A model generated the notes under the pieces. The model saw nothing but the letters and a program-made list of their open reading frames with translations. It had not been told where the DNA came from and did no database searches. A stretch of 64,000 nt of DNA from Utricularia gibba (lineage: Eukaryota; Plantae; Magnoliophyta): NCBI GenBank assembly GCA_002189035.1, contig CM007990.1, positions 5,456,001 through 5,520,000 on the forward strand, read 5' to 3'. Below, piece after piece: positions 1 to 64,000 of this stretch; positions within the stretch are counted from its first letter, which is position 1, and every line of letters starts with the position of its first letter. The translations under genes and the position numbers were made by a program.

Positions 1-3000
1 GCAGGATCCAACCTTGACTGGCGGCTAATGCGATAATCAATTTTATTGTATCCAGACGAGCTACCGGTGCGAAAGTCTCCCAGTAGTCTATACCTTCCTT
101 TTGAAGATATCCTTTTGCAACCAGCCTAGACTTTAACTTATTTACTGAGCCGTCTGGATTTAGCTTTGTGCGATAAATCCATTTTAATCCCAACGGTTTA
201 ATATTGAGAGGTTTATCCACCGCTGTCCACACTTGATGCTCTGCTATGGCCTGTAACTCATTATCCATTGAGGTTTTCCATGCAGGATCATTGAGAGCTT
301 CGAAGGGAGAGGTAGGTTCACAAATCATAAGCGATCTGTCATAGACTTCAGTAAGAGGACAGTAACCTCTAGCAGGCTCTTCATCTATGAGATGATCGGC
401 TGACTGCAGCATAAAGTGATGTGTATAGGAATTGTAGTTGTTTGCTGAATCTTCTGAGATATTTTCTGTGTTATCATGTCTTTCAGATATAATTTGCTCA
501 GAGTTTTGGAAGTGAGATGTATTTTCCTCCTGTTCTTGTAATGAAGAGAATTGATATTCTGATTCTCTGCTTTCTCCATGTTGAGGCTGTTGCGACGAAG
601 TAGGATATGGCATATGATCATTACTTTGCATGTCTTGATTCCTTTCTGAGTGATGTCTGAAATAATTGTTGTCCTCTGTTTCTGCACCAACAAGATTGGA
701 ATTATTCGTAATAGTGGTATTAGTTTCAGGAAGTTCATTGACAAGATTCTCTTCGTGCATTTCAGTAAGATTTTCAGATGCATTGATAGGAAATAGGAGT
801 TGCATGTCTCTGGAATATTCAGCTTCGTTTTCAGGAGTAGAAGAGATATTATGCCAGTCATAGGTCAGACTTTCTTCAACCACAACATCAGCACATCTTT
901 GAACTTCTATACATTGTTTGGATGGAATAAATATTCTGTAAATTTGAGAGGAGTCCGAATATCCCATAAAGACCCCCATTTGAGCATGATTCTCTAACTT
1001 TCTGCGTTTTTCTTTAGATATATGGACATAGCAGAGGGATCCGAAGATTTTCAGATTCTGTAGATCTGGGACTTTTCCATACCACAGTTCATGTGGAGTT
1101 TTTCCTTCAGGTATTCCTTTGGTGGGAAGTCGATTTAATAGGAATACCGCTGTGTTAACAGCTTCTCCCCAAAAGCGCAATGGTAAGTTGTGTTCCAATA
1201 ACAAGCAACGAGCCATATTCATAATCGTTTGATTTTTCCTTTCACAAACACCATTTTGTTGAGGGGTATATGGAACGGTAAACCGATGAACTATACCACT
1301 TGCATTGCAGATGTCTCGGAGTTCGGATGATTTGTATTCCCCGCCATTGTCTGAATGCAAAGTAAGTATTCTACAATTGCTTTGTAATTCTGCCATCATC
1401 TTGAACTGCTTGAAGTATTTAGTCACTTCAGACTTTTGCTTAAGAAAATATACCCACATATGCTTGGTGTAGTCATCAATAAATAGGACATAGAATTTCT
1501 TTCCACCAGGTGTCTCAACATGCATAGGTCCGCATACGTCAGAGACTACTAGCTGTAGTTTAGAGTCGGATACTTCAGTACGATTCTTGAATGGCTTCTT
1601 GTGCATTTTCCCAAATAGACAGGTGCTGCACGGGAAATTCCAGTCCTTTAATTGAGGTACGCCATGTATAACTCCTTGGGTTTGCGCTGTTCTGAGTTGG
1701 CTTGCATGATAGTGACCTAATCTTTTGTGCCATAGGAAAGAGGTATTTACAGCTGCAAGACAGAAATTACTATTAGTTGTCATGCAGTTAACTGGAAAGA
1801 GGCGATTTACCATGGGCACTTTTAGTACAATATTGTGAGCATAATCCTTCAACAAGCACATATTGTTCTCTATATTCAACTCATATCCACATTCTGCTAG
1901 TTGTCCTGCACTCAGTAAGTTGTGAGAAGCCTTTGGTACATAGAATACATTAGTAATCTTGATGAGTTTTTGTTCAGTTTCCAGACAGATTGATCCAACA
2001 CCTTCAACTGCAATGAGCGTTCCATCAGCAATGGTGAGAGTTTTTCCTGATATTGGGGTATATGTTGTGAATATAGACTTGTTGTTGGTCAAGTGATTAC
2101 TGCAGGCGCAATCAATGAACCAGATTGTGTTGTGTCGTAGATCAGTGAAATCAGAGAGAGTAGTCTTGCTGCACAAGATATAAACTGAAGACTTCACTTT
2201 CATATTTGAATCATCAGGAGATACATGAATTGATTTGTTTTTTGAATGTTCAGAAGATGCAGCAACAACATAAGTAGAGGCATATGATTTCTTGGTGGGA
2301 CACACACGCTCCACATGGCCTTTGGTTGAACAGATTGCGCAATGAGCCTCAGGATGCCAAAAACAGTTCGTTGGAATGTGGTTTTTCTGTGCGCAATATG
2401 GGCAAGGAGGATGTGGCCCCTTTTTCTCTTTCTTGACAGGTAGGAAACTTGGTGCAGAATATTGTTGTGTCCCATTTTCTCCTTTAGGACCTGCTATAGT
2501 AAGTGATGCTTTGAAGGCAGCTTCTAATAGATTTTCTTCATTGCGAGATTTACGTCTGCTGTCCACATTTTTGAAGTGTTGGAGCAGTTGCTGCAGACTC
2601 AGAGTTTCTAGAAATCCGGTTGCTTCCAAGGATTCAACGACAGCATCATAATCTGCCGGAGCACTATGAATGATCCTGGCCTTAAGCTTGCGCTCTTCAC
2701 GGGAGTCAACTTCTTCTCCAAGGCGCTTTAGTTTTTCCAGGTTTTTGAGAAGTTGTTCTGCATTGGTGGCTACCTCGCCATCTCTAATTTTGAAGTTGTA
2801 AACTTCATTCCATAGTTTCTGTATCTCCCTGTGCTTGTCTTCCTTTGTTTCTTCAAAGGTTTTCTCGGGCATAAGCCACGCCTCTCTTGGAGACCTTCGA
2901 GTTATACACCTGTAAGCATCTCCAACCACTGCTGTGGCTAGCACAGCTGCAGCCTGAATTTCTTTGTCTCTATAAGCTTTTTCAGCTGCAGTTTTTTCTT

Positions 3001-3139
3001 CAGGTGTTCCTTCAAAAACTGGATCAGTGGCTATTATTTTCCAGAGCCCATGAAGTTGGAGATATATCTCCATTTTTGGCGCCCAAATATCGTATTCCTT
3101 TCCGTCAAAAATGGGAGGTAATATGTTTGTTACAGACAT
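1..3139 (-). mobile_element. Ty1/Copia retrotransposon gag-pol ORF (gag, zinc knuckle, protease, integrase, start of RT), running off the left edge
   Basis: Manual translation from ATG 3139: MSVTNILPPIFDGKEYDIWAPKME (Copia gag N-term); CPYCAQKNHIPTNC knuckle (~2365-2410); WFIDCACSNHLT protease (~2085-2125); LWHKRLGH; integrase SDVCGP, SDNGGEY, YTPQQNGVCERKN (~1220-1550); RT KSRLVAKGY and GIDYWETFAPVARLDT (~50-140). Gag start, knuckle and RT were checked to share one frame. Domain order PR-INT-RT is Copia-type. Confidence 0.97.
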
Positions 3140-3253
3140 GATGACACTCTTTTGAGAACCTGCGATAGAATATAGAGTAAGGTAAGAAGCCTTTAGATGT
3201 AGTGTTTGAGTGGCAAACCGTGTTTGGAAGGATAGCAATGTTGAGCTGCTTGT

Positions 3254-3271
3254 TTCACGTCGGGTTCACCA
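3254..3271 (-). other. Primer-binding site complementary to the 3' end of plant tRNA-Trp(CCA)
   Basis: Minus strand TGGTGAACCCGACGTGAA directly follows ...CTATCA. The plus strand TTCACGTCGGGTTCACCA matches my recollection of the plant tRNA-Trp 3' end including CCA. Confidence 0.85.
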
Positions 3272-3660
3272 TGATAGCAGTTTATATCGATGTGTGAGGG
3301 TTGTAGAACAGATATTTTTATTAATGTTATGCAAGAGTACACATATTTATAGTTCTTTAGCAACGGTCGCCTACTTCTAGGGATTAGCCGTTGCTCACTA
3401 CGACTTCCAACAATATTGACTTCAGCACGTTGGGCCATATCATCATGTTGGGCCATTTTCTTGAAGTGGATGAGTAGCAAGATCTTTGTTGGTGGCCCAT
3501 CTTCTGATCTTGCTGTCCAGTATAATCAGTCCGAGTTGCTGACAGACCTTCTTCTTCTTCCTCCCGTTATCTCTCAACACATTCGTATTTTCCTGTTCTG
3601 GGTCCTCCACATTTCTCACAGTTTGCTGCTGGTTTATCTCATATTCGTCCTCACTCGACA
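3272..3660 (-). mobile_element. 5' LTR of the Copia element (3' end at 3272 firm; 5' end uncertain: 3412, 3442, 3579 or 3660)
   Basis: Ends in CA immediately before the PBS. Contains CTATAAAT (3345-3352), AATAAA (3317-3322) and an 8-bp inverted repeat AGCAACGG/CCGTTGCT (3359-3395). Candidate TG starts: TGTTGG 3412, TGATA 3442, TGTTGA 3579, TGTCGA 3660. Confidence 0.7.
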
Positions 3661-6600
3661 TCACCGTTGTGGATCGTCGTGGAGCGGGAATGGGTGCGAG
3701 CCTGGAAGCAGCTGCCTCCGGATCATATTTCACTAGTCCCAGCTCCCTGGAAGCTTGATGACCGTTGCCGTTGCTGCTCCCGTCGTCCCACTGCTGAGCG
3801 CGGAAGCGTCCCGGCGTCCCTGGAGAGCCATTGGCGTTCGCGTCGCTGCGGTGTTGGTCTCGGAGGAGGTGGACGGGGGACATCTGTCCGTGCAGCGGCG
3901 TCCCTGGCCGGCTCGACATGGGTGTCGCCGGGCCGGAGCCCTTGGTGTGCTTGATGTTCTTCTTGGCGGTATGGTGCCAGTTCCTCAACGCGGTGGCGAC
4001 TCTCTCGTTGAATATCGTGGGCTTCATATTCGACCCCATCTGCAACCACAGGCACAACCTTAATCTCTGCATCCTCCCCCACAACCACAAACAACGAAGA
4101 AAACATCAGGTAATCAATCACTCGTACCTGAGTAACCAGGGCGTAGAGCGGGAGAGTGACGTAGCTGCAGAGTATCTGGATAAGAACCCTAATGCAGACA
4201 ACTCCCATGTTAAGCTAAGCTAGCTATAGATATAGGAAGAAGAATGACTCTCTCTGCGTGAAACAACGCTTCTTAGTTCTTACCCCATGGTGATTCTGAT
4301 CACAATATCTTCAACATGTCGATGGAAACATGACTTCAGCCCGAATTCATACTGCGAAAAACCGGAGAATATTCGGATCAAGAATATCGAAATCGCATAG
4401 GCATTGTCTCATTTTGATCAAGGCTTACCCAACTCCAAGCGAAGAACGCAAGTTGAAAGGCGTTCTGCCAAAAGAAAGGGGAAATTTTTATGGTTGTAAT
4501 AATATATTTGAATATTTTGGTTATTATTATTTGGGAAAATTAATACCTGGAAAAGAACGAAGTTTATGAGATAGAGAATGAGCCGGGGGCGGTTGAACCA
4601 GAAAAGGTCGTCTCCCGGTTCAACAACGGGTGCGCCTTTTACCACTTCGCCCCTCTCCTGAATCCGGAGCCCCATTTTCGTAATTATCACTTGCAGCTTC
4701 GTCCCGATTAATAAGATTATCTGAATAAAATAAATGTATCATATATTTTCCCTCTTTTTTTAAAAAAAAAAAGAAGAATAATTACCATCAATGGAATGAA
4801 CGGCAACCATAGATAGGAGTACCACCCTGAAAACCAAAAACTCAATAAGAATGTAACGGAAAAGTCCATTATACCCTTGGAGGAGTGGAGGACGTACCGT
4901 GTGTGTTAAATAGTAAAAAGAGCACCGCAAATAGCCAAATTGGAGGACTGAAATTAAAAAAAAAAAAAAATTGATTAAATTATTTATTGATAATATATTT
5001 TATTTTATTTTAAAAAAAATCTGAAAAAGAAACCTAACCTTATCCCAACAACCACTTTGAAATCTTCTTCAAGTGATCGGTTTATGTACTTCTGGAAATC
5101 AAAGCTTGCGTGGCTATGTGGGGCCAGATGTGCCTAGTAACAAAAAAAACAGATATTTTTCCTGAAATCATTTTTTAAAAAAAAAAAGAAAAAGGAAAAT
5201 GAATACTATATAATATTTTTTTACCGTAATAAATCCATGTCTCAATGTCAAGTAGTCAACCCTCGGTACGGATCTCACAAATTGCCTAAAAAAACAAACC
5301 TACCACATAAAAAAGGATGGTCACATAATGCTTAGTAACTAATTTCTAAAATAAATAAATTTTATAGATGGTAAAATAAAAATTTGACGACAAATTAAAA
5401 TATAATATACGTAAATCTATCTATCCAACACATTTTAAATATAGAAATTAACTTCAATTTTAAACGAGCGAACAAACGTGCGCTTAGGGTTATTAGGGGG
5501 GTAGAAAAAGATTAACTGGGGATGTGAATGTAATTAAGGAGATACGGTGAAGATAATGAAGAGTAGGGTAAAAAAAGAATTGGTTTCGTGAGTAGGGAGG
5601 TCCAGAGTTCAAAAGTCAGCAATGACTGCATTAATATACCTTAATTCAACTAAAGATCGGGTCTTGATCTCTATAATTTAGACATATAAAATAATGATAC
5701 TAAAATCATTATCAATATTGCCACTCACACTAAGTACACCTGCGCACTGGATTTAATTGTGTGTTGTAGAAAAAGGATGTGTTTGTGAAATAAAGTAATG
5801 GGTGTTGTTGTGGAGTTGAAGTGGAAGCTTACGATCCAGAGGAGAGCCGGGTTTGTGCTCCAGAAGCTCAGGTGCCTTCGCCCGAATGAGGTGTCCCTTG
5901 CGAACCGGAATCTCTCGGGATCTGCATCACAGGGGGGGTTCATTTGATGAGTTTGGTGGGGTGTGGGGATTGATGAGAAGGGTTTCGGGTTACCATGTGA
6001 GAACTGGTACTCGGCGGTTCTGGTTTCCTCTTCCCAAATCTTCCAGCTTCTCATCTGCAGGCAGTGGATGAATTAGGGTTTTTGGGTGATTAGGGGGAGT
6101 GGGAGGAGTATGGGATTCTTACCTTTAACCGGCCCAATGCGAGGGTGAGAATACAGTAGAGAATATGGAAAACGGCTAAAACGAAGATGAAGATGTGGAG
6201 CTGGTGAATCCCATCTGATGACACGAAGGGAACCAGACCCTGCAGTTTTCACTTTCTTTTAACAAAAAAAAATGTACATGTGTGATAATTTGAGGTTTAT
6301 TAGGGTAGGGTGTTCTTGCCTTGCTTGCGCATTTGTCTTCTCCGGCGGGAGCGAGCATCCGTCGGAAAACGGTGTCTTCCGCAGTGAAGAGGAGCCTCCG
6401 GTGGTGGTCCGATGGATACTTGGCCGTCTCCTGGCTCTTGGTGCATGGATGCCAAGTTGATGCCAGGGATTTGGGTATGCAGATTTCGGCGATTATTCCT
6501 TGGCCCACAGTCAGCATAAGGGATATGAACCCCAGCAACATCAGCTCTGCGGAAACCACAATTTTCCACCTCATGAAGTATATACAGAAAACAATTAAAT

Positions 6601-6873
6601 CTCGCACTTACCGGATTTCACCTTTTCGAGAGACTCATACAGAGCCTTCTTGTTCTTTTTCTTCAGCCACTGTACTGACGCCGACAGACAACTTGAGCGC
6701 AAAACCAAAAAAAAAAAGGGAGGAACAAACCAAAGGAGATCGGTACGGACCTTTCCGATCAAGTGGATGATGTGTTCGATGAAAATCGATATCGCAACCA
6801 AAACGAAGCACACAACCGCAACGGCCCATGTGGGAGTTTCCTCCAGCGACCGACCTCCGCCGCCTCCAGCCAT
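3443..6873 (-). CDS. MLO: MLO seven-transmembrane protein, clade V-like (AtMLO2/6/12 type), 15 exons
   Basis: Traced exons: [23 protein letters not shown]; [19 protein letters not shown]; [16 protein letters not shown]; [23 protein letters not shown]; [22 protein letters not shown]; [19 protein letters not shown]; [11 protein letters not shown]; CaM-binding [18 protein letters not shown]; clade V-like [18 protein letters not shown]. Confidence 0.95.
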
Positions 6874-7040
6874 TGATCAACTCTTCCGGCGGCTGTGAAC
6901 GCCTCTCCCAGGTCCAGTCGAAACCGAAGGAAAACTTGTCCAGGGGGAGGAAGGGGGTGATCGATTTTAGGGGAAACAAGTAGCTGAGCCTGAGAAGACA
7001 GAGGCTAAAATGGGCATTTAAATAAAATCCGTGGAAGACT

Positions 7041-7462
7041 TTGACCCCATGACGCGTGTTGAAGAACATTTTTGTTTTTTTGTTTTTATTATATAATTCG
7101 AATAAATGAATGCCTTTTATTTCATATTTTCATTGACTTGATCCACACAAAAGTCCTCCGTTCAAAAATTCGAGCTCACCAAGTCCTGGTCTAAGTGTGA
7201 AGTTGCTGTCCCATGTTCAGACCGTTTGGTCGAACGACGGCTACTCAAAATTAAATTCAATTAAATTTTAATTTCTTGGGGAAAAAATGCAGTTAAAAGA
7301 GCAAGAAAGAGTCAGTAAAAGAAGAGGAGAAAAAGTCCAGAGGCGGATCAGGAAAGCGACCCGCAATTGATTTTATTGCATGACTCCATGTTGGAAAAGG
7401 GAAAATGGGGTCATTAGTAAAAGGTTAATGGTATTAAAGGTGTGAGACGGTTTCATTTGACT
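7041..7462. promoter_or_regulatory. W-boxes upstream of the clade V MLO
   Basis: TTGACC 7041-7046, TTGACT 7133-7138 and 7457-7462. Confidence 0.4.
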
Positions 7463-9125
7463 GCTGCTCACTTGGTAATATAATATAATAATTATTATAT
7501 TTAAATTCAATTTTTAATAATAGATTGAATAAGATTCATTAATTTTTTTATTATGGACTATGAATATTATAAAAAATAAAATTAAGTATTTACATATAAT
7601 GTTTTCAATTTCTATTTTTAAAATTTTTTATTAAATTTATGGAATCCAATTCAAATTTCTAGTCACCATTTAAAATTTCTATTTGAATTTTTATATTTAT
7701 GTATTTCATTTGTATAGATGAAATTATGTTTTACAAATATATATTCAAAATGTTATTATATTTAATATATTTGATTCATTAAGAAAAATTATGTTGTAAA
7801 ATAATTTTAATAACCATACGTTAAAGAATTTACGTAATTATTTTAAAATCATGTATATATTTGATAACATCTACCATATATAATGATTGGATCTCCATTT
7901 TTTTAATATACGATTAGAAATACTACTTAAATTATACAAGTAATTTAAAAATAATAATCAAATTTTGGAAGATTTATAATATTTTTTATACTAATGGAAA
8001 GCGATTTTGTTGTTTTTTTTCTCTACCCACCACTTAATTGCGCCCTAATCCACACGCAAGTTCTTTCTAAAGATTGGTTAAAGAAGAAGAAAAGAAGAAG
8101 AGTACTTTTGGAATTCATTATTATATTTTAAAAAATGATCAACTTTAGTAATTAATTTTTTGAGCAAATTGGGTTGCCAAATTTTTTCCATATAATACAA
8201 AAAGGGTATTTCTAATGGCTATTTAGCCGTGGTCGGAGAGTTTCAATCTACTTAGGGTTTGAATCGTTTTGTATCATGAATCATTAGTATTAATGATTTG
8301 ATTAAATTTAAATTATTTTAAAATATACAAATTAAATTATAGTATAATGATAATTTAATGGTGATTGAAGTATTCAAATTTTATTTTTTTTAAAAAAATA
8401 ATTTAATCACGATTGGAAGTACCATTAAGTCTTAAACCGCACATGATCAATTCAAAGTTTTTTTTATATAATTTAAAACATAGGGGTAAGCCAACATCCA
8501 GGTGGTTTCATTGAAAGAAGGTAATTACTATTTTAACCGTACGGGTTTGTTATAAAAAGTTGTTTTTATCTATGATGTGTTAGAAGAGTAGGGTGAACCC
8601 GCCCCAGCCCCCTTATTACACACATTAAAGCCCACCAGGGGGCGACTAGGAACCGGGGCTACGTCTTTCTCGGACCGGGTTGCCGTTTATGTGGAATGAT
8701 TGATCAGGGAGGCCGTTGCCTCCCCCTGTCTCCACCCCCACCCCCATCTAATTATCTTATGAAATTTAAATAATTTATATTATAAATTTCATTTATTCTT
8801 TAATTTATGGCGAAAGACAAATCTATTTATTAGGTATTTCACCATTTATGGTACATAATTCCTCTTCTAACCTCAATATAAATTAATGTTAATTATCAAT
8901 TATATTCCTTGTCTTTTAGGTTGTTTATATTTAAAAATTATTTTTTTACATTCTTTTTTTCAACAAGGGGAGAAAAAAAAAGAGGAGTGTGAAGCCGAGA
9001 GAAGCTTAGTTTCCCATGTCAAGGTGTCTCCATTATCATGTAAGAGCCCCTTTGACTCCCAAACATGATGGAATTTGGATGCCGAATTTATTTGATTCTA
9101 CTTCTTGAAAATCATCTAATACATA

Positions 9126-9804
9126 GGGCACGTTTGGTTACTGGGTTTAGATGGGTTGCGACGTGGGTTTAGACATAAACCTACGTTTGGTTCGTGGGTT
9201 TCAGGTGGGTAAAAATAAACCCACCTGTTGACCATAAACCGGGCGGGAACCCTTGGAACTAGGTTTTCATTTTTTGTGAAAATAAAGAAAATAAAGATGA
9301 AGACAAAGAAAAAAATAAAGATGAAAGTAATAATAATATGTCTAATATTGTGGGTTTTCATTTTTGGTGCTGAATGTGAGTTTTCGTTTTGAAGACGAGC
9401 ACTGCGTATATTATTATCCGGTGATTGCTATAAAATATGAATTTTCGTTTTAAAGACGAGCACCGCGTCTATTATTACTCAGTACTTATTATAAAATAAA
9501 GTTTCAACTAAGCACCGTAATTTATGTTATACGGTGCTTGATTGAACTTATAAAATGATATAGAAAAATAAAATATATGATAATTTATTTTAATTAACTA
9601 AAGGGTATGTTGGTAATTTTATATGAAAATTATCACAAACCTAATTTTAAACCCACTTACCAAACGTGTATTCATCTTAAACCCAAATAATTTAAACCTA
9701 TCAACCAAACACAGATTACACCCTTTAAACTCATATAATCGGGTTATCTAAAACCAAATAAACTAAACCTGGGTTTAGATCAAATCTACCAACCAAACGC
9801 GCCC
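9126..9804. mobile_element. Tourist/PIF-Harbinger-like MITE (~680 bp)
   Basis: TIRs GGGCACGTTTGGTT (9126) and AACCAAACGCGCCC (ending 9804), 13/14 match; ATA on both flanks as a 3-bp TSD; internal repeats (TTTTCGTTTT.AAGACGAGCAC twice); no coding capacity. Confidence 0.8.
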
Positions 9805-10094
9805 ATAGTATTTCAATCAATAGAGATTGAAGTTTTCGTAATTATAATGTGAGATAATTGATTTTCTGTTTTTTTTTAAAAAAAAATTATAAATAATTTT
9901 TTATTTAATACATATGATTTATATTTTAAAAAATATATATATATTTAAGTAGACCTGGTCTCATCTCAATTCCCATCTTTGGCCTGGTGGTTTAGATAGG
10001 ATATAATTTTTAGAATTTTTAAATATATATAATTTTATGTGTAAAGAAATTGCAAATTATGTCAAATAAAAAACAAATGTCTGTTGTCCGAATT

Positions 10095-10141
10095 AGTCAA
10101 AGACCCGCACACCAAAGTCCAAGGGGGTGAGTTGCAGTCAA
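10095..10141. promoter_or_regulatory. W-box pair upstream of the MLO3-like gene
   Basis: AGTCAA at 10095-10100 and 10136-10141. Confidence 0.35.
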
Positions 10142-10327
10142 ATTCGATAATGAATGCTCATTGGACCGATTCGCATAGCCTATTCGTCAATTGGAGATTT
10201 GGCGGGAGTAGGTCCCACTCCGATCTCCTCTCCTTATTCACCCCGTCCCTTCATCCAACAGCCTCTGTCATCCGGCATTGTGATTCTCAGACTCAGAACC
10301 CAATTTCTTTCCCTCCAAGGCGGCATC

Positions 10328-12941
10328 ATGGCTGCCGGAAGCCACGGGGGCGGTCGTTCCTTGGAAATCACTCCCACGTGGGCTCTCGCTGCGGTCTTGT
10401 TCGTTTTCATTTCGATTGGGCTTTTCATCGAACACTTGATCCACCTCGCGTCGCATGTAAGATTTAATGGTTCGTCTTCTACTGTGGGTTTATGTGACGA
10501 TTCCACGGAGTAAACTTTGTTTCTGGGGCGGTGTAGTGGTTGAAGAAGCACAAGAAAGCGTCACTCTGCGGAGCTCTGGAAAAGCTGGAGTCCTGTACGT
10601 TGAGTGCTGCTGCTGTTACCTTGGTTTCTTCATTTCTTTTCTTTTCTGGGTTTGGTTAATTTTGGCGCTGGTGCAGTGCTGATGCAGCTCGGATTCATGT
10701 CCTTGATTCTAACTGTCACACAACCCGAAGTTTCAAAGATCTGTATACCATATAAAGCTGCAAACTTCATGCTCCCCTGCCAACAGACTTCCACTGATCA
10801 TCTACCGGCTTCTGCTGCGCTTGATCACTGTTCGTTGAAGGTATGCAGGCTGCTCTGTTTTTGAGTGCTCTGTTTTCATCTGAAGTTGTACGAAGACAAT
10901 GCCTTCAATTCATTGACAGGGAATGGTTCCAGTGATCTCAGCAGACGGAGTCAATCAGCTAAACATTTTTATATTTGTGCTTGCCGCTATGCAGGTTGTG
11001 TATAGCTTAACCACACTGGCTTTGGCAAGAGCTAAGGTTCATTAATGGCCTTAATGATTACATTAGTAACTTCTAACAATACTTAACATAATCTGTAATT
11101 TCTGTGAAGATTAAGACATGGAAAGCCTGGGAAGAGGAGACGCAGACTGTGGAGTACATGGTGGCAAATGGTGAGTCACTTCTCTTGAATGGTTTTTTTT
11201 TTTTCCAGAAGGTTTCATCAATGACTTGGTGAAAGACTAATAATGGAATGACTAACGTACTATTTACTCATCACTCTTCTATGTGAAAACAAAAGATCCT
11301 GAAAGATTTCGAGTCACCAGAACGACGACATTCTCGCAACGCCATGCTGCGACCTGTGCCTCGACTCCGGCTCTACTTTGGGCGGTATGAGCATCTTGTT
11401 GGTGGGGTAACGTCATTCAGTTATTGCTTACATAATTTCATTCTACGTGCAGAAGTGCTTTTTCCGGCAGTTTTTCCGATCCGTGGCCAAAGTCGACTAC
11501 CTCACGCTCCGCCACGGCTTCATTTCGGTTCGTTGGTTCGTGTACGGACTTGTTATTCCGCGACCAGACTAACGAAATCTTTGTACGGTGCAGGCTCACT
11601 TACAAGGCAACAACACGTACAATTTTCAGAGGTACATAACCCGGTCCTTGGAAGACGATTTCAAATCCCTGATCGGGATAAGGTAATCTTTTTTATACAG
11701 AGAATCCATGATACATTTGCAGATGCTGAATGGGCCTTTTCTCCGTTGTGGGCAGGCCGGTAATGTGGCTGATGGTAGTTATATTCATGCTGGTTGATGT
11801 TCACGGTAAACAAATAGTAACAAGTATTGCTGAGACTCAAATTATTGACCTCATTGGGAGAATTAATTTGATTTTTCTTTGTTGTTTGCATGATGATAGG
11901 ATGGAATGTGTACCTCTGGGTGTCATTTGTACCCTTAATCGTAAGTCGATCTGCTGATCACTTCTTTGCAAGTATGCATATGCAAGTTGGGTTGTATTTG
12001 CGATTGATTATCAGGATTCATCCTTTTGAGAAGCGATCAAGAATCGATTTTGAGAATCAGGGCCTTTGATGCAGATCGCGTTGGTTGTTGGGACGAAGCT
12101 GGAAGCGATAATGGGGAGAATGGCAATGACACTGACGGATGAAAAGAGTGTGATCAAAGGAGCCATCGTGGTGCACCCCGACGACCACCTGTTCTGGTTC
12201 GATAGTCCCCGCCTGGTCTTGACACTGCTCCACTTCATTCTCATCATGGTACTCCTCTTCCCACTCGTGCACGCAGTGTCATCCTACTATCACGCAGCAC
12301 TCATCCCAACTCCGTTTCTGTCTTTCTACACGCAGAATTCGTTCGAGTTCTCGTTCTTTATCTGGGTCTCGGTAAGCAGCTCCCGCATTCCCAATTTTAA
12401 GGATCTGCCGTTCTCAAACATTCATTCTGATGGTTTGCAGTGGCAATTTGGGATAAATTCGTGCTACCAACAAAACGTTGGCACAATTGTTACAAGGCTG
12501 GTGCTGGTGTAAGTCGCATGGTTTATTCATCTACCAATCCATTTTGTATACATATGATTTGGTTTTAATACTCAACTCGATCCACCCAAAGTGTGGTGGT
12601 TCAAGTCCTTTGCAGTTACATAACACTGCCTCTGTACGCTCTCGTCACTCAGGTACATGCATGCACTACCCAAATTAGAACCAGGAGTGTTCGATTAGCT
12701 TGCTAATGTATCTTCGCAGATGGGGTCTGAGTATAAGATGTCATTACTGGAAGAGGACATCAAGGAGACGATAAAACACTGGCACCAGGGCGTGAAACAC
12801 AAGAGGAAAAGAGGATTAGGCGAAGAAGGAGAAGAAGAAGAGGGGTCTTCCCATTCATGGAGAGGCGCATTGCCTGCAAGATCTCCTCCCTTTACAGCCA
12901 CCACAAACGTGGCATCTTCTTCCCATCCAGGGGAACCCTAA
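10328..12941 (+). CDS. MLO: MLO protein, MLO3/clade VI-like, 15 exons
   Basis: [23 protein letters not shown]; [12 protein letters not shown]; [22 protein letters not shown]; [10 protein letters not shown]; [11 protein letters not shown]; last exon [26 protein letters not shown] resembles AtMLO3 as I recall it. GT-AG junctions traced in frame. Confidence 0.9.
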
Positions 12942-13767
12942 TCCACACACTCAACACCGAAGGTGTCTTCACGACAAACAAGTCATTAGGTTCCTTACTG
13001 TAAGATATAATCTTTTTCCGAGTAGCTATAAAACCCACAAACCACAGCTTAAAATCCAACAAATCGATCTACTTTTTTTATGGGTTTTTTTAGTAGAAGG
13101 TTTCGCAGAACCAAGCGGTAAAAGGGTGCCATTTGGCGTATTGAATCTGGTGTAGGGAGATAGGGACACGAGCGGGATGAGTAGTTCATGGGGGAAGGGA
13201 AAGCGAGGTCTCAGCAGAAGAATAATCAAATCAGCGAGCACGGGGGACAGCTCTGCAAATAATATAAAAAACGGGGGGGCCGAGGCCCCGAATCACAGCG
13301 ACACTTCAGTAGCGGGGCCCACATTAAAAATGAACATGTCGGCCCCCATTGGTGGATGCAAATATCATCCATTAAATTCAGCCACCCTAAACGCAATATT
13401 TTACTCATTATTTTAAAAATAAATAAATAAAATAATCGGATTATTAAATTCATTATAATGTCTAATGAGATTTGTGTCGCCTGTGGGCCGATCCATATAA
13501 CCACTAAAAAAGCGACGTATCGTTTCATGTATAAAGGTGATACGTGTGTCTGAGATTCCAATATTGCCCTTTGCCCACCCAGGTTGTCCACGAGGCTGCT
13601 GGGGTATATCCGACTTTGATTTACCAAGATCGAATCCGGGAGCATGAAGGGTAAGAAATGGACAAGTGTGATGGGTTATGACATATCATGTCGTGGATCA
13701 ACACACTGCCATTGCACATGCAAGAAGACGACCCCAACCCCATCTTCTTTCCCTTTCCCCAGTCGAC

Positions 13768-14180
13768 GAGAATATTTAGGGTTTAGGGTTTGGTCGACAA
13801 ATACTTGAGATAAGTTTGATAGTTTGTTTAATATGAGAATATTTAGGGTTTAGGGTTTTGTTGATGAATATTTAGGGGGATTTGATAGTTTGTTTCAAAT
13901 TTTAATTATAGAGTTTAAGATAAAACATGATTTATAAATTGGAAATATATTTTAGTAAACGAATTTAAATGTATTCGATAAACACATGTAGGATATTTAG
14001 CATAAAAAATATCATTTTAATGAACACGTGTAGAATATTTAAATTTATCTAAAATGGTTTAATTTAAATGTTATTACAAGACACTCATACTAAATAAAAT
14101 ACTTTCTGAAAACCAACACGAAGCCATCCCTCTTAAAGAGTTTAGGTTTTAGGGTTTTGTTGATGAATATTTAGGGTTTA
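13768..14180. repeat. Dispersed repeat units containing telomeric TTTAGGG repeats
   Basis: GAGAATATTTAGGGTTTAGGGTTT at ~13768 and ~13835; a related unit TTTAGGGTTTTGTTGATGAATATTTAGGG at ~13850 and ~14150; TTTGATAGTTTGTTT twice. Confidence 0.75.
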
Positions 14181-15826
14181 GATAACTAATTTATCTCTAA
14201 TTCCCCCTTTTACCACTCGGTGAAATTAGCACCAAATAAAGGTTTTTAAAATGGGAAGAAACAGCATTTATTTATTTTAGAATGTGTTTAACGGATATTA
14301 AAAGCCTACACCGACAATGTTATCTCCCATTATAAATAAATTAATCGATTTTAATTTTATTTTCAAAAACAATGTGCCTATTGTCCAACTTTGAGAAGCA
14401 ACTCCCATCTACGATCTCATTTCATGATGATTGTTTCAATACAGAATAATTTTTTTTAATTGTTATTTTTCAAAGGGAAAATCCTGAGGCGATGAAAAGG
14501 ATCATTTATGTGACAATGAATTCGGAGAATCAAAGGAAAGACAAGGAGGTTAAGGAGCACGTCTCCTGATTAAGAATATTAATTAGCTAGTGGGGCAGCT
14601 AAGCATGGAGATAATGAAAGCTGCATTGAATGAAGAGGGAATCTTTTTTCCCGATCCCATTGAATTTTGTTAACCCCACTACCAAGTTGTTATGCTTCTT
14701 TTGGCACCAACAAATGCAACAACTGTTGTTTATTTGTCGTTGTCGCGTCCATTGCACATGAGGTATGAAGAATGGTTTGGCTGAATGAATGAAAGATCTA
14801 CATGGGATTCGATTTCTTTCTTGGAGTGGGGTTCCATTCATTGTTAATTTGAAAGAACTTAAAAGCGGAGTACCATGAAAGTGGGTTTGAAAATCTTGTC
14901 CTGAAAAGTGCTCGACTTTGGGATCAAACTGCAAGGGAAATGTTGTCGTGTTTGTTGGAGTTTGGGAGCATGGAGTTGAGGATAACAAGTTGTGAGAATA
15001 AAAACTAAAAAGTGTTGGATCTCTCTCTTTTTTTTTTTGATTCGATGGATAATCAATCATCCAGTTTGTTGGCATTCGAGAAAGAGGTCTGGTTTCGGTA
15101 GTGGTGGTTGAGACTTGAGAGGGGTTGCTTCTACTTGAACTAAAAGAATGGTGGGAAATGGAGATGGGAAGGCGAAAAGGTTGTTTAATTTCCCAAATTT
15201 GTTATTGCTTTGAAGAAGTGTAACCTCAGATATCATCACTAAGCCGAAGTGCAAAGCAAGCGGGGTGTGCGGGCGGGCCACTGCATTCATTTGTCCTCCA
15301 CCGCCACTAAAGGCACTACTCTCGCCCCTCTCTCTCTTTAATCTGGAAGCGTAGACACATAAAAAACAGAGGTGAGTCCAAAAGGGGTTTCCTTTGCCTT
15401 TTGCTCACCAAGCAATTGTCTATATCTTCTGCTGTTGCTGCTGCTTCCTTTTAAACAACTGCCTATGGGCGAGAAATCATACTTTGAATTTCTGGTTATT
15501 ATTTGACACCCTCATTTCTGACTTATACTCCACCTCTTGTTGGCAATCTTTCCCCAGAAATGGCATGTTTTCTTGCTGTTTCATCATTTGAAAACTGAAA
15601 ATCCTATTCCTTCGAGGTGCTTGCTTTAAAGTCGGCATCTTTATCTGTACCCAGTTCATAATTTGGGATCTTTTTCAGTGATAACTCGATTGTTTCAGAC
15701 CCATTTTCCATCTCTTTTTTGACCCGTTACCTGGTGGTTTTGGTCACTATTTCTATTTGGGTTGTTGTGATGCTACACTAAAGTGACTGAATTGTTGGGA
15801 AAATCTCAGAAGAAGGATAGGGCCTC

Positions 15827-18800
15827 ATGGAAATTGATCTGAATCATGCTGTGAATGACGCGGACAAGAAGAAATGTATCTCTGGAAACTGTGTTTGTGG
15901 GTGCTGTTCATCAACTTCCACTACATCTTGCTCTTCAAATGCATCTTCTTCCTGTTCAGTTTCCGCTCCTCTGATTTGTAAGGAGCTGTGGCATGCTTGT
16001 GCCGGGCCTCTCACCAGTTTGCCAAAGAAAGGAAATGTTGTGGTTTATTTGCCTCAAGGCCATTTGGAACATATCTTCTCAGCTTCATCACTTCCTCCCA
16101 TGGAGATAAACACCTTTGGGGTTCCTCCTCACGTCTTTTGCAGAATTGTTGATGTTCAGCTACTTGTAAGTACCTACTCTTTCGTTTGTAGATGCAAAGC
16201 ACTGACAGATAGAAGGAATAGCTTGAGCAGTTTTTGAAAAAACATAGATATGAAAACAGACCTGTAGACTACACTGCACCAGCTCATTCGATGGGAATGA
16301 TGAATTTTCCGCTTTTTGCTCCTTTAGCGTTACCATGTTTGAGTATGTCCATGTTCTGAAACAGGCCAACAAAGAAAATGACGAGGTTTTCACTAAGCTA
16401 ACCTTGCTTCCTCAGCAGGAGGTAATTATTTGTTAGTGGGGTGGCTATCTGTGATGCTCTATCTATCATTGAGATCATCCACATTGAAGTATAACTCTGC
16501 TATGAAGGTGATAACAATCGATTGTGGAAGTGATGGCGGTGATGAGGAAGGGAATCCTGTTTTGCCATCAAAGTCAACTTCTCACATGTTCTGCAAGACG
16601 CTGACTGCATCGGACACCAGCACTCATGGTGGATTCTCTGTTCCTCGTAGAGCTGCTGAAGATTGCTTCCCACCTCTGGTGTTTATTCTGCTCGAGTGGC
16701 AATTAATGATTATCATGTTATTACTCTTTCTTAAAAGTTGCTTTTTTGTATAGGATTATAATGAACCGAGACCTTCTCAAGAACTCATTGCTAAAGATCT
16801 GCACGGTGTGGAGTGGAAGTTCAGGCACATTTACAGAGGTACAAGATTGATCACTTCTTTGCTTCTCATATGGAAAATCTGACTTCCAAATCATACGTTA
16901 CAGGCCAACCTCGACGACACTTGCTCACTACGGGGTGGAGTGTTTTTGTGGGTCAAAAGAATATCATGTCAGGCGATGCTGTTCTCTTTCTGAGGTTCAT
17001 CTCATCTGATATTCTCACAATCTGCGCTGAACCCACATAATGTGTAAAAATATTTGAACTTGGCTCTATGTTATGTTCCACACTAGTCTAGATTGCTGAC
17101 TTTAGCTTACAACAGGGGAGCTTCAGCAGAGTGTTATACTAAATGGAAAAATACAATATGTGCTTAAGTGAAGTTCAATATCTTGTAATGTCTGAACTCC
17201 CAAGTGTTGCTGAATTTGCAGGGGAGAAGATGGAGAGCTACGTCTGGGAATTCGGAGGGCAGTTCGCCCAAGAAACAGCCTGCCTGATTCAATCACTAAA
17301 AGTCATAGCTCTTGTGCAAGCGTGCTTTCACCAGTTGCTGATGCACTTTCGAAAAAGAAAAGCTTTTCTGTCTTCTATAGTCCAAGGTAACATGATCTGG
17401 TACTCTTAGGTCTCCCAACAAAAATTTTAGCCGGCACCAGTACTTTTGCAACATAATAGTCAACTTGTGCTGCAGGGGAAACTATCCTGACTTTGTCATT
17501 CCTTATGAGAAATATTTGAAGTCTACAGCATCTCCAATACCTATTGGAACAGCATTCAAACTGAGATTCGACCTTGATGACTCTCCCATAGAAGGTTTTT
17601 TTTTTTTTCCTTCTGCATGTCCATAGCTATTCTCTTCCCTCTTGCCTGCTAAATGAAATGCATTGCTTCTCACACATCTTCAGTGGAGTGGTTACTGGCA
17701 TCAGTGATGTGGACCCCTATAGATGGCCTAACTCAAAATGGAATTGTCTTGTGGTATAGACATCTCCTGTAAATGGCTTATGTTTTCCTGATGCTGCTTC
17801 ACCTGGCATCAAATGACAATGCTTCTGGACTGCAGGTTCGTTGGGACGATGATCTCTCAGGCAACCCCCATGACCGTGTTTCGCCATGGGACATCAGTTT
17901 TTCTGCTAACTGCCCACCATTGGGCATTGAGTACTCTCCTAGCTCCAGACACAAGAAACTGAGATCGAACATGGGCTGCTCCATCTCAGGTGCACATCTT
18001 TGCTTCTTGGATTTCTCTAGTTTTTCTTTGTGCCATCTGTTCTCATTGTGCTGGGGTGTGTTTCTTCTGTTCCCTTGAACTAGGAGGGCATGGGATTCTG
18101 GACTTTAACGAGTCGATTCGACCCTCCGAGGTCTTGCAAGGTCAAGAAAATGGTGGTTTAGTACCACCTCCATATTCAAGCGACCCACGAAGATTTGAGC
18201 TGCAAAAGACAGTTATCAATCACATGGCGAACATGATGGAGCGGACAAGCTACAATGAGTTTTTGCCAAACCAGGCTCCTCCCACAACTTTCACAGGCTT
18301 TCTGGAATCCAACTGGTTTCCAGGGGTCTTGCAAGGTCAAGAAATTTGCTCATTGAGATCTGTAACTGGGAACAGGGATCTGAAACATGGCGGTTGGTCC
18401 AAGCCTGAACTTGGTTATGGTGCATACGGCTCGAACCACCGGCCGGAGATGAGCTTCTACCCTTTAGCTTCAGAAGGCGTGAGAAATGTTACCATTTCCA
18501 AAAAGGGTGTTTATGGGATGGAACACAGGCCTATAACTCCATCAACCATTTTCAATGCCCACCCCGTGAGCCACAGTTTGGCTGATCCCTCCCTGCGCAG
18601 CAGATGCATTTCTGAAATCAGTGGCGCTGTTCGTATTCCAGATGAAAACAAGGCAGTGAAGAAACCATCTTCTCCAGCAGCATCAGGTATGCCTAGCAGC
18701 AGAAGCGGCCATGACCGAGATAAGGAGAGCTCTTCAGGACGCAAGATATTTGGTTTCTCATTGCCTGATGATCTCGAAACTCGTGGTCTACATGGCTCTA

Positions 18801-19343
18801 GCAGGAGGAGATGCATAAAGGTGAGGCTCTATTCAACTTAATGCACATCTGCTGCTGTTGTTGAGGAACCACAGCTCATTGTCTTCTATGATAAGGTTCA
18901 CAAACAAGGCAGCCTGGTGGGGCGAGCCATTGACCTCTCAAAGCTCACCACTTACGATGGTCTGCTGATAGAACTGGAGGGGCTGTTCAGCATGAACGGC
19001 CTGCTGCGTGATCCAAGAGAGGGATGGTGCGTGTTGTACACAGACAATGATAATGACATGATGGTCGTTGGGGACGACCCCTGGCCGTAAGTCCCTCTCT
19101 GAAACAAATCCTTTTCATCAAGCAGTAGAAACTGATGACTGTTTCTCCAAACGCAGGGAGTTTGTTGAAGTAGCTACAATGCTCCATATATACACACAGG
19201 AGGAAGTGGAGAAACTTATGATCATTACAAACAGCGATGATACCAAAAGCTGCTTAGAAGAAGCACACCCACCCAAGGCATCCAAGCCACCACCTTCAGC
19301 CAGGGAAATGGATGGATCTTCTGCAGCACTTGTGAGTACATGA
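15827..19343 (+). CDS. ARF4: Auxin response factor 4 (B3 DBD, ARF domain, PB1)
   Basis: MEIDLNHAV...ELWHACAGP; [32 protein letters not shown]; [12 protein letters not shown]; C-terminal PB1 [15 protein letters not shown]...[16 protein letters not shown]; two tasiR-ARF sites. Confidence 0.93.
18128..18148 (+). promoter_or_regulatory. TAS3 tasiR-ARF target site 1
   Basis: GAGGTCTTGCAAGGTCAAGAA, complementary to tasiR-ARF with the usual G:U pair. Confidence 0.92.
18323..18343 (+). promoter_or_regulatory. TAS3 tasiR-ARF target site 2
   Basis: GGGGTCTTGCAAGGTCAAGAA. Confidence 0.92.
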
Positions 19344-19565
19344 GCAGCCAGAGGGAGCTGTTTGCCTTCCTCTTGAACACCATGTATGTTCCTCCTTGAA
19401 ACTTATGAGTAATGTTGACAGTTCGGATGGAAATTTTCATTTATTAGGTAAGTGCTCTTCATGGAGCTTCGCGCGTGCTACAAGCTACAACTCGATCAAG
19501 TGAACGACAATTATTCATCTTGTCCCTTTCTTCAGGAACAAGAGCGTCAAATCATGTATCTTCCT

Positions 19566-20319
19566 TTACTTTAGCTCCAAAGAGAATGATTCCAAGTTGT
19601 CGAATCCGCACCCCACGTCGTAGGGGAAGTTCATAAGGTAAAAATCGTCAAATGTGTTAACGCCGATCATCTGCGATGTGGTCTCCTTGTAAATCCGGGC
19701 CATGAGAGCATCATTCTCCCATTGCAAGTTAACAAGCTGGGCCTGTGCTTTCGCTAGCTGCATCTGGAGTTCCTTGACTTGCTTCTGCAGTTGGAATATC
19801 GCCCCCGCACTCCCGTACACCGGATCTCTGATCCTCGCGTTTGCCTCGTAGACGATACTGGACACCGCGTCGGCTCTTTCTGACTCGGGAAGTTCCTGAA
19901 ACATCCAAAGATCTCTCCACATTATCTAGAAAATCCAAACGCCTCGTGTGAATAACACTTTTTTAATCTTTGACATTACACACCATGAACGTTGACTTCT
20001 CAATCCCATTTTGTTCAGATTCAGCACACCATTTTACCCAATCAGAAAGACAAGATCGTTCCTTTTCGTGACAAAACAAAGTTGAATAGACAAAGAACAA
20101 ATAACTGACGACTACCTGCAGGAGTTTGATAATGTTGCTAGCCCCGAAGACACGGTGAGCAATGGTGAACTTCTGAGGGTCGGTGGGCGGGAAGTAAGGC
20201 GCCAGAACGCATTTTTCAGCGCATCGGCGGCGGAGGATTCTGCAGGCGGCGCAAGGGTAAACGACGGTGGGAGTCCGGTCAGTCGACGAGGAGGAGATGG
20301 GTGAGCACGAGACGCTCAT
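19566..20319 (-). CDS. LOB-domain protein, LBD1/LBD11-like, 2 exons
   Basis: PCAACRILRRRCAEKCVLAPYFP C-block; FGASNIIKLLQ|ELPESERADAVSSIVYEANARIRDPVYGSAGAI GAS block; leucine zipper. Confidence 0.93.
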
Positions 20320-21209
20320 TTCACTAACGAACTCTTTTCGAGCTGATCACATGACACCTCCTCCAGGGTATTTATTCTATCTTCACGCGCAGACTTTTCC
20401 AACAAAAAAAAAAAGCTGTTTCCAATTTTTAATATTTTTACTTAAAAAATACTTTTAAAAACAACATATAAAATTAAATTAAATGTATTTCTGATAAATA
20501 TATGAAAAATATAAGATAAAAATAAAAAATAAAATAAAGCATTAATTGATTTATGATTTATTTTGATGAAGAAGAACTAATTTTCCACCGTGAGGAGGAA
20601 TTAGTGTTCGACAATTGACTTTTTTTCTTCCCATTTTCACAATTTCACGATAAGACAACTTTTTCTGGTTAAGTCGCGGCCAAACCGAAGAGGAGAAATC
20701 CATCCCCTCCGGTTGTCTGCACACTGGAGGCACGATCATCAAAATCAAAGCAAAAGCCGACATTTTTATTATTCCCTTTTTAGACCCTCATGACATCATA
20801 CCATATGTCACGCTGACGTTTTTATTCTTTTTTTATAATATAATTCTATTTCGAATACTTGAATTCATGTATAAAGGACGCGTAGTGATAATTTCAATTT
20901 ATTATTTATTAAATTGAAAATTTACAATATATCAAAATCTAATAAATGTTCATATAATTACATATCAATCTCACTCAATTCATTGGACATATCAACAGCA
21001 TCATTATCAACAAATAACCTATTTTTTTGTCACTAGTTTACCATATGATAAATTCAAAATGAATTGATTTACATGATCGTATAATTAGATATTCGAATGA
21101 CAAGATACTTATACTTGTGAGAACTCAATAGAAATAAAAGACAATGTAGCCTTGTGTTGGAATAAGTATTTTAAAATCAGGTTGAATTTTGATTGAATCG
21201 GGTTAAATG

Positions 21210-21486
21210 TATTATAAATATATTATGAAAATAAAATAATTATTTAATTTTTTTAATATTATTAAAATCGAATCCAAAAAATCATTAATTTAGATCAAAC
21301 AACATGGAATCTCAAATTCAGTTCTAATATTTATCTAATAAAATCAAAACAATTTTATTAATTTCAATGTAGAATTGAATTATATCGCTCAATCCCCATA
21401 GCATAATATATTATAATGGAAATAATCAATATTTTTATATATATTATAATATTAAACAACGTACTCTAAATATTTTTTTCTTATAG

Positions 21487-21518
<32 letters not shown>

Positions 21519-22689
21519 TTTTATAAAATTTGTTTAATAGAAATGTATTTGTATGTTTTAAGTATAATATAATTATATATATATATTCAATTATATGTAG
21601 CGTTTGAATTTTAATATATGAAAATAAAAATTTAAATATATGATTGATATAAATATAATTAACTCTATTCTTCATTTATATACATATCACTTAGGGGTAG
21701 TTTGATATGAAAGTATTAGTATATTAAAGTATAGTATAATTAAGTGTGTATATATATTCACTTGTAAATTACGTTTGATATGAAAAATAAAAGTTTGAGT
21801 ATATAACTAAACCCCTCCTCCATTTTTATATATCATCCATATATTCAAAAAATGAGTATATCAATAATATAACTATATAAAATTAGTATATGTATATTAA
21901 TCAATCAAAAAATGATATATATATATATATAAACTTAGATATAAATCTTCTATACTCTCTTATCAAACAATACTTATATATTCAAAAAATAAGTATATAA
22001 ATAATATAATCATATAAAATTAATATACACATATTGGCTTATTAAATAATAATTTATATGTAAATTTTGATATAAATTTTTTATATTATAATATCAAACA
22101 TATTATAATAATATTCGAACTAGAAGAACCACCTTATATCACCATGTATTCACTTGTCTAGCTTCATTTTCATCAACTTATCCACGATGGCATCGTTCCT
22201 CTGAGTTGTGCGCGTGGCCGCAACTTCCTCGCACTCCTTGTCATGCAAACGTACCCTGGAAGTCCTCACCGGCTCCTTGCTCGACTCCACATCGACTTGC
22301 TGACGAGCATCACTCGGCTCCGCATTGACCTGCTGATGAGCGTTGCTCGACTCCGCATCATCCTGTTGACGAGCATTGCAGATGAATTTTAGAAGGCTGT
22401 AGAACTTTTCTAGTTCGTCTTGAGCGACACGCTCCTTCTCCATGAAATCTCTCATTGCACAGGATGGATAATAATATGCAATTATTCTTCAATGTGCTCG
22501 ATATTTATAGTTGAAATCATCTTTGTGACATGATGTATTCACTCAATGCTATGTTGATATATTAATATAATATTATTGATTTTTTCCATCAATATTAATG
22601 TAATATAATTTCAATCAATTATAATAATATGATTTCATTATTCGTAAAATATGATTTTAAATTATAAGTATGATCAAATTGTGACAAAA
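21210..22689. repeat. Copy 1 of a ~1.45-kb AT-rich direct duplication
   Basis: Aligns by eye along its length with 23277-24714 (shared start TATTATAAATATATTATGAAAATA, shared end ATCAAATTGTGACAAAA); contains (TA)n tracts. Confidence 0.9.
22150..22455 (-). CDS. Orphan small ORF (97-101 aa) with three 11-aa repeats; function unknown
   Basis: MRDFMEKERVAQDELEKF...ARQQDDAESSN AHQQVNAEPSD ARQQVDVESSK...KLMKMKLDK; a GC-rich island in very AT-rich DNA; homologous ORF in copy 2. Confidence 0.45.
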   Translation of the reverse strand: MRDFMEKERVAQDELEKFYSLLKFICNARQQDDAESSNAHQQVNAEPSDARQQVDVESSKEPVRTSRVRLHDKECEEVAATRTTQRNDAIVDKLMKMKLDK

Positions 22690-23276
22690 GGACTATGAGC
22701 GAAGGATTTTTGCTTCTGAGGAAACTGAGTGTGGATTATTGAATCGGAGTCTGAAATCAAGTACCTATATGGATAAAAGAAATAAAATAAGACCATGATT
22801 TTTATGTGAAAACCATCGTAACAAAAAAACCACAGAGTTGAGGTAGCTTATCGAAGAAATGAGTTTCATTAAAGAAAAGGGAGAAGAGTTACAAGTGATC
22901 TGTAAAAAGTTTAATCCCTTTTTCTTTGAACATCTCCATTTAGAGGAGAAGTCATCTCGATCGAATACTACTAATGTCAAATGCTTTCTACGCTTGACGT
23001 CTATATATGTGATCCTGGTTACAAATAATAGTCGACTGCACTGAGGACTTTGCAATTAAGTTACTTTTCATGTTCTTTTGGAACAATCATCACCATTCTA
23101 CTCTAATCCTTGACATTCCACCCATGTGTTACACACTGTCATAAACCATTTTCCTCTTCCCCAATTGATATCATCTAAAAAGTGTTGATTTTGGTATCCC
23201 ATCGCTTACCTATTTGTAAGTATCTCCTATGATCAATTCTACTTGACACTTACTGATTTAACGTCCCCATCAAATT

Positions 23277-23558
23277 TATTATAAATATATTATGAAAATA
23301 AAAATAATTATATAATTTTTTAAATATTACTAAAATCACATCCAAAAAATCATGAATTTAGGTCAAACAACATGAAATCTAAAATTCAATTCTATCTTTA
23401 TCCAATAAAACGAAAACAGTTGTATTAATTTGAATATGAAATTGAATTATATTGCTCAATCCGCATAACATAGCATATTATAGAGGAAATAATCAACATT
23501 TTTATCTATATTGTAAGATTAAAAAAATGTTATCTAAATATTTCCTTGTTATGGTATA

Positions 23559-23596
<38 letters not shown>

Positions 23597-24714
23597 GTGC
23601 ATTTTTATAAAATATTATTTGACATAAGTGTATTTATGTGTTTTAAATATAATGTAATTAGATATGAATATATTCAATTATATATATAACATTTGAATTT
23701 TGATATATGAGATCATAAATTTAAGTGTATAAGTGATATAAATATAATTAACTTCATCTTCAATTTGTGTATATCACTTAGAAGTCGTTTGATAGCAAGA
23801 TATTAGTATATTTAAGTATAGTGTAATTAAATAGATATATATTCAATTATAGATAACGTCTAATATACGAAAATAGAAATTTAAATATATAAACGATATA
23901 CATAAAAGTAATTACTTCCTTCATTTATATATATCACCCATATACTCAAAAAATGAGTATGTTAATGATATAGCTATATTAAGTTAGTATATGTATATTA
24001 ATCAATGAAACAATGATATATGTGTAAACTTAGGTATAGAACTTCTATATTCTCTTATTAAACAATTCTTTACATATTCAAAAAATAAGTATATAAATGA
24101 TATAATTATAAAAGATTAATATGCATATATTAGTTTATTAAAAAAATAATTATTATGTAAATTTGAATATAATTTTTTTATATTATAATCAAACATATTA
24201 TAATAATACTCGAACTAGAATAACCACATTGTGTCATACTATATTTACTTGTCTAGCTTCATTTTCATTAATTGATCCATGACGGCACCATTCCTCTAGG
24301 TGGTGAGCGTGGCGGCCACCTTCTCGCACTCCTTCGCGAGCGAACGGATCCTGGAAGTCCTCGCCGGGTCCTTGCTTGGCTCCGCATCAACCTGCTGGCG
24401 AGCATTGCGGAAAAACTGCAGAAGGCCGTCAAACTTTTCTAGTTCATCTTGAGCAGCACGCACCTCCTCCATGAAATCTCCGATTGCAAAGTATGAATGA
24501 TGACAAGTAGTTTTCTTTAATGTGCTGTATATTTATAGCTAAAATCATCTTTATGGCATGTTGTGTTCACCCAATATTATGTGGATATTAATGTAATATT
24601 ATTGACTTTTTTTCATCAATAATAATGTAATATATTTAAATAAATTATAATAATATGATTTCATGATTTTAAAATTATATTTTAAAATACAAATATTATC
24701 AAATTGTGACAAAA
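23277..24714. repeat. Copy 2 of the AT-rich duplication
   Basis: See copy 1; offset ~2.05 kb, with a ~590-bp unrelated spacer. Confidence 0.9.
24245..24472 (-). pseudogene. Paralog of the orphan ORF with a premature TAG
   Basis: MEEVRAAQDELEKFDGLLQFFRNARQQVDAEPSKDPARTSRIRSLAKECEKVAATLTT*RNGAVMDQLMKMKLDK*; CAG in copy 1 is TAG at 24296-24298; only one repeat unit (66-nt in-frame difference). Confidence 0.55.
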
Positions 24715-25356
24715 CGTCTACCAATGAAGGTCATGTCATTTGTTTGTGGGAAACTATGTTTTATTAGGCTGGGGCCCGAAATCAGTTTAGCTCAGGCCCA
24801 TTAGTTGCCGAGATATTTTTGGCCCAAAGTAGAAGATATAAATATTTTTGGACAGAGGCGCGGAAAGAAGGCAGTTCAATTTTACCTCGAAGCGACGGTT
24901 GTTGCGCGAAGAGAAATTGGACTGGGAGCAGTGTTGATCGGACATAGTTCTATAGTCCTTTCATTTGGTGTTTCCGTTCTGGTGTGGAGACGCGGAGGTA
25001 AATCTGCGCTATTTTTGAAGGATCAGGATTCGAGACTCTGTTGTTTTTCTGTTGTAAGCATGATGTTTCTCTGCTCGTTACGAGTTTTTCTTGCTTTTTT
25101 TTGTTAGTCCGCAGGTGGTTCGTGAAGCTGTAGTATGCATTCTCGTTACGAGTTTTTTTTCTTGCTTCTTAAATTCTCGGTTTCTTCTTTTGATCTTGTT
25201 TCTGTTGTAATCGTTGTTGCTCAATGAGTTTCTGTAGACTGTGAAAATTCTTGTGATAATAGAACGTTCGGATTCCTAATATTATGAACTGTCGATTGAA
25301 TTTGGCGTTGAATCTCATCTTTCTACCTAGTTTTTGAGCATAGAAACATCCGAAGG

Positions 25357-26641
25357 ATGAAGGCATTGATAATTCATGCTGGCGCCCACGGGGTGGACTT
25401 GTGCCTTCGACATTACTTTCTTCATTGCCGATGATCGAGTTTGCTAACAAGCCTCTGGTTTCACATCAGGTAATGCGTTTTCTAGGTTTTCATTTCATGT
25501 TTATCTCAGCTCAAATTTGATCGCACAACTAGATTGAAGCGCTGGAAGCCGTTGGAGTAACTGAGGTCATCATGTTGACGGATTCTCCAACAGATGTAAA
25601 TTATGTTAACGTTATCTCTCAAAATTTACATTATGTAGGATTAAGGAATAAGAGCTCTTCAATGTTTTTCCTTGCAGGAGATGTTGAAATACTTGGCAGG
25701 TATTGCGTCCGAGTATGGCATAAGGATCAAACCCATCCGTGCTAGCGAGCCTCTTGGAACTACTAAGCCCATTCTTTTAGCAAGAGACAAATTGATTGAC
25801 AGCACCGGTGATCCATTCTTTGTCCTATTTAGTGATACTCTCTGTGAATTCTCGATGCTAGAGATGATTGCTTTCCATAGGTCGCGTGGAGGAGAGAGCT
25901 CTGTAATGGTAACCACGGTGAGTGCCGACTCTACAAACCAAAGGATGATTCTCATAATATTAAGAAAGTAAAACCATTCTGTTGATACAGGTTGATACTC
26001 CAACACATGGGGTGCTATTGATCGAAGAGGGCACTGGACGTGTAATCAAGCAGGTGGATAACCCAAAGTCTAAGGATGGAAACACTGTCTCTGCAGGAAT
26101 TTACCTTCACAATCAATCGATTCTTAACCCTCGTCCTACATCCACCGGGAATGCTGCATCCCCTAGAACTGAAACAGAGAGTCACATGTATGCAATGGCG
26201 CTGCAAGGTTTCTGGGTAGACATCAATCGGCCAGTGAGCTACATCAGTGGACTGAAGAAGTATCTTGCTTCTTTGAAGTTAAAATCACCTTCTAAGTTGG
26301 CATCTGGAAGTCATATACGAGGAAATGTATTGGTGGATGAAAGTGCTGTGATTGGGGAGGGATGCGTGATCGGGCCCGATGTTGCAATCGGACCGAAATG
26401 TATCATAGCGCCCCGTACAGTCTTAGCTCGTTGTGCAGTCTTGGTTGGGAGTCGTATCAATTCCAACACACTGGTGAATGAGAGCATCATCGGGTACCGT
26501 TCTACAGTTGGCTGTTTTACTCGTATTTGGGGCTGGACAATTCTTGGAGCGAATAGTCATGTGGGTGACGGATTGCTCATTTGTGGAGCTGCAGTGTGGG
26601 CTGGCGGGAAGATCGACCATAATCAGGTGCTGTCTGCTTGA
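25357..26641 (+). CDS. Highly divergent mannose-1-phosphate guanylyltransferase (VTC1/CYT1-like), 4 exons; apparent 1-nt frameshift in G4 at 25390-25393
   Basis: MKALII start; IEFANKPLVSHQ|IEALEAVGVTEV; EPLGT; DPFFVLFSD; AGIY; GFWVDI; beta-helix GNVLVDESAVIGEGCVIGPDVAIGP. Intron positions match VTC1 as I recall them. Confidence 0.85.
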
Positions 26642-27252
26642 ATTTGAGTCCACTTGCTATAGCTGCATTTGGGATCTGAGTTGAAGGATAATAACGTCTA
26701 CTTCTGATACGAGTCTATCTCATGTTGGATTTCGATTACGAATTTTACTTTCGTTTTGACTCCCAGGTTTTACCCTGTCGGAAGAAATAAGAAAGCTTGT
26801 TAATTCGCATGCAAATATAGCTTGGTTGATATTCATTCTATCTTGAATATGAACGCAAGTTCATCTTAACTTTACATTTCGTGTCAGAAATGAGAAGAAT
26901 AACCGAGATGTTCATGTTAGAAACGAGAAGAACCAAAAGGATGGGAGTTTTTACACACGACGACACAGGATAGCTGCAACCATGGAAGAATTTTACTTGG
27001 CCGTGAACGCACAAATTGCACGTTTGCCCGTCTTATCAGCATTGGCGAGTGAGTTTCACCATCCAATGCTAGTTTGCATATTACGATATCGATCATGATG
27101 ACATCCATGAAAACGCACTAATGTCTTATTATTATTAGGAGAGGCAAGCAAACAGGAAAGAGGATCCATCAAAAGGCAGAAATTCAAAAGTGTTGCCAAT
27201 CACAAAGACACATTACAATCTGGAGCTCCACATCCTGATTGATGCCTGCAGA

Positions 27253-28892
27253 TTATGCTTCAGCAAAGCTGCAGTTTTGGTAGCAGGGATATGTGAGCGA
27301 AGGCTTCCAAAACAAAGGAAATTAAGCTTAAACTTACCCTAGCTCAGACAGCTTTAGGTGAGCCTCAGCATAGTCTTCAAAGAAAGCATTCTCATCCTAC
27401 CACAAAACAGACTCGTTAGAATGCCATTAGCAAATACAAAGTTCTCGGATTCATTGATAAGATCTTCAAACCTCAGCATATTTCTTAACAATTGGAGAGA
27501 AGATTGGGTCACTGAGAAGGGCCTTATCTGAGGGCAACTGCAAAAGGCCGTCTTTCTCACCATTCACCAGCTCCCTAATTCAATAACATCAAAGGTAAAC
27601 ATTTCCCACCATAACATTCTAAGCTAAAATGGAAACGAGTTTCAGCAAGCCGTACTTGAAGTAAGAGTTGTCAAAGATGAGAGGGTTCTCAGTCCACGGC
27701 CCCTCAAATCCAGACCGTTCCTTGTGGCATCTTCCCTAGAATGCAAATCCCCACTTGATGAAAGCATCCCAAGTACACCAGAAACCAGTGCGATGTAAGA
27801 ATACATACCAGAGTATGACCACCGGAGAGAGCGACAATGTCCTTGTCAGACAGGCCCATTTGAGAGATAAAAACATTTCTCAGGTGATCAGAGCCTGACA
27901 ATAGAAGAAAAGCGTTTTTAGAGTGATTAAATGGTATTCCCATTAAAGTCATCTCCTTCATTCTAGTTTCTAATCCAATGTGCACAATGACGCTTACCCT
28001 GGGTAGCATCAGGAAGGCGACCTTCGACAGGTGGCTCGGTCTTGTCCTGAGATTTAAAATATGTCTTACTGAATGCTCAAACCAATAAAACCATCACAGA
28101 ATAAAACTTGAATTTTCAACAAGTATAACGATTCATCACAAGAAACAATAGGTTATGCATATACGGAAAAATATTCAACTTACCTCTCTGCCGGGGTGAA
28201 ATGGGACTTCTGGTCCTCCGGTGACTTCAACAGCAACGACTCCAGCCAACTAAATCGAAACAAATCAGTAAACAGGGAGGATTTGCAAATAACACGCATA
28301 CTGGAATAGCTCATGAATTACCTGATAGAAATCAGCAAAAGAGAGGATGGAGTACTGATCCTTGATAGGCTGCAACAGTCTGACAGCAATATCAAGACCA
28401 TTGTTGGCAGCATGGCTTAGCTCAGCCGGGTACCGGATTGTCCCAAAAGGACCTCCAGTCTTGGAGGAATGGTCAAATGTGCCAGCGGAATGCCACCTAC
28501 ATTCAAGACAAGTAGGCATCGCTTATCATTTGCCTACGAGATTAAGCACTTCCAAATCCCTACTATTTCAACCTATCAAGACAAGTTTAATCCAAGAAAT
28601 AAGCAAGAAAAACGGGTCCGAATCTTCTCTGATGTATCATGAAAACTACAGTCAACTATTTCCTCTATACTGATAAGCATAAACCTTTCATTGCGAATAC
28701 GTGCGTGGAATGCTATTCACTAAAACGTCACACATTCACCTCAACCCGAAAAAAAACACACACACACACTTACGCAAGACGGAGGATAAGCGGAGCGCAG
28801 TTCTTCGCCGATATGAGTCCCCTCAGCTTCCTTTTGGATCCCTGGACAGCCAGGAGGTACTCCTCACTCACAGCCGGGTAGCTTTTCACCAT
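27253..28892 (-). CDS. APX: Cytosolic L-ascorbate peroxidase
   Basis: [12 protein letters not shown]...[19 protein letters not shown]; [20 protein letters not shown]; C-terminal LSELGFAEA*; distal and proximal His and ascorbate-binding K/C/R present. Confidence 0.96.
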
Positions 28893-30004
28893 TTTCGCCG
28901 ATTCTTATCTACCACAACACAGAAAACGCTTCAAAACTCAAGATCTACAAACTAAGAAAAAAAAGAAAACCCTCGGAATCCAGACCTGAAGCTCCAGCAG
29001 AGAAGCGCGTGGTGAAAGAACTCCCCCACTGCATAAATACAGAAGAGGCTCATTGGAGAAAGAGAACCTTCGAGACGCCGACTTCTGACCGTCAGATCTC
29101 GATGATCCTAGAGCATCCAACGGCTGAGGCGTTCTGGTAGGTGAGAAAGCAGAATGCGCGCTCATTGACGCACATGCATTGACTATAATACCCTCGACCC
29201 CCCAAGCGAAACCGATTTGCCGCGTATGGGCTTTATGGGAAATGCAAAAAACATAGTGTGAACGCGCTGAATGGTCCGGAGATTCCTTCCCATTTCAGCC
29301 AATGGGCTCTCGAGCCATCATCACCTCTTTAATTAATTTAAATAAAATTCAATTATTGGAAAATTTAGAATAAAAATCTCCCATCACTCTCCATAATGTG
29401 CGTTACATTACAAACATAATAATTTGCGCTCAAGTCCCTAGCCACTGGACATATTTCACTATCGACCCATTTTCATCTTCAAAATGGTATAAAATGGCAC
29501 CATTCAACCAACTTTGCCTTATGATCATAAAATTGGTTTTTTAAAAAAAATTGAAATTTTGATAAATGGTATTTGAATAAAATAAATTGTTCCAAATAGA
29601 TTCTATGTATGTCAATAGGTTATGGGGCATGATTACAAAAGCGTAAAGATGGGAATAAATGTAATTACGAATGTTTATGATCATAAAAAAAGATATAATT
29701 TATGAGTTATCAATATTTACGAACGAGGGAGTAACTGTATAAATATATGTTATTTCAATTTGGTAATTAAATATAGATATTTATTTTTATAAATATTTAT
29801 TGATAAACAATTAAATGGATAATCGGATGGGCCCAATGATGGAAATGGGCCTTTGATAAGAAATGGGTTCTTATTGGGTATGAGTTGATGGGCCCTTTGG
29901 TATTTCGGGTTTTACTATTTTAAAATCATGTGTCAAATGTAAAGGCTTCTGCTGCTACATCCATCCGCCTGAATATCTCTGATCCACGTATCCATCTCTG
30001 CAAG

Positions 30005-35479
<5,475 letters not shown>

Positions 35480-35949
35480 GAGGCCAGCCCTTCCTGTTGT
35501 GCCCATTTGCTACTGCTGCAAGTTTTGGTGCTGAGTGGCGTTTTTCTGTTTGTTTGAACTAAAACAGAGCTGGCTTAAGCTTCTGATTGTGTCAGTCCTT
35601 AACGATAGATTTGTCGCAAGATGATCCTCTGCATGTTTATATGAGTTTATACAATGCGAATTCAAACTACAGCAGTTCAATGTAGTAAATCCCAATGTTG
35701 TACTTCAATAGTGACATTTCAAATTCGCAGCTTCAGTCTCATCATGGACTCTCAAATCATATAGCAGTGGAAAGTGAAGTTGTTGAAAACAACTTTTCAA
35801 GTCCTTCATGTAGAAACACTACCAAAGTTGTAGCTACTACCTGAAATTTAGATGCACCAAATGATCAAAACATTCTCATGCTGGAACTCGAAAAGACAAA
35901 GAATCTTGACTCGAATCAAGATCGAGGAGTTTGCATTGACGCTTGGGGA

Positions 35950-37081
35950 TCAAGCCTGAACAAACTTCTGAAGATTCTTCAGCCACGTTAGATACTCTCT
36001 ATCTTCCTTTTCTAGCATGTATTCATACAAGAAGTTGGTAGTGTTGGTCGTGATCCCTCTGGTTTCCAGATATTTTTGAAATGCCTTCTGTAAGTTCTCA
36101 TCGAGATCCCTGTGAAAGAAAGAAAGAAAGAGTGATATCATGGTAGCTGAGTGGCCATTTCCAGAATCACAAATGTTCTGTAAAGCTTACCCAAACTCAG
36201 GTCCTTCGTATGCGATTTGATCTTCAGCGTTTTCAGGATCCTTAAAAGATAGGCTTTCGATTGCTATATCATCTGCATATGCGGTACACCCAAATTCTAG
36301 AACAGGTTTCTTGCCCTTGGCAACCCTGACCACTAAAGGTAAGCTAGAAGAATTTGATGTTTCTGTTTCATCATCATCTTCCTCTTCATCCTCGCGCTTG
36401 TCATCCTCTTCACCAGTAACCAAGTCAGGCATGTGAACTTCAACAGTTATGTCTTCTCCTTGATAATGTCTCTGAAGTGTTACTATTCGTTGCCCTGGTT
36501 GGTCTTCAATTTTGAAGGGAAAGTCTGGTGGCGTATCCCCAGCCTGCAGCAAAATCACAAAAGAGTAAATTTTAGCGTAATAGATGCTTCCTGAACCACA
36601 TCACTTGATTTATTGAGCCAGATATGCAGCATTAGCACTAACACACAAACTAAGCAACTTGTTCAAATCAGTCACAGCATTAAAGCACAATTCAAACTCC
36701 GACGCATTCACCAAGCAGCTTCTATCATCTCATCCAAACCCAACAATTGCTGAACACAACAAACGAGAAAGAACTCCTTTTTTCACGAAAACAAATAAAT
36801 CGATGAAAAACCTCTTCCTCTCGGGACTCCAGAGCACATTTGATCTCGGACTCGACCACTTTTAAGAGCGCTTCATCCGACTTCGCTTTGGTCGAGTACC
36901 TGAACAGAGATCCTGGCAATGGCCTCCCCAACACAATCCCCAACGATCTTCCAACGGCAGGCATCGGCGATGAGCATACATGTCTATAGTAGTGAAGGCA
37001 CCTTTGACTCCCGGCGGCAGTCCGAATGGCGACAGGTAAAACTCTCGAAGCTGCCCTGCGGAGTACGCTGCTGAAAGCCAT
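35950..37081 (-). CDS. Mitochondrial glycoprotein family (MAM33/C1QBP-like), 3 exons
   Basis: Presequence MAFSSVLRRAASR; KSDEALLKVVESEIKCALE; PFKIEDQPGQRIVTLQR; AYEGPEF; DLDENLQKAFQKYLETRGI...YLTWLKNL. Confidence 0.9.
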
Positions 37082-37167
37082 CGTTGGGAGGAGCGAACAG
37101 AGCAAGGGTTCAAGGTAGGGTTTTACTGAACACGTCCAATGGGCTCCCTCATACCATTTAATACATA

Positions 37168-37227
37168 ATATATATATATATATATATAGGGTTTATAAAC
37201 GATAACGATTTTCATTCAAATTATTAT
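37168..37227. repeat. (TA)n and (ATT)n microsatellites upstream of MAM33
   Basis: TATATA tract followed by an ATTATT tract. Confidence 0.85.
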
Positions 37228-37754
37228 TATTATTATTATTATTATTAATTGTATAAATAGGGATTTTTAATTTATGGTCTAAATATATTCGTTTTAATTT
37301 CCGATTTTTCAAAATAATGTAATAAAAAGCAAATAATGGACAAACCGAGCCCCTAGTTGCCACTAGGCAAAGTTGATTCAGAGAGTTCTTGGAACCAATA
37401 ACAAGATGCCACATGGATGCACCTGAAGACAGTTCCCGACATGGCAAAGCAACCAGACACTGGTCTTTGAGCGCACGGCGCGTTCCCGACACGCGCCGCC
37501 TACATCGGAGCTGCTGCTGCTGCTGCTGCATGCCGGAAACCTGCGGGATGCATCACTGGAGGAGAAGAACGGTGCGGAATGTACAAATACAAAGCAACAG
37601 GAGGGCTGTTGAGCGTTATTCTATATCAGCAGCAATCTTGGCTACCAAGGTGAAGCTCAGAAGCCAAGAGAAGGGTCTCAGAAGATGGAGCGAGCGTATC
37701 ATGGAAAAGGTTGGGCCAACCTTCGTGTATATTACAGAGTAGTGATCAGCAGTG

Positions 37755-39566
37755 TCACATTTTGGTGGACATCAAGACCTTTGTTTTCCGCTCCGCCGGC
37801 TTCAGGATCTGAAACGAGCACATCAAGTTTTCGTCTACGCTCATCATGGCGCCGGCATTGTCGAATTCGCCGCAGTAGTTCGGGGCTGAAAAGATCGTCA
37901 CCAGCTGCCTATCCGCGAAGAATTCATACCCATCTTCCACAACCTGACAAGGGAGGGAGGGAGGGAGCTCAGAAGCATGGAACCAAACAGGATTGATTTG
38001 TTTAAACAGAAGACAGGTGAATGTAGTAACCTGATGAGCTCTGCAAACAAGATCCAAATCATGCTTCGCCAAGAACTCCGACACCTTATCAGCACCGAAG
38101 GTGAAGGACACTCCCCTGTCATTCATTCCCCATCCTTTAACATCCTTACCAGGATCTGACCAGAGTAAATCACAGAGCAAACCGGTGTCGGGGATCGCCG
38201 TGGGGCGGGGCAAGTTTCTGATCTGATCCAGGTTGTTCAGCTCGGGAGAAAGGCCACCGTGCATGCATAATATCTTGTCATCTATAAGTGCAGCAACAGG
38301 GAGGCAGTTAAAGCAATCGGTGAAGGATTTCCATAGTTTCACATTGAAGCGACGCTTGCATTCATCGTAGAAGCCATATATCCTGTTAATGGAGGCGCAT
38401 TCATGGTTGCCCCTGAGAAGGAAGAAGTTCTCTGGATACTTGATTTTATAAGCAAGTAAAAGGCATATTGTCTCCAAGCTCTGTTTCCCACGATCAACAT
38501 AATCCCCTAAGAATAGGTAATTCGACTTGGGAGGGAATCCCCATACTCAAAAAGCCTCAAGAGGTCACTGTACTGTCCATGAATGTCACCTGCAACAATT
38601 TTGAACACCGCAAGTCCATAATCTGTGTAGCGTGGAAGAGAGCAAGAAAAACAAAAATCTGGGCCAATGATCCTTCCCATTATCAGGACAAGGAGGCAAT
38701 GCGGCCTCTGGTTCTGAATCAGATCAAGCCGAACAAGCAAGCAGTAACAATTTCACGAGATTGCTACAAAATAGATACGCATTCACTTTTCCAAGCCGTA
38801 TGATAGATACACCTCTATGAAGCTTAATGCAAAGCCAGGTTTTGATAAAACCAACGTGGATATTCGGTAATATAAATGAAGCAAGAACATGAAGAGTTCA
38901 CAGAGAGTGATACAAAGCACACAAAAAGGCAGAAGTAGAAGCATTCAACATAAGAACAGAGTTTTCATGATCACATTGTCATTTCTTATCTCCATATTCG
39001 ACATAATCAGGCTACAGAAACTGAGAATTGTGAAACACAAGTCATGGAAACCGCAGTTACGTGGAAACCGCAGTTACGTTTCCCTAACACGAACAAGTGT
39101 ATGGGGAAAAGAAGCCCCGAAAAACAAAGATACGTACAGCGAAACAAGAGAAATGGAAACACAACTAACATGGGAAACCCTCAGACTGCTTTCTGACCAA
39201 GAAAGGGAAGAACAAGCCATAAAGAGAGTCCCCGATGAACCGAACATACGAAACCCGAAAAAGAGAAAGGATCTTTCAGAATCAAATCCCATGAATGAAA
39301 ACTCGTCGATATTCTTTCTCAGAAGGAAAAGATAGGAACTTTATGCACATAAACACAAACCTACAGATTGGACGAAAAAAAAACTTACCACAAATCTTGA
39401 TGGGAGCTTGGAGCTCGAGGAGATTTGGCTGACTCGCAAAAATCTCACGCGATGCAACACACAGTTGTTTTATCTCAGATTCGGCAAGCGGTACCAATTT
39501 CCCCGGCTTAGAGGATCGGACTTCCACAAGTTTCTCAATAATTCTATCCAGCAACGCAGAGTCCAT
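37755..39566 (-). CDS. TOPP: Serine/threonine protein phosphatase PP1 (TOPP); apparent 1-nt frameshift at 38539-38542
   Basis: [13 protein letters not shown]...APIKICG|[16 protein letters not shown]; GDYVDRG; LRGNHE; DLLWSDP; [13 protein letters not shown]; [11 protein letters not shown]. Confidence 0.95.
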
Positions 39567-41582
39567 AATTTGCCCGCTGCCCTCAAAATCCTTCCCCTTT
39601 TCTCCTCTCCCTACAACAACAAATCAGTGCATCGAAGTAAATTTTTGTTTATGGGGGTGGGGGTCTTCAAGACTGAATTTTTTCTAGGGTAATTACTTCG
39701 CCACTTCCCCTAAATCGAGTTACTGAGATGGGATCTGTTTATTTTGGCCCTTTTATAATATTTTACCAGTAAAATCACAGTCTTTGGATAGTGGGAGAAG
39801 ACTGCGCTCCCAAATCATTGACTTAAAACCTAGATTAGGCTTCCGAATATGATGTAATGGCTGTTTTTACTCCTCCGTCGCTATGCGGAGGCATTTGCTG
39901 TCAGGAGCATCAGCTTCATGTCGTTGCCTCTGCATACCTTTGGTCCACCACTGACCTTCATCGATTATTAGTTACAGGTTTGCTTATCTTTGCGCCTGCA
40001 ATCTTTTCGACACAAGAATACAGACGAACAGAACCTGCAAATCCATTTCATGATAGGGTTCATATGTCGAATCGCTTAGGATTATTTACACACACACTAT
40101 TCTTCATGCAAATATTCTGACGTCTGTAAGGCATTTACGCAGATTATCCTCGTGCGAATATGAATCTAAGCGTTTCTTAATTCTGGACCGGAAAAAAATG
40201 TGCTTAGCATTTCGGTGCTGCGGTGTTCATCACAACTGTAAATAGAGCCGGCAACTGGTGATGGAGAAGCTCAACTTTTGTTATGGCAGGTTTTTTTGTT
40301 TTGTAAATTGGATACTCTTCACAGATTTGAATTCGTTATGTTCATTACTATGGTGTTTGAAGACATGAAGGGAAGCGTGTTTGATGAGAGGCTTGTGGAT
40401 GAAAGATTTCAGAAGACAGGCAGAGATTTAATACCAGAATTTTTGATGGCTAAAATTTAATGGGCCATGGAGAGTATCAACTTTGGCTGGCTCCAGATGA
40501 AAAGGTGTCGTCTTGTGGCTATTCTCATTCATTGAGTAGATGAAAGAATCTTGAACAAGTTCTCAAATTCAAAACCAAGTTCCTTTCCTGTACCCCACGT
40601 GGGAGTGAGAAGCTCCTTTAACCCTTTTTTGAATGGGAAATCTTTTGAATTTTATTTCGAAAATGCCAGAGTAATATCACACACCACGCCCATGCATGAT
40701 GTCTCTTTCGGAATCCCGCAAGGAGAATTTGAAATGTCCTTGCACATATATACTAAGGATTATGCTGTCTTGTTTGAGGGTGGAACTTGGAATTTGCTTC
40801 TCATTCGAGTTTTGGGTAGCCGTTGAAACCGAAGACTCGTCTTTCTATCTACCTTCCTTTTTTCCTTCTCTTCTTGTTTTCCACCTCAATCTTTGTCACT
40901 AGATTCTATTCCATACGCTTTCCTCATTTCTTTCCCCAAGCTAAGAATCTCATATTCCTTCTTTCTTTCTCACCCCCTCTTCTTTCTCTTGGAAACATGG
41001 CTTTATCAAGGATGCTATTCCCCTTTTGTGACCTCCCTCCATTTTCATTTCTTCTAGTCCTTTTCAGTTTTCACGGTTTCAGACTTTTCCTTTTCGCTTC
41101 ACGACACCCTTCGCCTGTATTTAAGTTCGTGTCCCTCTCGGCCTTATGTCTTCTTCTTCAAATATCAGTCATTTCTCACAGGCCTGCATTCACGGTATGC
41201 TTATCTTGTAGCCTTGTGTTCATCTCAAAATCTGTGTTTCTTAGTTTTGGAGGTACCCAATTCGTAGTTTTGGTTGTATCTGCATTAGACTGGGTAAAGA
41301 TTTTCTCTTTTAGAAGATTTTTCCCAGTAATCTTCCTGGTTCTTCTATCTGTGCAAAAATATCTTCTTTCCCTTTTTGAAGCCCGTGCGGTTGATGGGCC
41401 ATAGAATCTGTACTGCTTTCTTCATTTGTTAGTTATGCATAAAGCTCGTTTATGTTCTAAACTTGTACATCCCTTTATTGCTTCAGTCGATACACTTAAT
41501 CGACTACACCTCCAACAAGTGCTTGAATGATGCATTAGCAGGTTATGCTCTTTCTTCTCAATCAAAGAAGAAAGCTAGATTC

Positions 41583-43849
41583 ATGAAATGGTTAAGCTTG
41601 CTTTTCAAAGGTGGAGCTGGCAAAAAGGAAACCCAAACAGGTAGCCAGCATCCTCTATCCTTCGGTGATGGGAATAGAGTACGGCATGCACCCATTAGAT
41701 CCTTGGTAATGTCCTTTAACATCTACATGTTTGATTGCTTACTGCTGCATCTGTTTAAGCAATGTCTTTTGAGTTCTGATCACGCTTATGGAAATCTTCG
41801 GCTTATGGTTCAACCAGAAGCTGCATCAAATATGTTCTCATCTCTGAATTGATTGCTCAATGTAATCAGGATGATAGGTCTCTGGCCAGTAAAGAAAAAG
41901 AAGAACTGGATCGTGCGATTGCACTGTCTCTGGCTGAGGGATCTAACAACCCAAATGGTACATTTTCTTTCTGCTTCGTTATTAGAAGAAATCCGCTTCA
42001 TTTCAAATCTGTTTCAGGATACAAATGGAGGAGACCAGATATCGATGAAGACTCGGCAAGGAAACTTCATGATGTGTTGAACTCCGCGCCATTTCTCCCA
42101 CCATGCCCACCTAGAGATCATTATTCTAGAAGCCAGAGGTACTTCCATTCCGTACGTGCTGCCACTTCAAAGTATAGAGCCCATCTTCTGAAATATTTAT
42201 GCAGAGTATGTGCCGGCTGTAAGCTAGGAATCGGGCATGGGAACTATTTGGGGTGTATGGGAATGTTCTTCCACCCACAGTGCTTCTGTTGTCATGCCTG
42301 TGGCTACCCCATCACAGAAGGAGAGGTCAGCCAGCCCTTGTGCTGATAACTACAATTTCACTGCTTGCTCAGCTTTGTTTCCTGGTTTTTTTTTTTTTTT
42401 TCAGTTCTCTTTGTTAAACCAAAAGACTTACCACAAATCTTGCTTCAAGGAGCTTACGCATCCCAAATGTGAAGTCTGCAATCAGTTCGTATGTGATCTT
42501 GACTCGAGTTTCGAATTCCAGGAGCCTTCTTAATGCTCATCTTTTTCACCCTTCTGCTAACAATACACAGATCCCTACCAACAGAGCCGGTTTGATCGAG
42601 TACCGGTGTCACCCATTTTGGTCACAGAGGTACTGCCCTTGTCATGAACATGACAACACTGCCAGATGCTGTAGCTGTGAGCGGTTAGAGGTACACATTT
42701 GCAGCATCCTGTGCAGCTATGCACTTCCATCTTCATGTTACTGAAGTCCTGTTTTAGTCATGGAATGCGAGGTATATCTCATTGGGAGATGGAAGAAGCA
42801 TATGTCTGGAGTGCATGGAGTCCGCCATCATGGATACCGGCGACTGTCAGCCGCTGTACCACGCGATCCGGGACTACTACGAAGGACTGAACATGCGAAT
42901 CGATCAGCAGATCCCGATGCTCCTTGTGGAAAGACCGGCCCTCAACGAGGCCATCGAAGGCGAGAAACATGTAAGACTCATCCCTGATCAACACTGAAAA
43001 TGCTTGTTATCTTGTCTTCAACTCTGGAGATTGTTGCAATCACAGGGGTTCCATCACATGCCGGAGACCAGAGGCCTCTGTCTCTCAGAAGAGCAGACGG
43101 TTACCACTGTAAGAGCTCTTTCCTCCTCCTTTTCCTTTCCTTGCTTTTTGTTGAAGATGCAATACATTTGGACATGGGTCTGTCCAGGTACTCAGAAGAC
43201 CGAGGATAGAACGCCGGGGGCTCGTCGGACTCCGAACACAACCTTACAAACTGATCAGGAGGTGTGAAGTTACAGCCATTCTGGTGCTATACGGCCTCCC
43301 AAGGTAACCACCTGTAACTACAGTCTTTCCCCTGTACTGAAGTGTAATTTTCACATGGGATCAAGTGAAGTAAAGCATGGCATCTGCAGATTGCTAACGG
43401 GTGCCATCCTTGCACACGAGTTGATGCATGGGTGGCTGCGCCTCAACGGTAATCACCATGCCCCCTTCCTCCATTTTCTTTCTTCCCCTTTTACCGCAAT
43501 GCCGATGCGTGCAGGGTTCAGGAACCTGCGGCCGGAGGTGGAAGAAGGCATATGCCAAGTTCTGTCACACATGTGGCTCGAATCGGAGGTCATCTCGGAA
43601 GCCCAACCGTCCCCGCACCAAGCATCGTCTTCCACATCTCGGCCGCAATCCTCGAAGAAAGGCGGGAAATCCCTGGCGGAGAATAAGCTAGGAAAATTCT
43701 TCATCCATCAGATAGCTCACGACGCCTCCCCGGCTTACGGAGGAGGGTACCGTTCCGCCATGGCCGCCGTCAACGTGTACGGCCTTCGCCGAACTTTGGA
43801 CCACATCCGTTTAACCGGAAGTTTTCCGGTGATCAACTCGTCGGAGTGA
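41583..43849 (+). CDS. DAR2: DA1-related protein 2 (UIM-like, LIM, peptidase)
   Basis: [11 protein letters not shown]; [13 protein letters not shown]; LIM CAGC...[10 protein letters not shown]; YRCHPFW; [10 protein letters not shown]; [11 protein letters not shown]; EEGICQV; [16 protein letters not shown]. An additional upstream exon is possible. Confidence 0.92.
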
Positions 43850-45307
43850 CCAGCCGTCCTCCTCTTACACACCCCTAGAACACCGCAGTAGTCCATAAGA
43901 TACCAAAAGAAGCTGCCGCTACTGCTCGGCTCTCACTCCAACTCCATCAGAAGAATATTTCATTATTTTTAATTACCATATTTCATTTACTTGGACATTT
44001 TCTCTTCTTTTTTCCCCGATTATTTATTTCATAATATTCTTGATGCCAACTCAAATGTCACTACTGCCCTCCAGCCATATCACAAAAAATCTAAAGTCGC
44101 GCTCCTTTTTGTTTTCCACGTGGCACATCTTAATCCATTTTTAAAGTTTTTGAATAAAAAAATGTCAGTGGGCCCCGGCCAGACCTCCCAGTCAAATTCA
44201 GTCCATTTCAAGTTTTTGACGTAATCGGTCCCTTTTTTAAATTCATAAAAATTGTCTCGATTTTACCATTGTAGATTAATTTTATCTAAATATTAAATAT
44301 TAATATTTTGTAATGTATTTTGGAATGTAATTTATTTCGGTGGGCTCCAGCAATGATTAGACCCGATTCCGTTGCAAAAGAATGAGTCGGAGCTCCAATC
44401 CCTTTCCCGAAGTGCAGTCATGGGCCATCCTGCTTAGAACACCGCCGCGGCTGCTGCAGAAACCAGTGGGCGGCGTTGCATCGGAGGAGGAGGACGGCGG
44501 CCGGCTCAGTGGACAACAAACTTCCCACGCTTCTGCTGCTCCGGCGAAATGAAATGAAACCCAGGTGGAGGAATGGGCGTGCTTCCAACACAGATGACAC
44601 CAAACCCCATGTTCGCTCGCTGGACAGCACCAGAGCAGAGCAGAGCAGACCCCATGCACGACACAGGATTTGGAGAATGCTACACGAATCCCTCCAGAAG
44701 GAGGTCGTGGGCTCCTCTGGTATGGCTTCCAAACTACTGCACTGCACAGTGTGGTGCTGAAACAACACAGAGATGGCATTTTTTAAAGCGCAACACAACT
44801 CCTTTGTGTCTGGAAAGGAGCACTTGCTCCCTCTTCTAGTGGACTCGCAGCAACAAAAAGTCTCCATCTTTATAGCTCGATGCAATTGGGTTTAGTGGCC
44901 TATTAAATAATCTTCTAGTCATTATGATGATAATCATTTTTTATTATTACCATCCCATCCCAATCTCCTTAAAGTTGTTCTGTCCAAATAATTTAAATTT
45001 CTAATTTTAATAATATTTTTAGATAATGTCATTTGACACCACTAATAATTGAGAGGCATGCTCTAACTTTTTGTAATACACAAATAATTGTGAAAATACA
45101 TATTTTTATTTAAGGGAATCTGTCTCGTTCTTTATTTTTTATTTAAATTCAAAAGAAGTTTTTTTTTTATAAAAAATATGATTTTCTAAAAGAAGAAAGA
45201 AATAATTGCATCATGCACATAGCTAAATGGCTATTTATATAGAACCTGGTGGCAGGCTTCAGGCTGCACTTCACTCAGCTCTGGTGGCTCGGAGGAAAGC
45301 GAAGGGA

Positions 45308-46203
45308 ATGGAGAAACAACAGCAAGGATCGGGAGCATCGCCATCGCCCGCCGTAGATCTGTTTGGAGCCAAGCCTGCGTCTTCTGCTACGAGCTTCTTT
45401 GGGTCAATCTTCGATCCTCCATCGGTACCTACACCTCCTGCTTTCTCCATCCTCCATCACTCGTTTTGTTTCTACTTAAGCGAGCTCATGGTTCCATCCG
45501 AACTTGATCGCCTCGTCGCTTGTTTTGATGGAAACACTGGTTTTCTGGTTTTCTGCATTTGAGGAACAACACCATGCACTATGATTTCATTATCATTAGG
45601 TCCAGCTGTCCGCTTTTAGATACCATGATGTGTGTCTAAATCTACGTATATGTCTTTTTTGTTTATCGGTATTATTATTTTATTTTTGGAAATGGGGTAT
45701 TTCAGGTGACGGGGAGAGGCACAGCATCAGGTACTTGGGCAAAGTTGCTTTAAGACACACTTCACTTGGTAGCTTCGGAACCTAATAAAAATTAGGATTT
45801 ATTAATCATTATTATCGTGGTAGATTGCTTTAGAATGTGGAAGAAGGGGAATGAGGTAAAGAATGGTGATTGTGAGAAGGAAAAAGTTGGCCATTGTTGG
45901 TACTTCCACAGCTCATCCATCTTCTATGGTGGCAGAGAAGTTTATCCCGTCTCAAATCCCAACATTGCGCTCCCACACCACACAGTAACCTCTCTGTTTC
46001 TCATTCTACTCCATTTATATCCCTTGGTAAGTAACTATCAAACTTCGCAGGTGCCCCAAGATGAGAGTGATTCTGAGTATGCCTCTAGAGGCAATTGGTG
46101 GAAGGGTATGGCTCTTTGTGGTTTAGTTCAGTTTCGAATCCGTTTCATGTGTTTTTGAGATCTTGTACAACTGAAAACTTGGGCAGGATCACTCTACTAC
46201 TAA
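45308..46203 (+). CDS. Uncharacterised plant protein (PTHR33738-type, C-terminal SRGNWWxGSLYY), 5 exons
   Basis: MEKQQQGSG...DLFG...FFGSIFDPPS; SSSIFYGGREVY; YASRGNWWK|GSLYY*. Confidence 0.85.
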
Positions 46204-46670
46204 GGCTCTCTGTGTGTCTTCTCTCAAGTAGTACTCAAGGGTAATGTAGATTTCATCATATCTGTACATATGAGTCCACAACTGCTCATTTTGTTGCTCG
46301 TTTTCTTCAGGGGTTCCAAGAAATGCCAACTACTAGTGTTGTGTGTGCGCGCTTTTGCTTGTTGTAACAGAACAATACGAAGACAAGAAGTTCCCACCTT
46401 GTTGTGATCTGTCAAACCACTTAATGAGAACTTGAGTTTCAATCCAATCGGCCTGTTTGATCAGATTTTCGATATCTAGATATAAAAAAAGCAAGAAGTG
46501 GGGTAAGTAGAAACGTATGAAGATGAGAGCTAGTAGTAATTAAGGAATGTGTCTGTCAGGAGTATGAGTAAAGGCGCCTACTGTGCTACTTGGCAAGTAT
46601 TGAAACCACCAACTACATAAAAAAGAAACTACATAGGGTGCTTTTGTTAGAAAGTGGCAGTTTCCCTTGT

Positions 46671-48820
46671 TCAGCTGATAATCTTGGCCTTTGTATCGTG
46701 GCTAAGGTAGCTTGTGAGCGCCTTCTTGACTCCAAAGCCAGGGCGAGGAGGCTTGCTACTGAAACTTTTTGTTGGGGTGCCTGAGCCAGGCACTGTATCT
46801 GAGCTGCTATTCTTCTTGTTCACTTGGGTTACAGATAATAAGACCTTCTCTGGTTTCCGGCTTATGTCGTCCACATACAAAACATCCTCAATGCGAGCCA
46901 CAATGCTGAATGCCAAGCTCTCCAACACTCTTGAGTAGCTTTCAAGAATGGCCTTCCCCACATCCTGTGTCAATGAAACAAGAACTTCTGAGTGAGAATA
47001 GTGTGATGATGTACAGAGTAATGTGGATGGATGGATATCAACAACCTTGTTGCACTGTATTTTGATAATATCCAAGTTACTTTGTGACAGGTTTGGAAAT
47101 CTCTGCTTCAAGCAATGAAGCAGGCCTTCTGCTCTTTCAGCTAGAGCTTTGCCTTTGACCCCATTCATCATGAAATCCTGCAAAAGACCCCAAGATGAAG
47201 ACGACCTGTTCTGTTGCATCTCGGGTGCAGCTTCTGGGTGTTGTCTTCTCCATAACACGTATATAGCTGCCTCGAGGCGGTTAGCTATCTCAAGAGCAGC
47301 GTGCTCAGAGGCGGGATCAAGGCAATCAAGCAAGCATTCCGGGGAAAAGCCTTCAGATGTGAAGTATCGATAGATAACTTCACCAAGACATGCTCTCCCA
47401 GTCTGATTCCAGCCAATGAAAACAAGTTATGCAAAGGGAAGAGTTTTAGATAAAACCAGATTCACTCAAACCTTGGGAAGAGTTTCGAGGTAGGATGCAG
47501 GAACTTCCATTTCAGACAAAACAGCGCTGTTTATGGAAGAAGCAGCCTTGAGAATCTGGCTTGTGGACTCACGCTTATGACACAACTTCTTTCTTGTTGA
47601 CTCAGAAAGGCCATCAGGGGGACTCGAGGTAAAGGTAGCCACCACTTTTCTTTTTCACGTGGAGTTGATTTACCCGATCCATCTGTTTCTGGTGTAGCAG
47701 CTACAATCCCTTGATCAACATACCAAAATTCTGTATCGGCAAATCCATCAAGCACTTCCTGTGAAAGAAATGCCATAAGAACCAATGAGCAACAAGGTGC
47801 ATTAGAACAAAATGTGCATCTGTCATTGATTTCTTACAAGTAGCATGTTGTCAAGTTTGCAAAGAGCCGGCAGATTAATGGCCAGATCTGATCTGGGGCG
47901 GCATGTCATTACCTGCAAAGCGCATTTCAAGTTCAAGTGGGGAGGAACAGTGGCAAATTGAAGCCTGAAGAAACTGAAACAAACTTGCCTCAAGTGTACC
48001 ACCATCAGGAAAAGTTTGCAATGTGGGTACAAACTCAATGATAAAATCACTGACTGAAAGAAGCCATTTCATCTCTCTTTGCCACATTGCCTTCTTTCCA
48101 GAAGCCAGCGGTTCCAATCTCCACAATTGACCAAACACAGTAGCTACACGTAAGGGTCATACAGATCCATCAACACACCATACAGCACAGAGAACAAAAA
48201 GAAAAGAAAAAAAAATTGAAAAAAGCACTTTCGTCTTAATTCACAAGATTCCAGCAGTTATTAATCAGAAGAAATACATGAGTATGGATAGAGAGCCTTC
48301 TAACCGCACAGATTAGTTACGGCGTTTGAAATCGTCAGTGCTGAACAAACCCCTTCCCCACCTCCAGACATATCTTCACCAAGCAAAAGCTTTGCAAATC
48401 GCTCTTTCATCATCTCCAACTCTGTGAGATATCATCCTCAGTTGTCATCATTATCTCTAAAGAAAGAAATTGCGGAAAATAAAGGAACGAAACTCTGACT
48501 AGTTCAATTTTTAGGCTGAAAAACTGAAGCTGGGAGGTTGTAAAAACAGTTAAACATCATTAAGTACCTGAAGCTTTGTCAGTCTGCTTTAACAAGGAGT
48601 CATCCTCTGAGCTCAAACAAGATCCACCTTTTCCACTCCCCACAGAGACACAACTTGGAGCATCCCCTCTAACCCAAACGGACCGACCAAAACAAGAATG
48701 GTCAGAGCTCGATCTACTCATGCTCCCGCTTCCCTGAACCGAATCCATCATAGATTCACCGCTAATCGACTCGCACCCATCTTTCTCAACGCTCTTCTCA
48801 GCAAGATTCTCACTTTCCAT
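46671..48820 (-). CDS. ROPGEF: Rop guanine nucleotide exchange factor (PRONE), RopGEF5-like; apparent 1-nt frameshift at 47617-47621
   Basis: [18 protein letters not shown]; FGQLWRLEP; [19 protein letters not shown]; EFWYVDQG; [10 protein letters not shown]; [25 protein letters not shown]. Confidence 0.93.
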
Positions 48821-50458
48821 ACGAACACAAGCCAAAATAATGAAATGCTCAGACACGGGGACCTAATTCGAAAATGGGTTGCCTCATAAAACAAAATTGC
48901 ACTGAAATATCAAATCCCAATAAGCTCAAAAGGTGCATAGAGAGGGAAAAGATAAACACAACGAACACAAAACCAGCTCTTTCCCAAACGAGCTACTGGA
49001 ACCAGAGTGAAGTGGGTTTATGCATTGTGGTTCGTGTTCTGTGCAGCAAGAATTCAGGCAGCAAATGTTCAACCAACGTCCATTTATTTACACGTGAATG
49101 CCCCCACCCCCATTCAAAAAATCCATGGCGGCCATATCGTGAGGGCAACTAAAATGGGGCATGCTTTTGTTGAATATTACAGTTCTGCCATTCCTGGTCC
49201 TGTGTACCGTTGAAGTGGAGGCAACTTTCCAAATTTGAATTTCTTTTTTTTTTCCATTTCCGATATATTATTATTTTTTTAACTGAATGGATTCCTTAGA
49301 TGGAATTCTCGTATTATTAATTCAATGATTTTCTATATTTGTGTTATTTTAACGAAATTAAAAACAAAAAAAAAAACGTTTTAGTGGGCTGGACCGAGAA
49401 GAAATTGGACAGGTGGCTCCGAAGCCCAAAGCCCAATAATAGCTACTTTTAGGCTAATTAAATGAGCAATTAAAACGGGTAGCCCGAAAAGGTTGTTGGG
49501 CTGGCCCATGGGGAAGAAAACGGCGATTTTTTTTTTCTTTTTCCGGCGGTCAACAGTGTGTCCGGCTGCGATCGGGAAGGCTGTTTGGATTGGAAGATGG
49601 GAGTTTTTTACTGCTAAATTGACATGATTTAGATTTCAAAAATGCCAGATTCAACGTTTTCATGAAGTATCTGCAGCTTTTTTGCTATGAAGACACGTTG
49701 TGCGTGGTGGAGGGAAGCCGGGCCCGCCTGGATTGGGGCATGATTGTCCACAAGCCACCCAATTAGCGTGAGTGATACGAAAGCAGAGGAAAACTTCAGT
49801 AGTGTATCTATATATTCACAGCAAAGTTATGATCTTATCTTCTGCCGCTTATTGCGTCTCCCCAGCTCAATTCTCAGGGAATCGTCAGTCAAAAGTTTGA
49901 GTTTCTTGAAAAGGAGCGGAATCAAACATCTGGTTTATGGGCCTCAAGTAAATGATCGATCTTTTCCCTTTTCAGCCTCTTCATGACCTTGTATCATGGT
50001 TGTGCTTCTTGATCCGCTTGATTGGGATGTTGGTTCATTATTTCACGCTTGTTTTTTGAGTCAGAATTACTTTTGTCCCACATTTAATGTCCTGATGATA
50101 TGTTATGAGGTAGCATACATGAGGTACTGTAGCTAAAAAGGTTATAGTTTTTCTTTGTCTAGTGTGATCCTCTGTTCATGATTTATTTCTTAAAATTTGG
50201 TTTTCTTGTGATCTTTTTCTGTTTTGATCTATCTGAGAAGAGCTCTGTTTCATACATCTGCAATCTTAACTGAATTCCACATAAAGCTTTGATCCACTTG
50301 AAGTTCCAGCTTCTACATTGTTACTGATCTTGTGGTCTTCACTGCTCAGATGACTTAGTGGGATACAATTCGAGTTTAAGAAACACACCTTTCAGAGTTT
50401 AGGGAGAAGAGAAAGGTTATCCAGAGTAGAGCCCCCGTGTCAGGTTGCATTCACAAGT

Positions 50459-52032
50459 ATGTGGTCTATACATATGGTCCTGAACAGGCTTTTGAAAGCG
50501 GATGAAGAAAAATTCGATGTGGCAACTGAAAACCACTTGGAATTTGTTGATACCTGCAATAGCCAGCAATCGTCAGACCAAGACAACTGCACAGGCCCTT
50601 TTCGCTCGAACTTTGTCGAAGTAAGGCTTGCAATATTTTTTTGTTGCGGTTCTAGTTTCTTTCTCTGTAGTTTCAGATAACACCAACGTTTATTCATTGC
50701 GTTAGGTTCCTCATGTAAGCCAGCAATATTCGTGGGACTGTGGTCTTGCTTGTGTTTTAATGGTTTTGAGAACACTAGGCTTTTATGGATGCAACATTGG
50801 GGACCTCATAGAGCTCTGCTGTACAAAAAGGTGATTCTTTTGCTGAACACTAAACCTTTTTGACTGACGAGTTGTATAAGAAAGTATTCTCTTGTAATTT
50901 CTATCCACTAATCTTCTTTCCGTACATTTTTTTCCAGTATTTGGACGGTTGATTTAGCATATCTGCTGCAAAAATTTTCTGTAAACTTTACATACTGCAC
51001 AGTTACTTTTGGAGCGAACCCAAATTTTTCAATGGAGAGATTTTACAAGGTATATTTATCATCTTCTCTCAGAACATTTAATGTCTTGAATGTCCTAACA
51101 ACCTCCTTCAATGGTTTTCAGAGAACACATTTTGTTATTCGTCTATCTTCATTTTTCTTAGTGATCATTAGAGCTGAGCAGGAGCACTCTGAAGTGTTCT
51201 TGTGTGAATTTTTGTGATCTCCTCTTTTGTACTTTCAAAGGATCAGCTGCCTAATGATCTAGTGCGAGTGAATATGCTGTTCCAAGAAGCCCGTGAAGCA
51301 GGGATAAACATTGAGGTACATTTTCCCTTGTGCCTCACTGCTGACATCAGTTGTGCTGCCTGTATGTCTGTCACTGAAGTACTCGTCTAACAGTGCAGAT
51401 CAGTGAGTGCGAAGGAAATCTCCAACTCAGTTCTGTCTGGAAAATACATCGCCATTGCTCTTGTTGATCAATATAAACTAAGGTAAGCTGTGCCACCATC
51501 TCCATTCACAGATGCTGCGATTCCCTCAGCATAAGCTCCTTTAATTTCTTACCACATTTGCAGCAACTCCCAGCTAGAGAACCTCTATATGATGGACTTC
51601 ATCACCGGGAGCAGTGGCTACACCGGTAGGGGTGATGGCCGATGACATCTAGTGAATCTTCTTTTACTCCCCTGCAGCATTCTCATTGCTTTTGCAGGGC
51701 ATTACATTGTGATTTGTGGGTATGATGCTGCTACCGACGAATTCGAGATTCGAGACCCCGCGAGCTCCAGGTTCTCTCAATGCCTCCTCCCCCTTCCCAG
51801 AAAACCACTCCCTCCCTCACACTCATCACCTGTCACAACCCACCCTCAGGGCACATGAGAGAGTTACCTCACTGCGTTTAGATCAGGCGCGCAGATCCTT
51901 CGGTACAGATGAAGATCTCCTCCTGGTAAGCACACAAATCTTGATGGGGTGTTATAGAATTCACTGGCCAGGCTTCGTTTACATGAAGATCCCATGTTTC
52001 TGTGGGAGCAGATCTCTCTGGGTGATGACTAG
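50459..52032 (+). CDS. GC1: Guanylyl cyclase 1 / GUCD1-like protein
   Basis: VPHVSQQYSWDCGLACVLMVL; IWTVDLAYLL; GHYIVICGYDA; EIRDPAS; ARRSFGTDEDLLL|ISLGDD*. Confidence 0.9.
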
Positions 52033-52964
52033 GCAGGCGGCGTGAGCCCCCGCTGAACTCCATGGCGATGATGAAGCTCCCACCTTCACAGCAACATGAA
52101 AAGCTAACTTTCCATGTTGTTGGCAGTATATATGATATATTGACAACCCAATACCTTGATCGATCAAGATTTTAACATTTAAGAATCAAAAACAGAATCC
52201 TCGGAAATGTAATAATCATCCAACCCCACATGTCCTTACAAAGGCCCTTCAAGGTTTGAACATATAAGTGTGTTTTAACTATGTGATAAGAAGCATTTGA
52301 AATAAAGCGCATCAGAGGTTACAATTGCAATCATGGATATCATAAGACCGCCTAGGGATAGGGATCGCGGAACCAGACAGACACGTGCTGCCGCAGCATT
52401 GCTTCGTTCCATGCCATGTGGTACACGTGCGCCTTAGAGGGAGGGAGGGAGGGGCCGATGCCGACCGCATCTAAAACGCGACCGACCTCGGCCCGTCTTC
52501 TCGCCATGGATAAGCACGCCTAGGAATTGAGCATGTCGGCCCAAATTAAATATTTCAATAATTAATCACACGCTTTTCCACGTCATCACACACCCCCGCC
52601 CTAAATTCCATTCTAAAAAGCCCACTATTTTATTTATTTATTTATAATAAATAATACTGTTACAAACCCATGCGCTCCCTTCAGAGGAGGGTGGAAGTTA
52701 CCACCCATTTATAGATGGGATGCGCCTACAATGGCTCAGCCGCCCCTAGACGTGCATTTAGCATGTTTTTCCGGAAAAATTAATATACATTATCTGAATT
52801 ATCGAATATATGTTAGTACAAATAAAAAAAATAAAAAAAAATTCATGATGATACACGACTCTATCAAACGGTTACGTCCTGCTTTTGCCCGCTTTTTTTA
52901 TTCACTTATTTATAGGCCTCGCTCCGTGGCCTTGGAAGGAAGTCGGGGGGTTGTCGTCGAGGGG

Positions 52965-54542
52965 ATGAAACGGCGACGTTTGGTTGTGTTCCCAGTGCCT
53001 TTCCAAGGCCACGTAAACCCGATGATTCAGCTCGCGAGAATCCTCCACTCCGCCGGGGATTCGCCGTTTCGGTGATACACACCGCACATAATTTCCAAAA
53101 TCCGGCAGACTACCCCTCCGATTTCACCTTCCACCGCATCGACGACGGCGCCACGGGTTCAGCCCCCGCCCTAGATACTTCAGATCTCATGGTGCTCCTC
53201 AAAGGCCTGATGCGAAGTTGCGAGGAGCCGTTCCGCCGCTGCCTGAGGGAGCTACTGTCCGCCGCCGAGGCAGATGGAGAGACGGTGGTCTGTGTAATTA
53301 CCGACTCCGTTTGGTCGTTCGCGCAGTCCGTTACGGCGGAGCTTCGGGTCCCCAGGCTGGTGCTTCGGACGAGCAGCGCCGCCTCATTGGTCGCCTTTCA
53401 CGCTGTGAGACAGCTAAGGGATCAGGGATACTACCACCACATGGGTACGTGCAGTACGACACAAGCTTTGTTTTTTAATTCTTATTTTCATTTATTAAAA
53501 GTATATTCCCCCTGATTCTACCATTCGTTTGTCACGTACGGCGATAAATACTAAAATATATTTTCCTTTTTCTTTTTTTTTATCAGAATCCAAAATGGAG
53601 GACACGATCCAGGGGCTAGAGCCTCTGAGAGTAAAAGACATTCCTACCCTCCAGAACGTAAACCCAGACGACCTAGTGGAGGCGGTGTCCAACATCATGG
53701 CGGCCACCAGCGACGCCGCCGCCCTCATTCTCAACACCTTCCAAGAGCTGGAACCCTTCGACCTTCCCAGGCTCCACGCCCGCTTCCATCTCCCCGTCTT
53801 CCTCATCGGCCCCTTCCACAAACGCTTCTCGGCGGCCGCCAGCACCTTGCTCGCCCACGACCCGACCTCCATCTCCTGGCTCGACCAACAACCCCTAGAT
53901 CCGTCCTCTACGTCAGCTTCGGTAGCATCGCGGCGATGGAACCCAGCGACGTCACCATTATCGCATCCGCGCTGGCCCAATCCAACCACAAGTTCCTGTG
54001 GGCGATCAGACCCGGATCGGTACACCGACCCATTTTCATCCTCAGATTGAACTGGTATTTGAAGACTAAAATAATACGTTTTTGGATGCTTTTAGGTGCG
54101 AGGATCGGAGTGGCTTGAGGCGCTGGAGGAGCAAATTCTTAGTGGGTGCAGAGAAAGGAGCCACATCGTGAAATGGGCGCCTCAGCAACAAGTGCTATCG
54201 CATCCTGCAGTGGGAGGTTTCTGGACACACGGGGGGTGGAACTCCACTCTGGAGAGCATTTGCGAAGGAGTTCCGATGATCTGTTCGCCGTTCTTCGGAG
54301 ACCAAATGGGGAACTCGAGATACGTGAGCGATGTCTGGAAGGTGGGGATCCGACTGGAGAATGGGTTCGTGAAGGAGGACATCGTGAGTGCGATCACAAG
54401 GCTGATGGGTGAGGAAGAAGGTGAAGAGATGAGAAGAAGAGCCGTCCGTCTGAAGGAGAAAACGGACATTTGCTTCATCCCCGGTGGGTCCTCCCACCAA
54501 GCTCTTGATCGCCTGCTCAAATTCATGTCGTCGCTCAATTAA
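52965..54542 (+). CDS. UDP-glycosyltransferase, UGT76-like, 3 exons; two apparent 1-nt frameshifts (53055-53058, 53892-53895)
   Basis: RRLVVFPVPFQGHVNPMIQLA; PSPG box WAPQQQVLSHPAVGGFWTHGGWNSTLESICEGVPMICSPFFGDQ; GGSSHQALDRL. Confidence 0.92.
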
Positions 54543-54617
54543 TTAATTAATTGATGCTTTTAAATTGCAAATAAATGTTTTTTTAATTTATTAAAAAAAA
54601 AAAAAAAAAACCTCCAT

Positions 54618-54732
54618 TTCCAGAAGGCTCCGTTGCTTTCCCGAATGTCTCCCCGAAGCTCTATACATGCTTGCGGTTCGCTTCTGGAGACTTCAAGAAG
54701 AACCGGGTTTTCTCAAAACGCTCCTATAAATG
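54618..54732 (+). promoter_or_regulatory. Heat-shock elements and TATA box of the sHSP gene
   Basis: TTCCAGAA (~54618), TTCTGGAGACTTCAAGAA (~54682-54699), CTATAAAT (~54725). Confidence 0.75.
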
Positions 54733-54809
54733 CCTCTGCAACTTGGAGTGCTAATCGTTGCATCGAGCAATTTCTAGGGTTTTTCAAGTGACTGAAGCAT
54801 TTGAAGGTG

Positions 54810-55271
54810 ATGTCTCTGATTCCGAGCTTCTTCGGTAGCCGCCGCAGCAACATCTTCGACCCGTTCTCGCTCGACGTCTGGGACCCCTGGGAAGGTTTCC
54901 GTGAGATCGCGAATGTTCCGTCGGAGACAACCGCTATCGCCAACGCGCGAATTGACTGGAGGGAGACGGCGGATGCCCACGTCTTCAAGGTGGATGTGCC
55001 GGGGCTGAAGAAGGAGGAGGTTAAGGTGGAGGTGGAGGACGGGACGATTCTGCAGATCAGTGGTGAGAGGAGCAAGGAGCAGGAGGAGAAGAACGATAGG
55101 TGGCACCGTGTGGAGAGGAGCAGCGGAAAATTCCTCCGCCGTTTCAGGCTGCCGGAGAACGCGAAGCTGGATCACGTGAAAGCGGCGATGGAGAACGGGG
55201 TGCTCACTGTTACGGTGCCCAAGGAGGACGTCAGGAAGACGGAGGTTAAAGCTATCGACATCTCCGGCTAG
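54810..55271 (+). CDS. HSP17: Cytosolic class I small heat-shock protein (HSP17.x), intronless
   Basis: [26 protein letters not shown]; [29 protein letters not shown]; [18 protein letters not shown]; [14 protein letters not shown]. Confidence 0.97.
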
Positions 55272-55764
55272 GACGACCAGAAGCAGAGTATGGTGCACAT
55301 AGGGTGTTGTGAGTTTGTCTGCGTGAGGAATAAGCAGCCACTCCTTATGGCTCTGTGTTTCGTGTGTTCACTGGATGAGTGTCTAGGTTCACTCCAGTTT
55401 CCAAATATCCACAAATCATCACCATCCTCAAAAAGATCAACAGAAATGTATCCAGATCATCAACTCACCTGGGTTTTGGGTATCCGATCCATAGACCCGC
55501 ATCCGAAGAGAGTCGAAATCCATTCGTCTAACCTCTCCTCTTTTTCGCAGCTAGGGCACGGGGATGATGGATGTGTATGACAAATCTGAAAATTGCTTTT
55601 GCATTCCTGTTTAGGATTATGGATTTGTCGTTGAATCGAAGGTTATCTCATCGCATTCTGCCTTTCTGTCGGGAGGTTCGTATTCCAATGCAAGATGGAT
55701 TCTTCTTGATTTTCTCTGTTTGCTGGTTACGATTCTTCTTCTGGTGTCTCAGGGGAAGGAGATC

Positions 55765-57483
55765 ATGGAGCAGGTGAACGGAAAACGGGGCGATTCTGCG
55801 TTGCACAATGCCGCTAGAACAGCGGATGTGGTTGCGGTAAGGAATGTGATCGCTGTAAGAAGTGCAGATGAATTGAGGGAGCTATTGCGTGAACAGAACT
55901 CAGCAGGGGAGACACCTCTGTACGTCGCTGTTGAGTATGGCAACCTTGAGATCGCCCAAGAGATTGTCGGGTATTATGATCTGTTAGATGCAGGGATCAA
56001 AGCTTGGAATGGATTGGATCCTCTTCACGTTGCTGTCAAACAGGGAGACTTAGGTATATGCATACACATCAAAGACAGTTACTTCAATCAGGATTGACTT
56101 CAGCAGGTCTGTAATGTTGGACAGAAATGGTGAAGCTGCTGCTCAACGAGCATCCGGAGCTTGCGATGACGGTGGATTCGAGAAACAGCACTGCACTACA
56201 GACAGCTGCGAATCAGGGATATGTCGAGATCGTGAAGTACTTCTTGGAGTTGGAGGGTAGTTTAGTGAACATAGCTAAAAGCAATGGGAAAACAGCCCTT
56301 CATTCTGCTGCAAGAAACGGGCATTCTGCTGTTGTTAGAGAGCTTCTTGACAAGGAGCCTCTTCTTATAATGAGAGCTGACAACAAGGGCCAAACACCTC
56401 TTCACATGGCTGCAAAGGGAAACAATCTTGAGGTTGTTCAAGCTCTCATTAGAGCTGATCCGTGTACCATAAATGTAGTCGATTCTAAAGGGAACACTGC
56501 ATTGCATATTGCAGCAAGGAAGGGCAGAAGACAGGTACTGTGAGAATGTATGTAATGATGATTTTTGCATGAAAGCAGCAATGATTCGAGTTGCATGAGT
56601 GATGCAGATAGTGCAGATGCTGCTTGGGAGAAAGGAAACAGACACCAAAATAGTGAACAAGTCCAAGGAGACTGCTTTGGACACAGCTGAGAAACTTGGA
56701 CATCCTGGTATAGCATCTCTGCTTCGCGATCAAGGGGTGGTGAGCGCTTCAGCGATTCCACCGGTTGCCGGGAATGTGGCTCGGGAGCTGAAAAGAACCG
56801 TAAGCGAGATAAAGCATGAAGTGCACCACCAGATGCAGCACGCTCGGCAGACAAGGAGACGAGTCCAAGGAATAGCAAAGCGTCTGGACAAAATGCACAT
56901 GGAGGGGTTGAACAATGCTGTGAACTCGACAACCGTGGTCGCAGTGCTCATAGCCACGGTGGCGTTCGCAGCCATTTTCACCGTTCCGGGTCAATACGCG
57001 GACGATCCGAGCAACATCCCACCAGGGCTGTCCCTTGGGGAAGCAAACATAGCTCCAGGGACACCGTTCTTGGTCTTTTTCATCTTTGATTCAGTGGCCC
57101 TGTTCATCTCTCTGGCGGTGGTTGTGGTACAAACTTCTGTGGTAGTTATAGAGAGTGCAGCAAAGAAGCAGATGATGGCAGTGATCAACAAGCTGATGTG
57201 GGTGGCTTGCGTATTGGTATCAGCTGCGTTCCTGTCTCTGTCATTTGTTGTGGTTGGAGAACGTGAGAAGCCTCTTGCAGTGGCCGTAACCATCATCGGA
57301 ACAGTGATAATGGTGGCGACGATAGGGACAATGTGTTATTGGGTGATCATACACCGAATCGAGAGGAAGAACTGTAAGAGCAGGCGGAAGACACTACGGC
57401 GCAGCCGGCCGAGATCGGCATCGGTGTCTGCTTCGAATTCTGAGGCCCTTGCTCCTGATTTCAAGAGGATGTACGCAATATGA
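55765..57483 (+). CDS. Ankyrin-repeat membrane protein with PGG domain (At5g02620/ITN1-like); start may lie on an upstream exon
   Basis: Multiple ANK repeats (GETPLYVA, GKTALHSAARNGH, GQTPLHMAAKG); EGLNNAVNSTTVVAVLIATVAFAAIFTVPG; four TM segments. Confidence 0.92.
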
Positions 57484-57655
57484 TTGATACAGGGACATGT
57501 AAATCTCTGGCCCTTTTACAATCAAGATAAATCATACAGCCCAGAAACAGGGGGCAGACAGACAGAGGAAACAATAGTCAATCAAGGGCTTGTTGATACA
57601 GCACAAACAACATGCTTCTTCTTCTTCATCATCATCCTTTCTTCTGGCTGCTGAT

Positions 57656-59359
57656 TCAGCCTTGGAAGAAAGTTCCTCTCTCAATCGCATCCTTATTGGC
57701 GTCACCAAGAGCAGCATCTTTGAGATAAGTCTCAGCCAACTGCACTCTTTTGACATTCTCCTGCTCCTGCACCAGCAAGTTTCCATACTCGAGCAGCTTC
57801 GCAAGGGTCATCTTCGGTTGCTCGAATGTTGGAGGCCCATCCCGTGAATTCACTAGCTTTTTCCCCACATTCTCCACCCCGATGCTGGTGACCCACTTCC
57901 GAACCTCGTCGTCGTAAACCCTAGCCCTCAAAGCCCCGAAGAAATCTGCATCGGGTTGCCAGTTAGGAGATTAATCTTGACTGAGATCAATTCTCAGAAG
58001 TTGGAAAATGGTTTTTGAAGTCGTACCGATGGACTGGCCTGGGAAGTTGTCGACGAGGGTGACGATGGCGGACTCAGGGACATCGTCTTTCTTGAAGATA
58101 CCTTTACAGACGCCAATGCGATCCTCCCGAGTAGGAGCCCAGTAGAATTTCTCCATGCGACCATCGCGAATGAGCGGTGCGTACAGCGTGGAGAAGTCGT
58201 TTCCGGTGACGATGATGGGGACGCGGGGGTTCTCCTCCTTGTTGTACATACCCGGGAGTTGCACGTTGGTGGGGTTATCGGCGATGTTCATCAAAGTGGC
58301 ATTCACCATCTGGTTGTTGACGGTGTACTGCGTGGTGCCCCCAAGACGTCCGGCGCCGGCGTCCAGATCGTTGATGAAGAGGCAGCACATTTTACCCTTC
58401 TTCTTTATGATATCCGCCGCCTCACGATACCGCTGCCGGATCAGCTTCGCTGGTTCTCCGGCATTCCCACTTTCCAACTCACCGGCGCTCATCATAATCG
58501 GCCTGAAATCGAATCACCACAGTTGCAACTCCATGAGACCAAGTTTCAGAAAACATAAAACTCTTCTTTGTTGCTTACGTGATTCCCATCTTAGCAAAAA
58601 CCAGCTCGCATTGGAATGATTTCCCCTGTCCTTTTCCTCCCCAGAGTCCCAAAATCAAGGGCACCTGCAACCACCATTCCACCATGAAATGATTTCTACT
58701 GGTAAGTTCAAGGAGCAAATAAGCAGCACCCACCTTGATGTTAGGCAAGGTCATGAAGTTTTTGGCAATGTGAATAACAAGCTTGTCCAAAAACGCCGGC
58801 GCAATGTAATAGTCCCCCACCATATTGTCAATATATCTGCAAAATTCAACTAGAATCACACTCTCCATCCCTTCCCAGAAACCAAAATCAGCAGAGAAAT
58901 CGAAGGGGTTAGGTTTGCTTACACCCTGAGACCCTGGCTGATGTAGTCGTAGGAACTGAGAACGGCATCGTGGGTACCCATTCCGTCAGGCGCCTGAAAC
59001 AGGGTATCCACCATTCCCTTACCCCTGGTAATATCCTGCTGATCGTCGGACACATCCTTAACCAATCCGCCCCATCTGTCCTTGTCCGTCTGAGTATCCT
59101 CATCGATTTCCTTAGCAGCAACAATTTTGAAGCACCTGGTAGCGGCTTTCGACGTACTCGAGGAGGAGCACACTTTCTTCAACCCAGCCCCGAGAAACGA
59201 CGAACTCGGAAGCGCCGCTGATCCATTCAATCTCACCTGCAAAATGCCAGCAATCGTGAAAAATCATATGCCAAAAAATGAAGTAACGAATTCGCACAGG
59301 AAAGAAACGGTTACCGGCAAGCGGTTGACGGCGCCGAGGCTAGAAACTGCGGTGGCCAT
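57656..59359 (-). CDS. RCA: Rubisco activase, short (beta-type) form
   Basis: Transit [15 protein letters not shown]; [12 protein letters not shown]; Walker [18 protein letters not shown]; [14 protein letters not shown]; [14 protein letters not shown]; ends [15 protein letters not shown]. Confidence 0.97.
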
Positions 59360-59479
59360 CAATTTTTCAGCTCGAGTGAGTGAAGAAGAAAAGAGCAAGG
59401 AGATGAGATATATAAGCAGCAGGGGAAGCAAGCGATATCCCCTGGAATAGCGGCCACAAGATTGGAGATTAGATGACGA

Positions 59480-59485
59480 CACGTG
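59480..59485. promoter_or_regulatory. G-box in the RCA promoter
   Basis: GACACGTGGC about 120 bp upstream of the ATG, near a TATA-like tract (~59410) and a CCAAT box (~59461). Confidence 0.55.
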
Positions 59486-60442
59486 GCGAAAAGGTAATGA
59501 ATAGGGAAACGGGTGCAGGGGAGCGCGCGTGAGGCTATCATCTCCCCTCACTTCCTCTCCACTTAAAAAGAAAAATCAATTAAATCGTCCACACGAAAAA
59601 TGGGTAAATTGAGGACCCTACGATCATACACAAATCATGGTCGGCTGCGATTCCTTCCGGCAAAACAGGGACCCCTGACCCTAACCAGGAATTCATTTTG
59701 TCCGAAAATTAGGAGGGATAATGATTTCATTCCAAATAAGAAATGTTTCTCGTGAATTCTAAAACACAATTAATTAATTAATTATTATTTTTTTATCGAA
59801 TCTCAAAAAAGAAAAAAGAAAAAGGAGATGTCTTGCATATAGTTGGTGGGATATTTACAAAACTATCTAATTATAATAATATTAAATATGATCGATTTTT
59901 TCACATGATCATTTTTCTAGATCAAAATATTTTAATATTTTAATATACACGAAAGAAAATAAGAATGACTATTAATTTTGGATTTCAGAATTTTTTTTCC
60001 AAATTTTCTGAAAATTATGAGCATTAGTTATAGAGGGGGACAAGCAACTTGAACATATAGGATCTTTTATAATTACAATAACTATATTTATAAACATTAT
60101 TCTCTTTGGTGTTTTTTTTAATAATTTATTATTATTATTTTGATATATATATATATATTACTTATTAAATATGTATTTTATGTTAAATATATCATTAATT
60201 AAAATATATTAATTAACAAATGCACAGTACCAGTTCTCCTATTATCTAATCTGCGCAGAGGGTGTTTTTTTTGACATTGCAGTTCGTGAGCCGGCTGGCC
60301 GGAGCTATGGGAACCGCCGCCGTCCGGCACATGTCATGGCGGTGATCAGATAAAAAGAGGATCATACAAATGAATTGAATGGTGTATTCACCCTACAAAC
60401 TAAAGAGGCCGGCTCATGTGGTAAGAAAAACCAAATCTAATC

Positions 60443-60904
60443 TCAGTCAACGGCCTTGCCACAGTGAAGGAACATGTTTTCTGAAGGAGTTAGGTTCAGA
60501 TCCATACACACCACTCTCCTCCCATTCCCATTAACCTTCTTCACCATCGGGATCGTCTCCGCCGCCACTGTTAAAGCCAGCGGCAGCGGTATCGATTTCC
60601 CGTCGGGAACGCTGTCTCTGTGTCGTCGCATATGCCCACCTAACGCCTGCCCCAAAGCGAACTCCAATCCGCAGACCGAACACTCATGAGTCTTCGGTTT
60701 CGGCGGCGAAGGGGGCTGCTCCGCCGACAATCTTGCCTTCTTGTGGCTCGCCCGGTGACCCCCGAGTGCCTGGAAAGATGAAAACTCCCGGTTACACGTC
60801 TTGCAGGTGAATACCCGCCCAGAGTCATCACACTGACGCGATAGCAGCATCAGGTAGCCAGCCATAAGGGCGACGTCATCTTCTGCACTTCTCTTGGCAG
60901 CCAT
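60443..60904 (-). CDS. C2H2 zinc-finger repressor, ZAT11/ZAT12-like, with EAR motif
   Basis: Two fingers with QALGGH (FTCKTCNREFSSFQALGGHRASH; HECSVCGLEFALGQALGGHMRRH); DLNLTP. Confidence 0.96.
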   Translation of the reverse strand: MAAKRSAEDDVALMAGYLMLLSRQCDDSGRVFTCKTCNREFSSFQALGGHRASHKKARLSAEQPPSPPKPKTHECSVCGLEFALGQALGGHMRRHRDSVPDGKSIPLPLALTVAAETIPMVKKVNGNGRRVVCMDLNLTPSENMFLHCGKAVD

Positions 60905-61035
60905 GAAAAAGGAAACAAAGAAACAGATGCAGAGATATATGCATGTACAGATACATCAGCATATATTGTACTTGGTTCATATAGGGAGAGGAAGTCAGAA
61001 AGTAGCTGCACATATTTTATTGCAAGCTGGAGATA

Positions 61036-61429
61036 TTGACTGAATCCAAGTCCACGGAATTTGGCGATAAGAATGAAGGTTCAATTCAACATAAACATGC
61101 TTTCCCTTTTTACACTTGGGATGTAGCTCAAGCTACACTTCTACAACTGCTACTAGCACACAATTCAAACCAACCGCCATTGATGAAGATGACTTAGCTT
61201 ACTCGGTTACCACAAACTAAAAAGTCAAACCTTTCTTCTACTGCAATCCAATGAATACGAAGTAAAGGCAACACCTTTTTCAAGTCAAACATTACAAAAC
61301 TATATTATACTTGCAGCAGTGATGCAAGTGATGAGGGGAGCATGACGGGGGACGGGGGGAGGTAAAAAAAATTCTATCTTTAAGTAAAAGCTCCTCCTTC
61401 AATGCACCAGTTGAAAGGTTTCAGGTCAA
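61036..61429. promoter_or_regulatory. W-box cluster upstream of the ZAT gene
   Basis: TTGACT 61036-61041; AGTCAA 61223-61228 and 61283-61288; GGTCAA 61424-61429. Confidence 0.5.
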
Positions 61430-61714
61430 ACTAGAAAGCGTGTGTTTGTTTTACTCGGTGACTAGAAGAAAAAACAAAGGGCTTCTAGAACCCCAGAACC
61501 AGAGCTGACGCGGCGCTCACATTTCACACAGCCATGGTCAGTGAACTTGAATTTCTTGAAGGGAATTTTATTCATTACTTTTCAGGATCTTCAAACATGG
61601 AGAAAAGTAAATTACAAGCGGACTACAGAGTCTGAATGCTCAACCAGTGGGAGAAAACCACGAACAAGGCTAAATTTATTGAATAGGAGGAGACAAGACT
61701 AAAACCTCATCGGA

Positions 61715-61987
61715 TTACTGATTTGTAGGCTCATGAGAAGATTCCTCGGAACTGGGTTTCTGGAATTTCTGTTTGAATGAATCTTGCTTCTGCATCCAAG
61801 TCATATGCCCCTGCGCATTTAGAAGCGAAAACGATTACGAAAAAATACAGCAGGCAGAGACAGGGAATCGGAGAGGGGGTATGATTTCATGAACCTGAAG
61901 TGCTGCTGCCCAGGCGATGAGGAACGAGGCGAACCATAATCTCTTGTCCTTGAGAAGCTGCCGGATTTCTGGTTTTCCGGCTTCCAT
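61715..61987 (-). CDS. 62-aa single-pass membrane microprotein of unknown function, 2 exons
   Basis: MEAGKPEIRQLLKDKRLWFASFLIAWAAALQ|GHMTWMQKQDSFKQKFQKPSSEESSHEPTNQ*; phase-0 GT-AG intron 61811-61894; resembles a conserved plant small protein as I recall it. Confidence 0.8.
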
Positions 61988-62478
61988 TTTCGCCGGCGTA
62001 ACGTAAACCCCGTCCTTCGACTTTTCTATCACCCATTAGCGGGCCGCGATGAGGCCCATATAAATGGGCCTTCAATTCGACCCCACCCAAAATCATATTC
62101 AGGCCCTTTGAACAAGAGATTTTCAAAATTATTATTATATGCAATTAATTATACTTATTGTTATATTAATTAATAGTTAAAAGTGTTATATCAATCATCT
62201 TTATTTATATTTAATTTATGAATTTTTATTAAATTATTAAACTATCTATAAATTAGAAATACGATTTTTATGTTATAATTACATATTTCTATTTTTTTCC
62301 GCCAAAAATAAAAAATATTTATAAATAAAAAAGAAATATATGACGAATTAAAAATTTTTGATTTAATAAAAATCACAACCACTAATCGAACAAAAGCTAC
62401 TTGTCAGTACAAAGGTTAAGACGTAATTAACGAGGCGAGGCTCCCACGAGTTCCATTTGAGCGCCTGCCGCCTCTTCA

Positions 62479-64000
62479 TCAGAGGTACTTGCAGCGACCG
62501 GCACCTGAATCCAGCAAGAGAAACCGGTGAGGAAACAGTGAGCACTACGGAGAAAAGGGAGCTGTTAAGAGGGAGGTACTTGGATCGGTGACGGTGAGCA
62601 GCCCGGTGCCTGAGAAGTAACAGTTGAAATCCTGCCGACCATGTGTTTGATAAAATGAGTTCATCACGAAGGAGGCGTGCGCCCTGAGGTTGTTTGGATT
62701 GAAACAAGCCCCGCCTGCCTGGATCGGGGAGCAGTCGGTGCCCTGGCTGCATACGTAGTCAATGTTGGCCTGCAGCGCGGCGGCGCTCGTCTGGGGCTTA
62801 GGTACGCACCATTTCTTTTTGGCGCCCACCGGAGCGGCTGCCACCGGAGGCTTGTTTCCGTTTCCCTGCTGAGCAGGCCACAGACAATAAGCACTAGATA
62901 CAGAAAAAAATAGCGATAAATTCGGACAAGACGCAGATCACACGGGGTCCCGACAGCAGGCACAAGGAGGAGCATCTTTCCCTTTTTCTGGACTTCACGG
63001 GGGAAGGGTAGGAATCAATCACGTGCATAGGCTTCTTTTACAGTAAAATATTAACTTTTCACTTTATTATTATTATTATTATATTTTCAAAATCCAAATT
63101 CAATTTTGCAGGTTTTACCTGGGGAGGTGCAGAAGTTGCAGAAAGTCCGGTTGGCAAGACGCCGGCGTCGTAAACGGGGCTGAAATCGGGTCTAAACAGC
63201 CCGAAGTTTTTCTCCGACAACGGCCCCGGCTTTAGATTCTCGTTAAACAACGAAAACAGATAAGTCTCAAATCTCTTCCTGGGCATCAATGGCGTCCCTC
63301 GGCCCAATTTGTGCTTTTTCACCAAACCCCCAATGTATGCCTGTGCGTTCTCAACTGAGCAACGCGGCACTTCGAAACTATCGCCGGCGGCCGCCCACCC
63401 AGTTTCTCCCACCGCAATGTCAACGTCCCCGTAGCCGAGTCTCTTCATCGAAACGAAAACAGCATCCATCAACATATCGAACATGTTCCCGTAAGTTCTC
63501 TTGCTGTAGCGATCGAAGATTCCCTTGTTGGGGAGGAATAGAGAGAAATTGGCGTTTTCCGGGCTGTAGCCGAAGAATGGGTACGGGTTCACCATAAAGG
63601 GGGATTTGGTTTCGCGGTGAAATTGCAGAACAGGGGCGAGGTTTCCGACATCCCATCCGGGTCGGAACTTCGCGAGGCTCGGGGCTCCGATGATTCGAGA
63701 ATACCCAACGAGTGCGCCGTCGTCACGTTGATATCTCGGATCCCGGAGGCAGTAAGGGCTTGGTGGAGGCTTCTCATGGCGGCGACGAGGTTGTCGCGGA
63801 GATTCTGAGGTCCCCAGTGTAGGATTTCGTTTCCGACGAGGATGTAATTGATTCTGGTTTGGGGGTGAAACGGCTGGATGTTGGCGACGACCCAATTCCT
63901 GGCAACGTCGGGGTTGGTCAGAGAAGGGATGTCGCCGTTGGGGATGGTAACGGCGACGAGGATTCCAGTGTTGGCGAAGGCGCGCAGGATGTCGGGGTTA
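62479..64000 (-). CDS. GH17 glucan endo-1,3-beta-glucosidase with X8/CBM43 domain (5' part outside the window); apparent 1-nt frameshift at 63681-63684
   Basis: ILVGNEILHW; SPFMVNPYPFF; DIAVGETGW; FSLFNENLKPG; SEKNFGLFRPD; X8 KKWCVPK...NIDYVCSQGTDCSPIQAGGACF...HASFVMNSFYQ...CYFSGTGLLTVTDPS. Confidence 0.95.

What the first reader, a model, noticed from the sequence alone, without database searches (positions are those of the whole stretch)
3272..3800. Copia LTR sits on the 3' end of a clade V (powdery-mildew susceptibility type) MLO and may have replaced its C-terminus
Seen: the MLO stop (3443) lies only ~170 bp from the LTR/PBS junction, in the same orientation. The MLO tail runs ...APRRSTTVM then [12 protein letters not shown]...ENGPT with no terminal D/E-F-S/T-F motif. 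Canonical LTR starts occur inside the reading frame (TGTCGA at 3660, TGTTGA at 3579), and a repeated ATGGCCCAAC straddles the stop codon. Known: clade V MLOs are powdery-mildew susceptibility factors and normally end in that motif, and TE insertions in clade V MLOs have produced resistance alleles (cucumber CsaMLO8). Inference: this is a natural allele with intact TM and CaM-binding regions but up to ~72 LTR-derived C-terminal residues, possibly hypomorphic.
Basis: partly seen in the sequence, partly recalled or inferred. Interest (0 to 1): 0.85.

Follow-up and report, generated by a model that had tools for sequence, protein, structure and literature searches.

The report
Copia LTR replaces MLO protein tail
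A young Copia retrotransposon has landed inside the last exon of a mildew-susceptibility-type (clade V) MLO gene of a Lamiales plant. The gene is still transcribed, but its conserved tail end is replaced by 73 residues read from the transposon's LTR, and the uninterrupted allele still exists in another sample.

Summary

- **LTR boundary.** The 5' LTR is window 3663..3272 on the minus strand (392 bp, TGAT...ATCA), not a 140-170 bp LTR lying after the stop. An independent copy of the element in a public contig (L001), next to an unrelated multicopper-oxidase exon, matches the window from exactly 3663 (99.6%). Contigs of three runs also break at 3663 with different flanks.
- **Effect on the protein.** The 15-exon, 623-aa MLO is native up to residue 550 (...APRRSTT). 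Codon 551 is a hybrid, and residues 552-623 plus the stop come from the LTR. The 3' UTR does too, and probably the AATAAA signal.
- **No MLO carries this tail.** Among 1.84 billion representative proteins, the only match to the tail is the LTR copy in L001.
- **Empty site.** One DNA run has a contig that continues ...STT-DHEIRIVDNS, the clade V HEI motif that precedes [DE]FSF. The insertion is therefore polymorphic and removes about the last 20-25 native residues.
- **Transcription.** A spliced 1760-nt RNA contig from another study runs from the 5' UTR to 30 nt inside the LTR with no mismatch, so the chimeric mRNA is made.
- **Not tested.** The functional effect (hypomorph or neutral) is unknown.

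This is a new member of a known kind (TE alleles of MLO) and of moderate interest.

The parts
3443..6873 (-). Clade V-type MLO gene: CDS of 15 exons, 623 aa in this allele (ATG 6873-6871, stop TGA 3445-3443). Exons: 6873-6751, 6669-6612, 6546-6319, 6238-6123, 6054-5994, 5921-5831, 5297-5224, 5132-5039, 4947-4897, 4825-4786, 4720-4547, 4464-4429, 4351-4283, 4187-4128, 4039-3443.
   Evidence: The joints of the spliced RNA contig X6 record 21 fix 13 of the 14 introns, the 4948-5038 choice lying within one. The interval 4721-4785 comes from a GT-AG and frame search with a single solution. Translation has no internal stop and is 67.6% identical over 522 aa to the full-length MLO P0010. Pfam Mlo hit.
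3664..4039 (-). Native part of the last exon, residues 426-550: [23 protein letters not shown]... (CaM-binding region) to ...[11 protein letters not shown], plus the first base of codon 551.
   Evidence: Homology to other MLO tails ends at or before this point in nearly all hits: the query ranges of MLO hits stop at residue 130 of 198 or earlier, with one weak hit reaching 150. GC content is 0.6-0.7 here and drops to 0.43-0.47 beyond about 3655.
3664..3668 (-). Predicted 5-bp target-site duplication AACGG, immediately upstream of the 5' LTR.
   Evidence: Inferred from the boundary at 3663/3664. The second copy would lie beyond the 3' LTR, outside the window, so it was not seen.
3272..3663 (-). 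5' LTR of the Copia element: 392 bp, TGATGTCG...GCTATCA, with a 4-bp terminal inverted repeat.
   Evidence: L001:341-1033 matches window 3663..2969 at 99.6%, with a different upstream flank. X2 has a 390-nt contig covering exactly 3272-3663. Loose ends with varied flanks lie just beyond 3663 in X2, X5 and X6.
3446..3663 (-). LTR-derived coding sequence: two bases of codon 551 (Val) plus 72 codons, [13 protein letters not shown]...HPLQENGPT.
   Evidence: P0001 (72 aa, 100% identical) is encoded in the LTR copy of L001. No other protein among 1.84 billion representatives matches it.
3443..3445 (-). Stop codon TGA used by the chimeric ORF; it lies inside the LTR.
3344..3351 (-). TATAAATA in the LTR, its putative own promoter.
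   Evidence: Motif position only.
3317..3322 (-). AATAAA in the LTR, the likely poly(A) signal used by the chimeric MLO mRNA.
   Evidence: Motif position. RNA contigs of X6 cover 3307-3663 but have no depth over 2400-3169. Contigs cannot prove an RNA end.
3255..3271 (-). Primer-binding site TGGTGAACCCGACGTGA.
   Evidence: It directly follows the LTR's terminal CA. Its complementarity to the 3' end of plant tRNA-Trp is recalled from memory and agrees with scan notes; it was not tested here.
2..3139 (-). Copia gag-protease-integrase-RT ORF, open for 1046 codons to the window's edge.
   Evidence: Translation. Pfam hits, in order: Retrotran_gag_2, Pol_BBD, gag_pre-integrs, rve, SH3_retrovirus, RVT_2.

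Best explanation
A young, probably autonomous Ty1/copia element integrated in the sense orientation into the last exon of a clade V-type MLO gene, between window bases 3664 and 3663.

Transcription from the MLO promoter runs through all 15 exons and on into the 5' LTR. By chance the MLO frame meets the only LTR frame that is open, so translation continues for 72 LTR codons to a TGA inside the LTR. The mRNA probably ends at the LTR's own AATAAA signal.

The product keeps the seven-TM core, the calmodulin-binding region and most of the disordered tail. Its last 20-25 or so native residues, which hold the clade V HEI motif and presumably [DE]FSF, are replaced by 73 unrelated residues.

The uninterrupted allele is still present in at least one other sample, so the insertion is recent and segregating.

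Shown here: the boundary, the chimeric ORF, the empty-site sequence and the chimeric transcript. Inferred: the poly(A) site, the length of the lost native tail, and any change in protein function.
For: - **Boundary.** L001, a Logan contig from another run, shares 695 nt at 99.6% with window 3663..2969. Upstream of that it carries a multicopper-oxidase (LPR1-like) exon instead of MLO.
- **Boundary, from runs.** In X2 a 390-nt contig spans exactly 3272-3663 at depth 51, against 21 for the element's interior and 2-5 for MLO. In X2, X5 and X6, contigs that match the LTR go on beyond 3663 with different flanks.
- **Tail is foreign.** The only hit to residues 127-198 of the last-exon query is P0001, from L001. 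All MLO hits stop aligning at residue 130 or earlier, bar one weak hit to 150, and they end in ...EI.I...[DE]FSF.
- **Empty site.** An X2 contig matches from 3664 upward and continues with at least 255 non-LTR letters. Read in the MLO frame, they give ...RRSTT DHEIRIVDNS and a next codon starting with G. Kusch et al. 2016 (PMC4824068) list QHEI as a clade V motif and [DE]FSF as a motif of clades III-V.
- **Both alleles in X2.** The X2 MLO contig breaks exactly at 3664, which is what a branch between two alleles in a k=31 graph would give.
- **Transcript.** X6 record 21 has its introns removed and runs from 6952 to 3634 with no mismatch. That is exactly k-1 = 30 nt into the LTR.
- **Intact gene.** The model gives 623 aa with no internal stop.
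- **Young element.** The ORF is open for 1046 codons and the element is 99.6% identical to another copy.
Against: - The 3' LTR and the second copy of the TSD lie outside the window and were not seen.
- All read evidence comes from assembled contigs, not raw reads. The RNA contig overlaps the LTR by 30 nt, one short of the tool's own criterion of 31 for bridging a place.
- Only 30 letters of the empty-site contig were shown, so the native [DE]FSF was not actually read.
- The presence of the filled allele in X2 is inferred from a contig break at low depth (2-5).
- No protein-level or phenotype data exist.
Confidence: 0.88

Rival explanations
1. The element inserted at or just after the native MLO stop (LTR only 3272-3442 or 3272-3412). 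On this view the ...[12 protein letters not shown]...ENGPT tail is native and merely lacks the FSF motif.
For: TGATA at 3442 would give a neat 5-bp inverted repeat with the LTR end TATCA. TGTTGG at 3412 looks like a classic Copia LTR start.
Against: An independent copy, and the repeat contigs of three runs, share the sequence all the way to 3663. No MLO carries this tail. The empty-site contig diverges at 3664, not at 3442.
Confidence: 0.02
2. The MLO-LTR junction is an assembly artefact, in which a repeat was wrongly joined to the MLO exon.
For: The LTR is multi-copy and the junction sits at a repeat edge, a typical site for misjoins.
Against: A spliced RNA contig from a different study (X6) carries the same junction with 30 nt of LTR and no mismatch. 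The X2 graph branches exactly at 3664, with an alternative that encodes a canonical clade V tail.
Confidence: 0.03
3. The reverse direction: the Copia family captured the 3' end of this MLO gene into its LTR, so the tail is native MLO sequence that has since been spread by the element.
For: The LTR carries an unusually long ORF from its third base: 72 codons, reached by only 0.9% of shuffles.
Against: The 72 residues resemble no MLO or any other protein. GC content drops sharply at the boundary. The empty allele continues with the expected HEI motif instead.
Confidence: 0.02
4. The structure is as in the best explanation, but the swap is functionally neutral. The distal tail is disordered and fast-evolving, and the chimeric protein works like the wild type.
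For: MLO C-termini are intrinsically disordered, highly variable and under diversifying selection (PMC4824068). The TM core and CaM-binding region are untouched. The allele is expressed and appears to be the only form in the X6 RNA.
Against: [DE]FSF is conserved across clades III-V, and QHEI within clade V, which implies constraint. The C-terminus of AtMLO2 determines where and when the protein acts (PMC13360292). 73 foreign residues, including a hydrophobic LGLIIL stretch and a KKKK run, could disturb trafficking or stability.
Confidence: 0.4

Closest known systems
CsaMLO8 transposon allele of cucumber (Berg et al. 2015, PMC4600303)
   Same: An LTR retrotransposon with very young LTRs sits in an exon of a clade V MLO. 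It is a natural allele that segregates in germplasm.
   Different: The cucumber element is a 1449-bp non-autonomous element with no ORF, in exon 11. It causes aberrant splicing (72- and 174-bp deletions) and loss of function. Here the element is coding (a 1046-codon ORF running to the window edge) and sits in the last exon. No splicing change is seen, and only the distal tail is exchanged.
Pea er1 allele with an Ogre LTR retrotransposon in PsMLO1 (as cited in PMC4600303)
   Same: An LTR retrotransposon insertion in a clade V MLO susceptibility gene.
   Different: The pea insertion leads to aberrant splicing and resistance. It involves a different element superfamily (Ogre, Ty3/gypsy; from my own knowledge) and a different position.
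LTR-terminated chimeric transcripts in general (a host gene reading into an LTR and using its poly(A) signal)
   Same: The host promoter drives a transcript that ends in the U3-R part of a sense-oriented LTR. In the RNA contigs the LTR is covered but the element's interior is not.
   Different: This general phenomenon is recalled from my own knowledge, not tested against a specific case. Here the LTR also contributes 72 in-frame codons, because its only open frame matches the insertion phase.
AtMLO2 / AtMLO6 / AtMLO12-type (clade V) MLO proteins
   Same: A 15-exon gene, the Mlo Pfam domain, a CaM-binding region [23 protein letters not shown], and an S/T/P-rich tail. The best named hits are 'MLO-like protein 6/12/2' and potato MLO1. 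The empty allele carries the HEI motif.
   Different: The allele in the window lacks the HEI and [DE]FSF end. AtMLO2 ends ...RDFSFKK and barley Mlo ends ...ADFSFSQG.

Membership tests
MLO family (Pfam PF03094) | Mlo domain with a seven-TM core and a proximal C-terminal calmodulin-binding region | tested here: met
   Pfam Mlo hit on the last exon, E = 6e-15. The full model of 623 aa aligns over residues 8-524 at 67.6% identity to the 572-aa MLO P0010.
MLO clade V (AtMLO2/6/12 type) | Groups with AtMLO2/6/12-type proteins rather than other clades | tested here: inconclusive
   The best named hits are 'MLO-like protein 6', '12', '2' and potato MLO1. No tree with labelled clade references was built.
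MLO clade V (AtMLO2/6/12 type) | Clade V motif QHEI in the distal tail (Kusch et al. 2016) | tested here: met
   It is absent from the allele in the window. The empty-site contig reads DHEIRI directly after the insertion point; the motif definition comes from PMC4824068.
MLO clade V (AtMLO2/6/12 type) | C-terminal [DE]F[ST]F tetrapeptide | tested here: not met
   It is absent from the 623-aa product. In the empty allele only 10 residues beyond the site were visible. The next codon starts with G, which is compatible with D or E but unproven.
Ty1/copia LTR retrotransposon | Domain order gag - protease - integrase - reverse transcriptase | tested here: met
   Pfam hits run in this order along the ORF: Retrotran_gag_2 23-200, Pol_BBD 340-419, gag_pre-integrs 447-512, rve 528-626, SH3_retrovirus 687-759, RVT_2 969-1045.
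Ty1/copia LTR retrotransposon | LTR with TG...CA ends, followed directly by a tRNA-complementary PBS starting with TGG | tested here: met
   The LTR starts TGATG and ends TATCA. The PBS TGGTGAACCCGACGTGA abuts it. The tRNA identity (Trp) is from memory and scan notes only.
Ty1/copia LTR retrotransposon | Two LTRs flanked by a 5-bp target-site duplication | not testable with these tools
   The 3' LTR lies left of the window. The predicted TSD is AACGG.

The most novel reading that the evidence does not exclude
The chimeric allele is a naturally segregating, expressed variant of a clade V MLO that separates two parts of the protein. It keeps the TM/CaM-binding core but lacks the HEI and [DE]FSF end. 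It alters MLO trafficking or stability, giving a partial loss or a change of function. That would make it a ready-made natural test of what these conserved but unexplained tail motifs do.
Probability: 0.3. Interest if true: 0.6.

Novelty: new member of a known kind. Interest (0 to 1): 0.4.

Why it matters
Retrotransposon alleles of clade V MLO genes are known sources of powdery-mildew resistance in cucumber and pea, but those alleles destroy the transcript. This one leaves the membrane core and calmodulin-binding site intact and swaps only the distal tail.

- **The motifs.** The swap removes the HEI and [DE]FSF motifs, which are conserved but whose function is unknown. Because filled and empty alleles both exist, comparing them could show what the distal tail does.
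- **How an LTR can rebuild a gene's end.** Here a single LTR supplies coding sequence, a stop codon and a 3' UTR, and probably the poly(A) signal.
- **Limits.** The host is an unnamed Lamiales plant with a compact genome, possibly not a mildew host. No phenotype is known.

Tried and rejected
- **Second LTR in the window.** None of the repeat families found lies on the LTR, so the boundary had to come from outside data.
- **Close MLO orthologs with a native tail.** The best identity was 63% and the hits were asterid MLOs only. The window's own last-exon ORFs are not in the protein collection.
- **Full-length relatives of the Copia polyprotein**, sought to reach a 3' LTR. The best hit was 35% identical.
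- **The rest of the empty-site sequence.** Two exact-pattern scans of metagenome contigs, one for the empty junction and one for the MLO side of the junction, were both blank.
- **Literature.** A search for the run accession of L001 found nothing. Searching Utricularia plus MLO returned one paper whose title shows no bearing on this gene; it was not read.
- **tRNA genes.** There are none in the window, so the PBS could not be checked against a local tRNA-Trp.
- **Host identification.** A Lentibulariaceae plant such as Utricularia is my guess, based on compact introns, genome size and the 2013 runs. It is not a result.
- **Rejected LTR starts.** TGATA at 3442, TGTTGG at 3412, TGTTGA at 3579 and TGTCGA at 3660.
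- **Rejected TSD.** ATGGCCCAAC is not a target-site duplication.

Full report
**What is in the window.**
- An MLO gene lies on the minus strand, with its ATG at 6873 and its stop TGA at 3445-3443.
- Directly downstream, in the same orientation, lies a Ty1/copia element.
- The element's LTR ends ...CTATCA at 3272. The primer-binding site TGGTGAACCCGACGTGA follows at 3271-3255.
- An ORF starting at 3139 stays open for 1046 codons to the window's left edge.
- Pfam shows the domains in Copia order: gag, protease barrel, integrase, reverse transcriptase. The last MLO exon hits Pfam Mlo.
- The window holds no second copy of the LTR, so the 5' boundary of the LTR had to be found from outside data.

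**Where the LTR starts.** A HMMER search with the last-exon product (198 aa) against 1.84 billion representative proteins gave one perfect hit: P0001, 72 aa, identical to residues 127-198 (MSSEDEY...ENGPT). All true MLO hits stopped aligning at residue 130 or earlier; one weak hit reached 150.

P0001 is encoded on a 1033-bp Logan contig, L001. L001:341-1033 matches window 3663..2969 at 99.6%. L001:1-340 is not MLO; it encodes a multicopper-oxidase (LPR1-like) fragment. So L001 holds an independent copy of the same element in a different gene, and the shared sequence begins at TGATGTCGAG, which is window 3663.

Contigs of four public runs laid on 2400-7000 agree with this:
- In X2, a 390-nt contig covers exactly 3272-3663 at depth 51. 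The element's interior has depth about 21 and the unique MLO sequence 2-5.
- In X2, X5 and X6, contigs that match the LTR run on beyond 3663 with different flanks.
- A diverged relative of the LTR (86% identical) also ends at 3663.

The LTR is therefore 392 bp, TGAT...ATCA, with GC 0.42. This fits the GC drop at about 3655.

**The gene and its chimeric product.** The joints of the spliced RNA contig X6 record 21 fix the introns. A GT-AG and frame search, which has a single solution, supplies one interval the joint table does not list and picks the other within one that it does. The gene has 15 exons and encodes 623 aa without an internal stop. It is 67.6% identical over 522 aa to the 572-aa MLO P0010.
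- Residues 1-550 are native, ending ...[11 protein letters not shown].
- Codon 551 is G|TG, with one host base and two LTR bases.
- Residues 552-623 and the stop come from the LTR.
- Only one of the three LTR frames is open. It runs for 72 codons from an ATG at LTR base 3; the other two frames stop after 0 and 3 codons.
- Only 0.9% of shuffles of the LTR reach an open run that long.
- In L001 the host frame meets the LTR's first three bases, TGA, and stops at once.

**The native tail and the empty site.** Other clade V-type tails continue after the A/V-P-x-P region with ...(Q/H)EIxI... and end in [DE]FSF plus a few basic residues. Examples are P0005 ...QQEISIGMPNKDFSFDKRTST, P0040 ...HEISISMSEFSFGKK and P0010 ...QHAINIRLSEFSFAKRK. 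AtMLO2 ends ...RDFSFKK and barley Mlo ends ...ADFSFSQG.

In run X2, one contig matches the window from 3664 upward and carries at least 255 other letters before it. The 30 letters shown, read in the MLO frame, give ...RRSTT-DHEIRIVDNS followed by a codon starting with G. Kusch et al. 2016 list QHEI as a clade V motif and [DE]FSF as a motif of clades III-V.

So the uninterrupted allele exists. The element cut the ORF just before the HEI motif, and roughly the last 20-25 native residues are displaced beyond the 3' LTR. That length is an inference from relatives.

The X2 contig on the MLO side is 417 nt long and starts exactly at 3664. In a k=31 graph that is the signature of a branch, so X2 most simply holds both alleles. 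The predicted target-site duplication is AACGG (3668-3664).

**Expression.** X6 record 21 is a 1760-nt contig that skips the introns. All listed joints are GT-AG on the minus strand except one, which reads as GC-AG. The contig runs from 6952 in the 5' UTR to 3634 with no mismatch.
- 3634 is exactly 30 nt (k-1) inside the LTR. That is where a unique junction path must stop before it merges into the repeat.
- There is no break at 3664 in X6, so only the chimeric form is evident there.
- X6 contigs cover the LTR from 3663 down to 3307 but give zero depth over 2400-3169.
- The LTR RNA in this run therefore comes from read-in transcripts, not from the element's own genomic RNA.
- TATAAATA lies at 3351-3344 and AATAAA at 3322-3317.
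- The chimeric mRNA thus probably ends about 3307, using the LTR's signal, with a 3' UTR of about 136 nt. Contigs cannot prove RNA ends, so this step is inferred.

**Age and host.**
- The element is young. Its ORF is open for 1046 codons, it is 99.6% identical to another copy, and the site is polymorphic.
- Its polyprotein has no close relative in the protein collection (35% at best).
- Scan notes report many tRNA-Trp-primed Copia elements in this genome. I did not verify those notes.
- Named hits to a neighbouring GH17 exon are all Lamiales at 75-81%.
- The MLO's best named hits are asterid 'MLO-like protein 6/12/2' and potato MLO1.
A compact-genome Lentibulariaceae plant is my guess only.

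**Function.** Nothing here measures function. In favour of an effect: the lost motifs are conserved, and the MLO2 C-terminus governs focal accumulation at the fungal entry site (PMC13360292). In favour of neutrality: the tail is disordered and fast-evolving, and the core and CaM-binding site are intact. I put altered function at roughly even odds.

**Comparison with known cases.** The closest are the cucumber CsaMLO8 allele, with a 1449-bp non-autonomous LTR element in exon 11 that causes aberrant splicing, and the pea PsMLO1 Ogre allele. This case is the same kind of event, an LTR retrotransposon in a clade V MLO exon that segregates naturally. It differs in that the element is coding, sits in the last exon, leaves splicing untouched, and yields an expressed protein with an LTR-encoded tail.

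**Verdict.** This is a new member of a known kind, and interest is moderate.

Noticed in passing
window 3446-3661 (-), the LTR's first 218 bases: The LTR carries a 72-codon ORF that starts with ATG at its third base; only 0.9% of shuffles are open that long. The peptide has no homolog among 1.84 billion representatives other than the L001 copy. A scan note on another piece of this genome (s1-273770) suggests a 'U3-encoded pol extension' in a tRNA-Trp-primed Copia. That could explain the ORF, but it needs the element's 3' end.
   Followed up: partly
L001:1-343: Another copy of the same Copia family abuts an LPR1-like multicopper-oxidase exon in a public run. There the host frame ends at the LTR's first three bases, TGA. 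This family seems to insert into exons repeatedly.
   Followed up: partly
window about 10340-13400 (+): A second MLO gene lies head-to-head with the first, about 3.5 kb away. Its N-terminus reads [23 protein letters not shown], and it has a short, different tail (...[13 protein letters not shown]...), so it probably belongs to another clade.
   Followed up: no
window 3255-3271 (-): The PBS begins TGGTGAACCCGACG rather than the usual Copia TGGTATCAGAGC (iMet). First readers flagged many tRNA-Trp-primed Copia elements in this genome. The tRNA match was not verified here.
   Followed up: no
window 5563-6995, run X5: A DNA run from another study carries a version of the 5' half of the MLO gene that is about 98.5% identical, with several indels. 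It is a divergent haplotype or accession, and its state at the insertion site was not visible.
   Followed up: no
window 6239-6318 (-): One MLO intron has non-GT ends in the RNA contig's joint. Shifted by one base, it reads as a GC-AG intron.
   Followed up: no
window 21210-24730: A roughly 2-kb AT-rich tandem duplication, with blocks 78-88% identical at a spacing of about 2030-2095. Another scan note already covers it.
   Followed up: no

Follow-up and report, generated by a model that had tools for sequence, protein, structure and literature searches.

The VTC1-like gene lying on the + strand of a 64-kb stretch of Utricularia gibba DNA (the window, in what follows) raises the question of whether a copy with an eroded catalytic site has been kept by selection in the form of a non-catalytic protein or is a duplicate undergoing decay. 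The enzyme at stake, GDP-mannose pyrophosphorylase (GMPP), feeds the synthesis of ascorbate, mannan and glycoproteins and is regulated by old dead paralogues, GMPPA and KONJAC. The initial annotation of the locus had left both answers standing; the analysis reported here gives about an even chance to the first, namely that the gene is a lineage-restricted Lamiales duplicate of VTC1, kept by selection and encoding a pseudoenzyme of the GMPP fold that would be devoid of catalytic activity.

Gene structure, reading frame and transcription

The gene occupies positions 25357–26641 (+), with four exons between a start ATG at 25357 and a stop TGA, and its features are the following.

24795–24800 and 24821–24826, − strand: presumed promoter carrying a pair of site II-type elements (TGGGCC) with a spacing of 26 nt
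25357–25469, + strand: exon 1, 113 nt in the window and 114 nt in run X1
25390–25393, + strand: G run; the four G of the window break the frame, the five G of DNA contig X1 open it
25470–25532, + strand: intron 1, 63 nt, GT..AG, phase 0, positioned as in canonical VTC1
25533–25595, + strand: exon 2, 63 nt, IEALEAVGVTEVIMLTDSPTD
25596–25677, + strand: intron 2, 82 nt, GT..AG, phase 0
25678–25917, + strand: exon 3, 240 nt, NTP_transferase core; GTTKP replaces GTAGP and LFSD replaces LNSD
25918–25990, + strand: intron 3, 73 nt, GT..AG, phase 0, absent from a transcript contig
25991–26641, + strand: exon 4, 651 nt with the TGA counted, coding for the remainder of the catalytic domain, followed by linker and beta-helix
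26315–26596, + strand: part coding for the left-handed beta-helix, equivalent to VTC1 residues 251–344

The exon lengths, 113(+1)/63/240/651 nt, compare with 111/63/240/672 nt in canonical VTC1, and the introns agree fully in both position and phase; the canonical structure was worked out on genomic loci from Olea, Camellia, Populus, Ambrosia, Phoenix, Paulownia and Sesamum. The copy therefore originated by duplication at the DNA level, the three introns at canonical VTC1 positions ruling out a retrocopy. No second VTC1-like piece was found within the 64-kb window.

Exon 1 reads MKALIIHAGAHG before the G run and then, in the next frame, GGLVPSTLLSSLPMIEFANKPLVSHQ; one G added to the run gives MKALIIHAGAHGGGLVP..., a product with the degenerate pyrophosphorylase signature GAHGGGLVP and with SLP where the canonical protein has PKP. 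In the 4-G version, as assembled, the frame ends 14 codons past the run, and exons 2–4 contain no further stops or frameshifts. The repair by one G that the initial annotation had postulated is borne out by an independent contig (1795 nt, depth 5.1, spanning 24725–26518) from the DNA run X1 of a 2013 study, which carries the extra G at exactly this run. Compared with the window, this contig shows one SNP (24897) and the G inserted behind 25389, the sole indel in 1795 nt; since a +1 change can rescue the frame only over a few tens of bases, and this indel lies among them, a random error is unlikely. An intact allele, supported by this single contig, runs X4 and X7 having yielded none, very probably exists, and the 4-G state of the window represents either an assembly or homopolymer error or a segregating null allele. 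The 4-G allele has an in-frame ATG at 25431–25433 (the Met of LPMIEF), just downstream of the frameshift, and a start at this codon could yield a protein without the first 25 residues, i.e., without the already degenerate signature loop.

The splice sites had been described as intact, and indeed all three introns have GT..AG ends, the removal of the third being directly seen in a 262-nt contig of run X10 (depth 2.7) in which 25916/17 is joined to 25990/91. The copy is therefore transcribed and spliced. Its level of expression is low, the coverage of this contig, the sole evidence of expression, being low and next to no words of the copy occurring in most of the species' RNA-type runs. The X10 contig departs from the window by a change of Met to the canonical Leu at 25855 and by a synonymous change at 26095. 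As to the promoter with site II elements that had been proposed upstream of the gene, the two TGGGCC motifs are present but the 56 occurrences counted across the window do not exceed the number expected by chance (51 ± 7 after shuffling).

Descent from VTC1 and loss of the active site

Both Pfam and PDB comparisons, in which single exons were used as queries as in all protein searches, place the product among the GMPPB-type proteins. Exon 3 matches PF00483 NTP_transferase (29.8 bits, cut-off 21.2) and exon 4 matches PF25087 GMPPB_C (66.7 bits, cut-off 39), with Hexapep also above cut-off and LbH_EIF2B below its own. The best PDB relatives are the structures of Arabidopsis VTC1 (8YRE chain D and 7X8J), with E values of 2e-59 (exon 4) and 8e-21 (exon 3), the next match being human GMPPB, whereas exon 4 aligns with GMPPA at 5e-12 and with KONJAC1 (8YRE chain A) at 1.6e-9. 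The contrast between these last values and 2e-59, together with the position in the tree, rules out membership of the KONJAC/GMPPA clade. Indeed, in a tree built from the protein stretch encoded by exon 4 the copy nests among angiosperm VTC1, on a terminal branch of 3.0 compared with a median of 0.063 (~48 times longer), and by codon likelihood its best placement is as sister to Sesamum and Paulownia, inside Lamiales (lnL −5291.4), against −5295.7 outside crown Lamiales and −5300 to −5304 outside Lamiales. What these comparisons support is descent from the catalytic VTC1/GMPPB-type lineage rather than from KONJAC/GMPPA. This descent, the VTC1 exon structure and the placement inside Lamiales together imply an independent derivation, as the initial annotation had suggested.

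A word search with exon 4 returned 194 proteins, all canonical VTC1 at 44–53% identity, and one with exon 3 a single canonical fragment at 50%; in an exhaustive search of 1.84 billion representatives the best full-length match was a canonical plant cluster at 49%. The closest protein thus stands at ~50% identity and no orthologue was found in these searches, an absence that constitutes weak evidence because the databases are without the gene's own product too.

The active site was examined by exon-by-exon alignment to Olea VTC1, to which the copy is 51% identical overall, and was compared with the residues singled out in the crystallographic study of VTC1 (PMC9168903). The replaced residues are G9A, T12G, R13G, R15V, P22S, K23L, Q79R, E80A, A87T, G88K, N109F, Y145H, E162D, K163N, N173S, E195G, K196N, G221N and Q222R, and those kept are G8, G11, P16, G85, T86, D111, G146, P164, G175, W217 and D219. 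The alignment confirmed the motif changes listed at the outset (GGFGTRLRP to GAHGGGLVP, PKP to SLP, EKP to DNP, DIGQP to DINRP, LNSD to LFSD) and added GTAGP to GTTKP, Q79R/E80A, Y145H, N173S and E195G/K196N, the last pair lying in exon 4, where STGNA stands for SIEKE and where the DNP and DINRP motifs are also encoded. The pyrophosphorylase signature GGxGTRLRPLT with Lys23 is no longer present (GAHGGGLVPST, P22S, K23L), and neither is the set formed by the guanine and mannose contacts (E80, G85, GTAG, N173, Y145/G146), the EKP motif and the E195–K196 pair, of which only G85, T86, G146 and P164 are retained; the metal-binding Asp111 and Asp219 are both in place, in LFSD and VDINRP. Conservation reaches 80% or more at 61 sites across 25 diverse homologues; the copy has lost 23 of these, with the losses concentrated at ligand sites.

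K163 of the conserved EKP motif has, in related enzymes, a phosphate-binding role. In VTC1, T12, R13 and K23 are seen to contact pyrophosphate and the E195–K196 pair is called catalytically critical (PMC9168903). The joint loss of T12, R13, K23, K163 and E195–K196 makes synthesis of GDP-mannose very unlikely; judging from the replaced contact residues, catalysis has very probably been lost and the copy would be unable to make GDP-mannose, so that the non-catalytic nature initially proposed for it is strongly suggested.

Two of the replaced positions have been studied in VTC1 itself. P22S, whose equivalent in the copy is the second Ser of SSLP (25422–25424), is the vtc1-1 substitution, associated with ~50% activity (PMC11066809). 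The copy also has the equivalent of D27E, the Glu of PMIEFANKP (25434–25436), a substitution that impairs the binding of CSN5B according to Li et al. 2016, as cited in PMC11066809.

Selection on the copy

The degree of conservation varies along the protein as follows.

VTC1 residues 1–225: catalytic domain, 49% identity to Olea VTC1
VTC1 residues 226–250: linker, 64% identity to Olea VTC1
VTC1 residues 251–290: first beta-helix coils, 70% identity to Olea VTC1
VTC1 residues 291–344: distal beta-helix coils, 44% identity to Olea VTC1
C-terminal tail: unrelated to that of Olea VTC1 and three residues shorter

The notion that the beta-helix is much better conserved than the rest thus holds for the linker and the first coils but not for the distal ones, the whole helix being 55% identical to Olea VTC1 vs 49% for the catalytic domain. 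The hexad core is kept along the full helix (24 of 29 aliphatic and 11 of 14 Gly positions), and the fixed indels, of +1, −1 and −3 codons, are all in frame, the extra codon being near the signature loop.

Whether such a protein could be the product of drift was assessed by 2000 neutral simulations run to 51% identity from the Olea coding sequence, a reasonable proxy for the ancestor because the canonical VTC1 protein hardly changes. Under neutrality stops accumulate to a mean of 8.0, and a stop-free frame was obtained in 0.05% of the runs (1/2000; P 0.0005). The replacements are more conservative than those of the null, with a BLOSUM62 score of −0.13 compared with −0.67 ± 0.13 (z 4.25). Furthermore, the retention of ancestral residues follows their conservation among 25 diverse GMPPB-type homologues, rising through the successive conservation bins from 30% to 57%, 61% and 67% and dropping to 50% where the sites are most invariant, in the bin containing the ligand residues; the corresponding Spearman coefficient is 0.27 (p 2e-7), against 0.013 ± 0.054 in the simulated null, whose maximum is 0.18. 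The results concerning stops, replacements, retention and indels thus reject a long neutral decay, and a fold that is retained while the active site is let go is the pattern expected of a pseudoenzyme.

The codon analysis relied on a GY94/F3x4 two-ratio branch model written for this work, pairwise dN/dS against distant orders having been rejected on account of the saturation of synonymous sites (pS 0.68–0.78). The omega of the branch is 0.30 (profile ~0.2–0.45) compared with a background of 0.049, and the likelihood-ratio test against omega = 1 yields 35.3; with Sesamum and Paulownia added, these values become 0.31 and 44.9. For the species Sesamum angustifolium only exon 4 of locus L006 was used, this locus being later replaced by L010. 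In L006 (2904–3870) the canonical VTC1 exons 1 and 3 are split across frames and the annotated 311-aa model skips parts of them; the record is flagged UNVERIFIED_CONTAM and the frame breaks are probably due to an assembly indel error. By region, omega is 0.24 in the catalytic domain, 0.21 in residues 226–290 and 0.70, not different from 1, in residues 291–361, which comprise the distal part of the helix and the tail.

These values must be read keeping in mind that 0.30 is an average over a lineage path that includes the stem shared with an unsampled canonical copy. The post-duplication omega would be ~(0.30 − 0.05(1−f))/f, f being the fraction of the path following the duplication, so that it equals 0.30 for f = 1, 0.55 for f = 0.5 and ~1 for f ~0.26, and exceeds 1 if the duplication is more recent. 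On account of this shared stem, the likelihood-ratio test taken by itself would allow for recent neutrality, which the simulation-based tests exclude. The branch dS of the copy is ~1.3, and that of the Utricularia GH17 exon at 63062–63895 (−) is ~1.5 since the Sesamum/Paulownia node, with 0.09 for Sesamum and 0.30 for Paulownia on the comparison branches (loci L011 and L012). The GH17 value indicates that the whole lineage is fast at silent sites, a circumstance that affects any dN/dS obtained on this genome.

A non-catalytic subunit or a decaying duplicate

In the preferred reading, the VTC1 gene would have been duplicated at the DNA level in Lamiales and the protein would have diverged by ~50%, losing most of its pyrophosphate, guanine, mannose and sugar-phosphate contacts and hence, very probably, its capacity to make GDP-mannose, while selection would have kept the frame, the splice sites and, in both domains, the buried core. 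Endowed with the retained linker and beta-helix, the copy may join, or compete in, the oligomers of VTC1 and KONJAC and, having entered them, could tune the supply of GDP-mannose and ascorbate, in a manner paralleling that of GMPPA/KONJAC and of the large subunits of AGPase. VTC1 dimerizes solely via the beta-helix, one inter-dimer contact of its dodecamer uses the N-terminal end of the helix, and its activity falls to about a third when the C-terminal 139 residues are removed (PMC9168903). The helix-only dimerization, the effect of the 139-residue deletion and the fact that the N-terminal end of the helix is the best-kept part of the copy render a role in the VTC1/KONJAC oligomers plausible, with the poorly kept distal coils urging caution.

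The main competing explanation, which is doubtful yet has to be taken seriously, is that a redundant copy lost catalysis, came under relaxed constraint and is by now effectively a pseudogene whose 4-G frameshift is real. The broken frame of the window, the missing catalytic residues, the terminal branch ~48 times the median, the lack of orthologues in the databases searched, the very low RNA coverage and the omega of 0.70 in the distal third would all be accounted for by such a decay, and the fast evolution of the lineage leaves the date of the duplication loose. On the other hand, only 1 of 2000 neutral simulations preserved a stop-free frame at 51% identity, the replacements are of a conservative kind and residues are retained in step with structural conservation, the three introns have consensus sites and one of them is seen to be spliced out, the sole indel distinguishing X1 from the window in 1795 nt restores the frame and every fixed indel has a length divisible by three. 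Decay survives, therefore, in a weaker form, as a recent relaxation or as a segregating frameshift allele.

It is rather unlikely that the changes in the ligand pocket, where they cluster, reflect positive selection after a recent duplication for a new ligand or partner, that is, for a role unrelated to the GMPP complexes; a duplication in the last quarter of the path would raise the post-duplication omega above 1, but the Pfam search detected no new motif or domain and expression is low. Least likely, to the point of being hardly credible, is an active nucleotidyltransferase with altered substrate or chemistry: D111, D219, G8, G11, P16, G85–T86, G146, P164, G175 and W217 are retained, but the pyrophosphate contacts T12, R13 and K23 are all gone, as are K163 and E195–K196, and P22S alone, i.e., vtc1-1, leaves ~50% activity (PMC11066809).

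The preferred reading, a selectively kept pseudoenzyme, can be set beside several known systems. With VTC1/CYT1 itself (PDB 7X8J/7X8K, 8YRE chain D) the copy shares the layout of NTP_transferase and GMPPB_C left-handed beta-helix, the four coding exons, the intron phases and the metal-binding Asp residues; it differs in its identity of only 51%, against ~88–96% among the canonical VTC1 proteins that were compared, and in having its ligand contacts replaced, one codon gained, four lost and a tail that is shorter and unlike the canonical one. The non-catalytic GMPP-like regulators KONJAC1/2 and animal GMPPA are ancient and widely conserved. The copy resembles them in its GMPP fold, its predicted inactivity and its altered signature with a length change near the same loop, and by analogy it might act as a non-catalytic subunit; unlike them, it is without the insertion in the beta-helix and is known from one lineage only. 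More distant paralogues are the AGPase large subunits and eIF2B gamma/epsilon, in which catalysis has been lost or reduced in favor of regulatory or scaffold roles; they belong to the same fold superfamily, combining nucleotidyltransferase and beta-helix, and have established partners. Arabidopsis At3g55590 and At4g30570 are, like the copy, low-expressed extra copies of VTC1 (PMC11066809), from which the Utricularia protein is distinguished by being half diverged and by the loss of its active site.

If the preferred reading is correct, a young dead paralogue originating from an active subunit would offer a view of the birth of a pseudoenzyme in progress and a natural experiment on the surfaces needed for a non-catalytic role. 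If, instead, the copy is slowly dying, it would represent what gene duplication commonly leaves behind in a genome that evolves fast.

Genomic neighborhood

The copy is convergent with a cytosolic ascorbate peroxidase (APX) gene at 26947–29000 (−), whose exon at 28268–28519 matches soybean and pea cytosolic APX (E 1e-28); ~300 bp separate the 3′ end of this gene from the stop codon of the copy, and the depth is ~1470 in an X10 contig that begins at 26947. In Olea and Sesamum no ascorbate peroxidase was found within 3 kb of VTC1, and the tail-to-tail arrangement of two ascorbate-related genes may be a coincidence. The most extended version of the preferred reading, namely that a second and young non-catalytic GMPP subunit was born independently from VTC1 in a fast-evolving Lamiales plant, beside a highly expressed APX gene, and acts on the VTC1/KONJAC oligomers so as to set the supply of GDP-mannose and ascorbate, is unlikely as a whole.

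Downstream of canonical VTC1, in both Paulownia and Sesamum, there is a CASP-domain gene on the opposite strand (comparison loci L009 14245–21695 and L010 15705–17084), and around the VTC1 of Olea no neighbor was called within 10 kb. The window contains no CASP-domain gene, which indicates that the copy is not at the Sesamum/Paulownia syntenic position. As for the neighboring GH17 exon, its top matches are with the core Lamiales Erythranthe, Sesamum, Handroanthus, Paulownia and Genlisea, at 75–81% identity.
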